Of a stretch of 64,000 bases of DNA, positions 1 through 64,000 are shown one piece after another. Made by a program: the position numbers and the translations under genes. How positions within the stretch are numbered: the stretch's first letter is position 1; each line of letters opens with the position of its first letter. The notes under the pieces were generated by a model that was given only the letters and a program-made list of their open reading frames with translations, had not been told where the DNA came from and ran no database searches. This DNA comes from Spirulina sp. (lineage in GTDB: Bacteria > Cyanobacteriota > Cyanobacteriia > Phormidesmidales > Phormidesmidaceae), in contig JBIPSI010000011.1 in NCBI GenBank assembly GCA_044070495.1, forward strand, positions 1 through 64,000. The letters run 5' to 3'.

Positions 1-1
1 T

Positions 2-343
2 GGACGTGCTGTTTTTGTAGAACCTGGCGCTAAGCACAGTACATCCTCTGGCACCATTGCTTTTCTAGAGGAACAAAAGAAGCACGATCCTACCTGGATT
101 GAGCGAGATGTGGTGCTAGAAGAAATTGATGAAATTGCGCGCGCCTCTAATTTTTCTGGCCTCACCCTTGTGCCCATGCCGCATTTAGGCTCATTTGTGC
201 GCTACGACGTGAGCGAGTGGGCGCAGTTTCGCTCACTTCTTCCCAACCCTCAAAAGACTTTGCTTCGTAGGGGATTGTGCGATCATCTAGCTACTCTCAA
301 CTACAATGATCGAGTTATCTTTTATGTTGATCGCTTAGGCTAG
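2..343 (+). CDS. C-terminal part of a probable class I SAM-dependent methyltransferase (truncated by the window start)
   Basis: Frame open from base 2 (GRAVFVEPG..., resembling the strand after the LKPGG motif of Methyltransf_11 proteins) to TAG at 343. Confidence 0.5.
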   Translation, partial: GRAVFVEPGAKHSTSSGTIAFLEEQKKHDPTWIERDVVLEEIDEIARASNFSGLTLVPMPHLGSFVRYDVSEWAQFRSLLPNPQKTLLRRGLCDHLATLNYNDRVIFYVDRLG

Positions 344-468
344 GAACGCTACCTAGTCTAATGATGAGGCTGACAGAGATTCTAGATTCTAGATTACAGG
401 GGACATGAGTAAAGCAACTCAGTCTGGGTATCTCTGTCTAGCCCCATCATATTTTGGTGGTAATTGAG

Positions 469-1578
469 CTACAAAGAACCCTGGATACTAGACCTATCTC
501 TGAACAAAGAAGTTCGCTCGGTTTTTTGGGCCAAGATGGAAATATTGCCAGGATTACTTAATCGTTCCACCAACGATTTCCCGCTGTTAGGATTTTTACC
601 TGTTACAAATTTCACAACCCCATGGTGTTCTTCTGTCCAGGAGATTTTGTCTGGCCAGAATAGCGTAATATCCTCGGTGTGCAGACGTAGGGCAAAGATG
701 CTTTCTAGCAGTGAAAAGGCCAAATACTTGTCAGCTAGTAGGGATTCTGCATCTTCTTGCTGAGGCTCGATGTAGGGCTTCATAATTTCGAGCGACACTG
801 TATCTACACTCTTTACACCATGGGTGTTAGGCACAGATGCTATACGCCGACGTTTGCGGATGTCAGCAAGCTTGACATCTTCATACACGCGAAAATCGTC
901 TGGGAGCAGAGAAAGGGGTGGAGCATCAAACAGGGGTGGAGTCATGGGCTCATCAATGATGATGATTTTCCCGTCAATTTTACAAACCCTGAAAAACTCA
1001 AAAATTGCTGAGTAATACTTCAGCATATGATGGAGTGCTTGGCGGATAATTACAAAGTCAAAGCTTTCTTCTTCAAAGGGCAAGCACTCTCCATCCCCAC
1101 AAACCCAGTCCGCAGAAAGGCCCCTATCCTTTGTGGCCGATGCATAAAGCTGAACCAGATTAGGCACAATATCTAAAGCTATGATCTTTTTGCATCGTGA
1201 ATGGAAAAATTCGAGTTCTGAGAAAGAACAGCCTACGATTAAAACATTGGCTTCTGAGAGATCAATGCCAAACTTATTCAGTAGCTCCTGGCTGTTGCTA
1301 TCCTCAAAAATATTCCTTTGCTCATGCACTTCAGGAGGAATTACCTTTGTGTTGTACTCTTCCTCGCCCTTAATTTCATCAGCCTTCTTGTCCTGGTTCT
1401 CGTCTTTGATAAGCATGACTGGGACGCCATTATCTATAGAGAAATGACTGCCACATGAATTGCAGGACAGATGGGATCTATCGTCAGAGAGATAGGGATG
1501 GGAGAGACACACAGGGCAGACTAACTTCCTGATAAGATCAGGCGTGAACTGCTGACTCAGCTCTTCAGTTAATATCAT
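469..1578 (-). CDS. Trm112-like zinc-ribbon domain fused to a class I SAM methyltransferase
   Basis: N-terminal LVCPVC...LSCNSC...IDNGVPVML; VLIVGC, CGDGECLPFEEESFDFV, ALHH and RVCKIDG methyltransferase motifs. Confidence 0.75.
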   Translation of the reverse strand: MILTEELSQQFTPDLIRKLVCPVCLSHPYLSDDRSHLSCNSCGSHFSIDNGVPVMLIKDENQDKKADEIKGEEEYNTKVIPPEVHEQRNIFEDSNSQELLNKFGIDLSEANVLIVGCSFSELEFFHSRCKKIIALDIVPNLVQLYASATKDRGLSADWVCGDGECLPFEEESFDFVIIRQALHHMLKYYSAIFEFFRVCKIDGKIIIIDEPMTPPLFDAPPLSLLPDDFRVYEDVKLADIRKRRRIASVPNTHGVKSVDTVSLEIMKPYIEPQQEDAESLLADKYLAFSLLESIFALRLHTEDITLFWPDKISWTEEHHGVVKFVTGKNPNSGKSLVERLSNPGNISILAQKTERTSLFRDRSSIQGSL

Positions 1579-1759
1579 GGCTACCTAGCTACGGCATTTC
1601 CCGTGGATTATACCAGGTGCAGGCTAAGGCACACCCTCGGTTGGCGAGCCTCATATCGGCATCGGTCTTTAGTAGTAGTAGCTGGGCTAATCGCCGCATT
1701 GGCAGATATCACGGTCGGCAATGCTGGGATGCTCCAACCCCCGCCCCCGACGATTGCTC

Positions 1760-2068
1760 GAAAACCCTGCCACCGCTGTTCTGTGATTTGCGCCTGACGA
1801 GCACGACTCGGTACAGACGGCTCCCACGCCGGTAGGCTCAAGGTGCCACCGCACACCAAGGCGGTCACCATCCAGCCCAGGGCTTTGAGATGTCTGAGGT
1901 TATGGCGGTGGCTGCATTGCCGTAGCCAGGACAGCATTGGATCATAGAGACCCAGGTAGTGGCTGACATGGCCTAGACCCTGAGATGCACACATTTCAGC
2001 GTCGCCTGTCACTTCGCCCTTTTTCTCGCTTGTTACAACGTTGCGGGCCTTGCGCCCACTTGTGTCAG
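1760..2068 (-). pseudogene. Truncated IS4-like transposase remnant with one probable IS end
   Basis: LYDPMLSWLRQCSHRHNLRHLKALGWMVTALVCGGTLSLPAWEP...RARQAQITEQRWQGF resembles the N-terminus of cyanobacterial IS4-type transposases. No DDE core follows. Putative end CTGACACAAGTGGG starts at 2068 on the minus strand. Confidence 0.6.
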
Positions 2069-2391
2069 ATCGTCAACGATGCGACTGGGGGCGCAATGGA
2101 TGATGCAGCCCAACCGTTTTTGTGGATGGCTTTGGCTAGAGATGGACAAGGCGATATTTTGCAACGGAGATATTTTAGTTCTAATGAACTATTCCTAACG
2201 CAATCATCCCGAATCTTATGAAAAAATTTATCTATTTTTTTGCTGATTTCAGATGTTAGTTGCTGTAGGTGTATGGGCAACCTGAAGAAGACAACGCAAG
2301 CACAAGCTATCAAACTTTAAGTAAGTTCGGTTCGATAAGTTCGATCCCCATACTTACTTTGTCTTACTGACATCAAGTAACGTGATTCACC

Positions 2392-3738
2392 ATGAACTTA
2401 GAAGAAGCTCTACAGCACTTGCCAACTGATGCGTCTGAAGCGGAGGTAGTCGATAAATTTGTCCAGGCTTTTTTGGAGGCTTTGGGATTTAGTGATTTAG
2501 AAAGGATTCGAGAGTTTCCTGCTGGAGGTCGAAACGGAGTTGACGTTGCCGTACGCAAGAATTTAGATGGCGATATTTTTACTGAAAATAAAAATAATCC
2601 CTTTTTATATGTTGAAGCAAAAGCAAGGTCTAAAAATTTAGGCGATGAAAAACATCGTCATTACTGCGACACAGTTGAACAACTTAAGCGATACCTCCAT
2701 GCGCCTGTCTCTCATTCAGTTGCTTGGGGAATTATTACCAATTCTGCACATATCCAACTTTTTCGCAAACATGGCAAGATAGTCCATCCTGTAACTCCAT
2801 GCCTCTCAACAGGAGACAATATTCAGAAAATTGTGGATGACTTCAAGAAAATCATTTCAATGCCCAAACGCACCTTGACTATTGCTGTTTATAACAACAA
2901 AGGCGGAGTTGGCAAAACGACAACTACGCTGAATATGGCGGCCACTCTCATCAGAGAAGGCAAAAAGGTATTGATTGTAGATTTTGATCCAAGTCAAAGC
3001 GATTTAGGAGACGCCTTAAATCTTTCACCTCTGGATGGAGAGTTGCTAGAAGTTCTTAAGAGCAAAAACAGTGATGCAAAAGCGGCTATTTCAACATACA
3101 AATTTGAGCATCCTAGTCTAAAAAGTCCTTGGTGCATCGACATTATCCGTGCTGACTCAAGAATGGCTAATGATGTCGATGAAAATGATCTAAGGCAGCA
3201 TCTAAAGCTTCACGCGCTCAAGCGGTCTTTGGAATCTGTATCAAATGAATATGATTACATTCTAATTGATACACCTCCCAACTGGCGGATCTTTTCCCAG
3301 CAAGCTATCTATGCTGCGGATGTTGTTCTAATTCCTGCTCGTCATGATAATCTTCACTCCTTGCAGAACGCAGGCACAGCCATTGCCAAATATATTCCTG
3401 AGATTCAGCGAAAGCGTCAAGAACTAGAGGGAGAGGCTGGCCCTATTGCATTACCAATATTTATGAATAATGCATTCAAAGAAACTTCTCATCAAAAGCA
3501 ATTGATGCATAATGCTATTGCAAAAATAATCAAGGAAACGAGAAAGGAGATGAATGGCTTTGATTTGCTCCCTTATTTCTATCCACGTTATAAGGCTAGC
3601 AATAAAGATCTCACCATGATATCAATTCCTTATATGGCCTATATTTCACGGGCTGATTTTATGCATATACCAGCAGCCTTTGGATTCAAAGTTGCCCGTG
3701 AACAGTACCAGCAAATTGCAAAGGAGTATTTTCTATAA
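2392..3738 (+). CDS. Type I restriction HsdR N-terminal-like (PD-(D/E)xK) nuclease domain fused to a ParA/Soj ATPase
   Basis: EAEVVDKFV...LEALG, VDVAV, YVEAK, QLKRY, WGIITN (HSDR_N-like); then YNNKGGVGKTTT, IVDFDPSQ, YILIDTPP (ParA). Confidence 0.85.
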   Translation: MNLEEALQHLPTDASEAEVVDKFVQAFLEALGFSDLERIREFPAGGRNGVDVAVRKNLDGDIFTENKNNPFLYVEAKARSKNLGDEKHRHYCDTVEQLKRYLHAPVSHSVAWGIITNSAHIQLFRKHGKIVHPVTPCLSTGDNIQKIVDDFKKIISMPKRTLTIAVYNNKGGVGKTTTTLNMAATLIREGKKVLIVDFDPSQSDLGDALNLSPLDGELLEVLKSKNSDAKAAISTYKFEHPSLKSPWCIDIIRADSRMANDVDENDLRQHLKLHALKRSLESVSNEYDYILIDTPPNWRIFSQQAIYAADVVLIPARHDNLHSLQNAGTAIAKYIPEIQRKRQELEGEAGPIALPIFMNNAFKETSHQKQLMHNAIAKIIKETRKEMNGFDLLPYFYPRYKASNKDLTMISIPYMAYISRADFMHIPAAFGFKVAREQYQQIAKEYFL

Positions 3739-4568
3739 TGTCTCTATCTGATGTTGGCAACTTAATGTGCATCCCAATTGATGAAATTGAACCGGGAGAA
3801 ACGCCTGAGATTCATCAATATGTTCTTCAATTTACCGCCAGACAGTTTAATGGAAATAGCCGAAATTGGATTCCTGTAATCGTTAAAGAAATTGGCCTAG
3901 ATCGGTATCAGGTTATTGCAAATTCATTTGTCTATGCTGCGGCTGTTGAGGCAGGTCTCGAAGAAATTTGGTGCATTATTGCAGAAGACACGCCTGAAGT
4001 AGCTCAGTTAAGCCAAGCCCTAGCCCAAGAAACCCCGCCTAAAACTAATCTGTCAACCGCAGAGCGTGATGAAATATCAGCAGCTTTAGATTACCTCATG
4101 AAGCAGCCTGGAACATCGCTAAAAGGTGTTCGATCAGCTTCTGTGGTGGCTCGTTTGGATGAGGCTCCGCGTGAATATTGGCAAGATTTGAAACCGATCA
4201 CCAAACTTGGTTGTGGCATTACAGGGGCAGCCAAACTTAAAGCTCTGGAACAAGTTTTTTACCTTACCCCTCAGCCCATACCTGAAATCACTACTGATTG
4301 TCGTCTGCTAGAGATGATGACGGTTGGAGAATTGAAAGCGATGGCTAAAAAGCAAGGGCTAACAGATTACACCAAGCTTAAGCAACCGGATCTAGTGAAA
4401 TTGCTATCCAATCCTCCTGAGCCTAGGCCAGAAGCCACTAGCGATAGCCGTCCGCTAGAAAAGATGACCATCAAAGAGCTGAAAGCTATGGCAGAGGAAA
4501 AAGGGTTAACGGGCTTTGCCAAATTCAAGAAGCCAGAATTGGTGAAGCTGTTGGCCGAAGCTGACTGA
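3738..4568 (+). CDS. ParB/Srx-like N-terminal domain protein with two C-terminal Rho_N-like helical repeats
   Basis: IPIDEIEP...WIPVIVKEIGLDRYQVIA (ParB-like fold); two copies of LExMT(V/I)xELKAMAxxxGLTxxxKxKxPxLVKLL; TAATG stop/start overlap with the upstream gene. Confidence 0.7.
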   Translation: MSLSDVGNLMCIPIDEIEPGETPEIHQYVLQFTARQFNGNSRNWIPVIVKEIGLDRYQVIANSFVYAAAVEAGLEEIWCIIAEDTPEVAQLSQALAQETPPKTNLSTAERDEISAALDYLMKQPGTSLKGVRSASVVARLDEAPREYWQDLKPITKLGCGITGAAKLKALEQVFYLTPQPIPEITTDCRLLEMMTVGELKAMAKKQGLTDYTKLKQPDLVKLLSNPPEPRPEATSDSRPLEKMTIKELKAMAEEKGLTGFAKFKKPELVKLLAEAD

Positions 4569-4686
4569 CAAAATTTACCAGAATCCAGATTCATCAAAGG
4601 GTCAGGAGACCTGACCCCTACATTATCCGAAGGCTGTAGGGGCGTGATTGCCGCGCCCGGTGCAAAGGCTTTTGTTAGGCAACCAG
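4562..4686. repeat. MITE-like repeat family A (degenerate copy) containing a GTAG-type REP pair
   Basis: Reverse-complement homologue of 12433-12562; ends TGACTGACAAAA / TTTTGTTAGGCAACCAG; internal GGGTCAGGAGACCTGACCCCTAC...GTAGGGGCG. Confidence 0.85.
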
Positions 4687-4884
4687 TCAGCTTGCACCCT
4701 TGCCCGTTTGCCAACACCTAGGAACCTGTGGGCCATTGGGCTGTCTCTTGTGGTCATAGACCATGGATGGCGGGGGTGTGGTTGGCATCTGCACATAAAA
4801 TGAATAGTTGGTTATATAGTAAAAGCTAATACCGTTCGATTGCATAACTATCCAGTCCACTGTTTTGTTCAGGAGTGTTGCCCT

Positions 4885-5964
4885 GTGAATACACCGCTGA
4901 TTTTCCGCCAACTGTTCGACGCCGATTCCTCCACCTACACCTACCTCCTGGCCGATCCAGACACCAAAGAAGCCGTGTTGATCGACCCCGTGTTTGAGCA
5001 GCACCTGCGGGATCGGGCCTTACTAGAAGAATTGGATCTGAAGCTGCTGTATACCCTAGACACCCACTGCCACGCCGACCACGTTACCGGGGCTTGGCTC
5101 ATGCAGCAGGCCGTTGGCTCCAAAATTGGCATCTCCGGGCGCTACGGCGACATGCTCAGCGGGGCCGATTACTTGCTGGATCATGGCGACGTGGTGAAAT
5201 TTGGCCACCGCAGCCTCGAAGTCCGCGCCACCCCCGGCCACACCGACGGCTGCGCCACCTTCGTTTTAGACGATCATTCCATGGCCTTCACCGGCGACTG
5301 TTTATTGATCCGCAGTGCCGGACGCTGCGACTTTCAGCAGGGCAACGCCAGCACCATGTATCAATCCATCACCGAGCAAATCTTTAGCCTGCCCGACGAT
5401 TGCCTGGTGTGGCCCGCCCACGACTACAGTGGCCGCACGGTCTCCAGCGTCAAAGAAGAAAAACTCTACAACCCCCGCATTGGCGGCGAGGCCGACGAGC
5501 GCGACTTTGTCGGCTACATGGACAACCTGGGCCTACCCCACCCCAAGAAAATCGACATCGCCATCCCCGCCAACTGCATCTGTGGCCGCACCGAAGACGG
5601 CACCATGCCCGTGATTGCCGATTGGGGGCCAGTGCGCCAAACCTACTCCGGCATCAAAGAAATTGAACCCCAGTGGGTGGCCGAAAACCTGGCCCAGGTC
5701 AACGTGCTCGACGTGCGCGGCGTAGAAGAATTTAACGACGAACTGGGCCACATCCACGGTGCCCAACTGGTGCCCCTCCACGAATTAGATCAGCGGGTAG
5801 GAGAAGTCTCCACCGATCAGCCCGTGGTAACGGTGTGCAAATCCGGTCGTCGTTCTGGGCAAGCCAGCGTCATCCTCAAAAAGAAAGGCATCAACGAAGT
5901 CGCCAGTATGCGCGGCGGCATGTTGAAGTGGACCAACTCGAATCTCCCCGTCGCCCGCGGCTAG
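4885..5964 (+). CDS. MBL-fold persulfide dioxygenase (ETHE1-like)-rhodanese fusion
   Basis: FRQLFDADSSTYTYLL, THCHADH, TPGHT, FTGDCLLIR, PAHDY; C-terminal rhodanese LDVR...VCKSGRRS; GTG start after AGGAG at 4871. Confidence 0.9.
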   Translation: MNTPLIFRQLFDADSSTYTYLLADPDTKEAVLIDPVFEQHLRDRALLEELDLKLLYTLDTHCHADHVTGAWLMQQAVGSKIGISGRYGDMLSGADYLLDHGDVVKFGHRSLEVRATPGHTDGCATFVLDDHSMAFTGDCLLIRSAGRCDFQQGNASTMYQSITEQIFSLPDDCLVWPAHDYSGRTVSSVKEEKLYNPRIGGEADERDFVGYMDNLGLPHPKKIDIAIPANCICGRTEDGTMPVIADWGPVRQTYSGIKEIEPQWVAENLAQVNVLDVRGVEEFNDELGHIHGAQLVPLHELDQRVGEVSTDQPVVTVCKSGRRSGQASVILKKKGINEVASMRGGMLKWTNSNLPVARG

Positions 5965-5997
5965 GCCGCCCTTACGGGAAGCAAGCTACACCCCCCG

Positions 5998-6163
5998 CCC
6001 CTCTCCAAGGCAGGAGAGGGGTGTGGGAGCCGAGTTCCCTGAAGGAGCCTTGGACTTCCAGTCCAAGGCTCAGGGCAGAAATCCTCTAAAGAGGATTGGG
6101 GGGCGAGTTCCCCAGTCTGCTTCAGCAGACTTGCGCCATGAGCCAGGGAGTTCACTCCCTGGT
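5998..6163. repeat. Cluster of REP-like hairpins
   Basis: CCCCTCTCC-N6-GGAGAGGGG; GAGCCTTGGACT-TCC-AGTCCAAGGCTC; AATCCTCT-AA-AGAGGATT; AGTCTGCT-TC-AGCAGACT; CCAGGGAGT-TC-ACTCCCTGG. Confidence 0.75.
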
Positions 6164-6318
6164 GGCGGTGGCCGAGGGCCAAGCTCTGCGAACGAGCATT
6201 TCGCCAACCACAGCAACGATCACGTCACCCAGCCCAGAGCAAAAAGGGCTAACGCTTGTTTGGGGGCGGGTGTATAGTAGGAAATTACGTGATTTGCTGT
6301 GCCTCAGGAGAACCGAGC

Positions 6319-7197
6319 TTGACTTTTTCCACCGAAGATTTCGCCAAAGCCCTGGAAGCCCACAGCTACGATTTTCAGGTGGGCAGCACCGTTCGCGGCA
6401 CGATTATTGCCCTAGCCAACGATGGCGCAACCGTTGATATTGGGGGCAAGTCCTCCGCCTTTATGCCCATCCGCGAGGCCGAGGTGAGGGCCGTCCACAG
6501 CCTAGAGGGGCTGCTGGAGGTGGGCGCAGAATATGCGTTCCAGGTGATCAGCGACCAGGATGCGGACGGCCAAGTGCGGCTCTCCATCCGCAAGCTGAAG
6601 GTCAAACAGCTTTGGGAAAAGCTGACTGAAATGGCGGCCCAAAGTGCGGCCATGGAGGCCAAAGTGACGGGCTTCAACAAGGGCGGCGTGACGGTAGATG
6701 TGGAAGGGTTGCGCGGTTTTGTGCCCCGGTCTCACCTCAGCAGTGCCCCAGAATCCCTAGAGGAACTGGTGGGCCAGCGCATCACCGTGGGCTTTTTGGA
6801 AGTGAGCCAAGCCAACAACAAACTGGTGATGTCTCAACGGGCGGCGGCGCGTACCCAGGTGATGGGCGAGCTAGAACTGGGGCAACTCATCCATGGCACC
6901 GTGGCCAGCCTCAAACCCTTTGGGGCCTTTGTGGATTTCAACGGCATTACTGGCCTGCTGCACATCAAGCAAATCAGCAAAAACTATATTGAGAACCTAT
7001 CCTCGGTGTTGCAGGTGGGGCAATCCATTAAGGCGGTAGTCGTCGCCCTAGATTGGGAGCGCAACCGCATTTCCCTGTCTACCCGCGCCCTCGAAAAATA
7101 TCCCGGCGAGTTCATCAAAGAGCCGGAGGTGGTGATGGCCGAGGCCGAAAACCGCCTGGGCGATGTGGGTCGGATGCTAGCCGAAAGCGAGGCTTAG
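6319..7197 (+). CDS. S1 RNA-binding domain protein (30S ribosomal protein S1 homologue, three S1 domains)
   Basis: VDIGGKSSAFMP, NKGGVTVDVEGLRGFVPRSH, KPFGAFVDF...GLLHI; TTG start after AGGAG. Confidence 0.9.
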   Translation: MTFSTEDFAKALEAHSYDFQVGSTVRGTIIALANDGATVDIGGKSSAFMPIREAEVRAVHSLEGLLEVGAEYAFQVISDQDADGQVRLSIRKLKVKQLWEKLTEMAAQSAAMEAKVTGFNKGGVTVDVEGLRGFVPRSHLSSAPESLEELVGQRITVGFLEVSQANNKLVMSQRAAARTQVMGELELGQLIHGTVASLKPFGAFVDFNGITGLLHIKQISKNYIENLSSVLQVGQSIKAVVVALDWERNRISLSTRALEKYPGEFIKEPEVVMAEAENRLGDVGRMLAESEA

Positions 7198-7201
7198 AAA
7201 A

Positions 7202-8065
7202 ATGGGCACCGTTTGGGAACTGGATTTTTACTCCCGGCCCTTGCTGGATGAAAACAACAAGCGCCGCTGGGAGGTGCTGATCTGCGAGGGCATCGTAGAC
7301 ACTCAGGCGAACCCTGAGGAAGGCTTTCGCTACAGCAAGTTTGTGACCAATACCGAGGTCAACTCCAACACGCTGCAAGCGGCCCTAGAGGAAGCCATCG
7401 CCCAGGCCCCTACGCCGCCTTCGGGGATTCGCTACTTCCGCTACCAAATGCAGAACATGATCCAGCGGGCCTGCGATGGCGTGAGCTTAACGGCCCGCCC
7501 CAGCCGCCGAACCCTGGCCCTAAACCAATGGCTAGCGGAACGTAACCAGTCCTTCTACCCCCAGCAGGAGGGCTACACCACCGCCCCTACCCCCAGCGTG
7601 GCCGCGCCGCCGCCCACCCCCCGCGCCCTGCCCGATGCGCTGATGGGCCAAAAGTGGGCCTTTGTGACGCTGGAGGCCAAGTCCTTTCAGGATCTTCCCG
7701 ACTGGGACATTGGCTTTGGCGAGTCCTTTCCCCTGTCGATGGCCGACGTGGACGACAATGTGGCGATTCCGGGGCTGCTGATTTTCTCCCCCCGCGCCAA
7801 CGCCCTAGCCGCCTGGATGTCGGGCCTAGAACTCTCCCACTGGCGCATTGATATGGGCAAAACGCCGCAGTTAGTACTCGAAACCGGAGCCGCCGATAGC
7901 TGGATTTTGGCCAACCTCGCCAGCCCCTCCCTGCTGGCCGAGGCCCAAATGTTTGAGGCCGCCAAGCGCAAAGCCAACCAGGTTCACTTTTTGGGCGTGC
8001 AAACCAGTTCCAATAGCGAGACCTTTGAGGGCTTCTGGCTCCTGAAAGACCTCCCCCTCGGCTAG
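7202..8065 (+). CDS. Tab2/Atab2 family RNA-binding protein
   Basis: WELDFYSRP...KRRWEVLIC, LPDALMGQKWAFV, LAAWMSGLE, GFWLL. Confidence 0.9.
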   Translation: MGTVWELDFYSRPLLDENNKRRWEVLICEGIVDTQANPEEGFRYSKFVTNTEVNSNTLQAALEEAIAQAPTPPSGIRYFRYQMQNMIQRACDGVSLTARPSRRTLALNQWLAERNQSFYPQQEGYTTAPTPSVAAPPPTPRALPDALMGQKWAFVTLEAKSFQDLPDWDIGFGESFPLSMADVDDNVAIPGLLIFSPRANALAAWMSGLELSHWRIDMGKTPQLVLETGAADSWILANLASPSLLAEAQMFEAAKRKANQVHFLGVQTSSNSETFEGFWLLKDLPLG

Positions 8066-8075
8066 GATATCCCCC

Positions 8076-8927
8076 ATGGCGACCCTGCCCCAGCGCATCT
8101 TCCATTGGCCCCACTGGCGTACTCTGATTCTCTACGGGGTGTTGCTGCTGATTGCCCTGGTGATGGTGTTCCCGATGCTGTGGCTGGTCAGCACCTCCTT
8201 CAAAGGCCCCACGGAAAACCTGCTGGCTGCCCCGCCCCAACTGATTCCCCAATTCCCCACCCTGGACAACTACCGCGAGGTGTGGCGGAGCAATCCTTTT
8301 TTGCAATACTTCCTCAACAGCACCATCGTGGCGGTGCTAACGGTGGCCATTAACCTGCTGCTGTGCTCTCTGGCCGCCTACCCCCTGGCGCGGCTCTCCT
8401 TTGTGGGGCGCGAGACCATCCTGGCCCTGATCGTCGCCACCATCATGATCCCCTTCCAGGTGGTGATGATCCCGCTGTACATCCTGGCGGTGAATTGGGG
8501 CCTGCGCAACAGCTACCTGGGTCTGGTGCTGCCCTACCTGGCCTCCGCCTTCGGCATTTTTCTCATGCGCCAAGCCTTCCAGGGCGTACCCAAGGAACTA
8601 GAGGAAGCCGCCCGTATGGATGGCTGCTCTGATTTGGGCATTTGGTGGAACGTGATGATCCCCGCCACCCGCCCCGCCCTGGTGACCCTGGGTATCTTCG
8701 TCTTCATCGGCACCTGGAGCGAATTCCTTTGGCCGCTAATTTTGCTCGACCAACCCGAACGCTACACCTTGCCCCTAGGGGTGGCCCGTCTAGCCGGAAG
8801 CTTCTCCCTCGACTGGCGCTTAATTGCGGCAGGGTCGATCCTCTCGGTACTGCCTGCCATTCTGGTGTTTGTGCTGCTTCAGCGCTACATTGTGCCCACC
8901 GAAACGGGCAGCGGGGTGAAGGGGTAA
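8076..8927 (+). CDS. Carbohydrate ABC transporter permease (MalG/LacG-like)
   Basis: Multiple TM helices; EAA loop PKELEEAARMDG; W.EFLWPL. Confidence 0.9.
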   Translation: MATLPQRIFHWPHWRTLILYGVLLLIALVMVFPMLWLVSTSFKGPTENLLAAPPQLIPQFPTLDNYREVWRSNPFLQYFLNSTIVAVLTVAINLLLCSLAAYPLARLSFVGRETILALIVATIMIPFQVVMIPLYILAVNWGLRNSYLGLVLPYLASAFGIFLMRQAFQGVPKELEEAARMDGCSDLGIWWNVMIPATRPALVTLGIFVFIGTWSEFLWPLILLDQPERYTLPLGVARLAGSFSLDWRLIAAGSILSVLPAILVFVLLQRYIVPTETGSGVKG

Positions 8928-8988
8928 GATGAACGTATTACAGGCATCGTTGTGGTATGGATCCTAAAAACCTAGGCTGAGAAAGGGC

Positions 8989-9741
8989 ATGGTTGGACTG
9001 GACATTGGGGTGGAAACGCAGACACCAAAGCGGGAGTTTGACTTTTACCATACTCCGGTGTACCCCGTGGCGGATGCAGCCCGATACTTGCGTATTCCTG
9101 CTCCAACTCTGCGGTCGTGGCTTCAGGGTCGGTCTTACCGTACACCCCAGGGTTTAAAAAAAGCCTCCTCGCCACTCATTGAACGCCCGGACGCAAACCT
9201 CCCCTATCTCTCCTTTACGAACTTAGTGGAGGCCCATGTTCTACGCATTATTCGAGAAACCCACCAGATCCGACTAGACAAGGTTCGTCAAGCTCTAGAC
9301 TATATGGCTCAGCAATTGAAGACCGACCATCCCCTAGTCATGAAACAGTTTCAAACGGATGGTGTGGATCTCTTTGTGGAGCAAATGGCAGAAAATCAAG
9401 AGAATGCCCTTGTGAATATTTCGCGAGGGGGACAATTTGCGATGCGAGAGGTTCTAAACCAATTGCTGACCCGTATTGAATGGAATGCTGAAGGGATAGC
9501 CAGTCGGTTTTTTCCCATCACTGATATATTTGCCGATGCCAAAAGTGATAGGACTATCGTGATTGATCCATCCATTCGTTTTGGCAAGCCGATGATCTCT
9601 GGCAAAGGAATACCGACCAATGCCATTGTTAATTTATACAACGCTGGAGATTCTGTAAACGATATTGCCGAAGAGTTTGGCTGCACATCAGAACAGATTA
9701 GAGAAGCCATTCGATTTGAGTCTTTGCTATTAGCCGCGTGA
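8989..9741 (+). CDS. DUF433-containing antitoxin with N-terminal HTH (VapB45-like)
   Basis: YPVADAARYLRIPAPTLRSW; SFTNLVEAHVL; IDPSIRFGKPMISGKGIPT...AGDSVNDIAEEF. Confidence 0.85.
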   Translation: MVGLDIGVETQTPKREFDFYHTPVYPVADAARYLRIPAPTLRSWLQGRSYRTPQGLKKASSPLIERPDANLPYLSFTNLVEAHVLRIIRETHQIRLDKVRQALDYMAQQLKTDHPLVMKQFQTDGVDLFVEQMAENQENALVNISRGGQFAMREVLNQLLTRIEWNAEGIASRFFPITDIFADAKSDRTIVIDPSIRFGKPMISGKGIPTNAIVNLYNAGDSVNDIAEEFGCTSEQIREAIRFESLLLAA

Positions 9742-10169
9742 GCCAGCGTCACGATATTACGTTCTTTATCGATTGGTCAATCGGTCAACAAGCGGTACCT
9801 TCTGCCTTGAGATCAGTCGGCGCAAAGATTGAGACCCACGGGGATCATTTTGCCCCAGAAACCCTAGATGTGGATTGGCTAAGGATTGTCAGTGATAGGA
9901 ATTGGGTGGTCATTACCAAAGACGAAGCCATTGGGCGAAGACCCAACGAAGTCGAAACCATTGCCAGGGCAGGTGCAAAGGTATTCATCTTGGCATCAGG
10001 CAATCTAACCCGTCAGCAGATGGTCGATATTCTCGTTAGGGTTATCGTCAAGCTAGAAAATTTTGCCCAGAGTAATCCAGCCCCTTTTATTGCCAAAATC
10101 TATCAAGATCGGCATCTTAAAATGTGGCGCAACCACGCTCAACTCTTAAAAATGCTCAAATCATCCTAG
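9738..10169 (+). CDS. PIN-like toxin (VapC45-like)
   Basis: FFIDWSIG, DVDWL, WVVITKDEAI; GTGA overlap with the DUF433 gene. Confidence 0.8.
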   Translation: MSQRHDITFFIDWSIGQQAVPSALRSVGAKIETHGDHFAPETLDVDWLRIVSDRNWVVITKDEAIGRRPNEVETIARAGAKVFILASGNLTRQQMVDILVRVIVKLENFAQSNPAPFIAKIYQDRHLKMWRNHAQLLKMLKSS

Positions 10170-10299
10170 AGGGCGTTTGAAAAGGGTTGCCTCAGGTGCG
10201 TTTGATCGTTAAATCGGTGTAAATCTACGGAATTTTTGACGACTGAAGCTGACCTCATCGGTATAGCTTGGGACACACTCCGGCTTTTCAAACGTCCTC
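10169..10299. mobile_element. MITE family B, copy 1
   Basis: TIRs GAGGGCGTTTGAAAAG / CTTTTCAAACGTCCTC, flanked by TA on both sides; homologous to 12258-12387. Confidence 0.85.
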
Positions 10300-10401
10300 T
10301 AGATAGCTGCTGTAGTCGGAGCAACCGTCCGAAAGCCTTAACCTTTAGCTTAGGACTTATATTTTATATTAGGATCACCCCCTAGCCCATCCCGGTTTAC
10401 C

Positions 10402-10818
10402 ATGCGTTTTAAGCACCGCTCCCAATCGCAAATCCCTGAGGTCAACCTCGTTCCCATGATGGACGTGCTGATGACGGTGCTCACCTTCTTCATCATCATT
10501 TCCATGGGGTTAACGGGGCAGCAGATCCTCAATGTGCGCCTACCCCAATCGGTGGCCGAGGGCGGCCTAGGCGAGGACGAGGTGATTTCTGTGGAAGCCC
10601 TGATGGTGGGGCTTGATAAGGACGGTAACCTCGTGTTTGATAACCAGACCACCACCTGGAACGCCCTTTCCCAGGAGGTACGCACCTACTTTGCCCAAAA
10701 CCCAGAGGGGCGCTTAGTGCTCAAGGCCGACCGGGAACTGACCTACAGCCAAGTGGCCAAGCTGCTGGCGGATCTGCGAGCCATCGGCGGCAACCGGGTT
10801 TCCTTGGCGGTGGAATAG
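10402..10818 (+). CDS. exbD: Biopolymer transporter ExbD/TolR
   Basis: EVNLVPMMDVLMTVLTFFII; LKADRELTYSQV. Confidence 0.9.
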   Translation: MRFKHRSQSQIPEVNLVPMMDVLMTVLTFFIIISMGLTGQQILNVRLPQSVAEGGLGEDEVISVEALMVGLDKDGNLVFDNQTTTWNALSQEVRTYFAQNPEGRLVLKADRELTYSQVAKLLADLRAIGGNRVSLAVE

Positions 10819-10850
10819 CCTTGAACTAAAACTTTGTTGGAGCCAGAGCC

Positions 10851-12065
10851 ACGTTACCCAGCGACCTACTGATCTACCGCTACCAAGGGGAAGCCATTCA
10901 GCCGCAGCGGTTGGCCTTAAATGGCGCGAATCGGGCCATGGCCACGGATTTAATCGGCATCTTCCAGGCCCAGGTGGGGCAGACCCAGGGCGACCTGAAC
11001 CGCCAGCTTCAGGACTTGGAAGGCGAAGACACCAACTACCGCATCCGGCGAGGGCTGGCCCATTTGCTGCGCAATCACTTTGCCACCTTCGAGCAGGTTA
11101 GCCCCTTGGAACCAGAGGAACTACGGCAGCGGATCTTTACCCTGGCTGCCCAGACGGTTCCCTCCCCGCAGAACGGCCAGCGCCACTATGCCCTCCTCAG
11201 CCAGCAGCTTAGTCAGGAATTGGAGAAAGAGGTGACCGTGGACGAGGTGCGCCAGGGCCTCTATGCCGACCTGCAAGAAAACCGCATCCTCACCACCTTT
11301 GATGCCCCCGAACCCGATGCCCTGCTGCACCGCTACAACCTCTCCCAAACCCAGGGCGTGTTCTACAAAGCCAGCGACCTGGTGATGCACCTCTACCGCA
11401 ACGATCCGGGCGAATACAAGCTGATGTTTCGCTACCTGAAGCTGTTTCGGTTGATGACCTACATCGAAGGCGACGCCGACCAGGGCTTCACCATCACCAT
11501 CGATGGCCCCGCCAGCCTGTTCAAACCCAGCACCCGCTACGGGGTCGATATCGCCAAGCTGGTTCCGGCCATCCTCCACGTTAGCCGCTGGCGACTCACC
11601 GCCACCCTGCAAATTAAAGATAGCTACAGCCAGAAAATTCGCAGTCGTCAGTTCACCCTCGATAGCGACTGCGGCCTGGTCACCCACTATCCCCCCGGCA
11701 AACCCTACGACAGCCAAATCGAAGAATCCTTCGTCAACCGCTGGCCCGCCGATTCTCCCTGGAAACTAGAGCGCGAAGTAGACCTGATCCCCATTCCCGG
11801 CAGCGTTATGATTCCCGACTTTCGCCTCGTCCACACCGACGGGCGAGAATACCTACTAGAAATCGTCGGCTATTGGCGACCGGAATACCTGCGTAAAAAG
11901 TTCGCCCAGGTTCGCAAGTCTGACCGCACCAACCTGATCCTCGCCATCTCCGAACGCCTCAACCTGGAAAAGGCGGGGGTGGACATCAACCAGGTGCCCG
12001 TGCCCATCGTGTGGTTCAAAACCAAGCTACAACCCAAGGCCGTGCTGGAGATACTGGAATCCTAG
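10851..12065 (+). CDS. DUF790 family (Bax1-like) endonuclease, probable ACG start
   Basis: LYADL, RYNLSQTQG, IDGPASLF...RYG, YDSQIEESF, IPDF, LEIVGYWRPEYL; frame open upstream of the called TTG to (T)LPSDLLIYR. Confidence 0.85.
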   Translation, partial: TLPSDLLIYRYQGEAIQPQRLALNGANRAMATDLIGIFQAQVGQTQGDLNRQLQDLEGEDTNYRIRRGLAHLLRNHFATFEQVSPLEPEELRQRIFTLAAQTVPSPQNGQRHYALLSQQLSQELEKEVTVDEVRQGLYADLQENRILTTFDAPEPDALLHRYNLSQTQGVFYKASDLVMHLYRNDPGEYKLMFRYLKLFRLMTYIEGDADQGFTITIDGPASLFKPSTRYGVDIAKLVPAILHVSRWRLTATLQIKDSYSQKIRSRQFTLDSDCGLVTHYPPGKPYDSQIEESFVNRWPADSPWKLEREVDLIPIPGSVMIPDFRLVHTDGREYLLEIVGYWRPEYLRKKFAQVRKSDRTNLILAISERLNLEKAGVDINQVPVPIVWFKTKLQPKAVLEILES

Positions 12066-12102
12066 CGATGGGGCTATCCTGATTGCCTGACACATCTCCA
12101 AA

Positions 12103-12187
12103 GTAGGTTGGGTGCAGCGAAGCGGAACCCAACACTCACCGAGAATTTCGGACTTGTTGGGTTCTGCTATCGCGCCACCCAACCTAC
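12103..12187. repeat. GTAG-type REP doublet (REPIN-like), family C copy 1
   Basis: GTAGGTTGGGTG...AACCCAACA spacer TGTTGGGTT...CACCCAACCTAC; also at 20408 and 58895. Confidence 0.9.
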
Positions 12188-12257
12188 GAGAAATCAATGT
12201 TTTTTGGCGTTGCGTCAGTCAGCAAGGGGGCTATCACCGCTGGTCTATCCCACCTCA

Positions 12258-12387
12258 GAGGACGTTTAAAAAGCCGAAGTGGGTCCCAAGCTATACCGAT
12301 GAGGTCAGTCTCAACCGTCAAAATTCCGTAGATTTGCACCGATTTAGCGACCAATCGCACCTGAGGCAACCCTTTTCAAACGCCCTC
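12258..12387. mobile_element. MITE family B, copy 2 (inverted relative to copy 1)
   Basis: GAGGACGTTTAAAAAG / CTTTTCAAACGCCCTC; TCA on both flanks. Confidence 0.85.
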
Positions 12388-12432
12388 TCAACCAGATTGC
12401 TCCTACTCGGCGGTCATCTAAGACCTTAGAAC

Positions 12433-12562
12433 CAGGTTAACTGACAAAAGATCCTGCGCCGGACGCGGAAACCGCGCCCCTACAAGATTTGGATAATGTA
12501 GGGGTCAGGTCTCCTGACCCTTTGGCGGATCTGGGTTCTCGCAAGTTTTGTCAGTCAACCAG
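12433..12562. mobile_element. MITE family A, complete copy with 9-bp target duplication
   Basis: TIRs CAGGTTAACTGACAAAA / TTTTGTCAGTCAACCAG; CCTTAGAAC directly before (12424-12432) and after (12563-12571). Confidence 0.9.
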
Positions 12563-13007
12563 CCTTAGAACCGTTGATTTAATGTCCGTTACTGCCGTGC
12601 TTACTTAGGAGTCGGCCTTGGAGACAGCCTTAACTTCACTAAGTAATATAAATATCTAAAATTGGGCTGGACTTACCAGGAAGAAACTCAACAAAAGCGT
12701 TAATCATCTTAATATTCATTCATAATCCAGAATCAACATGGCGGATAAGGTGAAAATAGGGTTGGGTTATTAGCAGTTTCCTAGAATTGGCAGCTAAGAT
12801 CGTAGACCCGGCTGTGTATTTCTACAAAAACCGTTCAAGATTAGGCCAACAGAGAATGGGGGAATCGATACCTTGGCCCGTGGATACCTTACTCATAGGA
12901 AATCACCATACAGGTTTCAAGGATCGCTAGATATCAGAAAGGTCGTTTCAGTTAACTATCGGAAAAAGGGGTCACTTAACTAATATTATAGCTTCGGCTG
13001 TTTACCT

Positions 13008-16000
13008 ATGAAAATCCTTTTTTTAGGCGAAATCGAGAATGATAGGATTAAGCTCACCCAGATCCTTAAAGAGGTGAGTGTAACCGATCATCTGGAGTTT
13101 TTAGACCCGTTACCTGCCGCTGCTGAGTCCAATCAGCTTGCTGCTGGCAATCTGGTTTTTGCTCCCCTCCAATTACTAAAGGCCCTGTTCTCCCAGGCTG
13201 AGCTAGCCCCTACCCAGTGCCCCTACTATGCGGTTGCCATCGCCGCCGATGATGAGATAGAGAACCTCAGTGAATGGCTGGCTGAGGGTGGTCATGATTA
13301 CTTGATTAAAGACCCCGCAGGGTTTCAGGGGCCGCTGCTGCCCTTGGCGCTGAAAAGGATCTTAAATGCGGTTCAGGTTCACCAGGGTAGGCAGGCATTA
13401 GAGACCGAAAGCCACCTGCTTAAAACGGTGATTAACCAAGTTCCCAATCAGATTTTTGTTAAAGACTCAAACGGACGCTATTTGTTAGCCAATCAGGAAA
13501 TTGCTAATTTCTATGGCCTTGCCCCCGAACAGATGGTGGGTCGTCAAGACTCAGACTTTCACCCAGATGCAGCCAAGGTTGAGACCTTTAGGCTGCAAAA
13601 TCAAACGGTGATCGAGACCCAGCAGGATCTTGTCATTAACGAGGAGTATGAGGTCGATGCCGAGGGGGCAGATCACTGGCTGAACTGGCATAAGCTACCG
13701 TTTAGCTGGCCAAACGATGACTCAGGGGTGGTCTTGGGCATTGGCACCGATATCACCGCCTACCACCAGATCATGGCCTTTCTGCGGGAGAATAACCAAC
13801 GGCTTTCCCTGGCCCTGAAGGCCGCTAGGGCCGGGGTGTGGGACTGGGATCTACTCACCGACCGCCTGACCTGGAGTGAGGAAAATTTTGAACTGCTCGG
13901 CTATACGGCCAATCGCCACAGGGCTAGCTATGCCAACTGGTTAGATGCCATCCACCCCGACGACCGCGAGCGGGCCGATGCCATCTTTTTACAAACCCTG
14001 GCCGATCAGGCTAACCTCGACCTAGAGGTGCGGGTGTGCTGGCCCGATGGCACCATTCGCTGGCTGCGTAACATCGGTCAGTTTACCTACGACGACCAGG
14101 GCAACCCAACCCGGTTAATCGGCATTCAGATTGATGTGACCGAGACCAAGCAGGCGGCAGCCCAGATCGCCTTTCAGGCTTCTCTGCTGCACCAGGTGCG
14201 TCAGGCGGTTATCGCTACCGATTTAAATGGGCAGATCACCTACTGGAACCAGCACGCGGAAGACCTGTATCAGTGGACCGCCGCCGAAGCCCTAGGGGCC
14301 AACGTGAACGATATTCTGGTGCCCCAGGGGTTGCACCTCCAGGCCGATCACATCCTGCAAGCGGTGACTAAGCAGGGCCATTGGCAAGGGGAGTTTGAGG
14401 TGAGGCGCAGGGGTGGCAGCCTGCTGCCCATCTATATCGTGAACTCTCTGCTGCGCAATGATCGGGCGGAACCCATGGGGTTTGTGGGGGTCAGCATTGA
14501 CATCAGTGATCGCAAACGCCTAGAAGCGGAACGAGATCGCCATGCCCAACTGCTGGCAAGGCAGCGGGACGTGCTGGAGCTGATGGTCTTAGATACGCCG
14601 CTCCCTGAGGTGCTGAATCGGCTCATCCTTGCCCTTGAAGCCCAATGCGAGGGGATGGTGGGGTCGATTTTACTGCTGGATGGCCAACACCTTTGGCACG
14701 GGGCCGCCCCCGGTTTGCCCATCGCCTATCAGCGGGCCATTGATGGCATCGAGATCGGGCCAAAGGCGGGTTCTTGCGGTACCGCTGCCTTTCGCCAAGA
14801 GCCGGTGATTGTGAGCGACATTGCCACCGATCCGCTGTGGGAGGACTACCGTGATTTGGCCCTGCCCCACGGTCTGAGGGCTTGCTGGTCGGTGCCGATT
14901 ATCTCCCGCTCGGGCCAGGTGTTAGGCACCTTTGCCCAGTACCACCCCACCCCTTATCACCCCACCGCCCAGGATGAGGTACTGGTGGATACTGCTGTGA
15001 AGCTGGCGGCTTTAGCCATCGACCAAAGCCGCAGTGACCAAGCCATGCGGGAGAGTGAAGCTCGCTTTCGGGCCATCTTTGAGCAGGCCGCCGTGGGCAT
15101 GACTCAGGCCTCCCTAGACGGACGCCTGCTGCGGGTAAATCCGGGGCTATGCCAGTTTCTGGGCTATACCGCCGAGGAACTTCTCCATCTCACCTTTCAA
15201 GCCATCACCCATCCCGACGATCTGCCCGCTAATCTAGTGGTCTATTCCCAACTGCTGGGGGGATCTCGGTCTAGCTATTCCCTCGAAAAACGCTACATCC
15301 GTAAGGATAGAACGGTGGTTTGGGGCCATCTGACCGTGTCGCTGATGCGCGATCAGGCGGGGCATCCCCTCTACCTGATTGCCGTGGTCGAAGACATTAC
15401 CGCCCGCAAACAGGCGGAGCAAGAACTGCAAGATCTGGTGGAAGGGGCCGCCGCCCTCACCGGGCCAGATTTCTTCCCCGCCCTGGCGGCCTACGTGGCC
15501 CTTACCCTAGACGTTGGGTATGTCTTGATCTCCAAACGGCAGGAGGACACCTTCAGCACCCATGCCTTTTGGGCCAACGGTAAACTGCGGCCCAATGTCT
15601 CCGGCAGTTTGTGCCAAAGCCCCTGCGGGGTGGCCATGGCCGAGGGCATCTATATCTGCACCGAGGCAATCCAGCAGCGGTTCCCCGACAATCCTCTGCT
15701 GAAGGAAATCGAGGCCGAGTCATACCTGGGCGTGCAGCTCACCAATCTAGCCGGAGACACCCTCGGTAGTCTGTGTGTGATCGACTCTAACCCGCTGGCT
15801 CACCCCCAGCGGGCCGCCGACATGTTGCGGATTTTTGCCGCCCGAGTCAGTGCCGAGATGGAGCGAGAAGCCGCTATCCTAGCCCTACAGCACCTCAACC
15901 AAACCCTAGAGTTCCAGGTGGAGTCCCGCACGGCAGACCTGCAATGGGCCAATAGGCAGCTCCAGCAAGCCCTGGCCGAGCGCCAAATGCTGGTGGCCCT

Positions 16001-19000
16001 GGTAGAAAACAGCACCGACTTTATCGCCACGACCACCCCAGAGGGCGTCTTTACCTATCTGAACCGGGCTGGGCGGCAGATGGTGGGGTTAGACGATACC
16101 ACCGACATTACGACCTATACCATTGCCGATTTCCATTTTCCTGAGGATTGGCCGGAGATCGCCCGTACCGTGCTGCCGCCCCTTCGCCAAGGAGACACCT
16201 GGCAGGGAGAAATTCGGCTGCGCCATCTGCATACCGGGGTGGCCATTCCCATGTTCCACAGTGCCTTTGCCATTAACGATCCCCATACCGGGCAACCCAT
16301 CGCCTTTGCGGGTATCTTGCGCGACATCTCCGACCTGAAGCAAAAAGAAGTTCAACTGCGGCAACTGTCGGAACGACTAACCCTGGCCTTACAATCGGGC
16401 CGATTTGGCATTTGGGAGTACGACATCACCCAAAAACAACTGATTTGGGATGATCGCATGTGCGAACTCTACGGCATTGCCCCCCAGGAGTTTGGCGGTA
16501 CCGTGGCAGACTGGGAGCAACGGGTTCATCCCGACGACCTGGCCTTGGCCCAGGCCACAGCGGTTCAGTCGGAAAGGGAAGCACAGCCCTACGATACTGA
16601 ATTTCGAGTTGTGCTCCCCAATGGAGCCGTGCGCCATATCAAGGCCTATGCCTTCCATGAGCGGAATCCTGAAGGGGAAGCGATTCGAGCGGTTGGAGTG
16701 AATTTTGACATTACCGATCTCAAGCACGCGGAAGCGGCTCTGCGAGACAGTGAAGCCCAGATGCGGATGGTGATCGAGGCGCTACCCGATCTGTTACTGC
16801 GCGTGAGTACCACGGGGCACTGTCGCACGGTGGTTTGCTCCAACTATGCCTCCGATCAGTTCTTCCCGATAGTCGATCACTTGGCCGAAGTCTTGCCAGA
16901 GCCCCTACTCCAGCGCCAGTTAGTCAGTATTCAGCGGGCTGTAGCTACCGGCGAAGTAGAAATCTATGAGCATCAGCTAGAGCGGGACGGCCACATTGTC
17001 CATGAAGAAATTCGGATTGGCCCCATCAGCGCCGATGAAGCCTTGGTGGTAGTCCGCAATATTACGGATCGCAAACAGGCGGAGGCGGCTCTCCTGGAGA
17101 GCGAAACTCGCTATCGTCGGCTCATGGAAGGGGCCAGCGATGCCATTCTGATGGCGGATAGCGAGGGTTATCTCCTAGACGTAAACCAGCAAGCCCTAGA
17201 ACTGTTGGGCTATGACCGCGAGGAATTAGTGGGCATGCACATCTCTCAGATCCATCCTCCAGAAACCCTCGCCAGTGCCAAGACTAACTTTGCCGCTCTG
17301 ATCAGGCAGGGGAGCCATCTGCCGATGAGTAATGCGGTGCTGTGCAAAGATGGCCACCGGGTATCGGTAGAAGTGACCGCGACCTTAATTGAGATCAACG
17401 GTCAGTGGGTGGCCCAGGGAATTTTTCGCGATATCAGCGAGCGGCAACGGGTTGAACAAGAGATGCAGCGGCTGCGAGAACGGCTACAGTTTTTGCTGTC
17501 GGCCAGTCCCGCTGTGATCTACACCTGTCAGCCCACGGGGGATTTTAGATGTACTTTTATCAGTGAAAATATTCAACGAGTGTTGGGGTACACCCCCGAC
17601 GAATGGCTGCATGAAACAGACTTTTGGCTGAACCGTTTGCACCCGGAGGACGTGGAACGGGTATTGAGCGACCTCGCATCCCTATTTAGCCAGGGACATC
17701 ACACCCACGAATACCGGCTGCTAGATAAATGGGGCCATTACCGCTGGATACAGGATGAACTGCGGCTTCTGCGGGACGACCAGGGGAAGCCCCTAGAAAT
17801 AGTGGGCTATATTGCCGATGTCACGGATCGCAAACGGGCCGAATTGGCCCTACAACAGCTCAACGAAGACCTAGAAAACCTGGTACACCAGCGCACCCAG
17901 GAACTGGAGGAACAGAGCAACCTGCTCAAAACCATCCTCAACAGCTTGGCCGATGGCGTGCTGGTGGCGAACCAAGCCGGGGAGATCATTCTACAAAACC
18001 CGGCGGCGGCGCAAATCACCCTAACCGAGTTGCCCAACACCGCTAATCCTGAGCATTGGGGTACCCATTGGGGCATTTACTTGCCCGACAACACCCTCTG
18101 CCCCCCCGATCAGATCCCCCTCTGGCGAGCGGCCCAAGGCTCAGCCTTTGATCATATGGAGGTGATCCTTCGTAATGAGCGGTGCCCCCAAGGGCTTTAT
18201 CTGGAGGTGTCGGGTCGCCCGCTGAAAAACGGCAATGGCCAGGTGTTGGGTGGGGTGGTGGTGTTTCGCGATGTGAGTCAGCGTAAGCAGGACGAAGCCC
18301 AACTGCGCTACAACAGCCTGCACGATAGCCTCACAGATTTGCCTAACCGCGATTTTCTCACCCAGCAAATCACAGGACTAATTCAGCGCACCCAGGCTTC
18401 TCAGCAGCAAAACTTTGCGGTGCTGTTTTTAGACCTCGACCACTTTAAGGTGATTAACGACAGCCTCGGCCATGGGGTGGGCGATCAGATTTTGAACCAG
18501 GTAGCCCAGCGGCTACGATCTCTGCTGCGCCCCGCCGACCAAGCCGCTCGCCTAGGTGGCGATGAATTTGTGGTGCTGGTTGATCGCATTGCCGATGTGA
18601 AAATCCCCGTCCGCCTAGCCGAGCGACTCCTCCAGGAGTTTCAAAAACCCATGATGCTGGGCGAACGGGAGATTTTCGTTAAAACGAGCCTTGGCATTGT
18701 CCTGGGAAATTCCACCTATCACACGGCTGCCGATGTCCTGCGCGATGCCGATATCGCCCTCTACCAAGCCAAGGCCAAGGGGAGAAACCAGTATGCTCTC
18801 TTCAACGAAGCCATGCACATTCAGGCCCTAGAACGCCTACAAATGGAGCATGATTTGCGCCTTGCCCTAGTGCGAGAAGAATTGGTGGTTTACTATCAGC
18901 CCGTCATTAACCTGAGGTATTGGCGAGTAGCCGGGTTTGAAGCGTTGGTACGCTGGCAACACCCCACCCAAGGCTTCATTCCGCCGGATAAATTCATTCC

Positions 19001-19622
19001 CCTGGCCGAAGAGACAGGCTTAATTGCCGCCATCGACCAGTGGGTACTCAAAACCGCCTGCCAACAGTTGGTCACTTGGCAACAGCAATCCCCTGATCAC
19101 CAGGACTTAATGATAAGTAGCAATATGGTGGTCAACGACTTGATGGCTACCGAGGCCCTAAGCGTCATTGATCGCATTCTGATCGAAACTGGGCTGGACG
19201 GGAAATACCTCACCCTCGAAATTACCGAAAGTATGCTAATTGAACAGATCCAAGCCATGGCGCTGGTGCTAGAACAGCTACAAGCCCGCCATATTCGGGT
19301 CAGTATTGACGATTTTGGTACGGGCTATTCGTCGTTAAGTTATCTGCACCGTCTGCCCGTCAATGCCTTTAAGATTGACCGCTCTTTTGTGATGCAAATT
19401 GAGACCAATCCCAAAAATGCTGAAATTGTCAAAACCATCATCACCCTCAGCAATCGCTTAGGGCTTAAGGTGATTGCCGAAGGTATTGAAACCGAAGCAC
19501 AACTCAACTACTTACAGAAATTGAATTGCGATCTGGGGCAGGGTTATTTCTTTGCGCCCCCCCTATCAGCAACGGCGGCCACCGAGTTTTTGACCAACTT
19601 CAAAACTGCACCGACACCCTAA
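13008..19622 (+). CDS. Large multi-PAS/GAF diguanylate cyclase/phosphodiesterase (GGDEF-EAL)
   Basis: Receiver-like N-terminus, many PAS/PAC repeats (HPDD...DIT), GAF domains (GSCGTAAF), RLGGDEF, GFEALVRW, DDFGTGYSSLSYL. Confidence 0.95.
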   Translation: MKILFLGEIENDRIKLTQILKEVSVTDHLEFLDPLPAAAESNQLAAGNLVFAPLQLLKALFSQAELAPTQCPYYAVAIAADDEIENLSEWLAEGGHDYLIKDPAGFQGPLLPLALKRILNAVQVHQGRQALETESHLLKTVINQVPNQIFVKDSNGRYLLANQEIANFYGLAPEQMVGRQDSDFHPDAAKVETFRLQNQTVIETQQDLVINEEYEVDAEGADHWLNWHKLPFSWPNDDSGVVLGIGTDITAYHQIMAFLRENNQRLSLALKAARAGVWDWDLLTDRLTWSEENFELLGYTANRHRASYANWLDAIHPDDRERADAIFLQTLADQANLDLEVRVCWPDGTIRWLRNIGQFTYDDQGNPTRLIGIQIDVTETKQAAAQIAFQASLLHQVRQAVIATDLNGQITYWNQHAEDLYQWTAAEALGANVNDILVPQGLHLQADHILQAVTKQGHWQGEFEVRRRGGSLLPIYIVNSLLRNDRAEPMGFVGVSIDISDRKRLEAERDRHAQLLARQRDVLELMVLDTPLPEVLNRLILALEAQCEGMVGSILLLDGQHLWHGAAPGLPIAYQRAIDGIEIGPKAGSCGTAAFRQEPVIVSDIATDPLWEDYRDLALPHGLRACWSVPIISRSGQVLGTFAQYHPTPYHPTAQDEVLVDTAVKLAALAIDQSRSDQAMRESEARFRAIFEQAAVGMTQASLDGRLLRVNPGLCQFLGYTAEELLHLTFQAITHPDDLPANLVVYSQLLGGSRSSYSLEKRYIRKDRTVVWGHLTVSLMRDQAGHPLYLIAVVEDITARKQAEQELQDLVEGAAALTGPDFFPALAAYVALTLDVGYVLISKRQEDTFSTHAFWANGKLRPNVSGSLCQSPCGVAMAEGIYICTEAIQQRFPDNPLLKEIEAESYLGVQLTNLAGDTLGSLCVIDSNPLAHPQRAADMLRIFAARVSAEMEREAAILALQHLNQTLEFQVESRTADLQWANRQLQQALAERQMLVALVENSTDFIATTTPEGVFTYLNRAGRQMVGLDDTTDITTYTIADFHFPEDWPEIARTVLPPLRQGDTWQGEIRLRHLHTGVAIPMFHSAFAINDPHTGQPIAFAGILRDISDLKQKEVQLRQLSERLTLALQSGRFGIWEYDITQKQLIWDDRMCELYGIAPQEFGGTVADWEQRVHPDDLALAQATAVQSEREAQPYDTEFRVVLPNGAVRHIKAYAFHERNPEGEAIRAVGVNFDITDLKHAEAALRDSEAQMRMVIEALPDLLLRVSTTGHCRTVVCSNYASDQFFPIVDHLAEVLPEPLLQRQLVSIQRAVATGEVEIYEHQLERDGHIVHEEIRIGPISADEALVVVRNITDRKQAEAALLESETRYRRLMEGASDAILMADSEGYLLDVNQQALELLGYDREELVGMHISQIHPPETLASAKTNFAALIRQGSHLPMSNAVLCKDGHRVSVEVTATLIEINGQWVAQGIFRDISERQRVEQEMQRLRERLQFLLSASPAVIYTCQPTGDFRCTFISENIQRVLGYTPDEWLHETDFWLNRLHPEDVERVLSDLASLFSQGHHTHEYRLLDKWGHYRWIQDELRLLRDDQGKPLEIVGYIADVTDRKRAELALQQLNEDLENLVHQRTQELEEQSNLLKTILNSLADGVLVANQAGEIILQNPAAAQITLTELPNTANPEHWGTHWGIYLPDNTLCPPDQIPLWRAAQGSAFDHMEVILRNERCPQGLYLEVSGRPLKNGNGQVLGGVVVFRDVSQRKQDEAQLRYNSLHDSLTDLPNRDFLTQQITGLIQRTQASQQQNFAVLFLDLDHFKVINDSLGHGVGDQILNQVAQRLRSLLRPADQAARLGGDEFVVLVDRIADVKIPVRLAERLLQEFQKPMMLGEREIFVKTSLGIVLGNSTYHTAADVLRDADIALYQAKAKGRNQYALFNEAMHIQALERLQMEHDLRLALVREELVVYYQPVINLRYWRVAGFEALVRWQHPTQGFIPPDKFIPLAEETGLIAAIDQWVLKTACQQLVTWQQQSPDHQDLMISSNMVVNDLMATEALSVIDRILIETGLDGKYLTLEITESMLIEQIQAMALVLEQLQARHIRVSIDDFGTGYSSLSYLHRLPVNAFKIDRSFVMQIETNPKNAEIVKTIITLSNRLGLKVIAEGIETEAQLNYLQKLNCDLGQGYFFAPPLSATAATEFLTNFKTAPTP

Positions 19623-19666
19623 TTCGGGGCTATCATGCCACTATTGCCCCCGTTCTCCGCTGGCCT

Positions 19667-19999
19667 ATGCCCTTGCCCCCTACCACGGTTCCCTGGCTCC
19701 AGGTGATGACGGATCGCATCGTTGAGCAGTTCGATCCCCTCAAAATTATCCTGTTTGGCTCCCATGCCAGGGGAGATGCGACGGCAGATAGCGACATTGA
19801 TCTGCTGGTAGTGTTTCCAGCCTTGGAGAGTAAGCGACAGAAGACCCTGGAAATTCTCGGAAGTCTAGGCGATTTGCCCGTGGCGAAAGATATTGTTGTG
19901 ACGACCCCGGCAGAACTTGAGGAGTATGGCCACTTGGTGGGCCTAGTGTTTCGGCCAGCCCTACGGGAAGGGAAGGTGATCTATGAGCGACCAGAATAA
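19667..19999 (+). CDS. Minimal nucleotidyltransferase (MNT) antitoxin
   Basis: IILFGSHARGDATADSDIDLLVV...EGKVIYE. Confidence 0.9.
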   Translation: MPLPPTTVPWLQVMTDRIVEQFDPLKIILFGSHARGDATADSDIDLLVVFPALESKRQKTLEILGSLGDLPVAKDIVVTTPAELEEYGHLVGLVFRPALREGKVIYERPE

Positions 20000-20402
20000 A
20001 ACTACCGTTGAAACCCAACGCTGGCTTGCCTACGCCAAACGAGATCTTGACGCGGCCCAGGCTTTGTTCAATCAGGGAGATATCTTTACCCAGCAAGTGT
20101 GTTTCTTGGCTCAGCAAGGCGCAGAAAAGGCACTAAAGGCGGGGCTAATTTTTGAACAGATTGAGTTTCCCTTTCGCCACGACTTAGATATGCTCAGAAA
20201 TCTGTTGCCAGCAACCTGGAGTTGTCATCAGACTTACCCAACGCTAAAGACATTGACGCTTTGGGCCACGGAGAGCCGCTACTCTAGCAGCCTAGAAGAT
20301 CCAACCCAAGAGGATGCCCAGGCTGCCTTGGAACTGGCGCAGGAAGTATTGTTATCCGTCCAAGCTGACTTGATGCAGCGAGGTTTTTCGCTGTCGCCCT
20401 AG
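19983..20402 (+). CDS. HEPN domain toxin
   Basis: WLAYAKRDL...CFLAQQGAEKALKA...RHDL...ESRY; overlaps the MNT gene. Confidence 0.9.
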   Translation: MSDQNKTTVETQRWLAYAKRDLDAAQALFNQGDIFTQQVCFLAQQGAEKALKAGLIFEQIEFPFRHDLDMLRNLLPATWSCHQTYPTLKTLTLWATESRYSSSLEDPTQEDAQAALELAQEVLLSVQADLMQRGFSLSP

Positions 20403-20407
20403 ACCAT

Positions 20408-20492
20408 GTAGGTTGGGTGCAGCGGAGCGGAACCCAACACTCGCCGAGGATTTAGGGCCTGCTGGGTTCTGCTAACGCGCCACCCAACCTAC
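20408..20492. repeat. REP doublet family C, copy 2
   Basis: Near-identical to 12103-12187. Confidence 0.9.
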
Positions 20493-20593
20493 GAGATAGC
20501 AAAGCTTTTTAAGGTGGTGCCAGTCGGTCAGGCCCCTATCCCGCCAAGGGCACTAAGATGTGAGGATACGCCCGCCCGCCCCTGCCTGTGCCT

Positions 20594-23320
20594 ATGTCCA
20601 CCACCGCCGCACCTCTGCAAGCCTTCGTCAACTACGTGGCCGAATACCTGAAGGGAGACGAAAAGGGGGAAGCCCCGATCTTTCTGGATAAGTTTTTTCG
20701 CGCCTTTGGCCATGAGGGAGCCATCGAAGCCGGAGCCACCTACGAGGAACGCATCCACAAGGGCAGCAAGAAGGGCAAAACGGGCTTTGCCGACCTGGTG
20801 TGGAAGCCCCGTGTGCTGATCGAAATGAAAAAGCGGGGGGCCGACCTCAGCAAGCATTATTCCCAGGCGTTTGACTATTGGCAGCGGGCGGTGCCGAATC
20901 GGCCTCGCTATGTGATGCTGTGCAATTTTGATGAATTTTGGGTCTACGACTTCGATACCCAAATCGACACGCCCATCGACATGGTGCCCCTGGCCCAACT
21001 GCCCGAACGAGCCGCCACCTTTGGCTTTATGGAGGTGCAGGAACGGAAATCGGTCTTTGGCAACAACCAGGTGGTGGTGACGGAAAAGGCCGCCAAACGC
21101 ATGGGCGAGCTATACCAAACCCTGCGAGATCGCATCATGCACGTTCGCCGCATTGACAAACCAGAGGCGGCCCTGGTGGCTCAGCGGTTTGTGTTGCAGT
21201 GCGTGCTGGCCATGTTTGCCGAAGACCGCAACCTGTTGCCCAACAGCCTGTTTGTGGCCTGTGTGCAAGATTGTCTGCAATCCGGGGCCAGTTCCTACGA
21301 TGTGCTGGGGGGCCTATTTCGAGAGATGAATACCCCCGGCACCACCCCCGCCGGACGCTTTGAAGGGGTAGAGTATTTCAATGGTGGGCTGTTTCGCCAT
21401 ATCGACCCCATCGACCTGACAAAACAAGAGCTAAAGCTACTGGAAATTTCGGCCCTAGAGGACTGGAGTAAGGTACGCCCCGCTATTTTTGGCAGCATTT
21501 TTGAATCCGCCATCGACAGCAAAGAACGCCACGCCCACGGCATTCACTACACCTCCGAGGCGGACATTATGAAAATTGTGCGCCCCACCATTTCCCGCTA
21601 TTGGGAAGACCGCATCGACCAAGCCAACACCATCGGCGAACTCAATGCCCTCCAGCTAGAACTCCAACAATATCGAGTCCTAGATCCGGCCTGTGGATCT
21701 GGCAACTTTCTCTACATTGCCTACCAAGAACTGAAACAAATTGAACAAGACCTGCTAGACAAAATTGCCGAACGTCGCCGCTCTCCTCGCGAACAAATTC
21801 AGATGGGTTTTGTGACGCCCCTACAATTTTTTGGCCTCGACAATAACCCCTTTGCCGTAGAATTGGCCCGCGTGACGCTAATGATTGCCCGCAAAGTCGC
21901 CATCGACCGCCTCGGCCTAACGGAAGCCAATTTGCCCCTAGATACCCTAGACGACAATATCCGCTGCCAAGATGCCCTGTTTACCGAATGGCCCAAGGCT
22001 GACGCGATTATTGGGAATCCGCCGTTTTTGGGTGGTTCCAGAATTCGTCTTGAACTAGGAGATAATTATGCTGAACGAGTATTTGAAAAGTTTTCTGATA
22101 TTCGAGCGCAAGTTGATTTTGCAAGTTATTGGTTTCGCCTAGCTCATGATCATATTGATTGTCAGGGTCGAGCTGGGCTGGTAGCAACTAATTCTATCAG
22201 CCAAGGAAAGAGCCGATCTGTATCGCTCGATTACATCACGCAAAATGGAGGATATATTCATGAAGCAATTTCGACACAGCCGTGGTCGGGAGAAGCCCAT
22301 GTTTTTGTAAGCCTTGTGAACTGGTCAAAATCTCCCGCAAAACAATCATATTTAGACAACAAAAATGTCGAAAGTATTAATTCAGCTTTAAAGTCAGAAA
22401 TAGATGTATCAGTAGCAAAAAACATTCAAGCAAATAATCAGTTTTCTTTTGTTGGCCCTCAACCTAATGGCAAGGGTTTCTTGATTAATGAAGATACCGC
22501 CAACAGGTGGATCAAGGACGATATTAAAAATCGTGAGGTAGTAAAGCTTTTTTCAGGAGCTACAGATCTGGCTAGAAAACCTCATGGTAGTCCTAGCAGA
22601 TGGATTATTGATTTTTCGGATATGTCGATAGAAAAAGCCAGTCAATATAAACTACCTTTTCAGCATGTCAAGGAAAACGTTAAGCCAGAAAGAGAACAGA
22701 ATAGAGAAGCTGTTTTGCGTGAAAAGTGGTGGCGATTTAAGCGCACAAACGAAGCAATGCGTAAAGCTCTAGAGCAACTGCGTATATATTTTAATACTCC
22801 TAGACATGCTAAGTGGTCTATTTTTATTCCAGCGGATATCACTTGGCTACCTGGTGATTCAACTGTAGTAGTTGCTTCGGAAGATTTTTATATTCTGGGA
22901 GTATTAACTTCCAGTATTCATCGTCTTTGGGTGGTCGCTAAAAGCTCTACTATCAAAGGCGACTTGCGCTATACACCTAATACCTGTTTTGAAACCTTCC
23001 CCTTTCCCCAAACCCCCAGCCCTGCCATTGTGCAAAAAATCCGCGACAAAGCCCTAGAACTGCACCAATACCGCAGACAACAAATGGAGCAAAAACAATG
23101 GGGCATCACCAAACTCTACAACGCCTATTTTGATGAACCCGCCAGCCAGCTCTATAAACTCCACAAACAACTCGATGCCCTCGTCCTCCAAGCCTACGGC
23201 TTCAGTGCAAACGACGACCTCCTCGAAAAACTGCTAACCCTCAACCTCGCCCTCGCCGCCAAAGAACAAAACGGCCAACCCGTCATCGGCCCCTGGGATC
23301 CAACCAAGGAGAAAAGATGA
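20594..23320 (+). CDS. MmeI-like (type IIL/IIG) fused restriction endonuclease-m6A methyltransferase
   Basis: N-terminal FADLVWK..LIEMK nuclease motif; YFNGGLF; GIHYTS; VLDPACGSGNFL; IIGNPPFLG; C-terminal LRYTP.TCFETFPFP. Confidence 0.9.
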   Translation: MSTTAAPLQAFVNYVAEYLKGDEKGEAPIFLDKFFRAFGHEGAIEAGATYEERIHKGSKKGKTGFADLVWKPRVLIEMKKRGADLSKHYSQAFDYWQRAVPNRPRYVMLCNFDEFWVYDFDTQIDTPIDMVPLAQLPERAATFGFMEVQERKSVFGNNQVVVTEKAAKRMGELYQTLRDRIMHVRRIDKPEAALVAQRFVLQCVLAMFAEDRNLLPNSLFVACVQDCLQSGASSYDVLGGLFREMNTPGTTPAGRFEGVEYFNGGLFRHIDPIDLTKQELKLLEISALEDWSKVRPAIFGSIFESAIDSKERHAHGIHYTSEADIMKIVRPTISRYWEDRIDQANTIGELNALQLELQQYRVLDPACGSGNFLYIAYQELKQIEQDLLDKIAERRRSPREQIQMGFVTPLQFFGLDNNPFAVELARVTLMIARKVAIDRLGLTEANLPLDTLDDNIRCQDALFTEWPKADAIIGNPPFLGGSRIRLELGDNYAERVFEKFSDIRAQVDFASYWFRLAHDHIDCQGRAGLVATNSISQGKSRSVSLDYITQNGGYIHEAISTQPWSGEAHVFVSLVNWSKSPAKQSYLDNKNVESINSALKSEIDVSVAKNIQANNQFSFVGPQPNGKGFLINEDTANRWIKDDIKNREVVKLFSGATDLARKPHGSPSRWIIDFSDMSIEKASQYKLPFQHVKENVKPEREQNREAVLREKWWRFKRTNEAMRKALEQLRIYFNTPRHAKWSIFIPADITWLPGDSTVVVASEDFYILGVLTSSIHRLWVVAKSSTIKGDLRYTPNTCFETFPFPQTPSPAIVQKIRDKALELHQYRRQQMEQKQWGITKLYNAYFDEPASQLYKLHKQLDALVLQAYGFSANDDLLEKLLTLNLALAAKEQNGQPVIGPWDPTKEKR

Positions 23321-23622
23321 CTGCTGTCGCCCAATCCATCAACAGTGTTCCAATACGTCTCCCAGACGAAAGATGGGAACATATCACTCAGCGCCATGCA
23401 GATCTCCTCGGTCAGCAGGAAATTTTATTAGAGACGATTTCCAATCCGTTGCGTATCTTACAAGGCAATGAAAATGCACTAATGGCCATTCAAGAAATAA
23501 AACCTGGGAAATGGTTAGTCGTAGTTTACAAAGAAGAAAACATAAACGATGGCTTCGTCATTACAGCCTTTTCAACTCGCAAAATCAACGCACTTAATCG
23601 GAGGCAACAATTATGGCCCTAG
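23317..23622 (+). CDS. Small putative toxin (RelE/barnase-like) paired with DUF2283
   Basis: IRLPDERWEHITQRH...WLVVVYKE...GFVITAF; overlaps both neighbours. Confidence 0.65.
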   Translation: MTAVAQSINSVPIRLPDERWEHITQRHADLLGQQEILLETISNPLRILQGNENALMAIQEIKPGKWLVVVYKEENINDGFVITAFSTRKINALNRRQQLWP

Positions 23623-23855
23623 CGAACTACCAAGAAGCTCAGACCTACCTTAAATTTCTACCACTTTTGCAAGATTTACCCAAACAACCTTTTTTCATCG
23701 TTTATGATGCAGAAGCGGATGTACTTTACATTGACTTCAACAATCCACCTCAATCCGCCGACGATAGCGAACTCACCGACGACGACATTGTCATTCGCTA
23801 CGACGAAACCGAGGCCATCATTGGCTTAACTATTCTCAATGCTAGCCAGCGCTAA
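23613..23855 (+). CDS. DUF2283 family protein (putative antitoxin)
   Basis: YDAEADVLYIDF...DDIVIRYD...IIGLTILNAS. Confidence 0.85.
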   Translation: MALANYQEAQTYLKFLPLLQDLPKQPFFIVYDAEADVLYIDFNNPPQSADDSELTDDDIVIRYDETEAIIGLTILNASQR

Positions 23856-23857
23856 TC
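23805..23857 (+). repeat. 53-bp direct repeat, copy 1 (3' end of the DUF2283 gene)
   Basis: 48/53 identical to 24814-24866. Confidence 0.95.
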
Positions 23858-23963
23858 GTGCAGATCATCACACAGGCTGTCATCAAGTCAAGAACGTCAA
23901 ATTCGTCATCGCGCCTGAGATCTAACAACATTAAACTCAGAAACATAATCAGGAGAATGATCT

Positions 23964-24200
23964 ATGCAGGTTACTAAAGAAACCATCAAGCAAGAAATCG
24001 ATCATCTAGATAATGCCCAGTTAACCCAACTCGCTGAATACATTGCCTTTCTAAAATTTCGTAGCCAATATCAAAAGCCAGCTCTCGATCTAACTCAATT
24101 CGCCGACTTATACCAACAATTTGCCGACGAAGACCATCAACTCGCCGAAGCCGGACTAGCCGACTACGCCTATCAGCTAGAGCAGGAGGATCAAGCATGA
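23964..24200 (+). CDS. Putative antitoxin (DUF2281-like) of MazF
   Basis: IKQEIDHL...LAEYIAFLKFR; acidic tail LAEAGLADY; ATGA overlap with the toxin. Confidence 0.7.
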   Translation: MQVTKETIKQEIDHLDNAQLTQLAEYIAFLKFRSQYQKPALDLTQFADLYQQFADEDHQLAEAGLADYAYQLEQEDQA

Positions 24201-24547
24201 GCTTTAACCGTGGAGACGTTTGGTTAGCCAACTTAAATCCTATCCAAGGCTCCGAGCAAGCTGGAACTCGCCCTGTTATTATTTTTCAGGAAAGCACCCT
24301 AGCTAAATTTACAACCACGATTATTGCCATTCCAGTTACCAGCAACCTACGACGAGCCGCCTTACCAACCTGTGTGCAGATAACTCAGGGAGAAGGAGGA
24401 CTCAGCCAAGATTCTGTCGCCCTATGTCATCAAATCCGTGCGCTTGATAGAACCAGAATTTTCAAAAAGTTAGGGCAGCTAGAACCCAACACCGTGACAA
24501 ATTTGGAAACAATCATTCTTTTCACTCTAGGCTACTCTATCCAGTAA
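24197..24547 (+). CDS. mazF: PemK/MazF endoribonuclease toxin
   Basis: RGDVWLANLNPIQGSEQAGTRPVII...IPVTS...DSVALCHQIRALD. Confidence 0.92.
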   Translation: MSFNRGDVWLANLNPIQGSEQAGTRPVIIFQESTLAKFTTTIIAIPVTSNLRRAALPTCVQITQGEGGLSQDSVALCHQIRALDRTRIFKKLGQLEPNTVTNLETIILFTLGYSIQ

Positions 24548-24561
24548 TCGAGAACCACCCC

Positions 24562-24813
24562 ATGACTAACCCTAGCCTCAGCGAAACACAACTAAAAGAC
24601 CTCATCAAAGTCGCCATTCTAGAAATTTTCCAAAAAAGACGCGATCTTTTTCAAGAGATAATCTCTGAAGCCTTAGAAGACATGGCCTTAGTTAAAGCCA
24701 TTGATGAAGGGAAAGACTCTGAACCCATCAGCCGAGAAACCTTATTGAGTGAACCAATACTTGCCGAAAAATGGCTTACCCCCGAAGAGGATGAAGCATG
24801 GAAGCATTTGTAA
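24562..24813 (+). CDS. Small antitoxin-like protein, possibly chimeric
   Basis: LKDLIKVAILE...EDMALVKAIDEG followed by LLSEPILAEKWLTPEEDEAWKHL; no toxin follows. Confidence 0.55.
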   Translation: MTNPSLSETQLKDLIKVAILEIFQKRRDLFQEIISEALEDMALVKAIDEGKDSEPISRETLLSEPILAEKWLTPEEDEAWKHL

Positions 24814-24866
24814 GAAACCGAGGCCATTATTGGCTTAACCATTCTCAACGCCAGCCAGCGTTAATC
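24814..24866 (+). repeat. 53-bp direct repeat, copy 2 (orphan DUF2283 3' end)
   Basis: Encodes the same ETEAIIGLTILNASQR* as copy 1. Confidence 0.95.
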
Positions 24867-25041
24867 CTGAACAGAGAAAAAACCTCGCCCTCGACAACCC
24901 TAGGGTGAATAACGAAGGGAGACAAGGCCCACTGTAGCGAGTTTCCTGAGTCGCCCTTAGGCTGTGGGATGTGGGTGGTGCATGTGCCCCGGCCTTGGGC
25001 CTGCCAAGACCCAGAAATTCTTTTTGCAAGAAAAAATAGCC

Positions 25042-25088
25042 AAAAAAAAGGAGAGCCGAACAGCTCTCCCTACCATCAGGGTGCATCT
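25042..25088 (-). ncRNA. Candidate small RNA or intrinsic terminator
   Basis: Minus strand: TATTAT -10-like box, then AGATGCACCCTGATGGTAG, GGAGAGC-TGTTCG-GCTCTCC hairpin and T8. Confidence 0.45.
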
Positions 25089-25164
25089 GATACCATAATA
25101 ACCCAAAAAACGCATGGGGGGTGAGACCCCTCATTAATTTTTCTAATCTGTTTGGTCGGGGTGT

Positions 25165-27237
25165 TTAATCTTGGTGGCGGCAGAGGAGCACCACGGAGGA
25201 TCGGGCGCTGACGGGGTAGAGGTAGCTGTCTACAGGGGGGGCAGCTTCAGGATAGCAAAAGTCGTCGGGGGGGAAGAGGGCGGTATCGACGATGCGGTGC
25301 CAGCGGTGGGGTGGGTTGAGGATAGGTAGGTCAAACACGATCACCTCCCAGTAGGCGTTGAGCATGACGTGGATTTGTTCCTTGGCGGCGGGGTGGCGCA
25401 GGGTGAAGGCGAGGCTGTGGGAATTTTCCGACCAATCGGGCTGGTGTAGGCGGCAGCCGTGCCAAACGATGTGGGGTTCGGGGTGCCAGGTCTGGGTAAC
25501 TCGCAGCAGTTGCTCAACCTGGAAGATGGCCAGATTTTGGGTGAGGTGGATGATGCTTTGGGTGAAGCGCAGCAGGTCTTTTTCCTTATCTACGTCGTCC
25601 CAGTTGAACCAACTGAGTTCGTTGTTTTGGCAGTAGGCATTGTTGTTGCCCAGTTGGCTGCGGCGAATTTCGTCGCCCATCAGCAGCATGGGGGTGCCCT
25701 GGGCCATAAACAGCAGGGTGATGAAGTTGCGGATTTGCCGTCGCCGTAGGTGTTCGATGGCGGGGTTGTCCGAGGGGCCTTCGATGCCGCAGTTCCAGCT
25801 ATGGTTGTCGTTGGTGCCGTCTCGGTTATCTTCGTTATTGGCTTCGTTGTATTTCTGGTTGTAGGAGACCAGGTCGTTGAGGGTGAACCCATCGTGGCAG
25901 GTGACGAAGTGGACGCTGCGGTTGGGTTCGCGGTTGGGCTTTTGGTAGATGTCGGGGCTGCCGAGGAGGCGGGCGGCCAGATCGGGGACAACGCCGGTGT
26001 CGCCCTTCACAAACTGGCGCACATGGTCGCGGTAGGGGCCGTTCCACTCGGCAAAGCGGTCGCCGATGAAGGTGCCCACCTGGTAGAGTCCGGCGGCATC
26101 CCAGGCTTCGGCGATCAGCTTGGTGCCCGCCAAGATCGGGTCAGATTCAATGCTCCAGAGAATCGGTGGATCCTCTAGGGGGTTGCCCGCCAAATCCCGC
26201 GACAGCACCGAGGCCAGGTCAAACCGGAACCCGTCCACATGCATTTGGGAAACCCAGTAGCGCAGGCTATCCAAAATCATCCGCCCTACCACGGCATGGC
26301 TGGCCTTGAGGGTGTTGCCGCAGCCCGTGTAGTTGGAATAGTGGGCGAGGTTGTTGTCTTCCAATAAATAATAGGTTTCGTTGTCGATGCCCTTAAAGCT
26401 GAGGGTGGGGCCTTCGTGGTTGCCCTCGGCGGAGTGGTTAAACACCACGTCCAAAATTACCTCAATCCCGGCTCGGTGCAGGGCTTTCACCATGTCGCGA
26501 AATTCGTTGACTGGCCCTAGGGGGTCTTTACGGGAGCTGTAGCCTCGGTGGGGGGCAAAGAAGCCGAGGGTGCTGTAGCCCCAGTAGTTTTGCAAACCGG
26601 GCCGCACATCCTGGGGGTCGAACTGGTGGATAGGCAGCAGTTCCACGGCGGTGATGCCGAGATCTTGCAGGTAGGGAATTTTGTCGATAATGCCCGCAAA
26701 GGTGCCCCGTTCCTCCTCCGGCAGGTTGGACGAGGGATGCTGGGTGAAGCCGCCCACGTGCATTTCATAGATGACGCTGTTGGCATAGGAAATCCGCAGG
26801 GGCCGATCTCCCTCCCAGTCGTAGCTGCGGTTATCGACGACGACCCCTTTCAGGGCGGTGGCGCAGTTGTCCCCCGGCAGAATGGCGGCCTTGCGGTCGT
26901 AGATGTCGTCCCCCACGATGGCGCGGGCGTAGGGATCGAGCAGCACCTTTTGGGGATCAAAGCGGTGACCCTGGGCTGGGTTGAAGGGACCATGGACGCG
27001 GTAGGCGTAGATTTGCCCCACCCGCAACCCCGGTACAAACACATGCCAATAGTAGGAGGTGCGATTCCACTGGGGATCTAAGGTGATCACGCGGCTGGGC
27101 GCTACGGTATTTTCCGAGTCGAACAGCAGCAGTTCAACCCCCGTCGCATGTTTGGAATAGAGACAAAAGTTAATCCCAATGGCGTAGACAGTGGCCCCAA
27201 GGGGATAACTTTGCCCTGGCAAAACGGTGGACGGCAT
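25165..27237 (-). CDS. glgX: Glycogen debranching enzyme / isoamylase
   Basis: PLGAT, LLDPYA, IYEMHV, NYWGY, DVVFNH, DGFRFDLAS, AEAWD, HDGFTLNDL, GNNNAYCQ. Confidence 0.97.
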   Translation of the reverse strand: MPSTVLPGQSYPLGATVYAIGINFCLYSKHATGVELLLFDSENTVAPSRVITLDPQWNRTSYYWHVFVPGLRVGQIYAYRVHGPFNPAQGHRFDPQKVLLDPYARAIVGDDIYDRKAAILPGDNCATALKGVVVDNRSYDWEGDRPLRISYANSVIYEMHVGGFTQHPSSNLPEEERGTFAGIIDKIPYLQDLGITAVELLPIHQFDPQDVRPGLQNYWGYSTLGFFAPHRGYSSRKDPLGPVNEFRDMVKALHRAGIEVILDVVFNHSAEGNHEGPTLSFKGIDNETYYLLEDNNLAHYSNYTGCGNTLKASHAVVGRMILDSLRYWVSQMHVDGFRFDLASVLSRDLAGNPLEDPPILWSIESDPILAGTKLIAEAWDAAGLYQVGTFIGDRFAEWNGPYRDHVRQFVKGDTGVVPDLAARLLGSPDIYQKPNREPNRSVHFVTCHDGFTLNDLVSYNQKYNEANNEDNRDGTNDNHSWNCGIEGPSDNPAIEHLRRRQIRNFITLLFMAQGTPMLLMGDEIRRSQLGNNNAYCQNNELSWFNWDDVDKEKDLLRFTQSIIHLTQNLAIFQVEQLLRVTQTWHPEPHIVWHGCRLHQPDWSENSHSLAFTLRHPAAKEQIHVMLNAYWEVIVFDLPILNPPHRWHRIVDTALFPPDDFCYPEAAPPVDSYLYPVSARSSVVLLCRHQD

Positions 27238-27388
27238 AGGGGCACTCTCAGCAAATGGCAGCGTTAACGATAAACCTAGGGGTTTGCCGCATCCCTGGCA
27301 AGGGTTCATGCTCCGCTTGTCACCCACCCATGATTTGATCGCCGCCTAGGCGCTACGGATTTTCTCCTAGGAGGCGTTTCCTGGGGCT

Positions 27389-28402
27389 TTATTCACCGTA
27401 GACGCTGCTGGCCACCTTGCCGCGAAACACCACGTAGTTGTAGATGTTGTAGAACAGCATGATGGGAATCAGCACCCCGATGAAGGTGAGCATGAACACC
27501 AGCGCACTGGGGGCAGCAGCGGCCTGATAAATCGTGATTTGGGTCGGGATGATATAGGGAAACACAATCAATCCTAGACCAAGGAAGGTGAGCAGAAAAA
27601 TCAAAATCGTCCACACAAAGGGGGTTACTTCCTCTTCCCGTTGGAGGCTCCGCAGCAGCAGCCCCACTAGCGCCACTCCCAGGACTGGGATCACCGCAAA
27701 AATATAGACCAGGGGCGGGCTAAATAGACGATCCCGGACGGCTTCGTAGAAAATCGGCGTGGCGATGGTGATCAGCACGGCACCAATCAGGGTCGTCGCC
27801 GCCGCCAGCTTGGCGGTGCGGTAGTGGGTCTTTTGTAGGTCGCCCTCGGTTTTGAGGATCAGGTACGTAGAGCCAATCAGGACATAACCCTGAATCAGGG
27901 TCAGAGCCACCAGCAGGGAACGCCAGTCTAGCCAGTCCCACAAAGATCCAATAAAGTGCCCCGCTTCGTCTACCTCAATTCCGGCAATTACCGCCCCAAG
28001 GGCAAATCCCTGGCCCAGGGCAGCCAGAAAGCTACCCGCCCCAAAGGCAAAATTCCACACCAGCTTGCGGTCAGAATGCTCGCGAAACTCAAAGGCCACG
28101 GCCCGAAAAATCAGCCCAAAAATCATCATAAAGATGGGGATATACAGGGCATTGAGAATGGTGCCGTAGGCCAGGGGAAAGGCCCCAAACAGGGCACCTC
28201 CCATCAGCACCAACCAGGTTTCGTTGGCATCCCAAATGTTGCCGAGGCTGGTCATCAACATGCTGCGCCGTTCTTCGTTGGAACTGGTGAGGGACAAAAT
28301 CCCCACCCCTAGGTCAAAGCCATCCAGCATGACGTAAAGCAGCAGAAACAGGGCCAAAATCACAAACCAGACCTGGGGCAAAAAATGAATGAGTGCGTCC
28401 AT
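27389..28402 (-). CDS. cydB: Cytochrome bd ubiquinol oxidase subunit II
   Basis: LDGFDLGVG, WDANETWLV, RAVAFEFR, FRGKV. Confidence 0.97.
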   Translation of the reverse strand: MDALIHFLPQVWFVILALFLLLYVMLDGFDLGVGILSLTSSNEERRSMLMTSLGNIWDANETWLVLMGGALFGAFPLAYGTILNALYIPIFMMIFGLIFRAVAFEFREHSDRKLVWNFAFGAGSFLAALGQGFALGAVIAGIEVDEAGHFIGSLWDWLDWRSLLVALTLIQGYVLIGSTYLILKTEGDLQKTHYRTAKLAAATTLIGAVLITIATPIFYEAVRDRLFSPPLVYIFAVIPVLGVALVGLLLRSLQREEEVTPFVWTILIFLLTFLGLGLIVFPYIIPTQITIYQAAAAPSALVFMLTFIGVLIPIMLFYNIYNYVVFRGKVASSVYGE

Positions 28403-28441
28403 GGCTTTAAATTTCTAGGTTTCAAGTGCTAAAAGACTGAC

Positions 28442-29881
28442 CTACTGCTGAGCTTCGAGGGGGCGTTGGTCGGGGATAAAGGTGGCGGGTTCAACCTCCA
28501 GACTGGTCTGGTCTAGCCCCGGCACGGGCATGTCCAGGTTGGGGCCATGGCGCAGGATGCGGCTACCAAAATAGAGGGTGGCCACCAGCAAAACCGAGTA
28601 GACCACGGCAAAGGTGCTCAGCGAGGCCAGGATGGTTTCGGCAGGGATCTGGGTGGCGGCATCCGCCGTGCGAATTTCGCCGTACATCGTCCAGGGTTGA
28701 CGACCCACACAGCGCACAATCCAGCCCGATTCCACGGCAATGTAGCCCAGGGGAGCGGCAAAAATCCAGGTACGCAGCAGCCATTTTTGTTGGCCAATTT
28801 TTTCGGGGGATAGATTGCCCAAAAGCCACTGTAAGAGGCTCAACAGCATTAGCCCCGCCAAGAAGAAGCCAATGCCGCTCATGATCCGAAAGGCGTAGTA
28901 AATCAAACCCACCATGCGGGGGCGGTTTTCCGGTGCCCATTCCTTCAGCCCCAGCACGGGTTTGGAGAGGTTTTGCTTAAATTCCAAAATGTAGCCCAGG
29001 CCGTTGGGAATGGTGATCTCCCACTGGTTGGCCTGGGCGGTTTCGTCGGGGATCGCCAGCAGGCTCCAGTCGGCGGGTTGTCCGGCGGGGCTGGTGTCCC
29101 ACTTGGCCTCCATGGCCGCGAGTTTGGTGGGCTGGTACTCGGCCACCTGCTCGGCACTGAGGTGGCCAACGTAGATTTGCAGCGGCGTTACGGCGATGGC
29201 GGCGGCGAGGACAATTTTGAGGGATCGGGCAAAAAACTCCTGGTGGCGCTGGTTGAGAATGTACCAGGCGCTAATGCCGCCAATCACAAACAGCGAGGTC
29301 TCCAGGGTGGCCAAGAACATGTGGGACACGCTACGCACCATAAACGGGTTGGCAATGGCCTGGAAGTAGTCGCTGACAATGAACTTGCCGTTGACCATCT
29401 CGCCTCCCGCCGGGGTTTGCAGCCAGGAGTTGGCCACCAAAATCCAAAAGGTGGAAAGGTTGGCCCCAAAGGCGACCATAATCGTGGCGAGGTAGTGGAT
29501 GACGGGCGGTACCCGACCCCAGCCAAACAGCATAATGCCCAGGAACCCAGCCTCTAGCATGAAGGCCATGGCCCCCTCAAAGCCGAGGATGCTGCCAAAG
29601 AAGTCGCCCACCGCCTCCGAAAACGGTGCCCAGTTGGTGCCAAACTGAAATTCCATGGGCAACCCAGAGGCCACCCCAATGCCAAAGTTGAGCACGTAGA
29701 GCTTCGACCAAAAACGGGCGTGGCGGTAGTAGTCGGGGTTGCGGGTCTTCAGCCACATTCCCTCCACAATCACCAGGTAAATGGCCATCCCCGTGGTGAG
29801 CACGGGCCAGAGCATGTGAAAAATGGCCGTTAGCGCAAACTGCATACGCGATAGCGCCACAGCGTTCGAGAAGATATCCAT
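28442..29881 (-). CDS. cydA: Cytochrome bd ubiquinol oxidase subunit I
   Basis: SRMQFA...FH, FQFGTNW, QPTKLAAMEA, GRQPW. Confidence 0.97.
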   Translation of the reverse strand: MDIFSNAVALSRMQFALTAIFHMLWPVLTTGMAIYLVIVEGMWLKTRNPDYYRHARFWSKLYVLNFGIGVASGLPMEFQFGTNWAPFSEAVGDFFGSILGFEGAMAFMLEAGFLGIMLFGWGRVPPVIHYLATIMVAFGANLSTFWILVANSWLQTPAGGEMVNGKFIVSDYFQAIANPFMVRSVSHMFLATLETSLFVIGGISAWYILNQRHQEFFARSLKIVLAAAIAVTPLQIYVGHLSAEQVAEYQPTKLAAMEAKWDTSPAGQPADWSLLAIPDETAQANQWEITIPNGLGYILEFKQNLSKPVLGLKEWAPENRPRMVGLIYYAFRIMSGIGFFLAGLMLLSLLQWLLGNLSPEKIGQQKWLLRTWIFAAPLGYIAVESGWIVRCVGRQPWTMYGEIRTADAATQIPAETILASLSTFAVVYSVLLVATLYFGSRILRHGPNLDMPVPGLDQTSLEVEPATFIPDQRPLEAQQ

Positions 29882-30298
29882 AGAGCCTCAGGGGGGACAG
29901 GGGAAGGAAACCAGAACCAGATCACGAAGCCGGGGTTTCAACGATTCTCAACAATATTTTTTCGTCAGAGTTTAATAAGACGCTGTGCACTGCTTAATCT
30001 AACTGAATGGCTATATAGTCACAACGCAACGTCAAGTTCTGTAACGTTGGCGTGGAATACTCAGCGGATCTGGCGGAAGCCACTCTCCGCCATCCTTCAA
30101 TCCCAAGCCCGATCAGCCCCCCGTTGCCCTCCTCAGCCCATGGAACCCCAGGATAGCGAGGGCAACCGCCACCAAAGGCCATCCCCGGCGCGGTAAGATT
30201 CCCTGACAATTCGCACCCCTAAGGCATCTATCAGGGGATTCGCTTCCCCGTAATCTGTTAATGTCGTATTTTCATGTATTGAAGCCGTGATACGCCCC

Positions 30299-31216
30299 AT
30301 GCCTTCGTTACGCGGACGTGACCTCCTCAGCCTGAGTGACCTGAGTGCCGATGAACTCACCGGGTTGCTAGAATTTGCCGCCGATCTCAAGGCGGGCCAC
30401 AGTAGCCCCCTGTTTCCCAACAAAGTGCTGGGGCTGCTGTTTCGCAAAGCTTCGACCCGAACACGAGTGAGCTTTTCGGTGGCGATGTACCAACTGGGCG
30501 GGCAAGTGCTCGATCTCCATGCCGGGGTTACCCAGGTGGGGCGCGGCGAACCCACCAGCGATACGGCCCGTGTCCTCGACCGCTACCTGGATGTGGTGGC
30601 CATTCGCACCTTCGACCAGGCGGAAATCCAAGAATTTGCCGACTACGCCAAAATCCCCGTCATCAACGCCCTTACCGACCTAGAGCACCCCTGCCAAATC
30701 CTGGCCGACCTGCTCACCATTCAAGAGGAATTTGGCGACCTCAAGGGCCTCACCCTCACTTACTTGGGCGATGGCAACAATGTGGCCCATTCCCTGCTGT
30801 TGGGCTGCGCCATGGCGGGCATGAATGTTCACGTCGCCTCCCCCGAAGGCTACACCCCCGACCCCGCCATTGTGGCCCAGGCCAAAGCCCTGATGCCCCA
30901 GGGCGGCGAGGTGGTGATTACCCAAGATCCTGAAGCCGCCGTGAAGGGAGCCCAGGTGCTCTATACCGATGTTTGGGCCAGCATGGGCCAAGAAGATCTA
31001 GCCGACCAACGGCTGCCCATCTTTCAGCCCTACCAGGTGAACGACGACCTGCTCAGCCAAGCCAGCCCCGAAGCCATCGTCCTCCACTGCCTGCCCGCCC
31101 ACCGAGGTGAAGAAATTACCCACGAGGTGATGGAAGGCACCGCCTCACGGGTCTGGGATCAGGCCGAAAACCGCATGCACGCCCAGAAAGCCCTGCTGGC
31201 CAGCGTCCTAGGCTAA
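30299..31216 (+). CDS. argF: Ornithine carbamoyltransferase
   Basis: STRTR, HPCQILAD, GDGNNV, DVWASMG, HCLPAHRGEE, AENR. Confidence 0.98.
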   Translation: MPSLRGRDLLSLSDLSADELTGLLEFAADLKAGHSSPLFPNKVLGLLFRKASTRTRVSFSVAMYQLGGQVLDLHAGVTQVGRGEPTSDTARVLDRYLDVVAIRTFDQAEIQEFADYAKIPVINALTDLEHPCQILADLLTIQEEFGDLKGLTLTYLGDGNNVAHSLLLGCAMAGMNVHVASPEGYTPDPAIVAQAKALMPQGGEVVITQDPEAAVKGAQVLYTDVWASMGQEDLADQRLPIFQPYQVNDDLLSQASPEAIVLHCLPAHRGEEITHEVMEGTASRVWDQAENRMHAQKALLASVLG

Positions 31217-31400
31217 TTCTCAAGCCTGATGGATGGCCTCCGGTTTGGGCGCAGGCCATCTAGCACTGTGCCTTGGCCTTTTCTATACTTTGAGCAATAC
31301 TTTGATCGATCTCACTCCTTTGATCGGTCTCACTGCCGTGGGGCTTCCATAAAACCCCTGAGGCTTCCATAAAACCAGCGTTATCCAGCGAGTTTACGAC

Positions 31401-32495
31401 ATGGATTTAATTGATCTTCAATCTGTGACAGCGATGGCGGGGAAGCATGACCCCACAGCACAGCCTCGGCCCAAGCCCCTGCGGCAGTTGGGGATTAATC
31501 TAAACCATTGGTATGTGGTGGCCCAGAGCACAGAACTAACGGACAAGCCCCTAGCCCGTACCCTATGGCATCAGCCGATTGTGCTGTATCGCGACAGCCA
31601 GGGGCAGGCGGTGGCGGTGGAGGATCGCTGTCCCCACCGTCAGGTGAAGCTGAGCGAGGGCACCCTCGACGGCGATAATATTGTCTGTGCCTACCACGGC
31701 TGGCAGTTTGCCCCTAGCGGATCCTGCGCCCACATTCCCTACCTAGAACCTCAACAAAAGCTGCCCACCTGCACCCTGCGCACCTATCCTGTGAAGGAAA
31801 TGGACGGCTTTATCTGGCTGTTTCCCGGTGATGCAACCCTGGCGGATCAGGTTAAACCCATGGGGGTGCCGGAGTTTGAGCACCTCAACTTCATTGGATC
31901 GGTGGCGGTGATTGATGTGCAGTGCCACTACTCCTTTTTGATCGAAAACCTGATGGACATGTACCACGGGCATTTGCACGGTGGGGCGCAGGTGTGGGCC
32001 AATCCGGTGCTGGCGGGGCTAGAAACCGACGACACCCACGTCCACGCCCACTACGATGCCGAGAGCTACTACCGCATCGACAAAATTTGGTCGGCCTCCC
32101 AGTTGCTGATTCCTGCCCTACGCAAGCTGCACCCCGAACCCCTGGACGTGTACTACTACTATCCCCACTGGCGATCCACCCTAGGGGAAGACTTCGTGAT
32201 TTACTGCCTGTTTGGCCCCATCAGCGAGACCCACACCCGCGCCTACCTGCTGCATTTCACCTCCCTAGGGCGCTTCCCCAAGCTGCACAAGACCCCGGTA
32301 GCCGTGCGGCGGTTCTTCAAAAACGCCTTCACCAACTCGGCTAGCTTCGTGCTGCGGCGACTGGTGCGCGAAGATGTGCTGATGCTGGAGCAAGAGCAGC
32401 AAGCCTTTGACCAAAACCCCACCTACAAAGGCCCCGAACTGAACCGCACCCTAACGGCGGTGCAGCAGCTCATTCGTCGGCAGGCGGGGGGCTGA
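31401..32495 (+). CDS. Rieske non-heme iron oxygenase alpha subunit
   Basis: DRCPHR...CAYHGWQF; ENLMDMYHGHLH. Confidence 0.9.
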   Translation: MDLIDLQSVTAMAGKHDPTAQPRPKPLRQLGINLNHWYVVAQSTELTDKPLARTLWHQPIVLYRDSQGQAVAVEDRCPHRQVKLSEGTLDGDNIVCAYHGWQFAPSGSCAHIPYLEPQQKLPTCTLRTYPVKEMDGFIWLFPGDATLADQVKPMGVPEFEHLNFIGSVAVIDVQCHYSFLIENLMDMYHGHLHGGAQVWANPVLAGLETDDTHVHAHYDAESYYRIDKIWSASQLLIPALRKLHPEPLDVYYYYPHWRSTLGEDFVIYCLFGPISETHTRAYLLHFTSLGRFPKLHKTPVAVRRFFKNAFTNSASFVLRRLVREDVLMLEQEQQAFDQNPTYKGPELNRTLTAVQQLIRRQAGG

Positions 32496-32508
32496 GAGGG
32501 CGGCAGTT

Positions 32509-32617
32509 GATCCCCCCTAGCCCCCCTTGTGAAGGGGGGAACTGGATTCAAAGTCCTCCTTAAACAGTGGGGGATCGGTTTCAAAGTCCCCCTTCCCAGG
32601 GGAGATTTAGGGGGATC
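32509..32617. repeat. Cyanobacterial short dispersed palindromic repeat
   Basis: GATCCCCCCTAGCCCCCCTT..AAGGGGGA...AAAGTCCCCCTT...GATTTAGGGGGATC. Confidence 0.8.
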
Positions 32618-32778
32618 TCCCAGGACTTGCGACACGACAACAAGATGCGTATCAGCCGCAGATCCAAGGGAGAGGACTTGGGGTATGGCTTACCTCCCGT
32701 CAGGATAGGCTAGGGGAGCCTGAAACCCCTGGTTAAGGGTAGTCTTAGTAAAGCATTGGCATCACCGAGGCATGATCC

Positions 32779-33753
32779 ATGGTTGGCGTACAGCAACCCA
32801 CCTCCAATAGTTTTAAGAAACTCCAGGGCTTCTTGCGGGCCAGGGTGGGCCAAGCCATCCGCGATTACCGCATGATCGAAGCGGGCGACCGGGTAATGGT
32901 GTGCCTCTCCGGCGGTAAAGATTCCCACACCATGCTGGATATTTTGCGCCACCTCCAGCGCAGTGCGCCGATTCATTTTGATCTGATTGCCGTTAACCTC
33001 GATCAAAAGCAGCCCGGATTTCCGGCCCATGTGCTGCCGGAATATTTCGAGGCCATCGGCGTACCCTACCGGATTGTGGAGCAAGACACCTACAGCACCG
33101 TGAAGCGGGTGATCCCCGAAGGCAAAACCATGTGCGGTCTCTGTTCGCGGCTGCGGCGGGGCATTCTCTACCGGGTTGCCGCCGAGGAAGGGGCCACCAA
33201 AATTGCCCTCGGCCACCACCGGGACGACCTGATCGAAACCCTGTTTCTGAATATGTTCCACGGCGGCACCCTCAAGGCCATGCCGCCTAAATTGCTCACC
33301 GATGATCGCCGCCACATCGTCATTCGGCCCTTGGCCTACTGCCCTGAAAAAGACATTGCCCGCTATGCCCGCTATCGTCAGTTCCCGATCATTCCCTGCA
33401 CCCTCTGCGGTTCCCAGGCCAACCTGCAACGGGCACAGATCAAACAGATGATCCAAGACTGGGAGAGACAATGGCCAGGGCGCACCGAGAGCCTGTTTCG
33501 CAGTTTGCAGAACGTGGCCCCGTCTCAACTGGCGGATCCCAATTTGTTTGATTTCCAAGGGTTAGAGGAACGCCGCCGCCCCTCCGGTGAGGAATCCCTG
33601 GATGATTCGAGTTACGAATCGGCCCTGGAGGACGAGTTTAACCCCACCGCCCACTTGGCCATTGAACCCCCAGTCCTTGGCGGCCCCAATTCTGAATACC
33701 CAGGCCCCGAAAACCCTGGGTTAATCGATGCGCTGGTGGGCCCCAGATCCTAA
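32779..33753 (+). CDS. ttcA: tRNA 2-thiocytidine(32) synthetase
   Basis: SGGKDS PP-loop, [36 protein letters not shown]. Confidence 0.95.
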
Positions 33754-33776
33754 TCACCATGAGAGCCTAAGCAACC

Positions 33777-34667
33777 ATGAGGATTCGTTCCCGCCGTTCT
33801 TCGACCCCACGCATCATTGGCCGCGATGGTGAAGAAGCCCCCGTGGTCTTGCGCCTGGGGGAACAGCCCACCCCCTGGCGCGACCTATACCATCGGCTGC
33901 TAACCCTATCGTGGCCGGGGTTCGTGATAGCCCTAGCGGGAACCTACTTTGCCATCAATGCCCTCTTTGCCTGGGCCTATTGGGTCAAGCCCGAAGCCAT
34001 CGCCAATGCCCGCCCCGGATCATTTTTGGATGCTCTGGCCTTTAGTGTGCAAACCATGGCCTCCATTGGCTATGGGGCGATGTATCCCCAAACCAACTAT
34101 GCTCACCTGTTGGTGATGGCCCAGGCCTTTGTGGGGTTGATGCTGTTGGCGATGGCCACCGGGCTTTGCTTTGCTCGGTTTGCCCTGCCCACGGCACGGA
34201 TTATCTTCAGCCACTATGCGGTGATCAGCCCCTTTAACGGGGTGCCCACCCTCATGTTTCGGGCTGCCAACCAGCGCCGCAACCGCATCCTCGAAGGGCG
34301 ACTGTGGGTGACGCTGGTGCGGGATGAAACCACCGCCGAGGGCGAGTTTTTCCGTCGGTTTTACGATCTGCCCATGGTGCGCGCCCAAACTCCGCTGTTT
34401 GCCCTAAGCTGGACGGCGATGCATACCCTAGATGCCCACAGCCCCCTCTACGGCGAAACCCCAGAATCCCTGACCGCCGCCAATGTAGAAATCATTGTCA
34501 TCCTCACGGGAATCGACGAAACCCTCTCCCAAACCATCCACGCCCGCCATTCCTTCATTGCCGACGAAATTCTTTGGGACTACCAATTCATCGATATTTT
34601 GGGCCAGACCGCCTCAGGCCAGCGCACCATCGATTTCCAAAAATTCCACCAAGTCAAACCGCTCTAA
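33777..34667 (+). CDS. Inward-rectifier potassium channel (KirBac)
   Basis: DLYH..LTLSW, FSVQTMASIGYG, FARF, GVPTLMFR, FHQV. Confidence 0.92.
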   Translation: MRIRSRRSSTPRIIGRDGEEAPVVLRLGEQPTPWRDLYHRLLTLSWPGFVIALAGTYFAINALFAWAYWVKPEAIANARPGSFLDALAFSVQTMASIGYGAMYPQTNYAHLLVMAQAFVGLMLLAMATGLCFARFALPTARIIFSHYAVISPFNGVPTLMFRAANQRRNRILEGRLWVTLVRDETTAEGEFFRRFYDLPMVRAQTPLFALSWTAMHTLDAHSPLYGETPESLTAANVEIIVILTGIDETLSQTIHARHSFIADEILWDYQFIDILGQTASGQRTIDFQKFHQVKPL

Positions 34668-34709
34668 GCCCAATTCTCCATGCCGTTAGCGCAACACCCC
34701 TATCAACAT

Positions 34710-35024
34710 CTAGGCATCATCGTCGGTTTTGCCAATGGGTTGAAGAATCAACGAATGATGGAGGGAGCCTGTAACCCCGTCGAACTCAGATCTTGAATGG
34801 GTACATCCAAAGGCCAGGGAGAATGGGTAGCGGTGGTAATCATCGTCATTCTGCTGTACGGTTCCTGCTAGGGAGTGGCGACCTTGCGCTAGCCAAGGTC
34901 GTTGATCCTCTTGCGGTTGCTCAAGAATGATGATTTCTACCGTATCGCCAGCGTGAAAAGGTAACCCTTTCAGCACTAAGGTGCCGTCTTCCATAAACGT
35001 TGCGGCTACTTTGTGGGCATTCAT
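34710..35024 (-). pseudogene. Antitoxin-like ORF carrying an out-of-frame MazF-like fragment
   Basis: EDGTLVLKGLPFHAGDTVEIII...SLAGTV; second frame MITTATHSPWPLDVPIQDLSSTGLQAPSIIR. Confidence 0.55.
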
Positions 35025-35107
35025 GGATCAACTCCATCGCGACGGCTGTCGTTGCAATCCACCCATGGGGGATATAGACATTAGTACCTTATGGCCTGAC
35101 GGATCCC

Positions 35108-37063
35108 CTAAATCTTCAGCACCCCCTCTGGATTAACAGTCAGGATAGGCCGACGTTTAGCTCCTTCCCGCTGGAGGATGGCGTTGGCGGCCAGGAGTCC
35201 ACTGCTAACCGCCCGTTCCATGAGGCCACAGGGGAAGGGCATCCGCACCCAGTCGCCCGCAAACAGCAGGTTGTTGGCGGCGGTGGTGGTTTGGGGACGG
35301 TTGGCAAAGCTCCCCGGCGGGAATCCGGCGAAGTTCTTTTGGTTCACCAGTTGCCGATGCAGGACGGTGGCCCCTTTCAGTTCGGGCACAATTTCGTAGA
35401 GTTCGGCCTCAAAGGTGTTGAGAATATCCGCCTGGGTGGGGAATTCTTTCTCCTTATAGCAGTAGGCATGGAGTTCCACCACGCTGCCCCCGGTGCGGTC
35501 GGCCCAATTGATGTAGTCTTCCTGGATGCGGTGGTAGAGGGTGATGCTGTCGGTGAGGCGATAGCCGGAGAGGGAGGTGAACCAGCTATGCTCCCAGTCG
35601 AAGTCGCGGTCGAACCAGAAGCGCCCCACGGCAAAGGGATCGGCTACCTGGAGTTCCTCCACCTGCTGGGCCAAGGTGGGTTCCACAGGGCCTTCGGCTA
35701 GGTTAAAGAGAGCCTTGATGCCGGGAATATCCGCCGCCATGATGTAGTAGTCGGCGGTGAGGTCGTGGCTGGGGTTGCCGCCGGATTCGGCGTTGGCGGC
35801 GATCAGTTGCAGGCGATCCCCCTCCCGTTGCAGCACCGTAAACACCGCGAGGTTTTCCTGGGCGGGGCCTGCCAACACTCGACCATCGCTGGCGTAGGCG
35901 GCTCCGTGGCAGGGGCAGAGGTAGCCGTCGGTGGTGGTATCTACTTGGCGCTGCACGCTACAGCCCTGGTGGGTGCAGGTGAGGGAGAGGGCGGTGGTGG
36001 CCCCCGGTGCCAGGGAATAGACCTGATCCCCAGCGCCGAAGTATTCCAGGGTGTCGTTACTGAGCAGGGGGTTGCGCTCCACCCAGAAAGGCACGAGATT
36101 GGTGGCGACGCTGCCCTCTTGGTAGGAAATTCCGGCGATTTTGCCCTCGTCCCAGCGCACCTGGTTGACGGTAACGCCCGTGAGCACTTCGCCGCCGTTG
36201 GCCTTGATCGCCTCCACCATGGGATCCACCAAAGAACGGCCCATGTCTTGGCAGGTGCCGTTGAAGGCCAGTCCTTCCGGGTTGCCAAAGAAGTAAAAGT
36301 GGAAGAACTGCATCAGTTCCCCGGCGCTAAGTACGTCCGGCGCGTTCAGGCTGGACTTGGCAAAGGGCAAAAAGTAGAGGTCGTACAGCCCCTTGGGGAA
36401 GTCGTTGCCGACCCATTCTGCCATCGAAAGATGATCGAGGCGCTGGTAGCTCTGGGGGTTGCGGAAGCCCGTAATTTCTCGAAACACCTCCAGGTGCTTC
36501 ATATGGGTGAGGTTAATGCCCCACTTCAGCCGATTGGAGGAGGAAATCGCCAGATCCACAATATTCCAAGGAAAGGCGGAGTTGCTAGGCCGGAATACCT
36601 CCGGCGCGTAGCCCTCTTTATAGACCAGGGAGTAGTAGTCCAGGGATTTAAAGTTCTGGCGAATGTTCAGCTCGTTGACCAGGTTAAACAGGTTGTAGTA
36701 CTGCGGGAAAAAGCCGTGGAAGCCGTGCTCCATCATGAAGTGGTCGTCGCCCACTTGGATCGGCCAGCTGGCAATTTTGCCGCCCAACTGGGGAGACCGT
36801 TCGATCAGCGTGACTGCCACGCCGCGCTGGCTGAGTTCATAGGCCGTCGCTAGCCCGGCCAAGCCGCCACCAATCACCACGGCCTTTAGATCCCGTCCCA
36901 CCTGAATCGGTAGTTCCAGCCGATCCTGCTGAAACACAGTGGGTTGTGGCTTGGTCAAGCGAGAATAGCTCAGCAGCGCCGCAATACCCCCCACTCCAAA
37001 GAGTTTGAGAACGTTACGACGGGCGAGGGTTTGGGCAAACAGCCCCTCTAGGGATTCACTCAT
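35108..37063 (-). CDS. cruE: CrtU-like carotenoid desaturase/methyltransferase with Rieske insert (CruE-like)
   Basis: VIGGGLAGL, LGGK, EHGFHGFFPQYYNL, CTHQGC...CPCHG Rieske, FAGDWV...LMERAV. Confidence 0.8.
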   Translation of the reverse strand: MSESLEGLFAQTLARRNVLKLFGVGGIAALLSYSRLTKPQPTVFQQDRLELPIQVGRDLKAVVIGGGLAGLATAYELSQRGVAVTLIERSPQLGGKIASWPIQVGDDHFMMEHGFHGFFPQYYNLFNLVNELNIRQNFKSLDYYSLVYKEGYAPEVFRPSNSAFPWNIVDLAISSSNRLKWGINLTHMKHLEVFREITGFRNPQSYQRLDHLSMAEWVGNDFPKGLYDLYFLPFAKSSLNAPDVLSAGELMQFFHFYFFGNPEGLAFNGTCQDMGRSLVDPMVEAIKANGGEVLTGVTVNQVRWDEGKIAGISYQEGSVATNLVPFWVERNPLLSNDTLEYFGAGDQVYSLAPGATTALSLTCTHQGCSVQRQVDTTTDGYLCPCHGAAYASDGRVLAGPAQENLAVFTVLQREGDRLQLIAANAESGGNPSHDLTADYYIMAADIPGIKALFNLAEGPVEPTLAQQVEELQVADPFAVGRFWFDRDFDWEHSWFTSLSGYRLTDSITLYHRIQEDYINWADRTGGSVVELHAYCYKEKEFPTQADILNTFEAELYEIVPELKGATVLHRQLVNQKNFAGFPPGSFANRPQTTTAANNLLFAGDWVRMPFPCGLMERAVSSGLLAANAILQREGAKRRPILTVNPEGVLKI

Positions 37064-37311
37064 TAGACGTGTGCTTTTGCTTACATCAAACTCAGCCCCC
37101 AGGAGAAGCCCCTGCGAGGTGTGTGGGGAGTGGGATTTCGCAAACGGTATCGCGCAAACGACATTTCGCAAACGGAACTTCGGCAAACGGTATCACGACC
37201 CCCCCGACCAGAGGAGCGGGAGTGGACACTTCCGGCCAGAGAAGTGACGGCCCCGGTGAAACCTCTTAAGAATGTAGTATTAAGTTGCCTTTACAGTCTA
37301 CAGAATTCCTG

Positions 37312-38085
37312 ATGAAATACCTGCGAGAGACCTTGGCCGTGGCTCAGCGCATTTTGACCGAGCTGTGGTGCCGCAAGCGCAGCCTGATTTTCTGGGCGAT
37401 TTTCCCAGTGCTGCTGCTGATCCTCAACAGCCTAATCTTGCAGGAACGGATTCAAATTCCCCTGGCGGAGGCCTATACCCTGGCGGCCCCCTCTACCCTG
37501 GTGGGGGCGGCGCTGTTTTTCAGCGGTCTGGGGGGCAGCTTGGCGACGGTGGTCTCGGAGCGGGAGCAGCACACCCTCAAGCGGCTGTTTCTGTCGCCCC
37601 TCAGCGGGGTGTCTTATTTCCTAGGCATTTGTGTGGCCTTTGGGGTCATTGGCCTAGGGCAAGCGGTGCTGATGTACGGCATTGCCTTCTCCCAGGGGGC
37701 CACCTTCGAGGGTTCCATCGCCGCTGGGCTGCTGATTGTGATGCTAAGTATGGCTGCCTACGTGGGGGTGGGGTTTGTGTTGGGCACCCAACTGGCCCGC
37801 CGCACCGAGGATGTCAACTCCCTGGTGGCCGCCTTTGGCATCCCGCTGATGATCCTGGGCGGAGCCTTCATGCCCACGGATTTTTTCCCCGATTCACTGA
37901 TCAACCTCACCCGCTTTAACCCGATTTTTCACATGATTGAGGCCATGGTGGGCATTGCCGCCGAGGGTAGCGCCCTGGCCGAGGTGGGCGAACATGTTTG
38001 GTTTTTAGGAATTTTTGCCGTGGCCATGGTGGGTACGGGTTGGCTCTCTTACCAGCGCATGGTGCAGGTAGAACGGCAGCTTTAG
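37312..38085 (+). CDS. ABC-2 type transporter permease
   Basis: Six TM segments; EREQHTLKRLFLSP; LGGAFMP. Confidence 0.88.
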   Translation: MKYLRETLAVAQRILTELWCRKRSLIFWAIFPVLLLILNSLILQERIQIPLAEAYTLAAPSTLVGAALFFSGLGGSLATVVSEREQHTLKRLFLSPLSGVSYFLGICVAFGVIGLGQAVLMYGIAFSQGATFEGSIAAGLLIVMLSMAAYVGVGFVLGTQLARRTEDVNSLVAAFGIPLMILGGAFMPTDFFPDSLINLTRFNPIFHMIEAMVGIAAEGSALAEVGEHVWFLGIFAVAMVGTGWLSYQRMVQVERQL

Positions 38086-38263
38086 GGGCCAGGTGCCCAG
38101 GCGTTACGGTGGGATCATAGGGGCGGGCGAGGAGACCTTACCCCTACGGGACTTCTCTTCATCGGCCACCTCCTCCATTGCGAAAGCAGCGAACCTTGCG
38201 AATTGCGCCATCCTTTCTGTTGTTTGCTAGAGTGGCAGGGCAAAATTCCGTTCTGGCTGGGCT

Positions 38264-40057
38264 ATGGTGTTTCAGAGGTTGAAGGCAAAGCCGTCCTTGG
38301 TTATCGCCGCCGGGGCTGCCCTGGTGATTGGGGGCGGAGCCCTGGCTCTTTGGGGGGTGGGTCGCCGCAGTGGGTTGCCCCAGGGGTTGCCAGCGGGGGT
38401 CAATGCCATCCCCGCTGAGGCGGTGATGGTGGTGTCCCTTTCCACCGATGAAGGCCAGTGGCGACGGCTGCGGCAGTTTGGCACCCCCGAAACCCAGGCC
38501 CAGTTTGACCAAGCCCTGGTGGAATGGCGGGATCGCCTCTTAACTGAGGCGGGTCTAAATTTTGGTACCGATGTCAAACCCTGGGTCGGCTCAGACATTA
38601 CCCTGGCGGTGTTGCCCTCCGATCAGCCTGGGGCCTCTCCCCTCAACGATCCGGCGGGGGCGCTGGGGTCGAATGTGGTGATTGCCCTGCCGATTAGTAA
38701 CGTGGGTCAGGCCCAGCAGGGGTTAGGCAACCGTCTGGTGCAGGCGGAGGGCATCGGCGATAACCCCTATCGAGGCATTTCCATTCAGCAGATTGAAGGG
38801 GCCGAAGGCGCACCGATCTACGGAGCCGTGCTGACCCCGAATCTGGCCCTCGTCAGCGCCCAGGTGGGGCTACTGAAGCAATCCATCGACGCCTTTCGGG
38901 ACAACCAATCGGTGGTAGAACGGCCTGGATTTACCAAGGCTTTCGAGCAGGTGGAACCATCCCGTGCCCTGGCCCGCCTCTATGTGGATGTCCCGGCGGC
39001 GGTGCAAACCCTCGCCAACACCGCCGACCCCGCCATTCCCGCCAGTCGCCTAGAGGCACTGCGTAACCCTAGAGCCTTGGTGGCGGCGGTGGTGATCGAA
39101 AATCAAGGGCTTGCCATCCAGGCGATTAGCTGGCTCGATCAGGGGCCGCTGGTCTTTGATACCAGCAACCAGGCGGATCAAATGCCCCAGCGCCTTCCCG
39201 CCAACACCCTGATCATGCTCTCCACCGGCAACTTTCAGCAGTTTTGGGAAGACTTCAAGGCGGGGCAACAACTGTCGGCGGCGTTTCCCCTACGGCCTGA
39301 GGAAATTGCCCTGGGGATGCAGTCCACCACCGGCCTGGTGCTAGAGGAAGATCTCCTGCCCTGGATGGGCGGCGAGATGGCCCTGGGCATCTTGGCTCCC
39401 CCCGCCCCCGGTGACGCGGAGGAGGAGGCCCAACCCCTGCCCAACCCAGCCCTGGTGATGATGGTAAAGGCCAGTGACCGAGAAGCCGCCACCGCCACCC
39501 TAGATCGCTTGGATGCGGTGATGGCCGACCGCTACCGTTTCCAGGTGGAGAAGGTGGATCAGGACGGTGTGGCGATCACCCAGTGGGTGGCCCCCTTCAA
39601 TTCCCTCACCCTAGCCCACGGCTGGTTAGAGGGAGATGTGGTGTTTCTCACCGCCGGACAGGGCGTAACCGACCTGATTGTGCCCCGCCCCAGCCGCACC
39701 CTGGCCGCCTCCCCTGCCTTTCAGTCCGCCACAGGTAAGGCTCCTCGGCCCAACAATGGCCACTTTTTTATCAACCTCAAGGACATGCTGACGGTTGAGG
39801 ACAGCCTGCTGCTGCCCCCCGTGCCCACCGAGGGCCTAATTAGCGCCGCTGCCCTAGAGAGCATTGGCGTTACCGCCACGGTGCTCAGTGATCGCCAGGT
39901 GCGCTACGACATCATGGCCACCCTTCAACGGGGCAACCGCCCAGGGCCACTCCCTGCCCCTGAGGGAGAAGCCCCCGCCGACACAGAATCCGAAGCCACC
40001 CCCGATCCCGGTACCGATCCCGGTACCGATCCCGGAGCCACCCCGGAAACGCCGTGA
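38264..40057 (+). CDS. DUF3352 domain-containing membrane-anchored protein
   Basis: N-terminal TM; DVKPWVG; LLPWMGGE; NNGHFFIN; C-terminal 12-bp DPGT repeats. Confidence 0.8.
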   Translation: MVFQRLKAKPSLVIAAGAALVIGGGALALWGVGRRSGLPQGLPAGVNAIPAEAVMVVSLSTDEGQWRRLRQFGTPETQAQFDQALVEWRDRLLTEAGLNFGTDVKPWVGSDITLAVLPSDQPGASPLNDPAGALGSNVVIALPISNVGQAQQGLGNRLVQAEGIGDNPYRGISIQQIEGAEGAPIYGAVLTPNLALVSAQVGLLKQSIDAFRDNQSVVERPGFTKAFEQVEPSRALARLYVDVPAAVQTLANTADPAIPASRLEALRNPRALVAAVVIENQGLAIQAISWLDQGPLVFDTSNQADQMPQRLPANTLIMLSTGNFQQFWEDFKAGQQLSAAFPLRPEEIALGMQSTTGLVLEEDLLPWMGGEMALGILAPPAPGDAEEEAQPLPNPALVMMVKASDREAATATLDRLDAVMADRYRFQVEKVDQDGVAITQWVAPFNSLTLAHGWLEGDVVFLTAGQGVTDLIVPRPSRTLAASPAFQSATGKAPRPNNGHFFINLKDMLTVEDSLLLPPVPTEGLISAAALESIGVTATVLSDRQVRYDIMATLQRGNRPGPLPAPEGEAPADTESEATPDPGTDPGTDPGATPETP

Positions 40058-40108
40058 GGTGGGCAAAAGTCGCTAGGATAAAGCTAGACCCTTCGTTCAA
40101 GAATTGCT

Positions 40109-41116
40109 ATGGATTTGATCGCGCTCCAGGGCTGGCTGGACAATGCCTCCTTTGCGGTGCTATTTGCCACCATGTTGCTTTACTGGTGTGGGGTGGCCTT
40201 TCCCAAGGTCAGCCTGCTCCCCAGCCTCGGCACCGCTGGCATGGCCGTGGCCAACCTCACCATGGCGGCCCTACTCATCGCCCGCTGGATCGAAGCGGGC
40301 TATTTTCCGATGAGCAACCTCTACGAGTCGCTGTTTGCCCTAGCCTGGGGCATCACCACCATGCACCTGATCGCCGAGCGCATGAGTCGCAGCAGCTTGG
40401 TCGGGGCCATCACCGCCCCCATCGCCATGGCCATCGCCGCCTTTGCCGCCCTCTCCCTGCCGGATAGTATGCAGGGTTCCGAGCCCCTGGTGCCCGCCCT
40501 CAAATCCAACTGGCTGATGATGCACGTCAGCGTCATGCTGATTAGCTATGCCGCCCTGCTGGTAGGGTCTTTGCTCGCGATTGCCTTTTTAATCGTCACC
40601 CGTGGCCAAGCGGTGGAACTCAAGGGGAGTTCCGTGGGTACGGGCGGTTTTCGCAACCTGAAGCTCCAGCGGGCTAGCCAACCCGTCCCGGCCAGTGCCG
40701 ACTCCGGTGAAGTCGTACTTGGCAGCGGCGGCACAGCGGTGATCGAAAAGCCTGCGGTACGGGCCAGCCAGACCGTCCAACTCTCGCCCCAACGCCTCAC
40801 CCTAGCGGACACCCTCGACAACATCAGCTACCGCATTATTGGCCTAGGGTTCCCCCTGCTCACCATCGGCATCATTGCCGGGGCCGTGTGGGCCAACGAA
40901 GCCTGGGGTTCCTACTGGAGCTGGGATCCTAAAGAGACCTGGGCGCTAATTACCTGGCTGGTCTTCGCCGCCTACCTCCATGCCCGTATTACCAAGGGTT
41001 GGCAGGGCCGCCGACCGGCGATTCTCGCCGCCACGGGGTTCGCCGTGGTCTGGGTGTGCTACCTGGGGGTGAATATCCTCGGCAAAGGGCTGCACAGCTA
41101 CGGCTGGTTTTTCTAG
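40109..41116 (+). CDS. ccsB: Cytochrome c biogenesis protein CcsB (CcsA family)
   Basis: [44 protein letters not shown]. Confidence 0.97.
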
Positions 41117-41278
41117 GGGCCTTCAAAATGCCCGATACAAGCCTGTGACGGGGCTTTCCTGTCGGCAAACTGAATTCAAGCCCAGTGAGACATCAAGGGC
41201 CACGGTACAGATTGGTACCGTGGTTCTTCACCGTATTGGCAGGCACCGACTCCCGCGATGGGATTAGGAACCTAAATC

Positions 41279-41477
41279 AACCTGAGTTCGGGATAAGCCA
41301 AAGGCTTCCATCGCTAGCAACCCGCTTTTGGCAACGACGTTGGCCCTCACCCTAAATCCCTCTCCCCGTGGGAGAGGGACTTTGAAACTCTAGCTCCCCC
41401 TCTCCCACGGGGAGAGGGGGCTGGGGGGTGAGGTTTTCCGAGGCATCGGGCCACTGAGCTTAACCCGAACTGAGGTT
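41279..41477. mobile_element. MITE family D with internal hairpin pair
   Basis: TIRs AACCTGAGTTCGGGATAAG / CTTAACCCGAACTGAGGTT; AAATC duplicated on both flanks; internal CCCTCACCCTAAATCCCTCTCCC...GGGAGAGGGGGCTGGGGGGTGAGG. Confidence 0.85.
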
Positions 41478-41640
41478 AAATCAGGTTGAGAAAATGCAGC
41501 ACCCCTTGGCCGCTCAACCCTTCAATGATGATGGAGAGGGCAAAACCCAGCATCGCTAGGCGACCATTGAGATTCTCGGCATCGCGGGTGAAGCCCCAGA
41601 TGGTGGGCTCAACCTGGGAGGTCTTCGATAGGGAGTCCAT
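41476..41640 (-). CDS. hli: High-light-inducible protein (HLIP/SCP), 54 aa, absent from the ORF track
   Basis: [54 protein letters not shown]; ExxNGRxAMxG motif; AAGGAG RBS. Confidence 0.95.
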
Positions 41641-41650
41641 GGCTTCTCCT

Positions 41651-41668
41651 TTTGTAACGCTTTGTTAA
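41651..41668 (-). promoter_or_regulatory. HLR1 (RpaB) box upstream of hli
   Basis: Minus strand TTAACAAA-GC-GTTACAAA matches the (G/T)TTACA(T/A)(T/A)-N2 direct-repeat consensus. Confidence 0.75.
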
Positions 41669-41990
41669 GAAGGATAACAATTTAGCCGTAAAAATGCCAT
41701 CGAGCCTGAGCCCGCCCCGCACTCTGGCGCGGTTCCTTGGTCTAGGGCGGTGGTCTAGGCTACCTTGACGCCCCTGAAAAGTTACGCGACACTACATCTA
41801 ATTGAGGGTAACCCTCTCGCTGTTCAATGCGAGTCAATACAAGTGATTGACTTTTGCAATGTAAGCGCGTGGGTGACCGCCTTAATTCTTAGTAGGATAA
41901 AATTGCGAGAACTCCGCAATGGCCAGAGGCAAAGGCTTGCATGGGTTGATGCTTTTTGGCCCTTCGTGACAATAAAAATTAGCACCCACT

Positions 41991-42206
41991 ATGGAAACCT
42001 TAGAGTTCATTATTTATCCCGATGGTCGGGTCAAGGAGATGGTAACCGGCATCGTGGGAGCCTCCTGCGCTGAGGTAACCGCTGCCATTGAAGCTCAGTT
42101 GGGCACCGTGGTTTCCCATCAAACCACCTCCGAGTACTACACCCAACGCCAGGATCAGACCCTTCAGGAACAAACCTCGGCCCAGGTTTCCTACAGTCAG
42201 TGGTAA
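41991..42206 (+). CDS. DUF2997 family protein
   Basis: METLEFIIYPDGRVKE.VTGIVGASCAEVT..IE..LG. Confidence 0.88.
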   Translation: METLEFIIYPDGRVKEMVTGIVGASCAEVTAAIEAQLGTVVSHQTTSEYYTQRQDQTLQEQTSAQVSYSQW

Positions 42207-42248
42207 GCGCCTATTTCCAGTTTTTGTTCTCAATACACCGAAGAAAAC

Positions 42249-42641
42249 ATGTCACACTTTAGCCAAATTAAAACCAAGCTTCGCAACCTCTCCTCCCTCC
42301 AGGCGGCCCTCACCGACCTCGGTACCGACTGGAAGTCTGGCCCCTGCACCGTGCGCGGCTACCAGGGCCAAACCCAGCAGGCCGAGATCGTTATTCCCCA
42401 GGAGAACGGCTACGACATTGGCTTCCGTCGCAACACCGATACCCAAGATTATGAGCTGGTGGCCGATCTGCAATACTGGCAGCAGCCCCTCACGGTGGAC
42501 GGCTTCCTCAGCCAGGTAACCCAGCGCTACGCCTACAACACCGTGCTCACCGAGAGCAGTCGCCAAGGCTTCCAGCTCACCGAAGAACAGGTGCAAAAAG
42601 ATGGTTCTGTGCGCCTCGTGGTGCAACGCTGGAACGGCTAG
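42249..42641 (+). CDS. ycf35: DUF1257 / Ycf35 family protein
   Basis: MSHFSQIKT...VRGYQGQ...YDIGF...ELVADLQYW...LVVQRW. Confidence 0.9.
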   Translation: MSHFSQIKTKLRNLSSLQAALTDLGTDWKSGPCTVRGYQGQTQQAEIVIPQENGYDIGFRRNTDTQDYELVADLQYWQQPLTVDGFLSQVTQRYAYNTVLTESSRQGFQLTEEQVQKDGSVRLVVQRWNG

Positions 42642-42665
42642 TTTTACCATCAACAAGCGATTTAC

Positions 42666-42688
42666 GGGGGGCGCTGAGCCCCTTTTTG
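42666..42688 (+). terminator. Intrinsic terminator after ycf35
   Basis: GGGGC-GCTGA-GCCCC hairpin followed by TTTTT. Confidence 0.55.
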
Positions 42689-42794
42689 CTAGGTTCAGTT
42701 AGTCTGGGCCATTTGGTGCGATTGGGCCGTTGAGCTGCATCGGGTTGGGGATGGGGCTAAACGGCAATAACCCTGCTGATACGGAGTTGATTCC

Positions 42795-43262
42795 ATGGCG
42801 GATGCGGATGCGGTCTTTAATCTATCCCCTCTTACCCCCCAGCCCACGGGGCTAGAGCCGGAATTGGGGGGGTACCTGCGGCAGGCGGAGAATCGCACGG
42901 GGTTTGAGCCAGAACTGGGGGGGCAACTGCGCCAAAAGGGCGTTTACGTCGATGAAATTACCTGCATTGGCTGCAAACACTGCGCCCACGTCGCCCGCAA
43001 CACCTTCTACATCGAGCCAGACTATGGCCGTTCGCGGGTCTATCGGCAGGATGGCGACTCCGAGGAGATTATCCAAGAAGCCATCGACACCTGCCCCGTG
43101 GACTGCATTCACTGGGTAGACTACACCGAGCTCAAACAGCTTGAGGCCGACCGTAAGCACCAGGTGATTCCCGTCGCCGGGTTCCCGGTGGATAAAGCCA
43201 CCGCCATTCTGCAAATGCGGCGGGCCAAACTGAAGGCCAGACGGGCCACCGCCCAGGATTAG
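42795..43262 (+). CDS. Ferredoxin (bacterial 4Fe-4S type)
   Basis: VYVDEITCIGCKHCAHVA...AIDTCPVDCIHW. Confidence 0.9.
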   Translation: MADADAVFNLSPLTPQPTGLEPELGGYLRQAENRTGFEPELGGQLRQKGVYVDEITCIGCKHCAHVARNTFYIEPDYGRSRVYRQDGDSEEIIQEAIDTCPVDCIHWVDYTELKQLEADRKHQVIPVAGFPVDKATAILQMRRAKLKARRATAQD

Positions 43263-43423
43263 AAAAGGGCTAAGGCCCTGGGGAAGTCCTAGGGAAGGCG
43301 TCCACACCGCCCTAGGGGGCCGACAGGGGCCAAGGGAATGGAAGCGTAACTGCCAATACAGTCTTTGGCAAGAACTGAACCCTAGCATGGCTCTAAATTG
43401 TCGTATCAGAGCCCCTCAGCCCT

Positions 43424-44455
43424 ATGTCTACCGCCATTACCCTGCCCCGGGAATGCACCTTCAGCCCCTCCGACTGGGAGGCATTGGCCCCCTTCTGGTA
43501 TCCCGTCGCTTTTTCCCACGAAGTCACCGCTGATAAACCCTTTGGGGCGCGGCTGTTGGATGAGCGCTTGGTGCTGTATCGCGCAGCGGATGGAACGGTG
43601 GTAGCCGCTCGAGATCTCTGTCTACACCGGGGTGCACCCCTCAGCCTGGGCTGGGTGGAGGCGGGGGAGTTGGTGTGCGCTTACCACGGCGTTCGCTACG
43701 CGGATCAAGGTCAGTGTGTTTGCATTCCCGCTGCCCCCGATGCCGCGATTCCGAAACGCCTGCGCCTCACAACCTACCCTGTTCGCGAGCAGTATGGCCT
43801 TGTTTGGGTGCGCCTGGTAGACAACGGCCCGGTACCCTTCCCTGAATTTGAGGCCTGGGACGATCCCGACTACCTTCAGATCATTCCCGACTCGGTGCAT
43901 CTAGAGGCGGCGGCGGGTCGCCAAGTGGAAGGTTTTTTAGACGTGAGCCACTTTGCCTTTATCCACAAGGATTCCTTTGGCGAAAGCGATAACCCAGAGG
44001 TGCCCGACTACCCCGTTGCCTACACAGACGGCGGCTTCACGGCGGATTATGTCAGTACGGTCAGCAACTTGCCCCACGGCTATAAACACCTGAGCCCGCC
44101 TGGGTTTCAGTGGCGACGGCTGTTTCAGGTTTGGCTACCGTTTACGGTGCGGCTGTCGGTCACCTTTCCAGAGGGGATGCTGCACATTTTGAATGCGGCT
44201 TGCCCAGTGTCGGCCCGCAAAACCCGCGTGTTTTCACCCCTTTGTCGCAATTTTGATAAGGACGCTCCCCTAGAAGAGACCCTAGCCTTTAACCACCAAG
44301 TCTTTGGCGAGGACAAGGCCATCGTGGAAGAACTTTGGCCCGAAGATCTACCGATCAACCTGGCCGATGAAGTTCACATTGCGGGGGACAAGAGTTCGAT
44401 TACCTATCGCAAGTTGCTGGCCAAAATCGGCCTAGGGAAGTCGTTTACGGCCTAG
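43424..44455 (+). CDS. Rieske oxygenase, VanA-like demethylase family
   Basis: DLCLHRG...CAYHG; EGFLDVSHFAFIH; VFGEDKAIVE. Confidence 0.88.
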   Translation: MSTAITLPRECTFSPSDWEALAPFWYPVAFSHEVTADKPFGARLLDERLVLYRAADGTVVAARDLCLHRGAPLSLGWVEAGELVCAYHGVRYADQGQCVCIPAAPDAAIPKRLRLTTYPVREQYGLVWVRLVDNGPVPFPEFEAWDDPDYLQIIPDSVHLEAAAGRQVEGFLDVSHFAFIHKDSFGESDNPEVPDYPVAYTDGGFTADYVSTVSNLPHGYKHLSPPGFQWRRLFQVWLPFTVRLSVTFPEGMLHILNAACPVSARKTRVFSPLCRNFDKDAPLEETLAFNHQVFGEDKAIVEELWPEDLPINLADEVHIAGDKSSITYRKLLAKIGLGKSFTA

Positions 44456-44520
44456 ACCGATTGTCCACAGATCTTTCCTCTAGCCTGGTAGCCCACCGGA
44501 TCTTGAGCACAAGCGAGTTG

Positions 44521-44562
44521 CCTAGGCCCGTTTTGCCCCAGGGCAGACAGAACGGGCCTAGG
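44521..44562. terminator. Hairpin between convergent genes
   Basis: CCTAGGCCCGTT...AACGGGCCTAGG inverted repeat. Confidence 0.5.
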
Positions 44563-44582
44563 CTAGACTGCTCTAAACCGAT

Positions 44583-46130
44583 CTAAGAGGCCACCTCGGC
44601 GGCTGGGGTGGCCTTGGCAGGGGCTTGGGTGGGCCGATGGAGGGGATCCATCACCACCTCTAGGCGCTTGAACAGCAGAGAGGCCAGGGAAGTCATCACC
44701 AGGTAGACCAGGGCCACAGCTAGGTAGATTTCAAAGGCGCGGTAGGTGGTGGCGACGGTGAGTTGCCCTTGGCGGAACAGTTCCTCAAAGCCGATCACGG
44801 CGGCCAAGCTGGTGTCTTTGATCAGGGTGATGAACTCGTTGCCCAGGGGAGGCAAAATCCGCCGGAAGGCCTGGGGAAAGACCACGTAGCGCATGGTTTC
44901 GATGGGGTTGAGGGCGAGGGCTTCCCCGGCTTCCCACTGGCCCCGGTCGATGGATTGAATGCCGCCGCGCAGAATTTCCGCCAGATAGGCGGCTACATTC
45001 AGGCTGAGGGCCAGGATGGCGGCAAAGAAACGGCCAAAGCTGAAGTCTAGACCCAACTCTTGGAACAGGGCGGGTAGGCCAAAGTAGATCATGAACAACT
45101 GCACCAGCATCGGCGTACCCCGGAAAAAGTCCACGTACACGCGGCAGATCAAGCGCAGGGGTTTGAAGGGCGAAATTAGGGCAAAGGCAATCAGGGTGCC
45201 GCCAATTAGACCAAAGACGAAGGAAAACACCGTCAACAAAATGGTGACCCAGGCCCCACGCATCAGGTTGCGCCACAGTTGGCCCCAGTTGAGGCCGCTG
45301 GCGGTGCCGCTGCTGAGGGCGGGGGCTTCCACGGGCAGTTCCGGCGGGTCGGCGGTGAACCACTGGCGATAGATCTGGGCGTAGGTGCCGTTTTGAATCA
45401 GATCCGCGAGGGCTGTGTTCATCAGGGCTAGGTTTTCGGAACCCTTGGGCAGGGCGATACCGTAGTATTCCTCCGTCAGCAGTTCGCCAACGATTTTGAT
45501 GCCCTGGAGGTTGGCTTCGTTGATGGCAAACAGGGTGACGGGCAGGTCGTTGACCACCGCATCCACCCGGCCATTCAGCAGTTCTTGTAGGGCTAGGGGG
45601 GCGCTGTCAAAGGTGGTGATGCTGGCCCCTTCCACCAGCTTGGCCTGCTCGGCTCCGGTGGTGCCAATTTGCACGGCAATGCGCTTTCCGGCCAGGCTTT
45701 CTAGGGAGGTGATCTCGTCGTTGTTCTCCCGCACCGCGATGGCGAGTCCGGCCTTGAAGTAGGGGCTGGAAAAGTCGATGGTTTGGGCGCGTTCGGCGGT
45801 GATGGTCATGCCGCTGATCGCCCCGTCGATAGTGTTGGATTGCAGGGCCGGAATTAGGCCATCGAAGGGCAGGGCAATAAACTCCACCTCGCGCCCCGCC
45901 GCCTCACCCAGGGCTTGCATCAACTCGATATCGAAGCCGATTAGGTCGCCCGTGGCTTCATCCTTCATCTCAAAGGGGGGAAAAGCGGGTTCGGTGCCAA
46001 TTTTCCACACCGTGGCATCCTGGGCGAAACTGGGCCTATACCCCAAGCCCAGGCCCAGCATGAGGGCAATCCCCAAACCCAGGGCCAGCAACCGATTTAT
46101 CCAGCGACGGCGCAACGACAGGCGAGACAT
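44583..46130 (-). CDS. Polar amino-acid ABC transporter, substrate-binding plus permease fusion (BgtB-like)
   Basis: EPAFPPFE, GFDIEL, ITAERAQ; FRGTPMLVQ, AEILRGGI, LIKDTSL. Confidence 0.92.
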   Translation of the reverse strand: MSRLSLRRRWINRLLALGLGIALMLGLGLGYRPSFAQDATVWKIGTEPAFPPFEMKDEATGDLIGFDIELMQALGEAAGREVEFIALPFDGLIPALQSNTIDGAISGMTITAERAQTIDFSSPYFKAGLAIAVRENNDEITSLESLAGKRIAVQIGTTGAEQAKLVEGASITTFDSAPLALQELLNGRVDAVVNDLPVTLFAINEANLQGIKIVGELLTEEYYGIALPKGSENLALMNTALADLIQNGTYAQIYRQWFTADPPELPVEAPALSSGTASGLNWGQLWRNLMRGAWVTILLTVFSFVFGLIGGTLIAFALISPFKPLRLICRVYVDFFRGTPMLVQLFMIYFGLPALFQELGLDFSFGRFFAAILALSLNVAAYLAEILRGGIQSIDRGQWEAGEALALNPIETMRYVVFPQAFRRILPPLGNEFITLIKDTSLAAVIGFEELFRQGQLTVATTYRAFEIYLAVALVYLVMTSLASLLFKRLEVVMDPLHRPTQAPAKATPAAEVAS

Positions 46131-46369
46131 GAGATGAACCTTCACAGCGTTACCAACCTCCCAGACGTGATGGGCCTTAAATGTTAGCGGGCCTTCATCG
46201 CAGGGGCTGAGAAGCCCACCGTGATTGCAGCTAATGAACCATATAAATTTGTGTAATCGGGAAAATGTTGGCTTTGCTACAGATTTCCCATTGAAATCCG
46301 TGGATTTCTTTAAGAAACCTCAAGTCCGCTTTCTTTGTCCGATAATAGCCCCAGTATTCCGGCCTACCT

Positions 46370-47134
46370 ATGACAGCCACCTCTTCCCCTAGCTCCGTCA
46401 TTACCTGCGAGAATCTGCACAAAAGCTTTGGCCCCATCGAGGTGCTCAAGGGCATTAGCACCACCTTTGAAAAGGGCGATGTGGTCTCTGTGATTGGCCC
46501 CTCCGGCTGCGGCAAAAGCACCTTCCTGCGCTGCCTCAATCGGCTAGAGTCCATCAACCAGGGGCGGCTGGAGGTAATGGGGCAGGATATGTCCTCCCCC
46601 AAGCTCACCTGGAAGGCGCTGTATCACCTGCGTAGCCAGGTCAGTATGGTGTTTCAGCATTTCAACCTGTTTCCCCACCTGACGGTGCTCGAAAACCTGA
46701 TGCTGGCCCCCCAAAAGGCCCTCAAGGTTTCCAAGGCCGAAGCCCAGGATTTGGCCCTGCACTACCTCGCCAAGGTGGGCCTAGCCGAACGCGCCCACGC
46801 CTACCCCGATCAGCTCTCCGGGGGCCAAAAGCAGCGGGTGGCCATTGCCCGCAGCCTGTGCATGAAGCCAGAGGCCATCCTGTTTGATGAACCCACCAGC
46901 GCCCTCGACCCCGAACTGGTGGGGGAAGTGCTGGGGGTGATGCGGCAACTGGCCCAGGAGGGCATGACCATGGTGGTGGTCACCCACGAAATGCAGTTTG
47001 CCCGCGAAGTCTCGAACCGAGTGCTGTTTTTCAATGCGGGCCTGATTGAAGAGGAAGGGGATCCCAGAACCGTCTTCAGCAACCCCAGCAGTGATCGCCT
47101 GAGGGCTTTCCTCAGCCGCATCAGCCAGCACTAA
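46370..47134 (+). CDS. Polar amino-acid ABC transporter ATP-binding protein (GlnQ/BgtA-like)
   Basis: [28 protein letters not shown]. Confidence 0.95.
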
Positions 47135-50100
47135 GCTTCACCCCCTCCATAGCCGCCGCCGCCGGGAGTGGCAATGCGGAGTTGGTCGCCCGGTTCCATG
47201 GTGACCGTGACCTGTCCGGGTAATCGTTCCACGGAACCATCGGCGCGAATCACGGTATTTTCGCCCACCTGTCCCGGTGCGCCCCCGGCAAGGCCAAAGG
47301 GTGGGACGGTGCGACGGTTGGAGAGAATCGCCGCCGTCATAGTTTCTTGGAATTCAATCTGCCGAATCATGCCGTTGCCGCCGGGAAATTCTCCCTGGCC
47401 GCCACTGTGGGGGCGGATGGCAAACTGCCGCAGCCGCACCGGAAAGCGCCATTCCAGCACCTCCGGGTCGGTGAGGCGCGAGTTGGTCATGTGGGTGTGG
47501 ACGGCATCGGTGCCGGAGAACCCAGGCCCAGCCCCAGATCCGCCGCAGAGGGTTTCGTAGTACTGATACTGGGCGTTGCCGAAGGTGAGGTTGTTCATGG
47601 TGCCCTGGGAAGCGGCCATTGCCCCTAGCGCCCCATAGAGCGCATCGGTCACCGCCTGGGAAACCTCCACATTGCCCGCCACCACCGCCGCCGGATAGGT
47701 CGGGTTCAGCATGGAACCCTCTGGAACGTGGATTGCCAACGGTTTGAGACAGCCCGCATTGAGGGGAATATCGTCCTCCACCAGGGTTCTAAACACGTAC
47801 AGCACCGCCGCCTTCGTCACTGCCAGGGGCGCATTGAAATTGTTAGGCCGCTGTGGGGAAGTCCCTGAAAAATCAATTCGGGCACAGCGCTGGGCACGAT
47901 CCACCGTCACCCGCACCGCAATCTGGCTACCGTCATCCATCGAGTAGGAAAACTCGCCATCCTGAAGCCGATCAATCACCCGCCGCACACATTCTTCAGC
48001 ATTATCTTGGACGTGCTGCATATAGGTTTGCACCGTGGCGAGGCCGTAGCGATTCACCAGTTTTTGTAATTCCTGCACCCCCTTTTCGTTGGCGGCAATC
48101 TGGGCCTGAAGATCCGCAATATTTTGGGCTACATTCCGCACGGGATAAGGCGCTGTAGTCAATATTTCTTGTAATTCTGCTTCCAAAAATTGACCCTGAT
48201 TAACCAATTGAACATTGTCCAGCAGTACCCCTTCTTCCTCAATAGATGTGCTGTCCGGCGGCATCGATCCGGGAGTAATGCCGCCGATATCCGCATGGTG
48301 GCCACGGGAGGCGACGTAGAACTGGGGGCGTGGGAAGTGGGGAGTGGGGAGTGGGGAGTCAGATGGGGAGGAATCTAGGAATACCGGGGTAATAACGGTG
48401 ATGTCTGGCAGGTGAGTACCGCCGTTGTAGGGGTTGTTTTGCAGATAAACATCCCCAGGTTTGAGGCTTTCACCCTTGGCCTGAATCAGACTCCGCACAC
48501 TTTCGCCCATAGAACCCAGATGCACGGGAATATGGGGCGCATTGGCAACCAGTTGCCCCTGCTGGTCGAACACCGCACAGGAAAAGTCTAGCCGCTCCTT
48601 GATATTCACCGAGTAGCTCGTATTTTGCAGCGTTACCCCCATTTCTTCGGCAACGGCGCGAAAGAGGTTGTTGAAGATTTCTAGCAATACCGGATCGGGA
48701 GTCGAAAGTCGAGAGTCGGGAGTCGGGAGTGAATCGGCCTTTTGATTCTGAACGTCAACGTTTAACTTTTGAATTCCTTTTACGGTTGCCTTCAGAATTA
48801 AATGACCCTTAGCCGTAAAAGTGGCCTGCCAATGGGGTTCTACAACGTTGGTGCCCGTGGGTTCAATAATTAGCGCTGGCCCAGAAATCACATCCCCCGG
48901 ACACAGATCCTCCCGGTGATAAATGGGCGTGTCTTGCCAAGTATCAGCAGTGTAAATCGGGACGGTAGCCCTAGGCACCAGGGGCGTGGTGCGGGGTTTG
49001 GTTAACTCCGGTTCCGCTGGGCTGTGGGTATGGCCAACCACTTCAACGGTGGCCGTATCCACAATCAGACGCTTATCTGGTTGGGCGAAACCATAGCGCT
49101 GACGATGCAGGGCCGTAAACTGCTCCGTCATCTCCGCCACAGAGCCAAAATCCACCGCCAGGGTAGAGTCGGTGCCCTCGTATTTCAACAGCAGCCGGGG
49201 GAGGACTTGGGGAGAATCGGGAGCGGGGCTAGGGGTGAGGGCTTCAAGGGAACTTTGAATTTTGAACTTTGAATTTTGAACTTTGAACCCCTGCTGCGCC
49301 AATTCCTCCAGCCCCTTATCCGCCAAGGACTCCAGCACTCGCTGAATTTCCCGTAACGTGGCTTCGTTAAGAGGCTGTTCTACCGATTGTTCGTGAAGCG
49401 ACCGCACATCCGCCAACCCCATGCCGTAGGCCGACAGCACCCCAGCGTAGGGATGGATGAACACCTCGGTCATGCCTAGGGCATCGGCGATCAGGCAGGC
49501 GTGTTGCCCCCCGGCTCCGCCAAAGCAGCAGAGGACGTACTCGGCCAGATCGTAGCCCCGCTGCACGGAGATTTTTTTGATGGCGTTGGCCATTTTCTCC
49601 ACGGCAATCGCCAAAAAACCAGCGGCGACCTGTTCGGGACGGCGGACATCTCCGGTTTGGGTATGAATCTCCTCAGCCAGGGCTGAGAACTTTTGCCGCA
49701 CAATGTCTGCATCCAAGGGCAAATTCCCCGCTGGGCCGAAGACCTGGGGAAAAAATTCCGGCTGAAGCTTGCCTACCATGACGTTGCAATCCGTCACCGC
49801 CAGCGGCCCCCCGTGGCGATAGCAGGCTGGCCCTGGGTACGCCCCCGCCGACTCTGGCCCCACCCGATAGCGGCTGCCATCAAAGCTCACCATCGATCCG
49901 CCCCCCGCCGCCACGGTATGAATCGCCATCATCGGTGCCCGCAGCCGCACCCCCGCCACCTCGGTTTCTAGGGTGCGCTCGTACTCGCCCCGATAGTGGG
50001 ACACATCCGTCGAAGTGCCGCCCATATCAAAGCCAATAATTTGCCTGTAACCCGCCTGCCCACTGGTCTGCACCGCCCCCACAATCCCCCCCGCTGGCCC

Positions 50101-51030
50101 AGAGAGAATGCTGTCTCTGCCCTGAAACAACGCCGCATCCGTCAGCCCGCCGTTGGACTGCATGAACATCAGGCGAGGTAATGGGGGATGGGGAGATGGG
50201 GGGATGGGGGGATGGGGGGGGGATCCTTCCGGTTCCCCTCTCCCTTGGGGAGAGGGGCTAGGGGTGAGGGCTGCCGAGGATCTAGAAATAGAGGCTTCCG
50301 AATCATCAGAACTGTGAGCAGGCTGCAACTGCCCCGCCACCCGATCCACATACCGCCGCAAAATGGGCGACAGGTAGGCATCAACGACGGTGGTATCTCC
50401 CCGGCTGATCAATTTAATTAGGGGGCTGACTTGGTGGGACAGGGAAACCTGGGTAAAGCCCACTTCACAGGCGAGTTCACCCAAGCGCTGCTCATGGGTA
50501 GGATAGCGGTAGCCGTGCATGAGGACGATGGCGCAGGATCGAATCCCGCTGGCATAGGCCTCCTGAAGGTCTTGGCGGAGGCGATCTTCCTCAGCCTGGG
50601 TGAGCGGCGTCAGGATTTCTCCTTGGGCGCTGATCCGTTCCTGCACTTCCAAGACGCTTTCGTAGAGCATTTCGGGGAGTTGGATGTGGCGGGCAAAGAT
50701 GTCGGGCCGATTTTGGTAGCCGATCCGCAGGGCATCGCGGAAACCTTGGGTGATCAGCAGCAGGACGCGATCCCCCTTGCGTTCCAGCAGGGCATTGGTG
50801 GCGACGGTGGTGCCCATTTTCACCGCTTCAATGGCCTCGGCGGGGATGGGTTCGCCCTCGCTCAACCCCAGCAGGTCGCGAATGCCTTGAATCGGAGCAT
50901 CGGCGTAGCGGTCGGGATTTTCTGACAGCAGCTTGTGGACGACCAATGTTCCATCGGGACGGCGGGCCACAATGTCGGTAAAGGTGCCACCTCGGTCAAT
51001 CCAAAATTGCCAGCGCTGGGGAGAAGTCAA
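47131..51030 (-). CDS. oplA: 5-oxoprolinase (fused hydantoinase A/B) with repeat-derived in-frame inserts
   Basis: [66 protein letters not shown]. Confidence 0.95.
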
Positions 51031-51139
51031 GGGAAACCTCCATCCGTAGCCAATCTTGGCATCATAGCCAAGCCTGGGGCGTTTTGGCCGTTGTCGCCAA
51101 GGGGATCACCACCGCCGCAGACTGTCGGCTAACCTGCCC

Positions 51140-51877
51140 TCAAAATTGGGCCATGAGATATTCTCGCCGTAGCCGCGCAATGGCATCGATGGAAATGCCC
51201 TTAGGACACACCGCCTGACATTCGCCGTGGTTGGAGCAGTCGCCAAAGCCCTCCGCCGCCATTTGATCGGTCATGGCGAGGACGCGGGCCTTGCGTTCGG
51301 GGTGGCCCTGGGGCAAGAGGGAGAGGTGAGCCACCTTAGCCGCCGTAAACAGAGAGGCCGAGGCATTGGGGCAGGCCGCCACACAGGCTCCACAGCCAAT
51401 GCAGGCCGCATAGTCAAAGGCTTGGTCGGCGTTGGCCTTAGGGACGGGGATGGCGTTGGCCTCTGGGGCTGACCCGGTTTTTGCCGAGATGTAGCCGCCT
51501 GCCACCATGATGCGGTCGAGGGCGGTACGGTCTACCACCAGATCTTTCATGACGGGAAACGCCTTGGCACGCCAGGGTTCAACGGTAATGGTGTCGCCGT
51601 CTTGGAAGTGGCGCAGGTAGAGTTGGCAGGTGGCGGTTTCGGTCTTCCCACCGTGGGCCTTGCCGTTGATCATCATGCCGCAGGAGCCGCAGATGCCCTC
51701 GCGGCAGTCGTGGTCAAACTCGATGGGGGCTTCCCCTCGGTGGATGAGCTGCTCGTTCAGGACATCCAGCAACTCCAAAAAGGACATATCGGGATGGGCC
51801 TCGGCCAGGGTATAGGTTTGCAACTGCCCCGATTTCTCGGCATTCGCCTGTCGCCAAACCTTGAGGTGAAGTTGCAT
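51140..51877 (-). CDS. sdhB: Succinate dehydrogenase/fumarate reductase iron-sulfur subunit
   Basis: [36 protein letters not shown]. Confidence 0.93.
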
Positions 51878-52039
51878 CGCACCGACCAAACAACAGTAAC
51901 AGGGATAAGATGGCCTCCATGGGACTATGACCGCCCTGGGGCCGCAAGATGCCGCAACCGACGGTTTCCCCGGTTCGCCACCTCTTTAGGGTATACCCGA
52001 TCCTCCGGCAAGGGGGAGGCCCGCCATTCTATATAAATT

Positions 52040-53389
52040 GTGAACAACCCAGATTTGCCACTGCCAGATTTGCCACTGACTGAACCCCTACGGTTAAGCC
52101 GTTTTTTTCGCCTAGCGGCGGCGAATATCCTGTCGAATTTGATGGTGCCCCTGGCGGGTTTGGTGGATACGGCCTTTTTGGGCCACCTCGACGACATTCG
52201 CCACCTGGGCGGAGTGGCCTTGGCGACGGTGATTTTCAACGTGCTGTACTGGAGCTTTGGCTTTTTGCGGATGGGCACCACGGGCACCACCGCCCAGGCC
52301 CGTGGGCGCGGCGACAACACCGACCTCTGGCTGATTCTGCTACGCAACGGCAGTGTGGCTCTGGCGGGGGGGCTGCTGATTGTGTTGTTCCAGGTGCCCC
52401 TGCGCGACCTCGGCTTTGCCCTACTCCAGGCGGAGGAAGAGGTGAAGGCGGCGGGCTATGCCTTTTATAATGCCCGCATTTGGGATGCCCCGGCGGTGCT
52501 GCTGAATCTGGTGGTGATGGGCTGGTTTTTGGGCCGAGAACAGGGGCGGCGGGTGCTGCTGCTGTCGTTGGTGGGCAACGGCAGCAATGTGGTGTTCAAC
52601 AGCCTATTTATTGGCTATTTGGGCTGGGCCAGCGCTGGGGCTGGGCTAGGGACGGCCCTCAGCCAGTACGTTACCCTGGGGCTGGGTTTGGTCTTTGTGG
52701 CGCGGGAAGGTGGGGTGGCACGGCTGCGGCAGGTGGCCCCCCAGGGCTGGAATCGGCAGGCCCTACGGGATATCTTCTCGCTGAACCGAGACATCCTAAT
52801 CCGCACCTTTTCCCTGGTGATGAGCTTTGCTCTGTTTACCAACGTTAGCGCTGCCCTGGGCACCCAAACCCTAGCCGCCAACACCCTCCTGCTCCAGGTG
52901 GTGATGCTTTCCGCCTACTTCATCGACGGCATTGCCTTTGCCACCGAAAGCTTTGCCGGACGCTACTATGGCAGCGGCAATGGATCCGAACTGCGGCGTC
53001 TACTGTGGGTGGGCGGCATCACTAGCCTGGGCCTGGGCCTGAGCTTTGCCCTCGCCTTCAATCTCTTTCCCCAGACCCTCTTTGGCCTGTTGACCAGCCA
53101 CAGTGAGGTGATCGCCACGGTGCAAACCTACGTGGGCTGGCTACTGCCGATTTTGGCCATGGGCGGCATCGCCTACATGCTAGACGGCTACTTTTTGGGT
53201 CTAACAGCGGGCAAAGTCCTCCGCAATGCCACCCTGCTGGCGGCGGGGGTTGGCTTCTTTCCCCTAGCCCTAAGTGCCCAACGGCTGGGTAGCCCCCACG
53301 GGCTTTGGCTGGCCCTGGCTGGCTTAATGGCAGGCCGCGCCCTCACCCTACTCTGGGCTGTCCCCGCTTCCCTAAAAACCCTGCGGTAG
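52040..53389 (+). CDS. MATE family efflux transporter (DinF-like)
   Basis: PLAGLVDTAFLGH, FLRMGTTGTTAQA; about 12 TM segments. Confidence 0.92.
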   Translation: MNNPDLPLPDLPLTEPLRLSRFFRLAAANILSNLMVPLAGLVDTAFLGHLDDIRHLGGVALATVIFNVLYWSFGFLRMGTTGTTAQARGRGDNTDLWLILLRNGSVALAGGLLIVLFQVPLRDLGFALLQAEEEVKAAGYAFYNARIWDAPAVLLNLVVMGWFLGREQGRRVLLLSLVGNGSNVVFNSLFIGYLGWASAGAGLGTALSQYVTLGLGLVFVAREGGVARLRQVAPQGWNRQALRDIFSLNRDILIRTFSLVMSFALFTNVSAALGTQTLAANTLLLQVVMLSAYFIDGIAFATESFAGRYYGSGNGSELRRLLWVGGITSLGLGLSFALAFNLFPQTLFGLLTSHSEVIATVQTYVGWLLPILAMGGIAYMLDGYFLGLTAGKVLRNATLLAAGVGFFPLALSAQRLGSPHGLWLALAGLMAGRALTLLWAVPASLKTLR

Positions 53390-53434
53390 TCCTGACCTCG
53401 CCCCAGCCGCCATCACATCTACACAAGAGGATAC

Positions 53435-53456
53435 AAAAAAGGGGCCTAAGGCCCCC
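53435..53456 (-). terminator. Intrinsic terminator (minus strand)
   Basis: GGGGCC-TTA-GGCCCC followed by TTTTTT on the minus strand. Confidence 0.65.
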
Positions 53457-53525
53457 TCGGTTGCTATGGATAGCGAAATTGTCAAAATGTCAAAACTTTA
53501 AAGGCTACAACGTTGTCAAAACGTC

Positions 53526-53807
53526 CTAATGCAGGCCGGGTTCGATTTGGTCGAGGGGGATGAAGCACTCGCTGGGCAAAAGCACAGGGCGTTCACCAAA
53601 AATCAGCTTGCCGCGATGGGTTTTGGTGCTGATGGCAATACCCACAGGCCGCTGGAGATCGTCGGGATGCACCTCGTAGTAGGTGCGGTAGATCTGGCGG
53701 GCGGATTTGAGCAGGGCGGGATTAAACACCGTAGACAAAAGGGCGGCATCCGGCAACGATGGCGCTGTCTCGCTGGTAACGGAGGGGGGGTTCTGTAGAC
53801 CGTACAC
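53526..53807 (-). CDS. Conserved cyanobacterial hypothetical protein
   Basis: NPALLKSARQIYRTYYEVH...RGKLIF...P.LLP.ECF; follows leuB and has a terminator. Confidence 0.7.
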   Translation of the reverse strand: MYGLQNPPSVTSETAPSLPDAALLSTVFNPALLKSARQIYRTYYEVHPDDLQRPVGIAISTKTHRGKLIFGERPVLLPSECFIPLDQIEPGLH

Positions 53808-53887
53808 GACTCACCTGTGACTCTTCGACAAGACTGTAACCGATATCCCCAGGGCTGGTTAATCGTTGCCTAATGTTAAACGAGAAC

Positions 53888-54982
53888 TTAGGATTTGAAC
53901 GTATCAATTGCAGCCAGTAGCGCCTCGCCCATACCCTTACAGCCCACGGCGGTCATGCCCTCAGAGATGATGTCGCCGGTTCGGTAGCCCTGGTCGAGCA
54001 CCGTGTTGACGGCGTTCTCGATGCGGTCGGCGGCGGCGGGTTGGTCTAACCCATAGCGCAGCATCATGGCCGCACTCAGTACCTGGGCTAGGGGGTTGGC
54101 CTTGTCCTGTCCGGCAATGTCGGGGGCAGACCCGTGGACGGGTTCGTAGACCCCAGGCCCATCGGCCCCCAGGCTGGCGGAGGGCAACATGCCGATACTT
54201 CCAGTCAGCATCGCCGCCGCATCGGACAGAATATCCCCGAACAGGTTCCCGGTGACGATGGTATCGAACTGCTTGGGCCAGCGGATCAGCTGCATCGCCG
54301 CATTGTCCACATACAAATGGCTGAGGGTGACATCGGGGTAGTCCGCCGCCATGGCCGTAATCCGATCCCGCCACAGTTGCGACACCTCCAGCACATTGGC
54401 CTTATCCACCGAGCAAAGCTGTCCCCCCCGTTTTTGGGCGGTTTCAAAGGCGACCTTACCAATCCGGTCAATTTCTGAATCGGTGTAGGCCATGGTGTTG
54501 ACCCCTCGCTTTTCCCCGGTTTCCGTCTCAAACAGGCCCTTGGGGGTGCCAAAGTAAATGCCGCCCGTCAGTTCGCGCACCACCATAATATCGACCCCTT
54601 CCACCACCTCGCGCTTGAGGGAAGAGGCATCCACCAACTGTGGCAAAATCGTCGCGGGGCGCAGGTTGGCGAACAGTCCTAACCCCGCCCGCAGTCCCAA
54701 AAGGCCCGTTTCTGGCCGCTGGTGCCGGGGCAGATTGTCCCACTTGTAGCCACCAATGGCCGCTAACAGCACCGCATCGCTGCCCTTGCAGGTATCCAGC
54801 GTCGCCTGGGGCAGGGGTTCTCCGGTGGCATCAATAGCCGCGCCGCCAATCAGGGCTTCCTGAAACTCAAAGCTTAAGTCCATCTGCCGACCTACGGCCT
54901 TGAGAACATCCACGGCAACGGCCATAATTTCGGGGCCAATGCCATCACCGGGCAGCAGGGTAATGCGGTAAGAGGAGGTCAT
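53888..54982 (-). CDS. leuB: 3-isopropylmalate dehydrogenase
   Basis: [47 protein letters not shown]. Confidence 0.98.
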
Positions 54983-55400
54983 AGGACAGGCTCGTAAATA
55001 ATCGACAAACCGGGCGCAAACGGCCCCTAGGCAGCTTTCTATCATACCCCGGCAGGCCAACCCCAAAACCTGTGGTGGAACATCATACTGCCTACGACTA
55101 CCTCTTCGCCCTCGCTCTCTAGCCGTCTACCCTGGTTACCCCTCGACTCATCGGGCATCCAATCATCTTACATAGTGACCACTTGGACTGCTACCTAAGC
55201 AGGTAGACCATCCTCTCTCAACCACTTTCCGACACTCCAAATAAAACTATTAAGACTTTTATAACTAATTTATTAGAGGTCTTCAGATTAGAGTATATTT
55301 TTATGCTGAGCGAGTGAAGCTTGCAGGTAGACTTCGCAGGAAGCTTGCAAAATCTTGTCCATCAACATTATCGCTCTATATCCGTAATTGAGGTTTGTCT

Positions 55401-56573
55401 ATGTCTTTGGTGCGAAAATTTTCAGGGTGTCTTGGTGTTTTGTGCCTTACCTCTAGCATTCTTTCCTTTCCTCTAAAGTCTTCTGCTATTTCTCCTAGTA
55501 CTTTTCAGAAGGATGGGGAAGAAGTGGCCCTGGATAGGAATAGTTTAGAAGTCACAGAGCCATTGCTCATTGGTAATGCGACCCAGAATGATCAAATTAA
55601 GATGCTGACCATTCTAGAGGTTACACCAATCAGGCCAAGCACGGGAGTTAGCTCAGAAGCTGCTACAATTACAACCCTTGTTGCGGGAGGGTTGGCCGCT
55701 TTGTCCGGGCCAATTGGTGGAGGTGCTGCTCTCCTCATTGAAGCAGGAGGACGGGCTGCTAGCGCAAGATCAGGAATGGCTCTTCTCGTCGATGCGGGTA
55801 TCGCAATCGGTTCTTCAACGGGGGATAATCTTTATATTACGGTGAATGATAACCGTGTTTGGCCTCTTTTAGAGTATAGAACTCTTACAGAATATCCACC
55901 ATTGCCTCCTGGTCGGCCTACTGTTGTTGGTGCGACCGCATTTCTGGATCGCAATTTGACAATTAAACTGATGGATCAAGATTTATCTGGTGATGATCTC
56001 CTCAACAATCCACCTTTAACAATTAGCAGAAATGTATCGCCTGCTGATGAAGTATGGAATACGAGGCGAAATATTCTCGTAGAAAATAGACAAGAGGGTA
56101 GTCTTTACATGATGACCATCCAAGTCTCAGCAGCGACTAGTATTGGCCCAAAACTTATCAGTAATGGTGAGAATAACTCTATTGCGATGACGCCCCTCTT
56201 ATCCTATGGTGATCCAGATCTGGAGAATGGCTCTTATTTGAAGTCTGAGAATGGTAGGTTTACGTTGATCATGCAAGATGACAGTAACCTTGTTATCTAC
56301 GAAGACGGTAATCGACCTGTTTGGGCTAGTGGCAGTCAAATCATTGCCGATGCCGAAGGGCGACCTATTTTCGGTCAGGGTCCCTTTGAGGCTCGAATGC
56401 AGAGTGACGGAAACTTTGTTGTTTACAATGAATCAAATCGACCTATCTGGGAAACCAATACTGATGGTCGCGGACAGGGGCCTTACGAATTAGTGCTTCA
56501 GGATGACCGTAATCTTGTGATCTACGATTCCCAGAGAACTGTTATCTGGGCGTCTAACACAGATCTCAGATAG
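55401..56573 (+). CDS. Secreted protein with C-terminal bulb-type (GNA/B) lectin domain
   Basis: Signal-peptide-like N-terminus; three QxDxNxVxY motifs (MQDDSNLVIY, MQSDGNFVVY, LQDDRNLVIY) with W(A/E)(S/T) strands. Confidence 0.85.
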   Translation: MSLVRKFSGCLGVLCLTSSILSFPLKSSAISPSTFQKDGEEVALDRNSLEVTEPLLIGNATQNDQIKMLTILEVTPIRPSTGVSSEAATITTLVAGGLAALSGPIGGGAALLIEAGGRAASARSGMALLVDAGIAIGSSTGDNLYITVNDNRVWPLLEYRTLTEYPPLPPGRPTVVGATAFLDRNLTIKLMDQDLSGDDLLNNPPLTISRNVSPADEVWNTRRNILVENRQEGSLYMMTIQVSAATSIGPKLISNGENNSIAMTPLLSYGDPDLENGSYLKSENGRFTLIMQDDSNLVIYEDGNRPVWASGSQIIADAEGRPIFGQGPFEARMQSDGNFVVYNESNRPIWETNTDGRGQGPYELVLQDDRNLVIYDSQRTVIWASNTDLR

Positions 56574-56923
56574 GTCTTTTGGGATACTTAATCATCCCAG
56601 AAGATATCCTCTAAGGCGGTGAGTGACCAAATTAGGAATCCATTTGGGTTCTGTTGAAGCTAGAGCCCTGGGATCTAATGCAAGACGCGGATCCTAGGGT
56701 TCTGAGGTGATCAAGGCCGATCTTGGCATTTTCACCATCGGAATCCTGGGATTATTGCAGTAGTAGAGGATATAGGAGGCGGAAATCTGGGCATTGGGCG
56801 AAGGCTTTATGCCTACATTTCCTAAAAGTGAGTCAACCCATCCTTAATTCAGAAATGCCAGCAGTTGATTTATCATTGCCTATGGTTTAGGAGGGCATGA
56901 TGAGTTGCCCCTGCGGATGTGAT

Positions 56924-57223
56924 TTAGGATTTAATGGCGACAACTTCTTGGCTGAGACGATCACCAATCTCGTCTTCGGCAACATCGAGGTCGTAGTCCA
57001 TCTGCAAGCCCAGCCAAAACCGGGGCGACATGCCAAAATAGCGGGCGAGGCGGAGGGCAGTGTCGGCGGTAATGCGTCGTTTGCCGTGAACAATTTCATT
57101 GATGCGGCGGGCGGGTACTCTCAATGCCAGAGCGATTTGGTTTTGGCTGAGGTTCATGGGCTTGAGAAATTCTTCCAGCAAAATTTCGCCGGGATGTACG
57201 GGTTTGAGCCTTTCGTTATCCAT
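56924..57223 (-). CDS. higA: HigA family antitoxin (orphan)
   Basis: PVHPGEILLEEFLKP...RINEIVHGKRRITADTALRLARYFG...FWLGLQ. Confidence 0.92.
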   Translation of the reverse strand: MDNERLKPVHPGEILLEEFLKPMNLSQNQIALALRVPARRINEIVHGKRRITADTALRLARYFGMSPRFWLGLQMDYDLDVAEDEIGDRLSQEVVAIKS

Positions 57224-57285
57224 TTCGTAGAACTGGAGCCTGATCAGGTCAGGGGGCTGCGGTACCAATGCTCTAGGGGGGCAAC

Positions 57286-57534
57286 CTAGCGGCGAATCCA
57301 TTTGGTGAGGATGCGGAGGGGTTGTCCGGTCGCTGGGTCGATCTGGGGTTTGCTCCAGGCGCGAGGTTCGGCAAAGCCGAGGCGATGCAGATGGGCAATG
57401 ACTAGCTCCATGGCGGCGGCGGTGCCGATCAGCATGACGCGCACGGGTTCGCGGGGGGCAGAGGGTTCGGTGCCAGGGGTGTTGTCCGCAGGGGGCAGGC
57501 TATAAATTTCGCTGTTGGGGATGAATTCTGACAT
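57286..57534 (-). CDS. Small cyanobacterial hypothetical protein divergent from the XRE regulator
   Basis: REPVRVMLIG...IAHLHRLGFAE..AWS.P motif; preceded by a structured leader. Confidence 0.7.
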   Translation of the reverse strand: MSEFIPNSEIYSLPPADNTPGTEPSAPREPVRVMLIGTAAAMELVIAHLHRLGFAEPRAWSKPQIDPATGQPLRILTKWIRR

Positions 57535-57686
57535 GGCGATCAGTGAATAGGGGTGATTGAATGGATCCAGATCCCAGGGTTTTGTAAAGACCCTGGGATC
57601 TTTTGTCGAAAGAATCTCCACGAAGGGTGCGAAACCCTCCGCGAGATGGGAAACTGGGCAAACTAATCAGCAACAAAAGCTATATG

Positions 57687-57722
57687 CCATCGTGACATGT
57701 CATCTTGGCTTAGTCAAGATGG
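57687..57722. promoter_or_regulatory. Overlapping divergent promoters with palindromic operator candidates
   Basis: Plus: GTGACA-N17-CAAGAT; minus: TTGACT-N17-CACGAT; palindromes TGACATGTCA and CATCTTG-N7-CAAGATG. Confidence 0.6.
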
Positions 57723-57749
57723 TTTGTTGTCGTGGCGGAATGTCTCGAC

Positions 57750-57989
57750 ATGCCAGAAAGCAGACCAAAAGAGCCAAAACCAGAGTCAGCCCTGAAGCAA
57801 CTGAGAGATCGCCTGGGCCTGACGCAAGAGGAGTTATCTCGCCGTTGTGGGATACCACTGCGAACCTATGTACGCTGGGAAACGGGGGAAGCTACGCCAA
57901 GACCAACGATTCCGCAGGTGAAGGCGTTGTGTAGGGAGTTGGGGGTTGCGATCGAGCAGTTGCCAGATGAGTTTGGGCCAATACGGTAG
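57750..57989 (+). CDS. XRE-family HTH transcriptional regulator
   Basis: LKQLRDRLGLTQEELSRRCGIPLRTYVRWETG...P...ALCRELGV. Confidence 0.9.
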   Translation: MPESRPKEPKPESALKQLRDRLGLTQEELSRRCGIPLRTYVRWETGEATPRPTIPQVKALCRELGVAIEQLPDEFGPIR

Positions 57990-57995
57990 CCTTCT

Positions 57996-58862
57996 ATGTC
58001 CCAACTAATTCTTATAGAACAGCATTGTTTTTATCTTTGTCACTTGCTTCAAAACTTACCTAATCCGTATCTTTCAAAAGTAATTGAGACAAAAGACAGA
58101 GACCGAGTTCAACTTTCAGATGTGACGGAATGGCTATATTTGGCAGCTAGCGTTAGACGGGTAGAAATTGACACCTCCTACTTTGACGGCAGTGTCATTA
58201 TGTGTAGACCTGCATGGGAATATCAGGTTGCTAGAAGTGAACTTTTGTCTGAGGTTACGACGCATTTGAGCCGGTTTAACTTCGTTTGGGGCGCATTTGA
58301 ATCCTTGGCAAAGTTAATCGAACCACCTAATATACCTAAAAATATCAAGAAAGATGCAAGTGGACTTGTTGATAGGGTTGTGTATTTTCTTAAGATTAAC
58401 TATGAGCCCAAAATGCTTCCACCTTGTTTCTTGGATGTACTCTCTGAATTCACCAACTGTCTTTTGACTGCTAAATTATTTGATGTTTCGGCAGATGAAT
58501 TTAGTGTCAGTTCTTATATGGGATCTTCGGGAATTGGTATCAAGCTGGTTAGTAAGATTAGAAATAAGTTTGCGCATGGCAGTGGAAAATTTCCTGAGCC
58601 GGAGGGTTGGGGAAGCCATTCCTCTTGTGACTCACGATTGATCTTGGCAGCTACTAGGATAGTGCTTCTAAGTATGCAGATTGCTTTGATTGCTTACTTT
58701 CGGAATGTAGATTTTTATGTTGACTGCTTGAAATATGAATTTATGGACGAAAACCTATTTTTTGAAGAAGAAAGTATTCATAGAATTCTACAATGTCTGC
58801 ATCTTTCGGCTATTTCCCAAGTACCAGGCCAACTCTCACTTTTGGATTTGGAATATGAATAA
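57996..58862 (+). CDS. AT-rich hypothetical protein with a HEPN-like RxxxxH motif
   Basis: FVWGAFESLA helix and IRNKFAHG motif. Confidence 0.6.
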   Translation: MSQLILIEQHCFYLCHLLQNLPNPYLSKVIETKDRDRVQLSDVTEWLYLAASVRRVEIDTSYFDGSVIMCRPAWEYQVARSELLSEVTTHLSRFNFVWGAFESLAKLIEPPNIPKNIKKDASGLVDRVVYFLKINYEPKMLPPCFLDVLSEFTNCLLTAKLFDVSADEFSVSSYMGSSGIGIKLVSKIRNKFAHGSGKFPEPEGWGSHSSCDSRLILAATRIVLLSMQIALIAYFRNVDFYVDCLKYEFMDENLFFEEESIHRILQCLHLSAISQVPGQLSLLDLEYE

Positions 58863-58894
58863 TTTAAGCTAGTAAATATTTCAAGAGGTAGAAG

Positions 58895-58971
58895 GTAGGT
58901 TGGGTGAAACGAAGTGTAACCCAACACAAGCACAGGAGCATTGGGTTCTGCTGGCGCGCAACCCAACCTAC
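58895..58971. repeat. REP doublet family C, copy 3 (diverged)
   Basis: GTAGGTTGGGTG...AACCCAAC...TTGGGTT...ACCCAACCTAC. Confidence 0.85.
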
Positions 58972-59042
58972 GCCTGAATCTGATTGCGATAGACTGATAG
59001 CAGCATTCACCTCTCCACATCCACGCAGGAGGTTATCGCTCA

Positions 59043-59276
59043 ATGACCGTCCAAGACCTAGAAGCGCAACTCCTTCAGCTATCCCCCATAGAAAAGCTGC
59101 ACATCATTCAACTGCTGGCTCAAAGCCTAAACGCCGATGTAGTTGAGCAACAGACCGATAGCGATGAAAAGCTGTCTGATTTCTTTCGTCAGTCTCCCCT
59201 GGCAGAAGCCGTTGCCGACAATGGCGTTGACTTAGAGCGCAATCGCCGTTTGCCTGAAGATCGCTTTGTGCCGTGA
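59043..59276 (+). CDS. Putative antitoxin of VapC
   Basis: LSPIEKLHIIQLLAQSL...LSDFFRQSPL...DLER; GTGA overlap with the PIN gene. Confidence 0.7.
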   Translation: MTVQDLEAQLLQLSPIEKLHIIQLLAQSLNADVVEQQTDSDEKLSDFFRQSPLAEAVADNGVDLERNRRLPEDRFVP

Positions 59277-59695
59277 CTTATTTACTGGATACGTGTGTCA
59301 TCTCAGAGTTGGTAGCCAAGCGTCCTAACCCATCCGTTGTGACGTGGATTGATACTCAGCTCCCAACGGATCTTCATTTAAGCGTCATCACCATCGGCGA
59401 AATCGCCAAAGGTACCAGTAAGCTTGCTCCCTCTCGCCGTAAGGATAGCTTGACGACCTGGCTCAATCAAACGCTTCCCAATCGCTTCGGAGAACGTATT
59501 CTAGGCATTGATACGGCCACGATGATGCTGTGGGGAGATATGGTAGGACGCCTGGAGAAGCAGGGAACGCCAATGCCGCTGTTGGACTCTTTGATTGCGG
59601 CCATAGCAATCCAAAACTCTCTCCGGCTCGTGACTCGAAACATTGATGACTTTGCTGCGACAGGGATTGTAATGCTTAACCCTTGGTTAGAGTAA
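59273..59695 (+). CDS. vapC: VapC PIN-domain toxin
   Basis: YLLDTCVISE, SVITIGEI, DSLIAAIA, LVTRNIDDF, NPW. Confidence 0.95.
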   Translation: MTYLLDTCVISELVAKRPNPSVVTWIDTQLPTDLHLSVITIGEIAKGTSKLAPSRRKDSLTTWLNQTLPNRFGERILGIDTATMMLWGDMVGRLEKQGTPMPLLDSLIAAIAIQNSLRLVTRNIDDFAATGIVMLNPWLE

Positions 59696-59756
59696 TTCAC
59701 GGCAAGCGTCGTAGGCAGGGGGTGACCGCCTAGGGTGAGGCTCTAGAATCGCGTGG

Positions 59757-60947
59757 CTAGGGGTTGGCGGGGGATTGCAGCACACCGCTGAGCCAACGCT
59801 GAACCGCCTCCTCTGGGGGAAAGGCCGCATAACGATCCAGGGTGAAGGGGGGAAGACTGACAGGTAAATCGCCCGTTGGGCATTGGCCGGAAGGTTCCGT
59901 TGTGATGGTTTGGGCAGCTACAACTTGTCCCGATTGTGCCGCTACGAGGGTGATCTGCGTGACTCGGTGGTGCCTCGTTACGAACTGATACCGATCATCG
60001 CAGGGATGTGCTTCGGTTTGATGGCCATCAACACACAGCACCAGGGCCACCGCCCCATTGCCAGGGGCTAGGCTGGCGGCAGGAAGATAGCGACCAATGG
60101 GGGCTGTTGTCGATCCCGCACCATAGGAATCGCTAGGGTTGGAGCGATTCGTGGTCTGAGAAACGGTATATTCGGCCTCCGCTGAGAGCGGGAGAAAGCC
60201 GCCCGGTGTGCGCTCGGCCCGTGACTGGGGTGCCGCTTCATCGGGCCGATAGAATGCCATCCCATAGGCGGGTTGTCCATCAGCGGCGGGATAGGGGGCA
60301 GCGGAGGCTAGGGATGCCTGCCCAGGGCGATCACACAGTTGGCCCAGGGCTAGGGTTGAGATGGGCTGGGTGCCATCGGGCAGGGTGGTGGTGTCGTCGG
60401 TGTGGATCGGGTAATGACGAGGCCCCGATTTTCCTTGGAGGAGGTCGGCGTTGGTAAAACGGGCGTTGGTGAGATCCGCGCCGCGCATATCGGTGCGATC
60501 AAAAACGGCCTCGGTCAGATCCGCATTGGTTAGGGTGGCGCGTCTAAGGTCGGTGTCTTCGAGGATGGCACCGCCTAGGTTCGCCCCAGCCAGGTTCGCC
60601 CCAGCCAGGTTCGCCCCATGTAGCCGTGACTGGCTTAGGTTTGCCCCTACTAGGTCAGCCTCGGCTAGGTCATGGCCGCTCAAATCTACTCCCGATAGAT
60701 CACATTCTCGGCAGGATTTTGTATCGAGTAACTGCTGCCGTTGCTGCCGCCGACTAGGAGCGTTGTACCGCATGGCGGGGGTGTTTCGGCCCGCATTAGG
60801 GGATGCAATAGACTCAAATCGGGAATTCTCGGAGGAATGATAGCTCCTGAAGGTAGCCACCAGGATGGCAGAGACCAAAGCTATTCCGCCAACTCCTGCA
60901 ATGATCCAGCGTTTTGATGGGGGCAGATTTGGCGGCATCATCGGCAA
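59757..60947 (-). CDS. Membrane-anchored pentapeptide repeat protein
   Basis: N-terminal TM; CRECDLSGVDLS followed by A(N/D)LxG repeats. Confidence 0.88.
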   Translation of the reverse strand: MPMMPPNLPPSKRWIIAGVGGIALVSAILVATFRSYHSSENSRFESIASPNAGRNTPAMRYNAPSRRQQRQQLLDTKSCRECDLSGVDLSGHDLAEADLVGANLSQSRLHGANLAGANLAGANLGGAILEDTDLRRATLTNADLTEAVFDRTDMRGADLTNARFTNADLLQGKSGPRHYPIHTDDTTTLPDGTQPISTLALGQLCDRPGQASLASAAPYPAADGQPAYGMAFYRPDEAAPQSRAERTPGGFLPLSAEAEYTVSQTTNRSNPSDSYGAGSTTAPIGRYLPAASLAPGNGAVALVLCVDGHQTEAHPCDDRYQFVTRHHRVTQITLVAAQSGQVVAAQTITTEPSGQCPTGDLPVSLPPFTLDRYAAFPPEEAVQRWLSGVLQSPANP

Positions 60948-61097
60948 GGACTACGGCGATGGGAGCAACCCCTAGAATGGGGGCAGCCCCTAGGGCAACG
61001 TTCCTAGACCATAGCCTAGGACATCTCGGCTCGGAGGGGCATCCTACAAAACTTTGTACAGCAGGAATTTTGTACAGCAGGAATTTGGATAGCAGGA

Positions 61098-61592
61098 ATG
61101 ACCATGGTTAGCCGGGGCGATATCTTTCGGTTGGGCCAAGCGACGGATCCGGAGGCCGCCAACCTCTACGTGATGGAAACCACCAGTCAGGCGGGGGATA
61201 TCTATGCCCGACGGTTTGACCCAGAACGAGGGGGCTATGGCGACCTACTGCTGCTGCCTAAGGCCAGCGAATTTCAGGTCTTGGGCCATGTCCAGCGGCG
61301 AAAACCGAGGTCGGGCTGGCGCTATTGCACCGTATACCATCGGGTTGAGTGGCAAGACCAGTGGACGGGAACGGAGTTCTTTGTGGCCGAGGCCGAGGGG
61401 GCGAGGCAGGTGGTTGCCCACTCCCCATCCCGACCTGTGATACGCGGCGATCTGGCCCTACTCCAGGCTAATGATCAGAACCGATCCCTTCACCGAGCAC
61501 TGGTTGACCACCTTGTAGCCCAGGGCTGGCAGCCCGTGCTCAATCGTCGTCCCCATTGGTTTCAGGTCAGCTTCCAGCGTCCCCTCATCTAA
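61098..61592 (+). CDS. Hypothetical protein
   Basis: 164-aa ORF with host-like codon usage; no motif recognised. Confidence 0.55.
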   Translation: MTMVSRGDIFRLGQATDPEAANLYVMETTSQAGDIYARRFDPERGGYGDLLLLPKASEFQVLGHVQRRKPRSGWRYCTVYHRVEWQDQWTGTEFFVAEAEGARQVVAHSPSRPVIRGDLALLQANDQNRSLHRALVDHLVAQGWQPVLNRRPHWFQVSFQRPLI

Positions 61593-61733
61593 CCCTGTGG
61601 CCCTCACCCTAAATCCCTCTCCCAGAGGGAGAGGGACTTTGACCCCTTCTAGCTCCCCTCTCCCCACGGGAGAGGGGCTGGGGGTGAGGGTTGCCAAGGC
61701 ATAGGGCGACTTAGCTTAACTCGAACTGAGGTT
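61591..61733. mobile_element. MITE family D, left-truncated copy
   Basis: Shares the internal hairpins and the right end CTTAACTCGAACTGAGGTT with 41279-41477. Confidence 0.8.
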
Positions 61734-61840
61734 ATCTAGATCGGCAGGACCCCGCGAGATTGCAACCAAGCCGGGGCCAAAGCGATAAAATGCCAAATTG
61801 AGCTAGGCTGTTTTCCTCGTTCCCTAGGGGACGTTTCACG

Positions 61841-63589
61841 ATGGGCGACTTTGACCAACACCACGGGCGGTTTTCGGGACATCGAACGTCCTGGCGACGG
61901 GCGTTACCCCAAAGGCGGCGGCGGTGGCTGGGGGTGGCTAGCGGGGTCGTGGGTGGAATCACGCTTTCCCTAGGACTGGGCTGGGGTAGTGCGATGCAAG
62001 CTGCCCAAAACCCGGTGATTCAGGTGGGCATTGTGCAGCGGTTTGGGGAGGAATTGCAGGATCGCCTGGTGATTGAGGCTCTGCCGGGGGAGCAGTTGAC
62101 CCTGCGCTTTGACACCAACGGCCAAGCCCAAACAGTGACCACCACGAGGGTTGTCCTCGGTCTGACACCGACCCCCCTGCCGGAGGCCACCCTGCAAGAA
62201 CGGGTAGTGCTCAGCAACCATCGCAGCTTTGAAAGTGCCGAATATAGCGCCCACCAATGGCGACAGCGGGGGATTGAGCCAGAAATTGCCCAACCGGGGG
62301 GCTGGGAGATCTGGGCCAACCGCGAAGCCTACGATAGCCCCTTGGTGCGGCGGCTGTTGGTGCAAAACCTCAAGGACAACGGCTTTAACGAGGTGCATCT
62401 GGATAGCCGGGTGCTGGGGCAAATTCCCAAGGCCTACTTTGAGGCCAATGGCTACCGCTACCACCGCGACACCCTGGATCTGCAATCGAGCAGCGGCGTA
62501 ATTCGGGTCATCCAGAGTGGAGATACTCCGGTGAACCGCACCTACGGCGGCACCCTGCGGCTTCAGCCCAACACCTACGGCACCTACACCCTGGTGAATG
62601 CGGTACCCATTGAAACCTATCTGCGCGGCGTGGTGCCCCACGAAATTGGCCCCGGTGCCCCCGTGCCTGCCATCGAGGCCCAGGCGATTTTGGCCCGCAC
62701 CTACGCCCTCCGTAACCTGCGCCGCTTTGAAATTGATGACTACGAACTCTGTGCCGATACCCAATGCCAGGTCTATCGCGGCCTAACGGGCACGGCAGCG
62801 GTGACGGATCGGGCAATTTTGGCCACCAGCGGCCAGGTGCTCACCTACCAAAACGAACTGGTGGATGCCCTCTATTCCTCCACCACGGGCGGCGTTACGG
62901 CCCCCTTCAGCGACGTGTGGAATGGCCCCGACCGCCCCTACCTGCGTTCCGTGGTGGATTCCGCCACCGGAGCCTGGGACCTGACCCAGCGGCCCCTCAA
63001 CAGCGAGGAGAACTTCCGGGCCTTCATCGCCCTAGACCGGGGCTTTAATGAAGAAACCTGGCGGCTATTTCGCTGGAACAACGAAAGCACCCTCACCGAA
63101 CTGGCTGACGAACTGAAAACTTTCCTGGGCCGTCGTCAGCATCCCATGGCCGGATTGAACCAGGTGATCGGGGTGCGGGTGGCGGAACGGGCGGCATCCG
63201 GTCGGGTGCAGGCGTTGGAAATCGAAACCGACATCGGCGTTGTGCGTCTGGAAAAGGACGAAATTGTCCGGGTGTTGATGGCTCCCCGCAGTCTGTTGTT
63301 TTATGTGGAACCCATCTACGACACCGCTACCCAGGAACCCCCCAATGATGCCACCAGTGGAACTTCCCCCTCTGGCCCTGCTCTCACGGGCTATCGTTTT
63401 GTGGGGGGCGGCTGGGGCCACGGGGTCGGCCTCAGCCAAGCTGGATCCTACAATTTAGGTAATCTAGGCTGGAGCCATGGTCGCATCCTCCAGTTTTACT
63501 ACCCCGGCACCACCCTCCAGCCCATCAGCGATGCCCTGGTGTTTTGGCGTGACCCGCTTGTGAGCGCTGGTGCCACCTCCTTCCCCTAG
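61841..63589 (+). CDS. SpoIID/LytB domain protein
   Basis: ETYLRGVVPHE, EAQAILARTYAL, CQVYRG, GGGWGHGVGLSQ...ILQFYYPGT. Confidence 0.92.
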   Translation: MGDFDQHHGRFSGHRTSWRRALPQRRRRWLGVASGVVGGITLSLGLGWGSAMQAAQNPVIQVGIVQRFGEELQDRLVIEALPGEQLTLRFDTNGQAQTVTTTRVVLGLTPTPLPEATLQERVVLSNHRSFESAEYSAHQWRQRGIEPEIAQPGGWEIWANREAYDSPLVRRLLVQNLKDNGFNEVHLDSRVLGQIPKAYFEANGYRYHRDTLDLQSSSGVIRVIQSGDTPVNRTYGGTLRLQPNTYGTYTLVNAVPIETYLRGVVPHEIGPGAPVPAIEAQAILARTYALRNLRRFEIDDYELCADTQCQVYRGLTGTAAVTDRAILATSGQVLTYQNELVDALYSSTTGGVTAPFSDVWNGPDRPYLRSVVDSATGAWDLTQRPLNSEENFRAFIALDRGFNEETWRLFRWNNESTLTELADELKTFLGRRQHPMAGLNQVIGVRVAERAASGRVQALEIETDIGVVRLEKDEIVRVLMAPRSLLFYVEPIYDTATQEPPNDATSGTSPSGPALTGYRFVGGGWGHGVGLSQAGSYNLGNLGWSHGRILQFYYPGTTLQPISDALVFWRDPLVSAGATSFP

Positions 63590-63605
63590 CTTTGATGCCG
63601 CCCCT

Positions 63606-64000
63606 ATGTCCTACGCCTCACCCGACTTCCAGCCAGCGCTAGGCCCAGCACCTAGGGAGTGTGATTCCATGTTTTTGGTTCGCTTTTGGGGAGTTCGCGG
63701 CAATATCCCGGCTCCTGGGCCTGATACCGTGCGCTATGGGGGCAATACGGCCTGTGTGGAGGTGCAGGTGGCGGATCAGCGGCTCATCTTCGATGGCGGC
63801 ACCGGGCTGCGACCCTTGGGGCGTCAGTTGGCGCAGCAAGATCATCCAGTGGAAGCCCATCTCTTTTTTACCCACACCCACTGGGATCGGATCCAGGGGT
63901 TTCCGTTTTTCCACCCCGCCTTCAACCCCCAAAACCAGTTGCACATCTACGGAGCCGCCGCCATCAATGGGGCCTCCATCAAACAGCGCCTCACCGATCA
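63606..64000 (+). CDS. MBL-fold metallo-hydrolase (partial, runs off the window)
   Basis: VRFWGVRGNIP.PG...YGGNTACVEV...FDGGTG...THTHWDRIQGFPFF. Confidence 0.88.
   Translation, partial: MSYASPDFQPALGPAPRECDSMFLVRFWGVRGNIPAPGPDTVRYGGNTACVEVQVADQRLIFDGGTGLRPLGRQLAQQDHPVEAHLFFTHTHWDRIQGFPFFHPAFNPQNQLHIYGAAAINGASIKQRLTD

Follow-up and report, generated by a model that had tools for sequence, protein, structure and literature searches.

A restriction-type nuclease-ParA fusion translationally coupled to a degenerate ParB-like partner in Spirulina: a new member of the computationally predicted effector-ParAB class

The window, that is, the whole 64,000-nucleotide stretch of Spirulina sp. DNA analysed here, carries two overlapping genes on its forward strand. 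Gene 1 (positions 2392-3738, + strand) is an open reading frame for a 448-residue protein in which a REase domain is fused to a ParA ATPase; it was modelled with AF2 (pLDDT 92, pTM 0.92), and more than 100 full-length homologues are found in cyanobacteria. Gene 2 (3738-4568, + strand) is an open reading frame for a 276-residue protein, also modelled with AF2 (pLDDT 89), that joins a ParB/Srx-like fold to a helix-hairpin-helix (HhH) module and two helix-extended-helix (HeH) modules. The TAA stop codon of gene 1 (3736-3738) overlaps the ATG of gene 2 (3738-3740), and the coupling signal, an AAGGAG (3721-3726) followed by TAATG, occupies 3721-3740 on the + strand; the two genes are translationally coupled. 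The reading frames and the TAATG coupling described in the original prediction are thus present in the sequence, and every motif it quoted from gene 1 and gene 2 occurs in the translations, that of gene 2 within VIANSFVY.

With a GC content of 0.421, the module lies about 14 GC points below the remainder of the window (0.559), in agreement with its earlier description as an AT-rich pair lying between an IS remnant and a MITE. The MITE part of that description is borne out by a dispersed, MITE-like repeat of 118 nt directly after gene 2 (4569-4686, no strand assigned), of which the genome holds 40 other copies at 76-86% identity. The IS remnant is plausible: a repeated element 5' of gene 1 (1740-2068, no strand assigned) recurs at nine further places in the genome (71-76% identity), and the open reading frame at 1608-2012 matches no Pfam family. 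Further upstream, the gene at 469-1578 (- strand) codes for a Methyltransf_11/UbiE-type enzyme by Pfam and has no PADLOC match. This is the methyltransferase neighbouring the pair, which no DNA methylase adjoins, and upstream of the pair no parS-like array was seen, only repeats of 8-13 nt. A scan for promoters and terminators returned sites no more numerous than in shuffled sequence.

Residues 1-140 of gene 1 (2392-2811, + strand) form an HsdR_N-type PD-(D/E)xK nuclease domain, whose motifs read in the translation as E16, GVDVAV (D51), YVEAKAR (E75 and K77), EQLKRY (Q97) and GIITNS (N117). When the whole protein was scanned with Pfam, the N-terminus gave weak matches to Mrr_cat (0.01) and HSDR_N (0.014); when N-domains of the family were scanned alone, 17 of 18 matched HSDR_N_2, the best at 1.1e-7. 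Leaving ParA aside, the closest structure is that of the type IIG restriction enzyme BpuSI (3s1s_A; Z 12.9, rmsd 3.3, 142 residues aligned). A profile of the N-domain found no match among PDB sequences up to E 10, and the chains listed by a Foldseek search of the PDB with the complete gene 1 model were all of the ParA, Soj or MinD type. All 29 aligned sequences have E16, E75, Q97 and N117, and 28 of the 29 have D51 and K77; the copy at locus L053 has lost both D51 and K77. The remainder of gene 1 (residues 161-448; 2872-3735, + strand) is a ParA/Soj-type deviant Walker A ATPase, recognised by Pfam as AAA_31 (9.2e-34, residues 163-341) and by its structural match to ParA (8ray_A; Z 27.9, rmsd 2.6, 247 aligned), with ParA, Soj, MinD and McdA as the closest structures. 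KGGVGKT lies at residues 170-176, and N168, K170, V173, K175, T176, D197, D199, Q202 and D293 are invariant in all 29 sequences. In gene 1, a PD-(D/E)xK nuclease domain whose catalytic residues are conserved is joined to a ParA with all ATPase motifs, as had been proposed from the sequence of this one copy, and the nuclease residues proved to be retained among homologues.

Gene 2 begins with a ParB/Srx fold that lacks the GxxR arginines (residues 1-102; 3738-4043, + strand). Pfam detects ParB_N at 3.5e-4, under the gathering score, and a profile search of PDB sequences gave marginal matches to Noc, ParB and Spo0J (E 0.14-1.4), level with FtsY; the ParB assignment therefore depends on the fold search, in which PadC (6ryk_B; Z 10.9, rmsd 3.2, 95 aligned) and KorB (8qa8_A; Z 10.7) rank above sulfiredoxin (6ky4_A; Z 9.4) and Spo0J (1vz0_A; Z 6.2). 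At the GxxR position stands A61-N62-S63-F64, within VIANSFVY, and the family as a whole has G/A/S-N-S/H-F there; among the residues listed, none of 35 sequences has an arginine at position 63 or 64. Residues R42, N43, W44 and P46 are conserved, and the N-terminal peptide of the family follows a DxGNLM consensus without a basic residue. Next comes a ComEA-like HhH module (NLSTA...; residues 100-177; 4035-4268, + strand), assigned from structural matches of modest Z to ComEA (8dss_B; Z 6.5, rmsd 2.4, 62 aligned) and to 2duy_A (Z 6.3), with R145, W148 and C159 invariant in 35 of 35 sequences. The C-terminal part (residues 186-276; 4293-4565, + strand) holds two Rho_N/SAP-type HeH copies, seen as two Rho_N stretches by Pfam (1.3e-11) and matched to the Rho N-domain (1a62_A; Z 5.9, rmsd 1.4, 40 aligned) and, at Z 4-5, to SAP and LEM domains; homologues are mostly of about 226 residues with a single Rho_N copy. 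ParB_N, HhH and the two HeH parts cover the full length of the protein with no HTH, and the nucleic-acid-binding HhH and HeH modules stand where ParB has its HTH. Fold search and Pfam together uphold the earlier view of a ParB/Srx-like N-terminus, with ANSFV at the GxRR site, followed by two Rho_N repeats.

With the classical type I ParABS systems (Soj/Spo0J, P1 ParA/ParB, F SopA/SopB) the pair shares a deviant Walker A ParA followed directly by the gene for a ParB/Srx-fold partner, and contact between the two proteins is probable here as well. The predicted gene 1-gene 2 complex scored 0.60 for binding, compared with 0.00 for the best of three controls; at least 96% of contacts agree in the complex runs, and partner pLDDT is at least 82. 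Of 157 solved complexes, 116 attained the pass mark that the pair attained, as did 2 of 215 mismatched pairs; a pass with a score of 0.60 or lower is seen for just 18 of the 157 solved complexes, and for both passing mismatches. The modelling thus lends weak support to binding of gene 1 and gene 2 to each other, and the pass may reflect likeness to solved ParA-ParB complexes. A complete ParA, closest in structure to ParA, Soj, MinD and McdA, together with a ParB-fold partner would also suit a true DNA-partition or cargo-positioning system, in which plasmids, chromosome copies or some other cargo would be segregated by a ParA gradient with a ParB-like adaptor, the nuclease-like domain being no more than an anchor to DNA. 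We consider this improbable, for gene 2 departs from classical ParB in lacking the GxxRxxA CTP-binding motif, the HTH and the basic residue of the N-terminal peptide, no parS array lies nearby, and the ParA of gene 1 bears a catalytic-looking nuclease whose catalytic residues are under purifying selection. Moreover, a canonical ParB_N gene (67.6 bits) is present at another place in the genome.

Named homologues of both genes are found in cyanobacteria only, and gene 1 is immediately followed by gene 2 at 29 of 29 other loci; the constant pairing for which the original prediction proposed to survey homologues was observed. The pair was matched in 42 of the 301 genomes sampled from the phylum; within three families it is present in 8 of 14, 7 of 35 and 8 of 18 genomes, within one genus in 6 of 10, and in the only other sampled genome of the window's own family it was not found. 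Between the surroundings of the module and the same-family genome G264, the MBL-rhodanese gene alone is in common, without synteny. Genomes usually hold one copy, and one genome has two, from different clades of the gene tree. No third conserved gene or context common to distant genomes was found. At 18 of 20 other loci, too, the module is lower in GC than its flanks, the difference being 0.02-0.15. In the gene tree three host families are each split into at least three clades, with starred branches between them; family labels are nevertheless still clustered (17 changes, compared with a mean of 23.4 after shuffling), so that within families much of the module's descent is vertical. Overall, the pair has the behaviour of a mobile accessory module: it is frequent but patchily distributed in cyanobacteria, its surroundings vary, and its tree does not follow host families. 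Such signs of mobility favour an accessory or conflict role. The pair was also considered as the chromosome's own parAB and rejected on account of that canonical ParB_N gene and the patchy presence across genomes.

Full-length copies occur in four plasmid records only, three from Nostoc and one from Acaryochloris, and none was found among 50,697 phage records, in which the 16 matches are to the ParA part only, with none of the 16 covering 80% of the query. Plasmid carriage and the usual single copy per genome would both accord with a partition role for the pair; against it, the 35.7-kb Nostoc plasmid NZ_CP091922.1 carries, beside the pair, a separate small ParA and a ParM of its own, and the pair was not found in most of the genomes searched, close kin included.

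On mobilizable plasmids the pair is adjoined by other toxin-antitoxin pairs, and in genome G200 gene 1 is broken by a TAA stop codon while gene 2 is still present. Together with the tight, invariant coupling of the two genes, the patchy, mobile-like distribution and the L053 copy without D51 and K77, these observations would be compatible with addiction of the toxin-antitoxin kind, with the nuclease-ParA as a toxin restrained by the ParB-like protein, cells that lose the module being killed, and no primary anti-phage role. We regard such a function as possible, if unlikely. A presumed toxin encoded first and two large proteins are atypical of type II toxin-antitoxin pairs, and a full ParA machinery and three DNA-binding modules are conserved, beyond what an inhibitor pair would need.

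The neighbourhoods of the module give addiction one further point in its favour, the lack of a defence-island signal. No system in PADLOC-DB v2.0.0 matches the pair; gene 2 has no match at all in it, and gene 1 has weak ones to PDC-M28B (1.2e-8, over residues 157-199, the Walker A region) and mad2 (1e-3). When genes up to 6 kb from the module at 19 loci were counted at E <= 1e-12, PADLOC matches numbered 21 of 173 proteins, compared with 17 of 87 at control loci of the same genomes, a control figure that covers the 87 scanned of 173 control proteins; such matches are not enriched around the module. Most matches, at module and control loci alike, are to generic ATPases and kinases, and there is therefore no defence-island signal, the enrichment for which the original prediction proposed to survey homologues. 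In favour of a conflict role, defence-type genes do adjoin the pair at several loci, namely HEC-01A/B (L053), a type II MTase-REase (L056), Mrr (L043), NERD (L045) and RRXRR (L040). The published literature that was searched reports no phenotype for the pair. A defence role is a prediction.

Neighbours of the module are mostly housekeeping genes for ATP synthase, ribosomal proteins and tRNA synthetases, and mean pairwise identity is an even 0.45-0.55 across the REase, ParA, ParB_N and HhH parts, with no hypervariable domain. Along with the missing enrichment of defence matches and the confinement of named homologues to cyanobacteria, this might be expected of the host's own DNA surveillance, for instance the clearing, in polyploid cells, of chromosome copies that are damaged or in excess, with no action against invaders. 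Such a function seems to us very improbable, since patchiness, low GC relative to flanks, incongruence of the tree, and double and plasmid-borne copies are not expected of it.

Among known systems, type I HsdR and the type IIG enzyme BpuSI resemble gene 1 in coupling an HsdR_N/BpuSI PD-(D/E)xK domain to an NTPase that works on DNA. They differ in that the motor of HsdR is an SF2 translocase, the counterpart here being a ParA dimerisation switch, and in that the present locus has no HsdM, HsdS or DNA methylase; self/non-self discrimination therefore cannot be by methylation. A much closer counterpart is the 'effector-ParAB system', predicted to be immune on purely computational grounds (Li, Burroughs and Aravind, Oct 2026; bioRxiv 10.64898/2026.10.19.760177, section 15). 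As described there, it is a ParA/ParB operon, to which correspond the TAATG overlap and constant adjacency found here, with an effector domain N-terminal to ParA that is most often a REase, here the HSDR_N_2 domain with its conserved catalytic residues. Section 12 of the same preprint gives as markers of PriB1/ConB1 ParAs an N starting the Walker A motif, a V inside it and a Q after DxD; N168, V173 and Q202 occur in all 29 sequences, and by these marker residues the ParA is of the ConB1 type. The described partner, predicted to be inactive, has a ParB fold that has lost its active-site residues, as gene 2 has lost the GxxR arginines, and where ParB would have its HTH it carries HhH or Rho-N HeH modules; the class is said to be enriched in cyanobacteria, the source of the named homologues found here. 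The present copy differs in combining an HhH-like module with two copies of Rho_N, of which most homologues have a single one, and the immune role predicted in the preprint contrasts with a neighbourhood control that gave no defence enrichment here. By the features so described, the pair is a new member of the predicted effector-ParAB class, which is known in silico only, and not the candidate new system that it was first taken to be. A ConB1 ParA paired with an HeH DNA-binding protein is also found in the ParA-HeH systems, of which a subtype with a HEPN gene has, according to section 14 of bioRxiv 10.64898/2026.10.19.760177, been shown elsewhere to be antiphage; that example is of another subtype and another phylum, and the present pair differs further in its ParB/Srx-fold partner and in having the effector fused to ParA, not encoded by a third gene.

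On balance, and by a modest weight of evidence, we think it probable that the pair belongs to the effector-ParAB class and is a cyanobacterial conflict module of two genes, derived from ParABS, horizontally mobile and without a methylase. Gene 2 would bind DNA via its HhH and HeH modules and recognise DNA that is foreign or of abnormal structure, for instance a plasmid or the genome of a phage; it would also engage gene 1, whose ParA domains would form an ATP-driven sandwich dimer on that DNA, so that two nuclease domains meet and cleavage is licensed. Without the GxxR arginines, gene 2 may act as a static adaptor or brake and not as a cycling CTPase clamp. The result would be exclusion of the invading DNA, or cell death once the brake is lost. 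A similar working model has been proposed for the same architecture in section 15 of bioRxiv 10.64898/2026.10.19.760177. Of the initial idea of a repurposed partition-like module, the anatomy and the core inference, a partition-derived pair of a ParA-nuclease with intact catalytic residues and a ParB-like partner lacking the CTP-binding arginines, have held up, and the defence reading has the standing of a prediction only. It is quite improbable, in our estimate, that the module is a DNA-culling device of polyploid cyanobacteria with no anti-phage purpose, in which the degenerate ParB would mark abnormally structured or positioned DNA, be it incoming plasmids or damaged or surplus chromosome copies, and the ATP-dimerised ParA would cut it, a kind of quality control or self/non-self control that does not depend on methylation.

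Should the conflict-module prediction be true, a restriction-type nuclease would be gated by chromosome-partition machinery instead of DNA methylation, a distinct way of separating foreign from own DNA, in a module common in cyanobacteria, where such barriers hinder genetic engineering. The unit is small, with two genes, clear and mutable catalytic residues, and natural catalytic-dead and broken variants, and it therefore offers a tractable test case for the ParA-based class of predicted immunity. The absence of a hypervariable domain in the module is unlike an arms-race sensor and counts against the conflict-module reading. A contig search with generic Walker A patterns returned ordinary ParA genes and, at one of 80 loci (L079, Chroococcopsis), a member of the family.

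The original prediction placed two TAATG-coupled open reading frames at 2392..4568, and both are found there: gene 1 (2392-3738, forward strand) encodes 448 aa and gene 2 (3738-4568, forward strand) 276 aa. The TAATG is formed by the gene 1 stop codon overlapping the gene 2 start, 11 nt 5' of which the sequence reads AAGGAG, and every motif quoted in that prediction is present in the two translations. Against Pfam, full-length gene 1 matches AAA_31 at 9.2e-34, with weak Mrr_cat and HSDR_N matches at its N-terminus; when the N-terminal domain was scanned by itself in 18 family members, 17 matched HSDR_N_2 (best 1.1e-7) and 9 matched HSDR_N. AlphaFold2, given 29 sequences as input (pLDDT 92, pTM 0.92), predicts a ParA fold for residues 159-448 (8ray_A; Z 27.9, rmsd 2.6, 247 aligned), and the top structural match covering the modeled N-terminus, at rank 39, is BpuSI, a restriction enzyme of type IIG (3s1s_A; Z 12.9, rmsd 3.3, 142 aligned).

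Among 29 aligned gene 1 sequences, with identities down to 30%, the nuclease residues E16, E75, Q97, and N117 and the ATPase residues N168, K170, V173, K175, T176, D197, D199, Q202, and D293 are invariant, while D51 and K77 occur in all but one (28 of 29). By this conservation, a PD-(D/E)xK site and a deviant Walker A ATPase, both predicted to be working, are under purifying selection. The sole exception at D51 and K77 is L053, one of the homologous pairs in other genomes, which has G and T there and is, judged by these substitutions, a natural catalytic-dead variant. A profile of the N-terminal domain searched against 1.84 billion proteins retrieved only 180 cluster representatives at E <= 0.001 (97 at <= 1e-10); full-length matches are mostly 430-500 aa long and the others mainly short fragments, and by these lengths the nuclease domain seems to occur mainly as part of the ParA fusion.

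Gene 2 gives Pfam matches to two Rho_N repeats (1.3e-11) and a sub-threshold one to ParB_N (3.5e-4), and its sequence profile yields only marginal matches in the PDB; its architecture is settled by a predicted structure (pLDDT 89). In this model, residues 3-102 adopt a ParB/Srx fold resembling PadC (6ryk_B; Z 10.9, rmsd 3.2, 95 aligned), KorB (8qa8_A; Z 10.7), sulfiredoxin (6ky4_A; Z 9.4), and Spo0J (1vz0_A; Z 6.2). Residues 100-177 show a modest likeness to ComEA helix-hairpin-helix (HhH) domains (Z 6.5 and 6.3), and residues 237-276 resemble the Rho N-terminal domain (Z 5.9, rmsd 1.4, 40 aligned) as well as SAP and LEM domains. The position of the ParB GxxR box is occupied in the family by G/A/S-N-S/H-F, arginine being missing from the residues listed for 35 gene 2 sequences, and the conserved N-terminal peptide (consensus DxGNLM) is likewise devoid of basic residues. 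Conserved across the 35 sequences are R42-N43-W44-x-P46, R145, W148, and C159. A typical homologue is ~226 aa long with a single Rho_N, two being found in close relatives of the window's protein, and a second HhH-like repeat is present instead in at least 6 of the 35 in the alignment. The tail is modular in the alignment, and the middle module is duplicated in two members (P0134 and L048).

Co-folding of the two proteins scored 0.60 vs 0.00 for the best of 3 controls, with at least 96% contact agreement between runs and a partner pLDDT of at least 82. Of 157 solved complexes, 116 attain the pass mark, as do 2 of 215 mismatches, and those passing at a score of 0.60 or less comprise only 18 of the same 157 complexes and both mismatches. 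The result lends weak support to a predicted contact between the gene products, and the score may reflect likeness only, as solved ParA-ParB complexes exist.

This anatomy is already covered by the effector-ParAB system defined in section 15 of a preprint by Li, Burroughs and Aravind (bioRxiv October 2026, 10.64898/2026.10.19.760177). As described in that section, a ConB1-clade ParA and ParB are encoded in an operon, the ParB is deemed enzymatically inactive, an effector, 'most commonly' a restriction-endonuclease domain, is fused N-terminally to ParA, and HhH or Rho-N-type HeH domains replace the HTH after the ParB domain; the systems are over-represented in multicellular bacteria, e.g. cyanobacteria. 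All sequence-level features of the definition, as given there, are present in the window's pair. As anatomy, the original reading of the module as an ATP-gated nuclease that derives from a partition system and has a degenerate ParB partner is sound and agrees with the published prediction, while the billing as a candidate new system does not hold, since the pair matches that prediction. The preprint section envisages that ParB detects invader DNA and recruits ParA as a static coat, the effector serving as force multiplier or suicide back-up; a literature search for experiments with ParA/ParB-like nucleases in defence returned nothing on this system. We lean toward the reading that the pair would be a mobile conflict module that keeps out foreign DNA and may also act by abortive killing.

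PADLOC lacks a model for the pair. Enrichment in defence islands, a check proposed with the original prediction, was not borne out: among proteins of >= 100 aa within 6 kb of the module at 19 loci, 21 of 173 matched PADLOC at E <= 1e-12, vs 17 of 87 at control loci 100-300 kb off in the same genomes, the 87 being the scanned half of the control set. Matches on either side were mostly generic (ABC ATPases, Ser/Thr kinases, and GTPases). Nor is either protein hypervariable in any part, mean pairwise identity being 0.45-0.55 over the four main domains. In view of both results, the immune reading stays a prediction. Conflict-type genes do occur as immediate neighbours of individual pairs, namely HEC-01A/B in L053, a type II MTase-REase in L056, Mrr in L043, NERD in L045, an RRXRR HNH protein in L040, and Uma2 plus EAD4-NACHT in L039. 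In L053 (9341-10717 and 11172-12946, both reverse strand), the HEC-01A/HEC-01B candidate defence pair that directly adjoins the module is complete.

Full-length homologues of either protein number in the hundreds, the named ones all cyanobacterial (hosts include Nodosilinea, Leptolyngbya, Phormidium, Trichodesmium, Scytonema, and Pleurocapsa). In each of 29 other loci gene 2 lies directly downstream of gene 1, so the pairing is constant, as the original prediction had proposed to check; the two are not accompanied by any conserved third gene, and their context varies between distant genomes. An addiction-type pair, in which the two genes would secure their own maintenance, seems rather unlikely to us. 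Across 301 sampled genomes of the phylum, a match at E <= 1e-30 is present in 42, and 36 of 45 listed places are full length and stop-free. In one further copy (L047; G200:C1:3400133-3401524), gene 1 has an in-frame TAA and its ORF begins within the nuclease domain, whereas downstream the gene 2 homologue is intact.

Occurrence is patchy (8 of 14, 7 of 35, and 8 of 18 genomes within families; 6 of 10 within one genus): the sole other sampled genome of the window's own family lacks the module, and eight families, together 165 of the sampled genomes, gave no match. Mapped onto a gene 1 tree with 35 sequences, the host families require 17 changes (minimum 13, shuffled mean 23.4). Three host families are each split into at least three clades divided by starred branches, and two copies in one genome fall in separate clades; by sequence, the module has been passed on partly vertically and partly by transfer. 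In 18 of 20 other loci its AT content exceeds that of the flanks, and its neighbours are mostly housekeeping genes. A role in host DNA surveillance strikes us as very improbable.

Only 4 plasmid records carry a copy, and phage records contain no full-length one. On a 35.7-kb Nostoc plasmid a separate small ParA and ParM stand beside the pair, which is therefore cargo and not the sole partition system there; in the window's genome, a canonical ParB_N gene is located on a different contig. Despite the ParA and ParB folds, a true partition system is thus quite improbable in our estimation. On the Nostoc plasmid (L076, NZ_CP091922.1, 21543-24168), a LuxR-type HTH gene precedes the pair, an arrangement that did not recur in 20 chromosomal loci.

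In the window, the module has a GC content of 0.421 vs 0.559 for the remainder. Directly 3' of gene 2 lies a MITE-like 118-nt dispersed repeat (4569-4686) with 40 other copies at 76-86% identity in the 5.3-Mb assembly, one of them in the window (12435-12550, reverse strand), and on the 5' side a 330-nt stretch (1740-2068) recurs 9 times at 71-76% identity. The labels 'MITE' and 'IS remnant' are thus reasonable as to dispersed repeats on both sides, the ORF in the upstream repeated region matching no Pfam family. The adjoining gene (469-1578, reverse strand) encodes a methyltransferase of the Methyltransf_11/UbiE type that carries a Trm112p-like zinc ribbon at its N-terminus; as this enzyme also matches no PADLOC model, 'methylase-free' is valid as to DNA methylases. 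It shares one low-GC stretch (0.43-0.47) with the module and may have arrived with it; the linkage is absent in the other genomes examined. In a second low-GC patch (0.46-0.50), overlapping genes at 8989-10169 (forward strand) encode a DUF433/HTH_66 protein and, after it, a PIN_10 protein, which look like a toxin-antitoxin pair, and at 10911-12065 (forward strand) a DUF790 protein (E 1.1e-143), of a family of unknown function, adjoins an ExbD gene.
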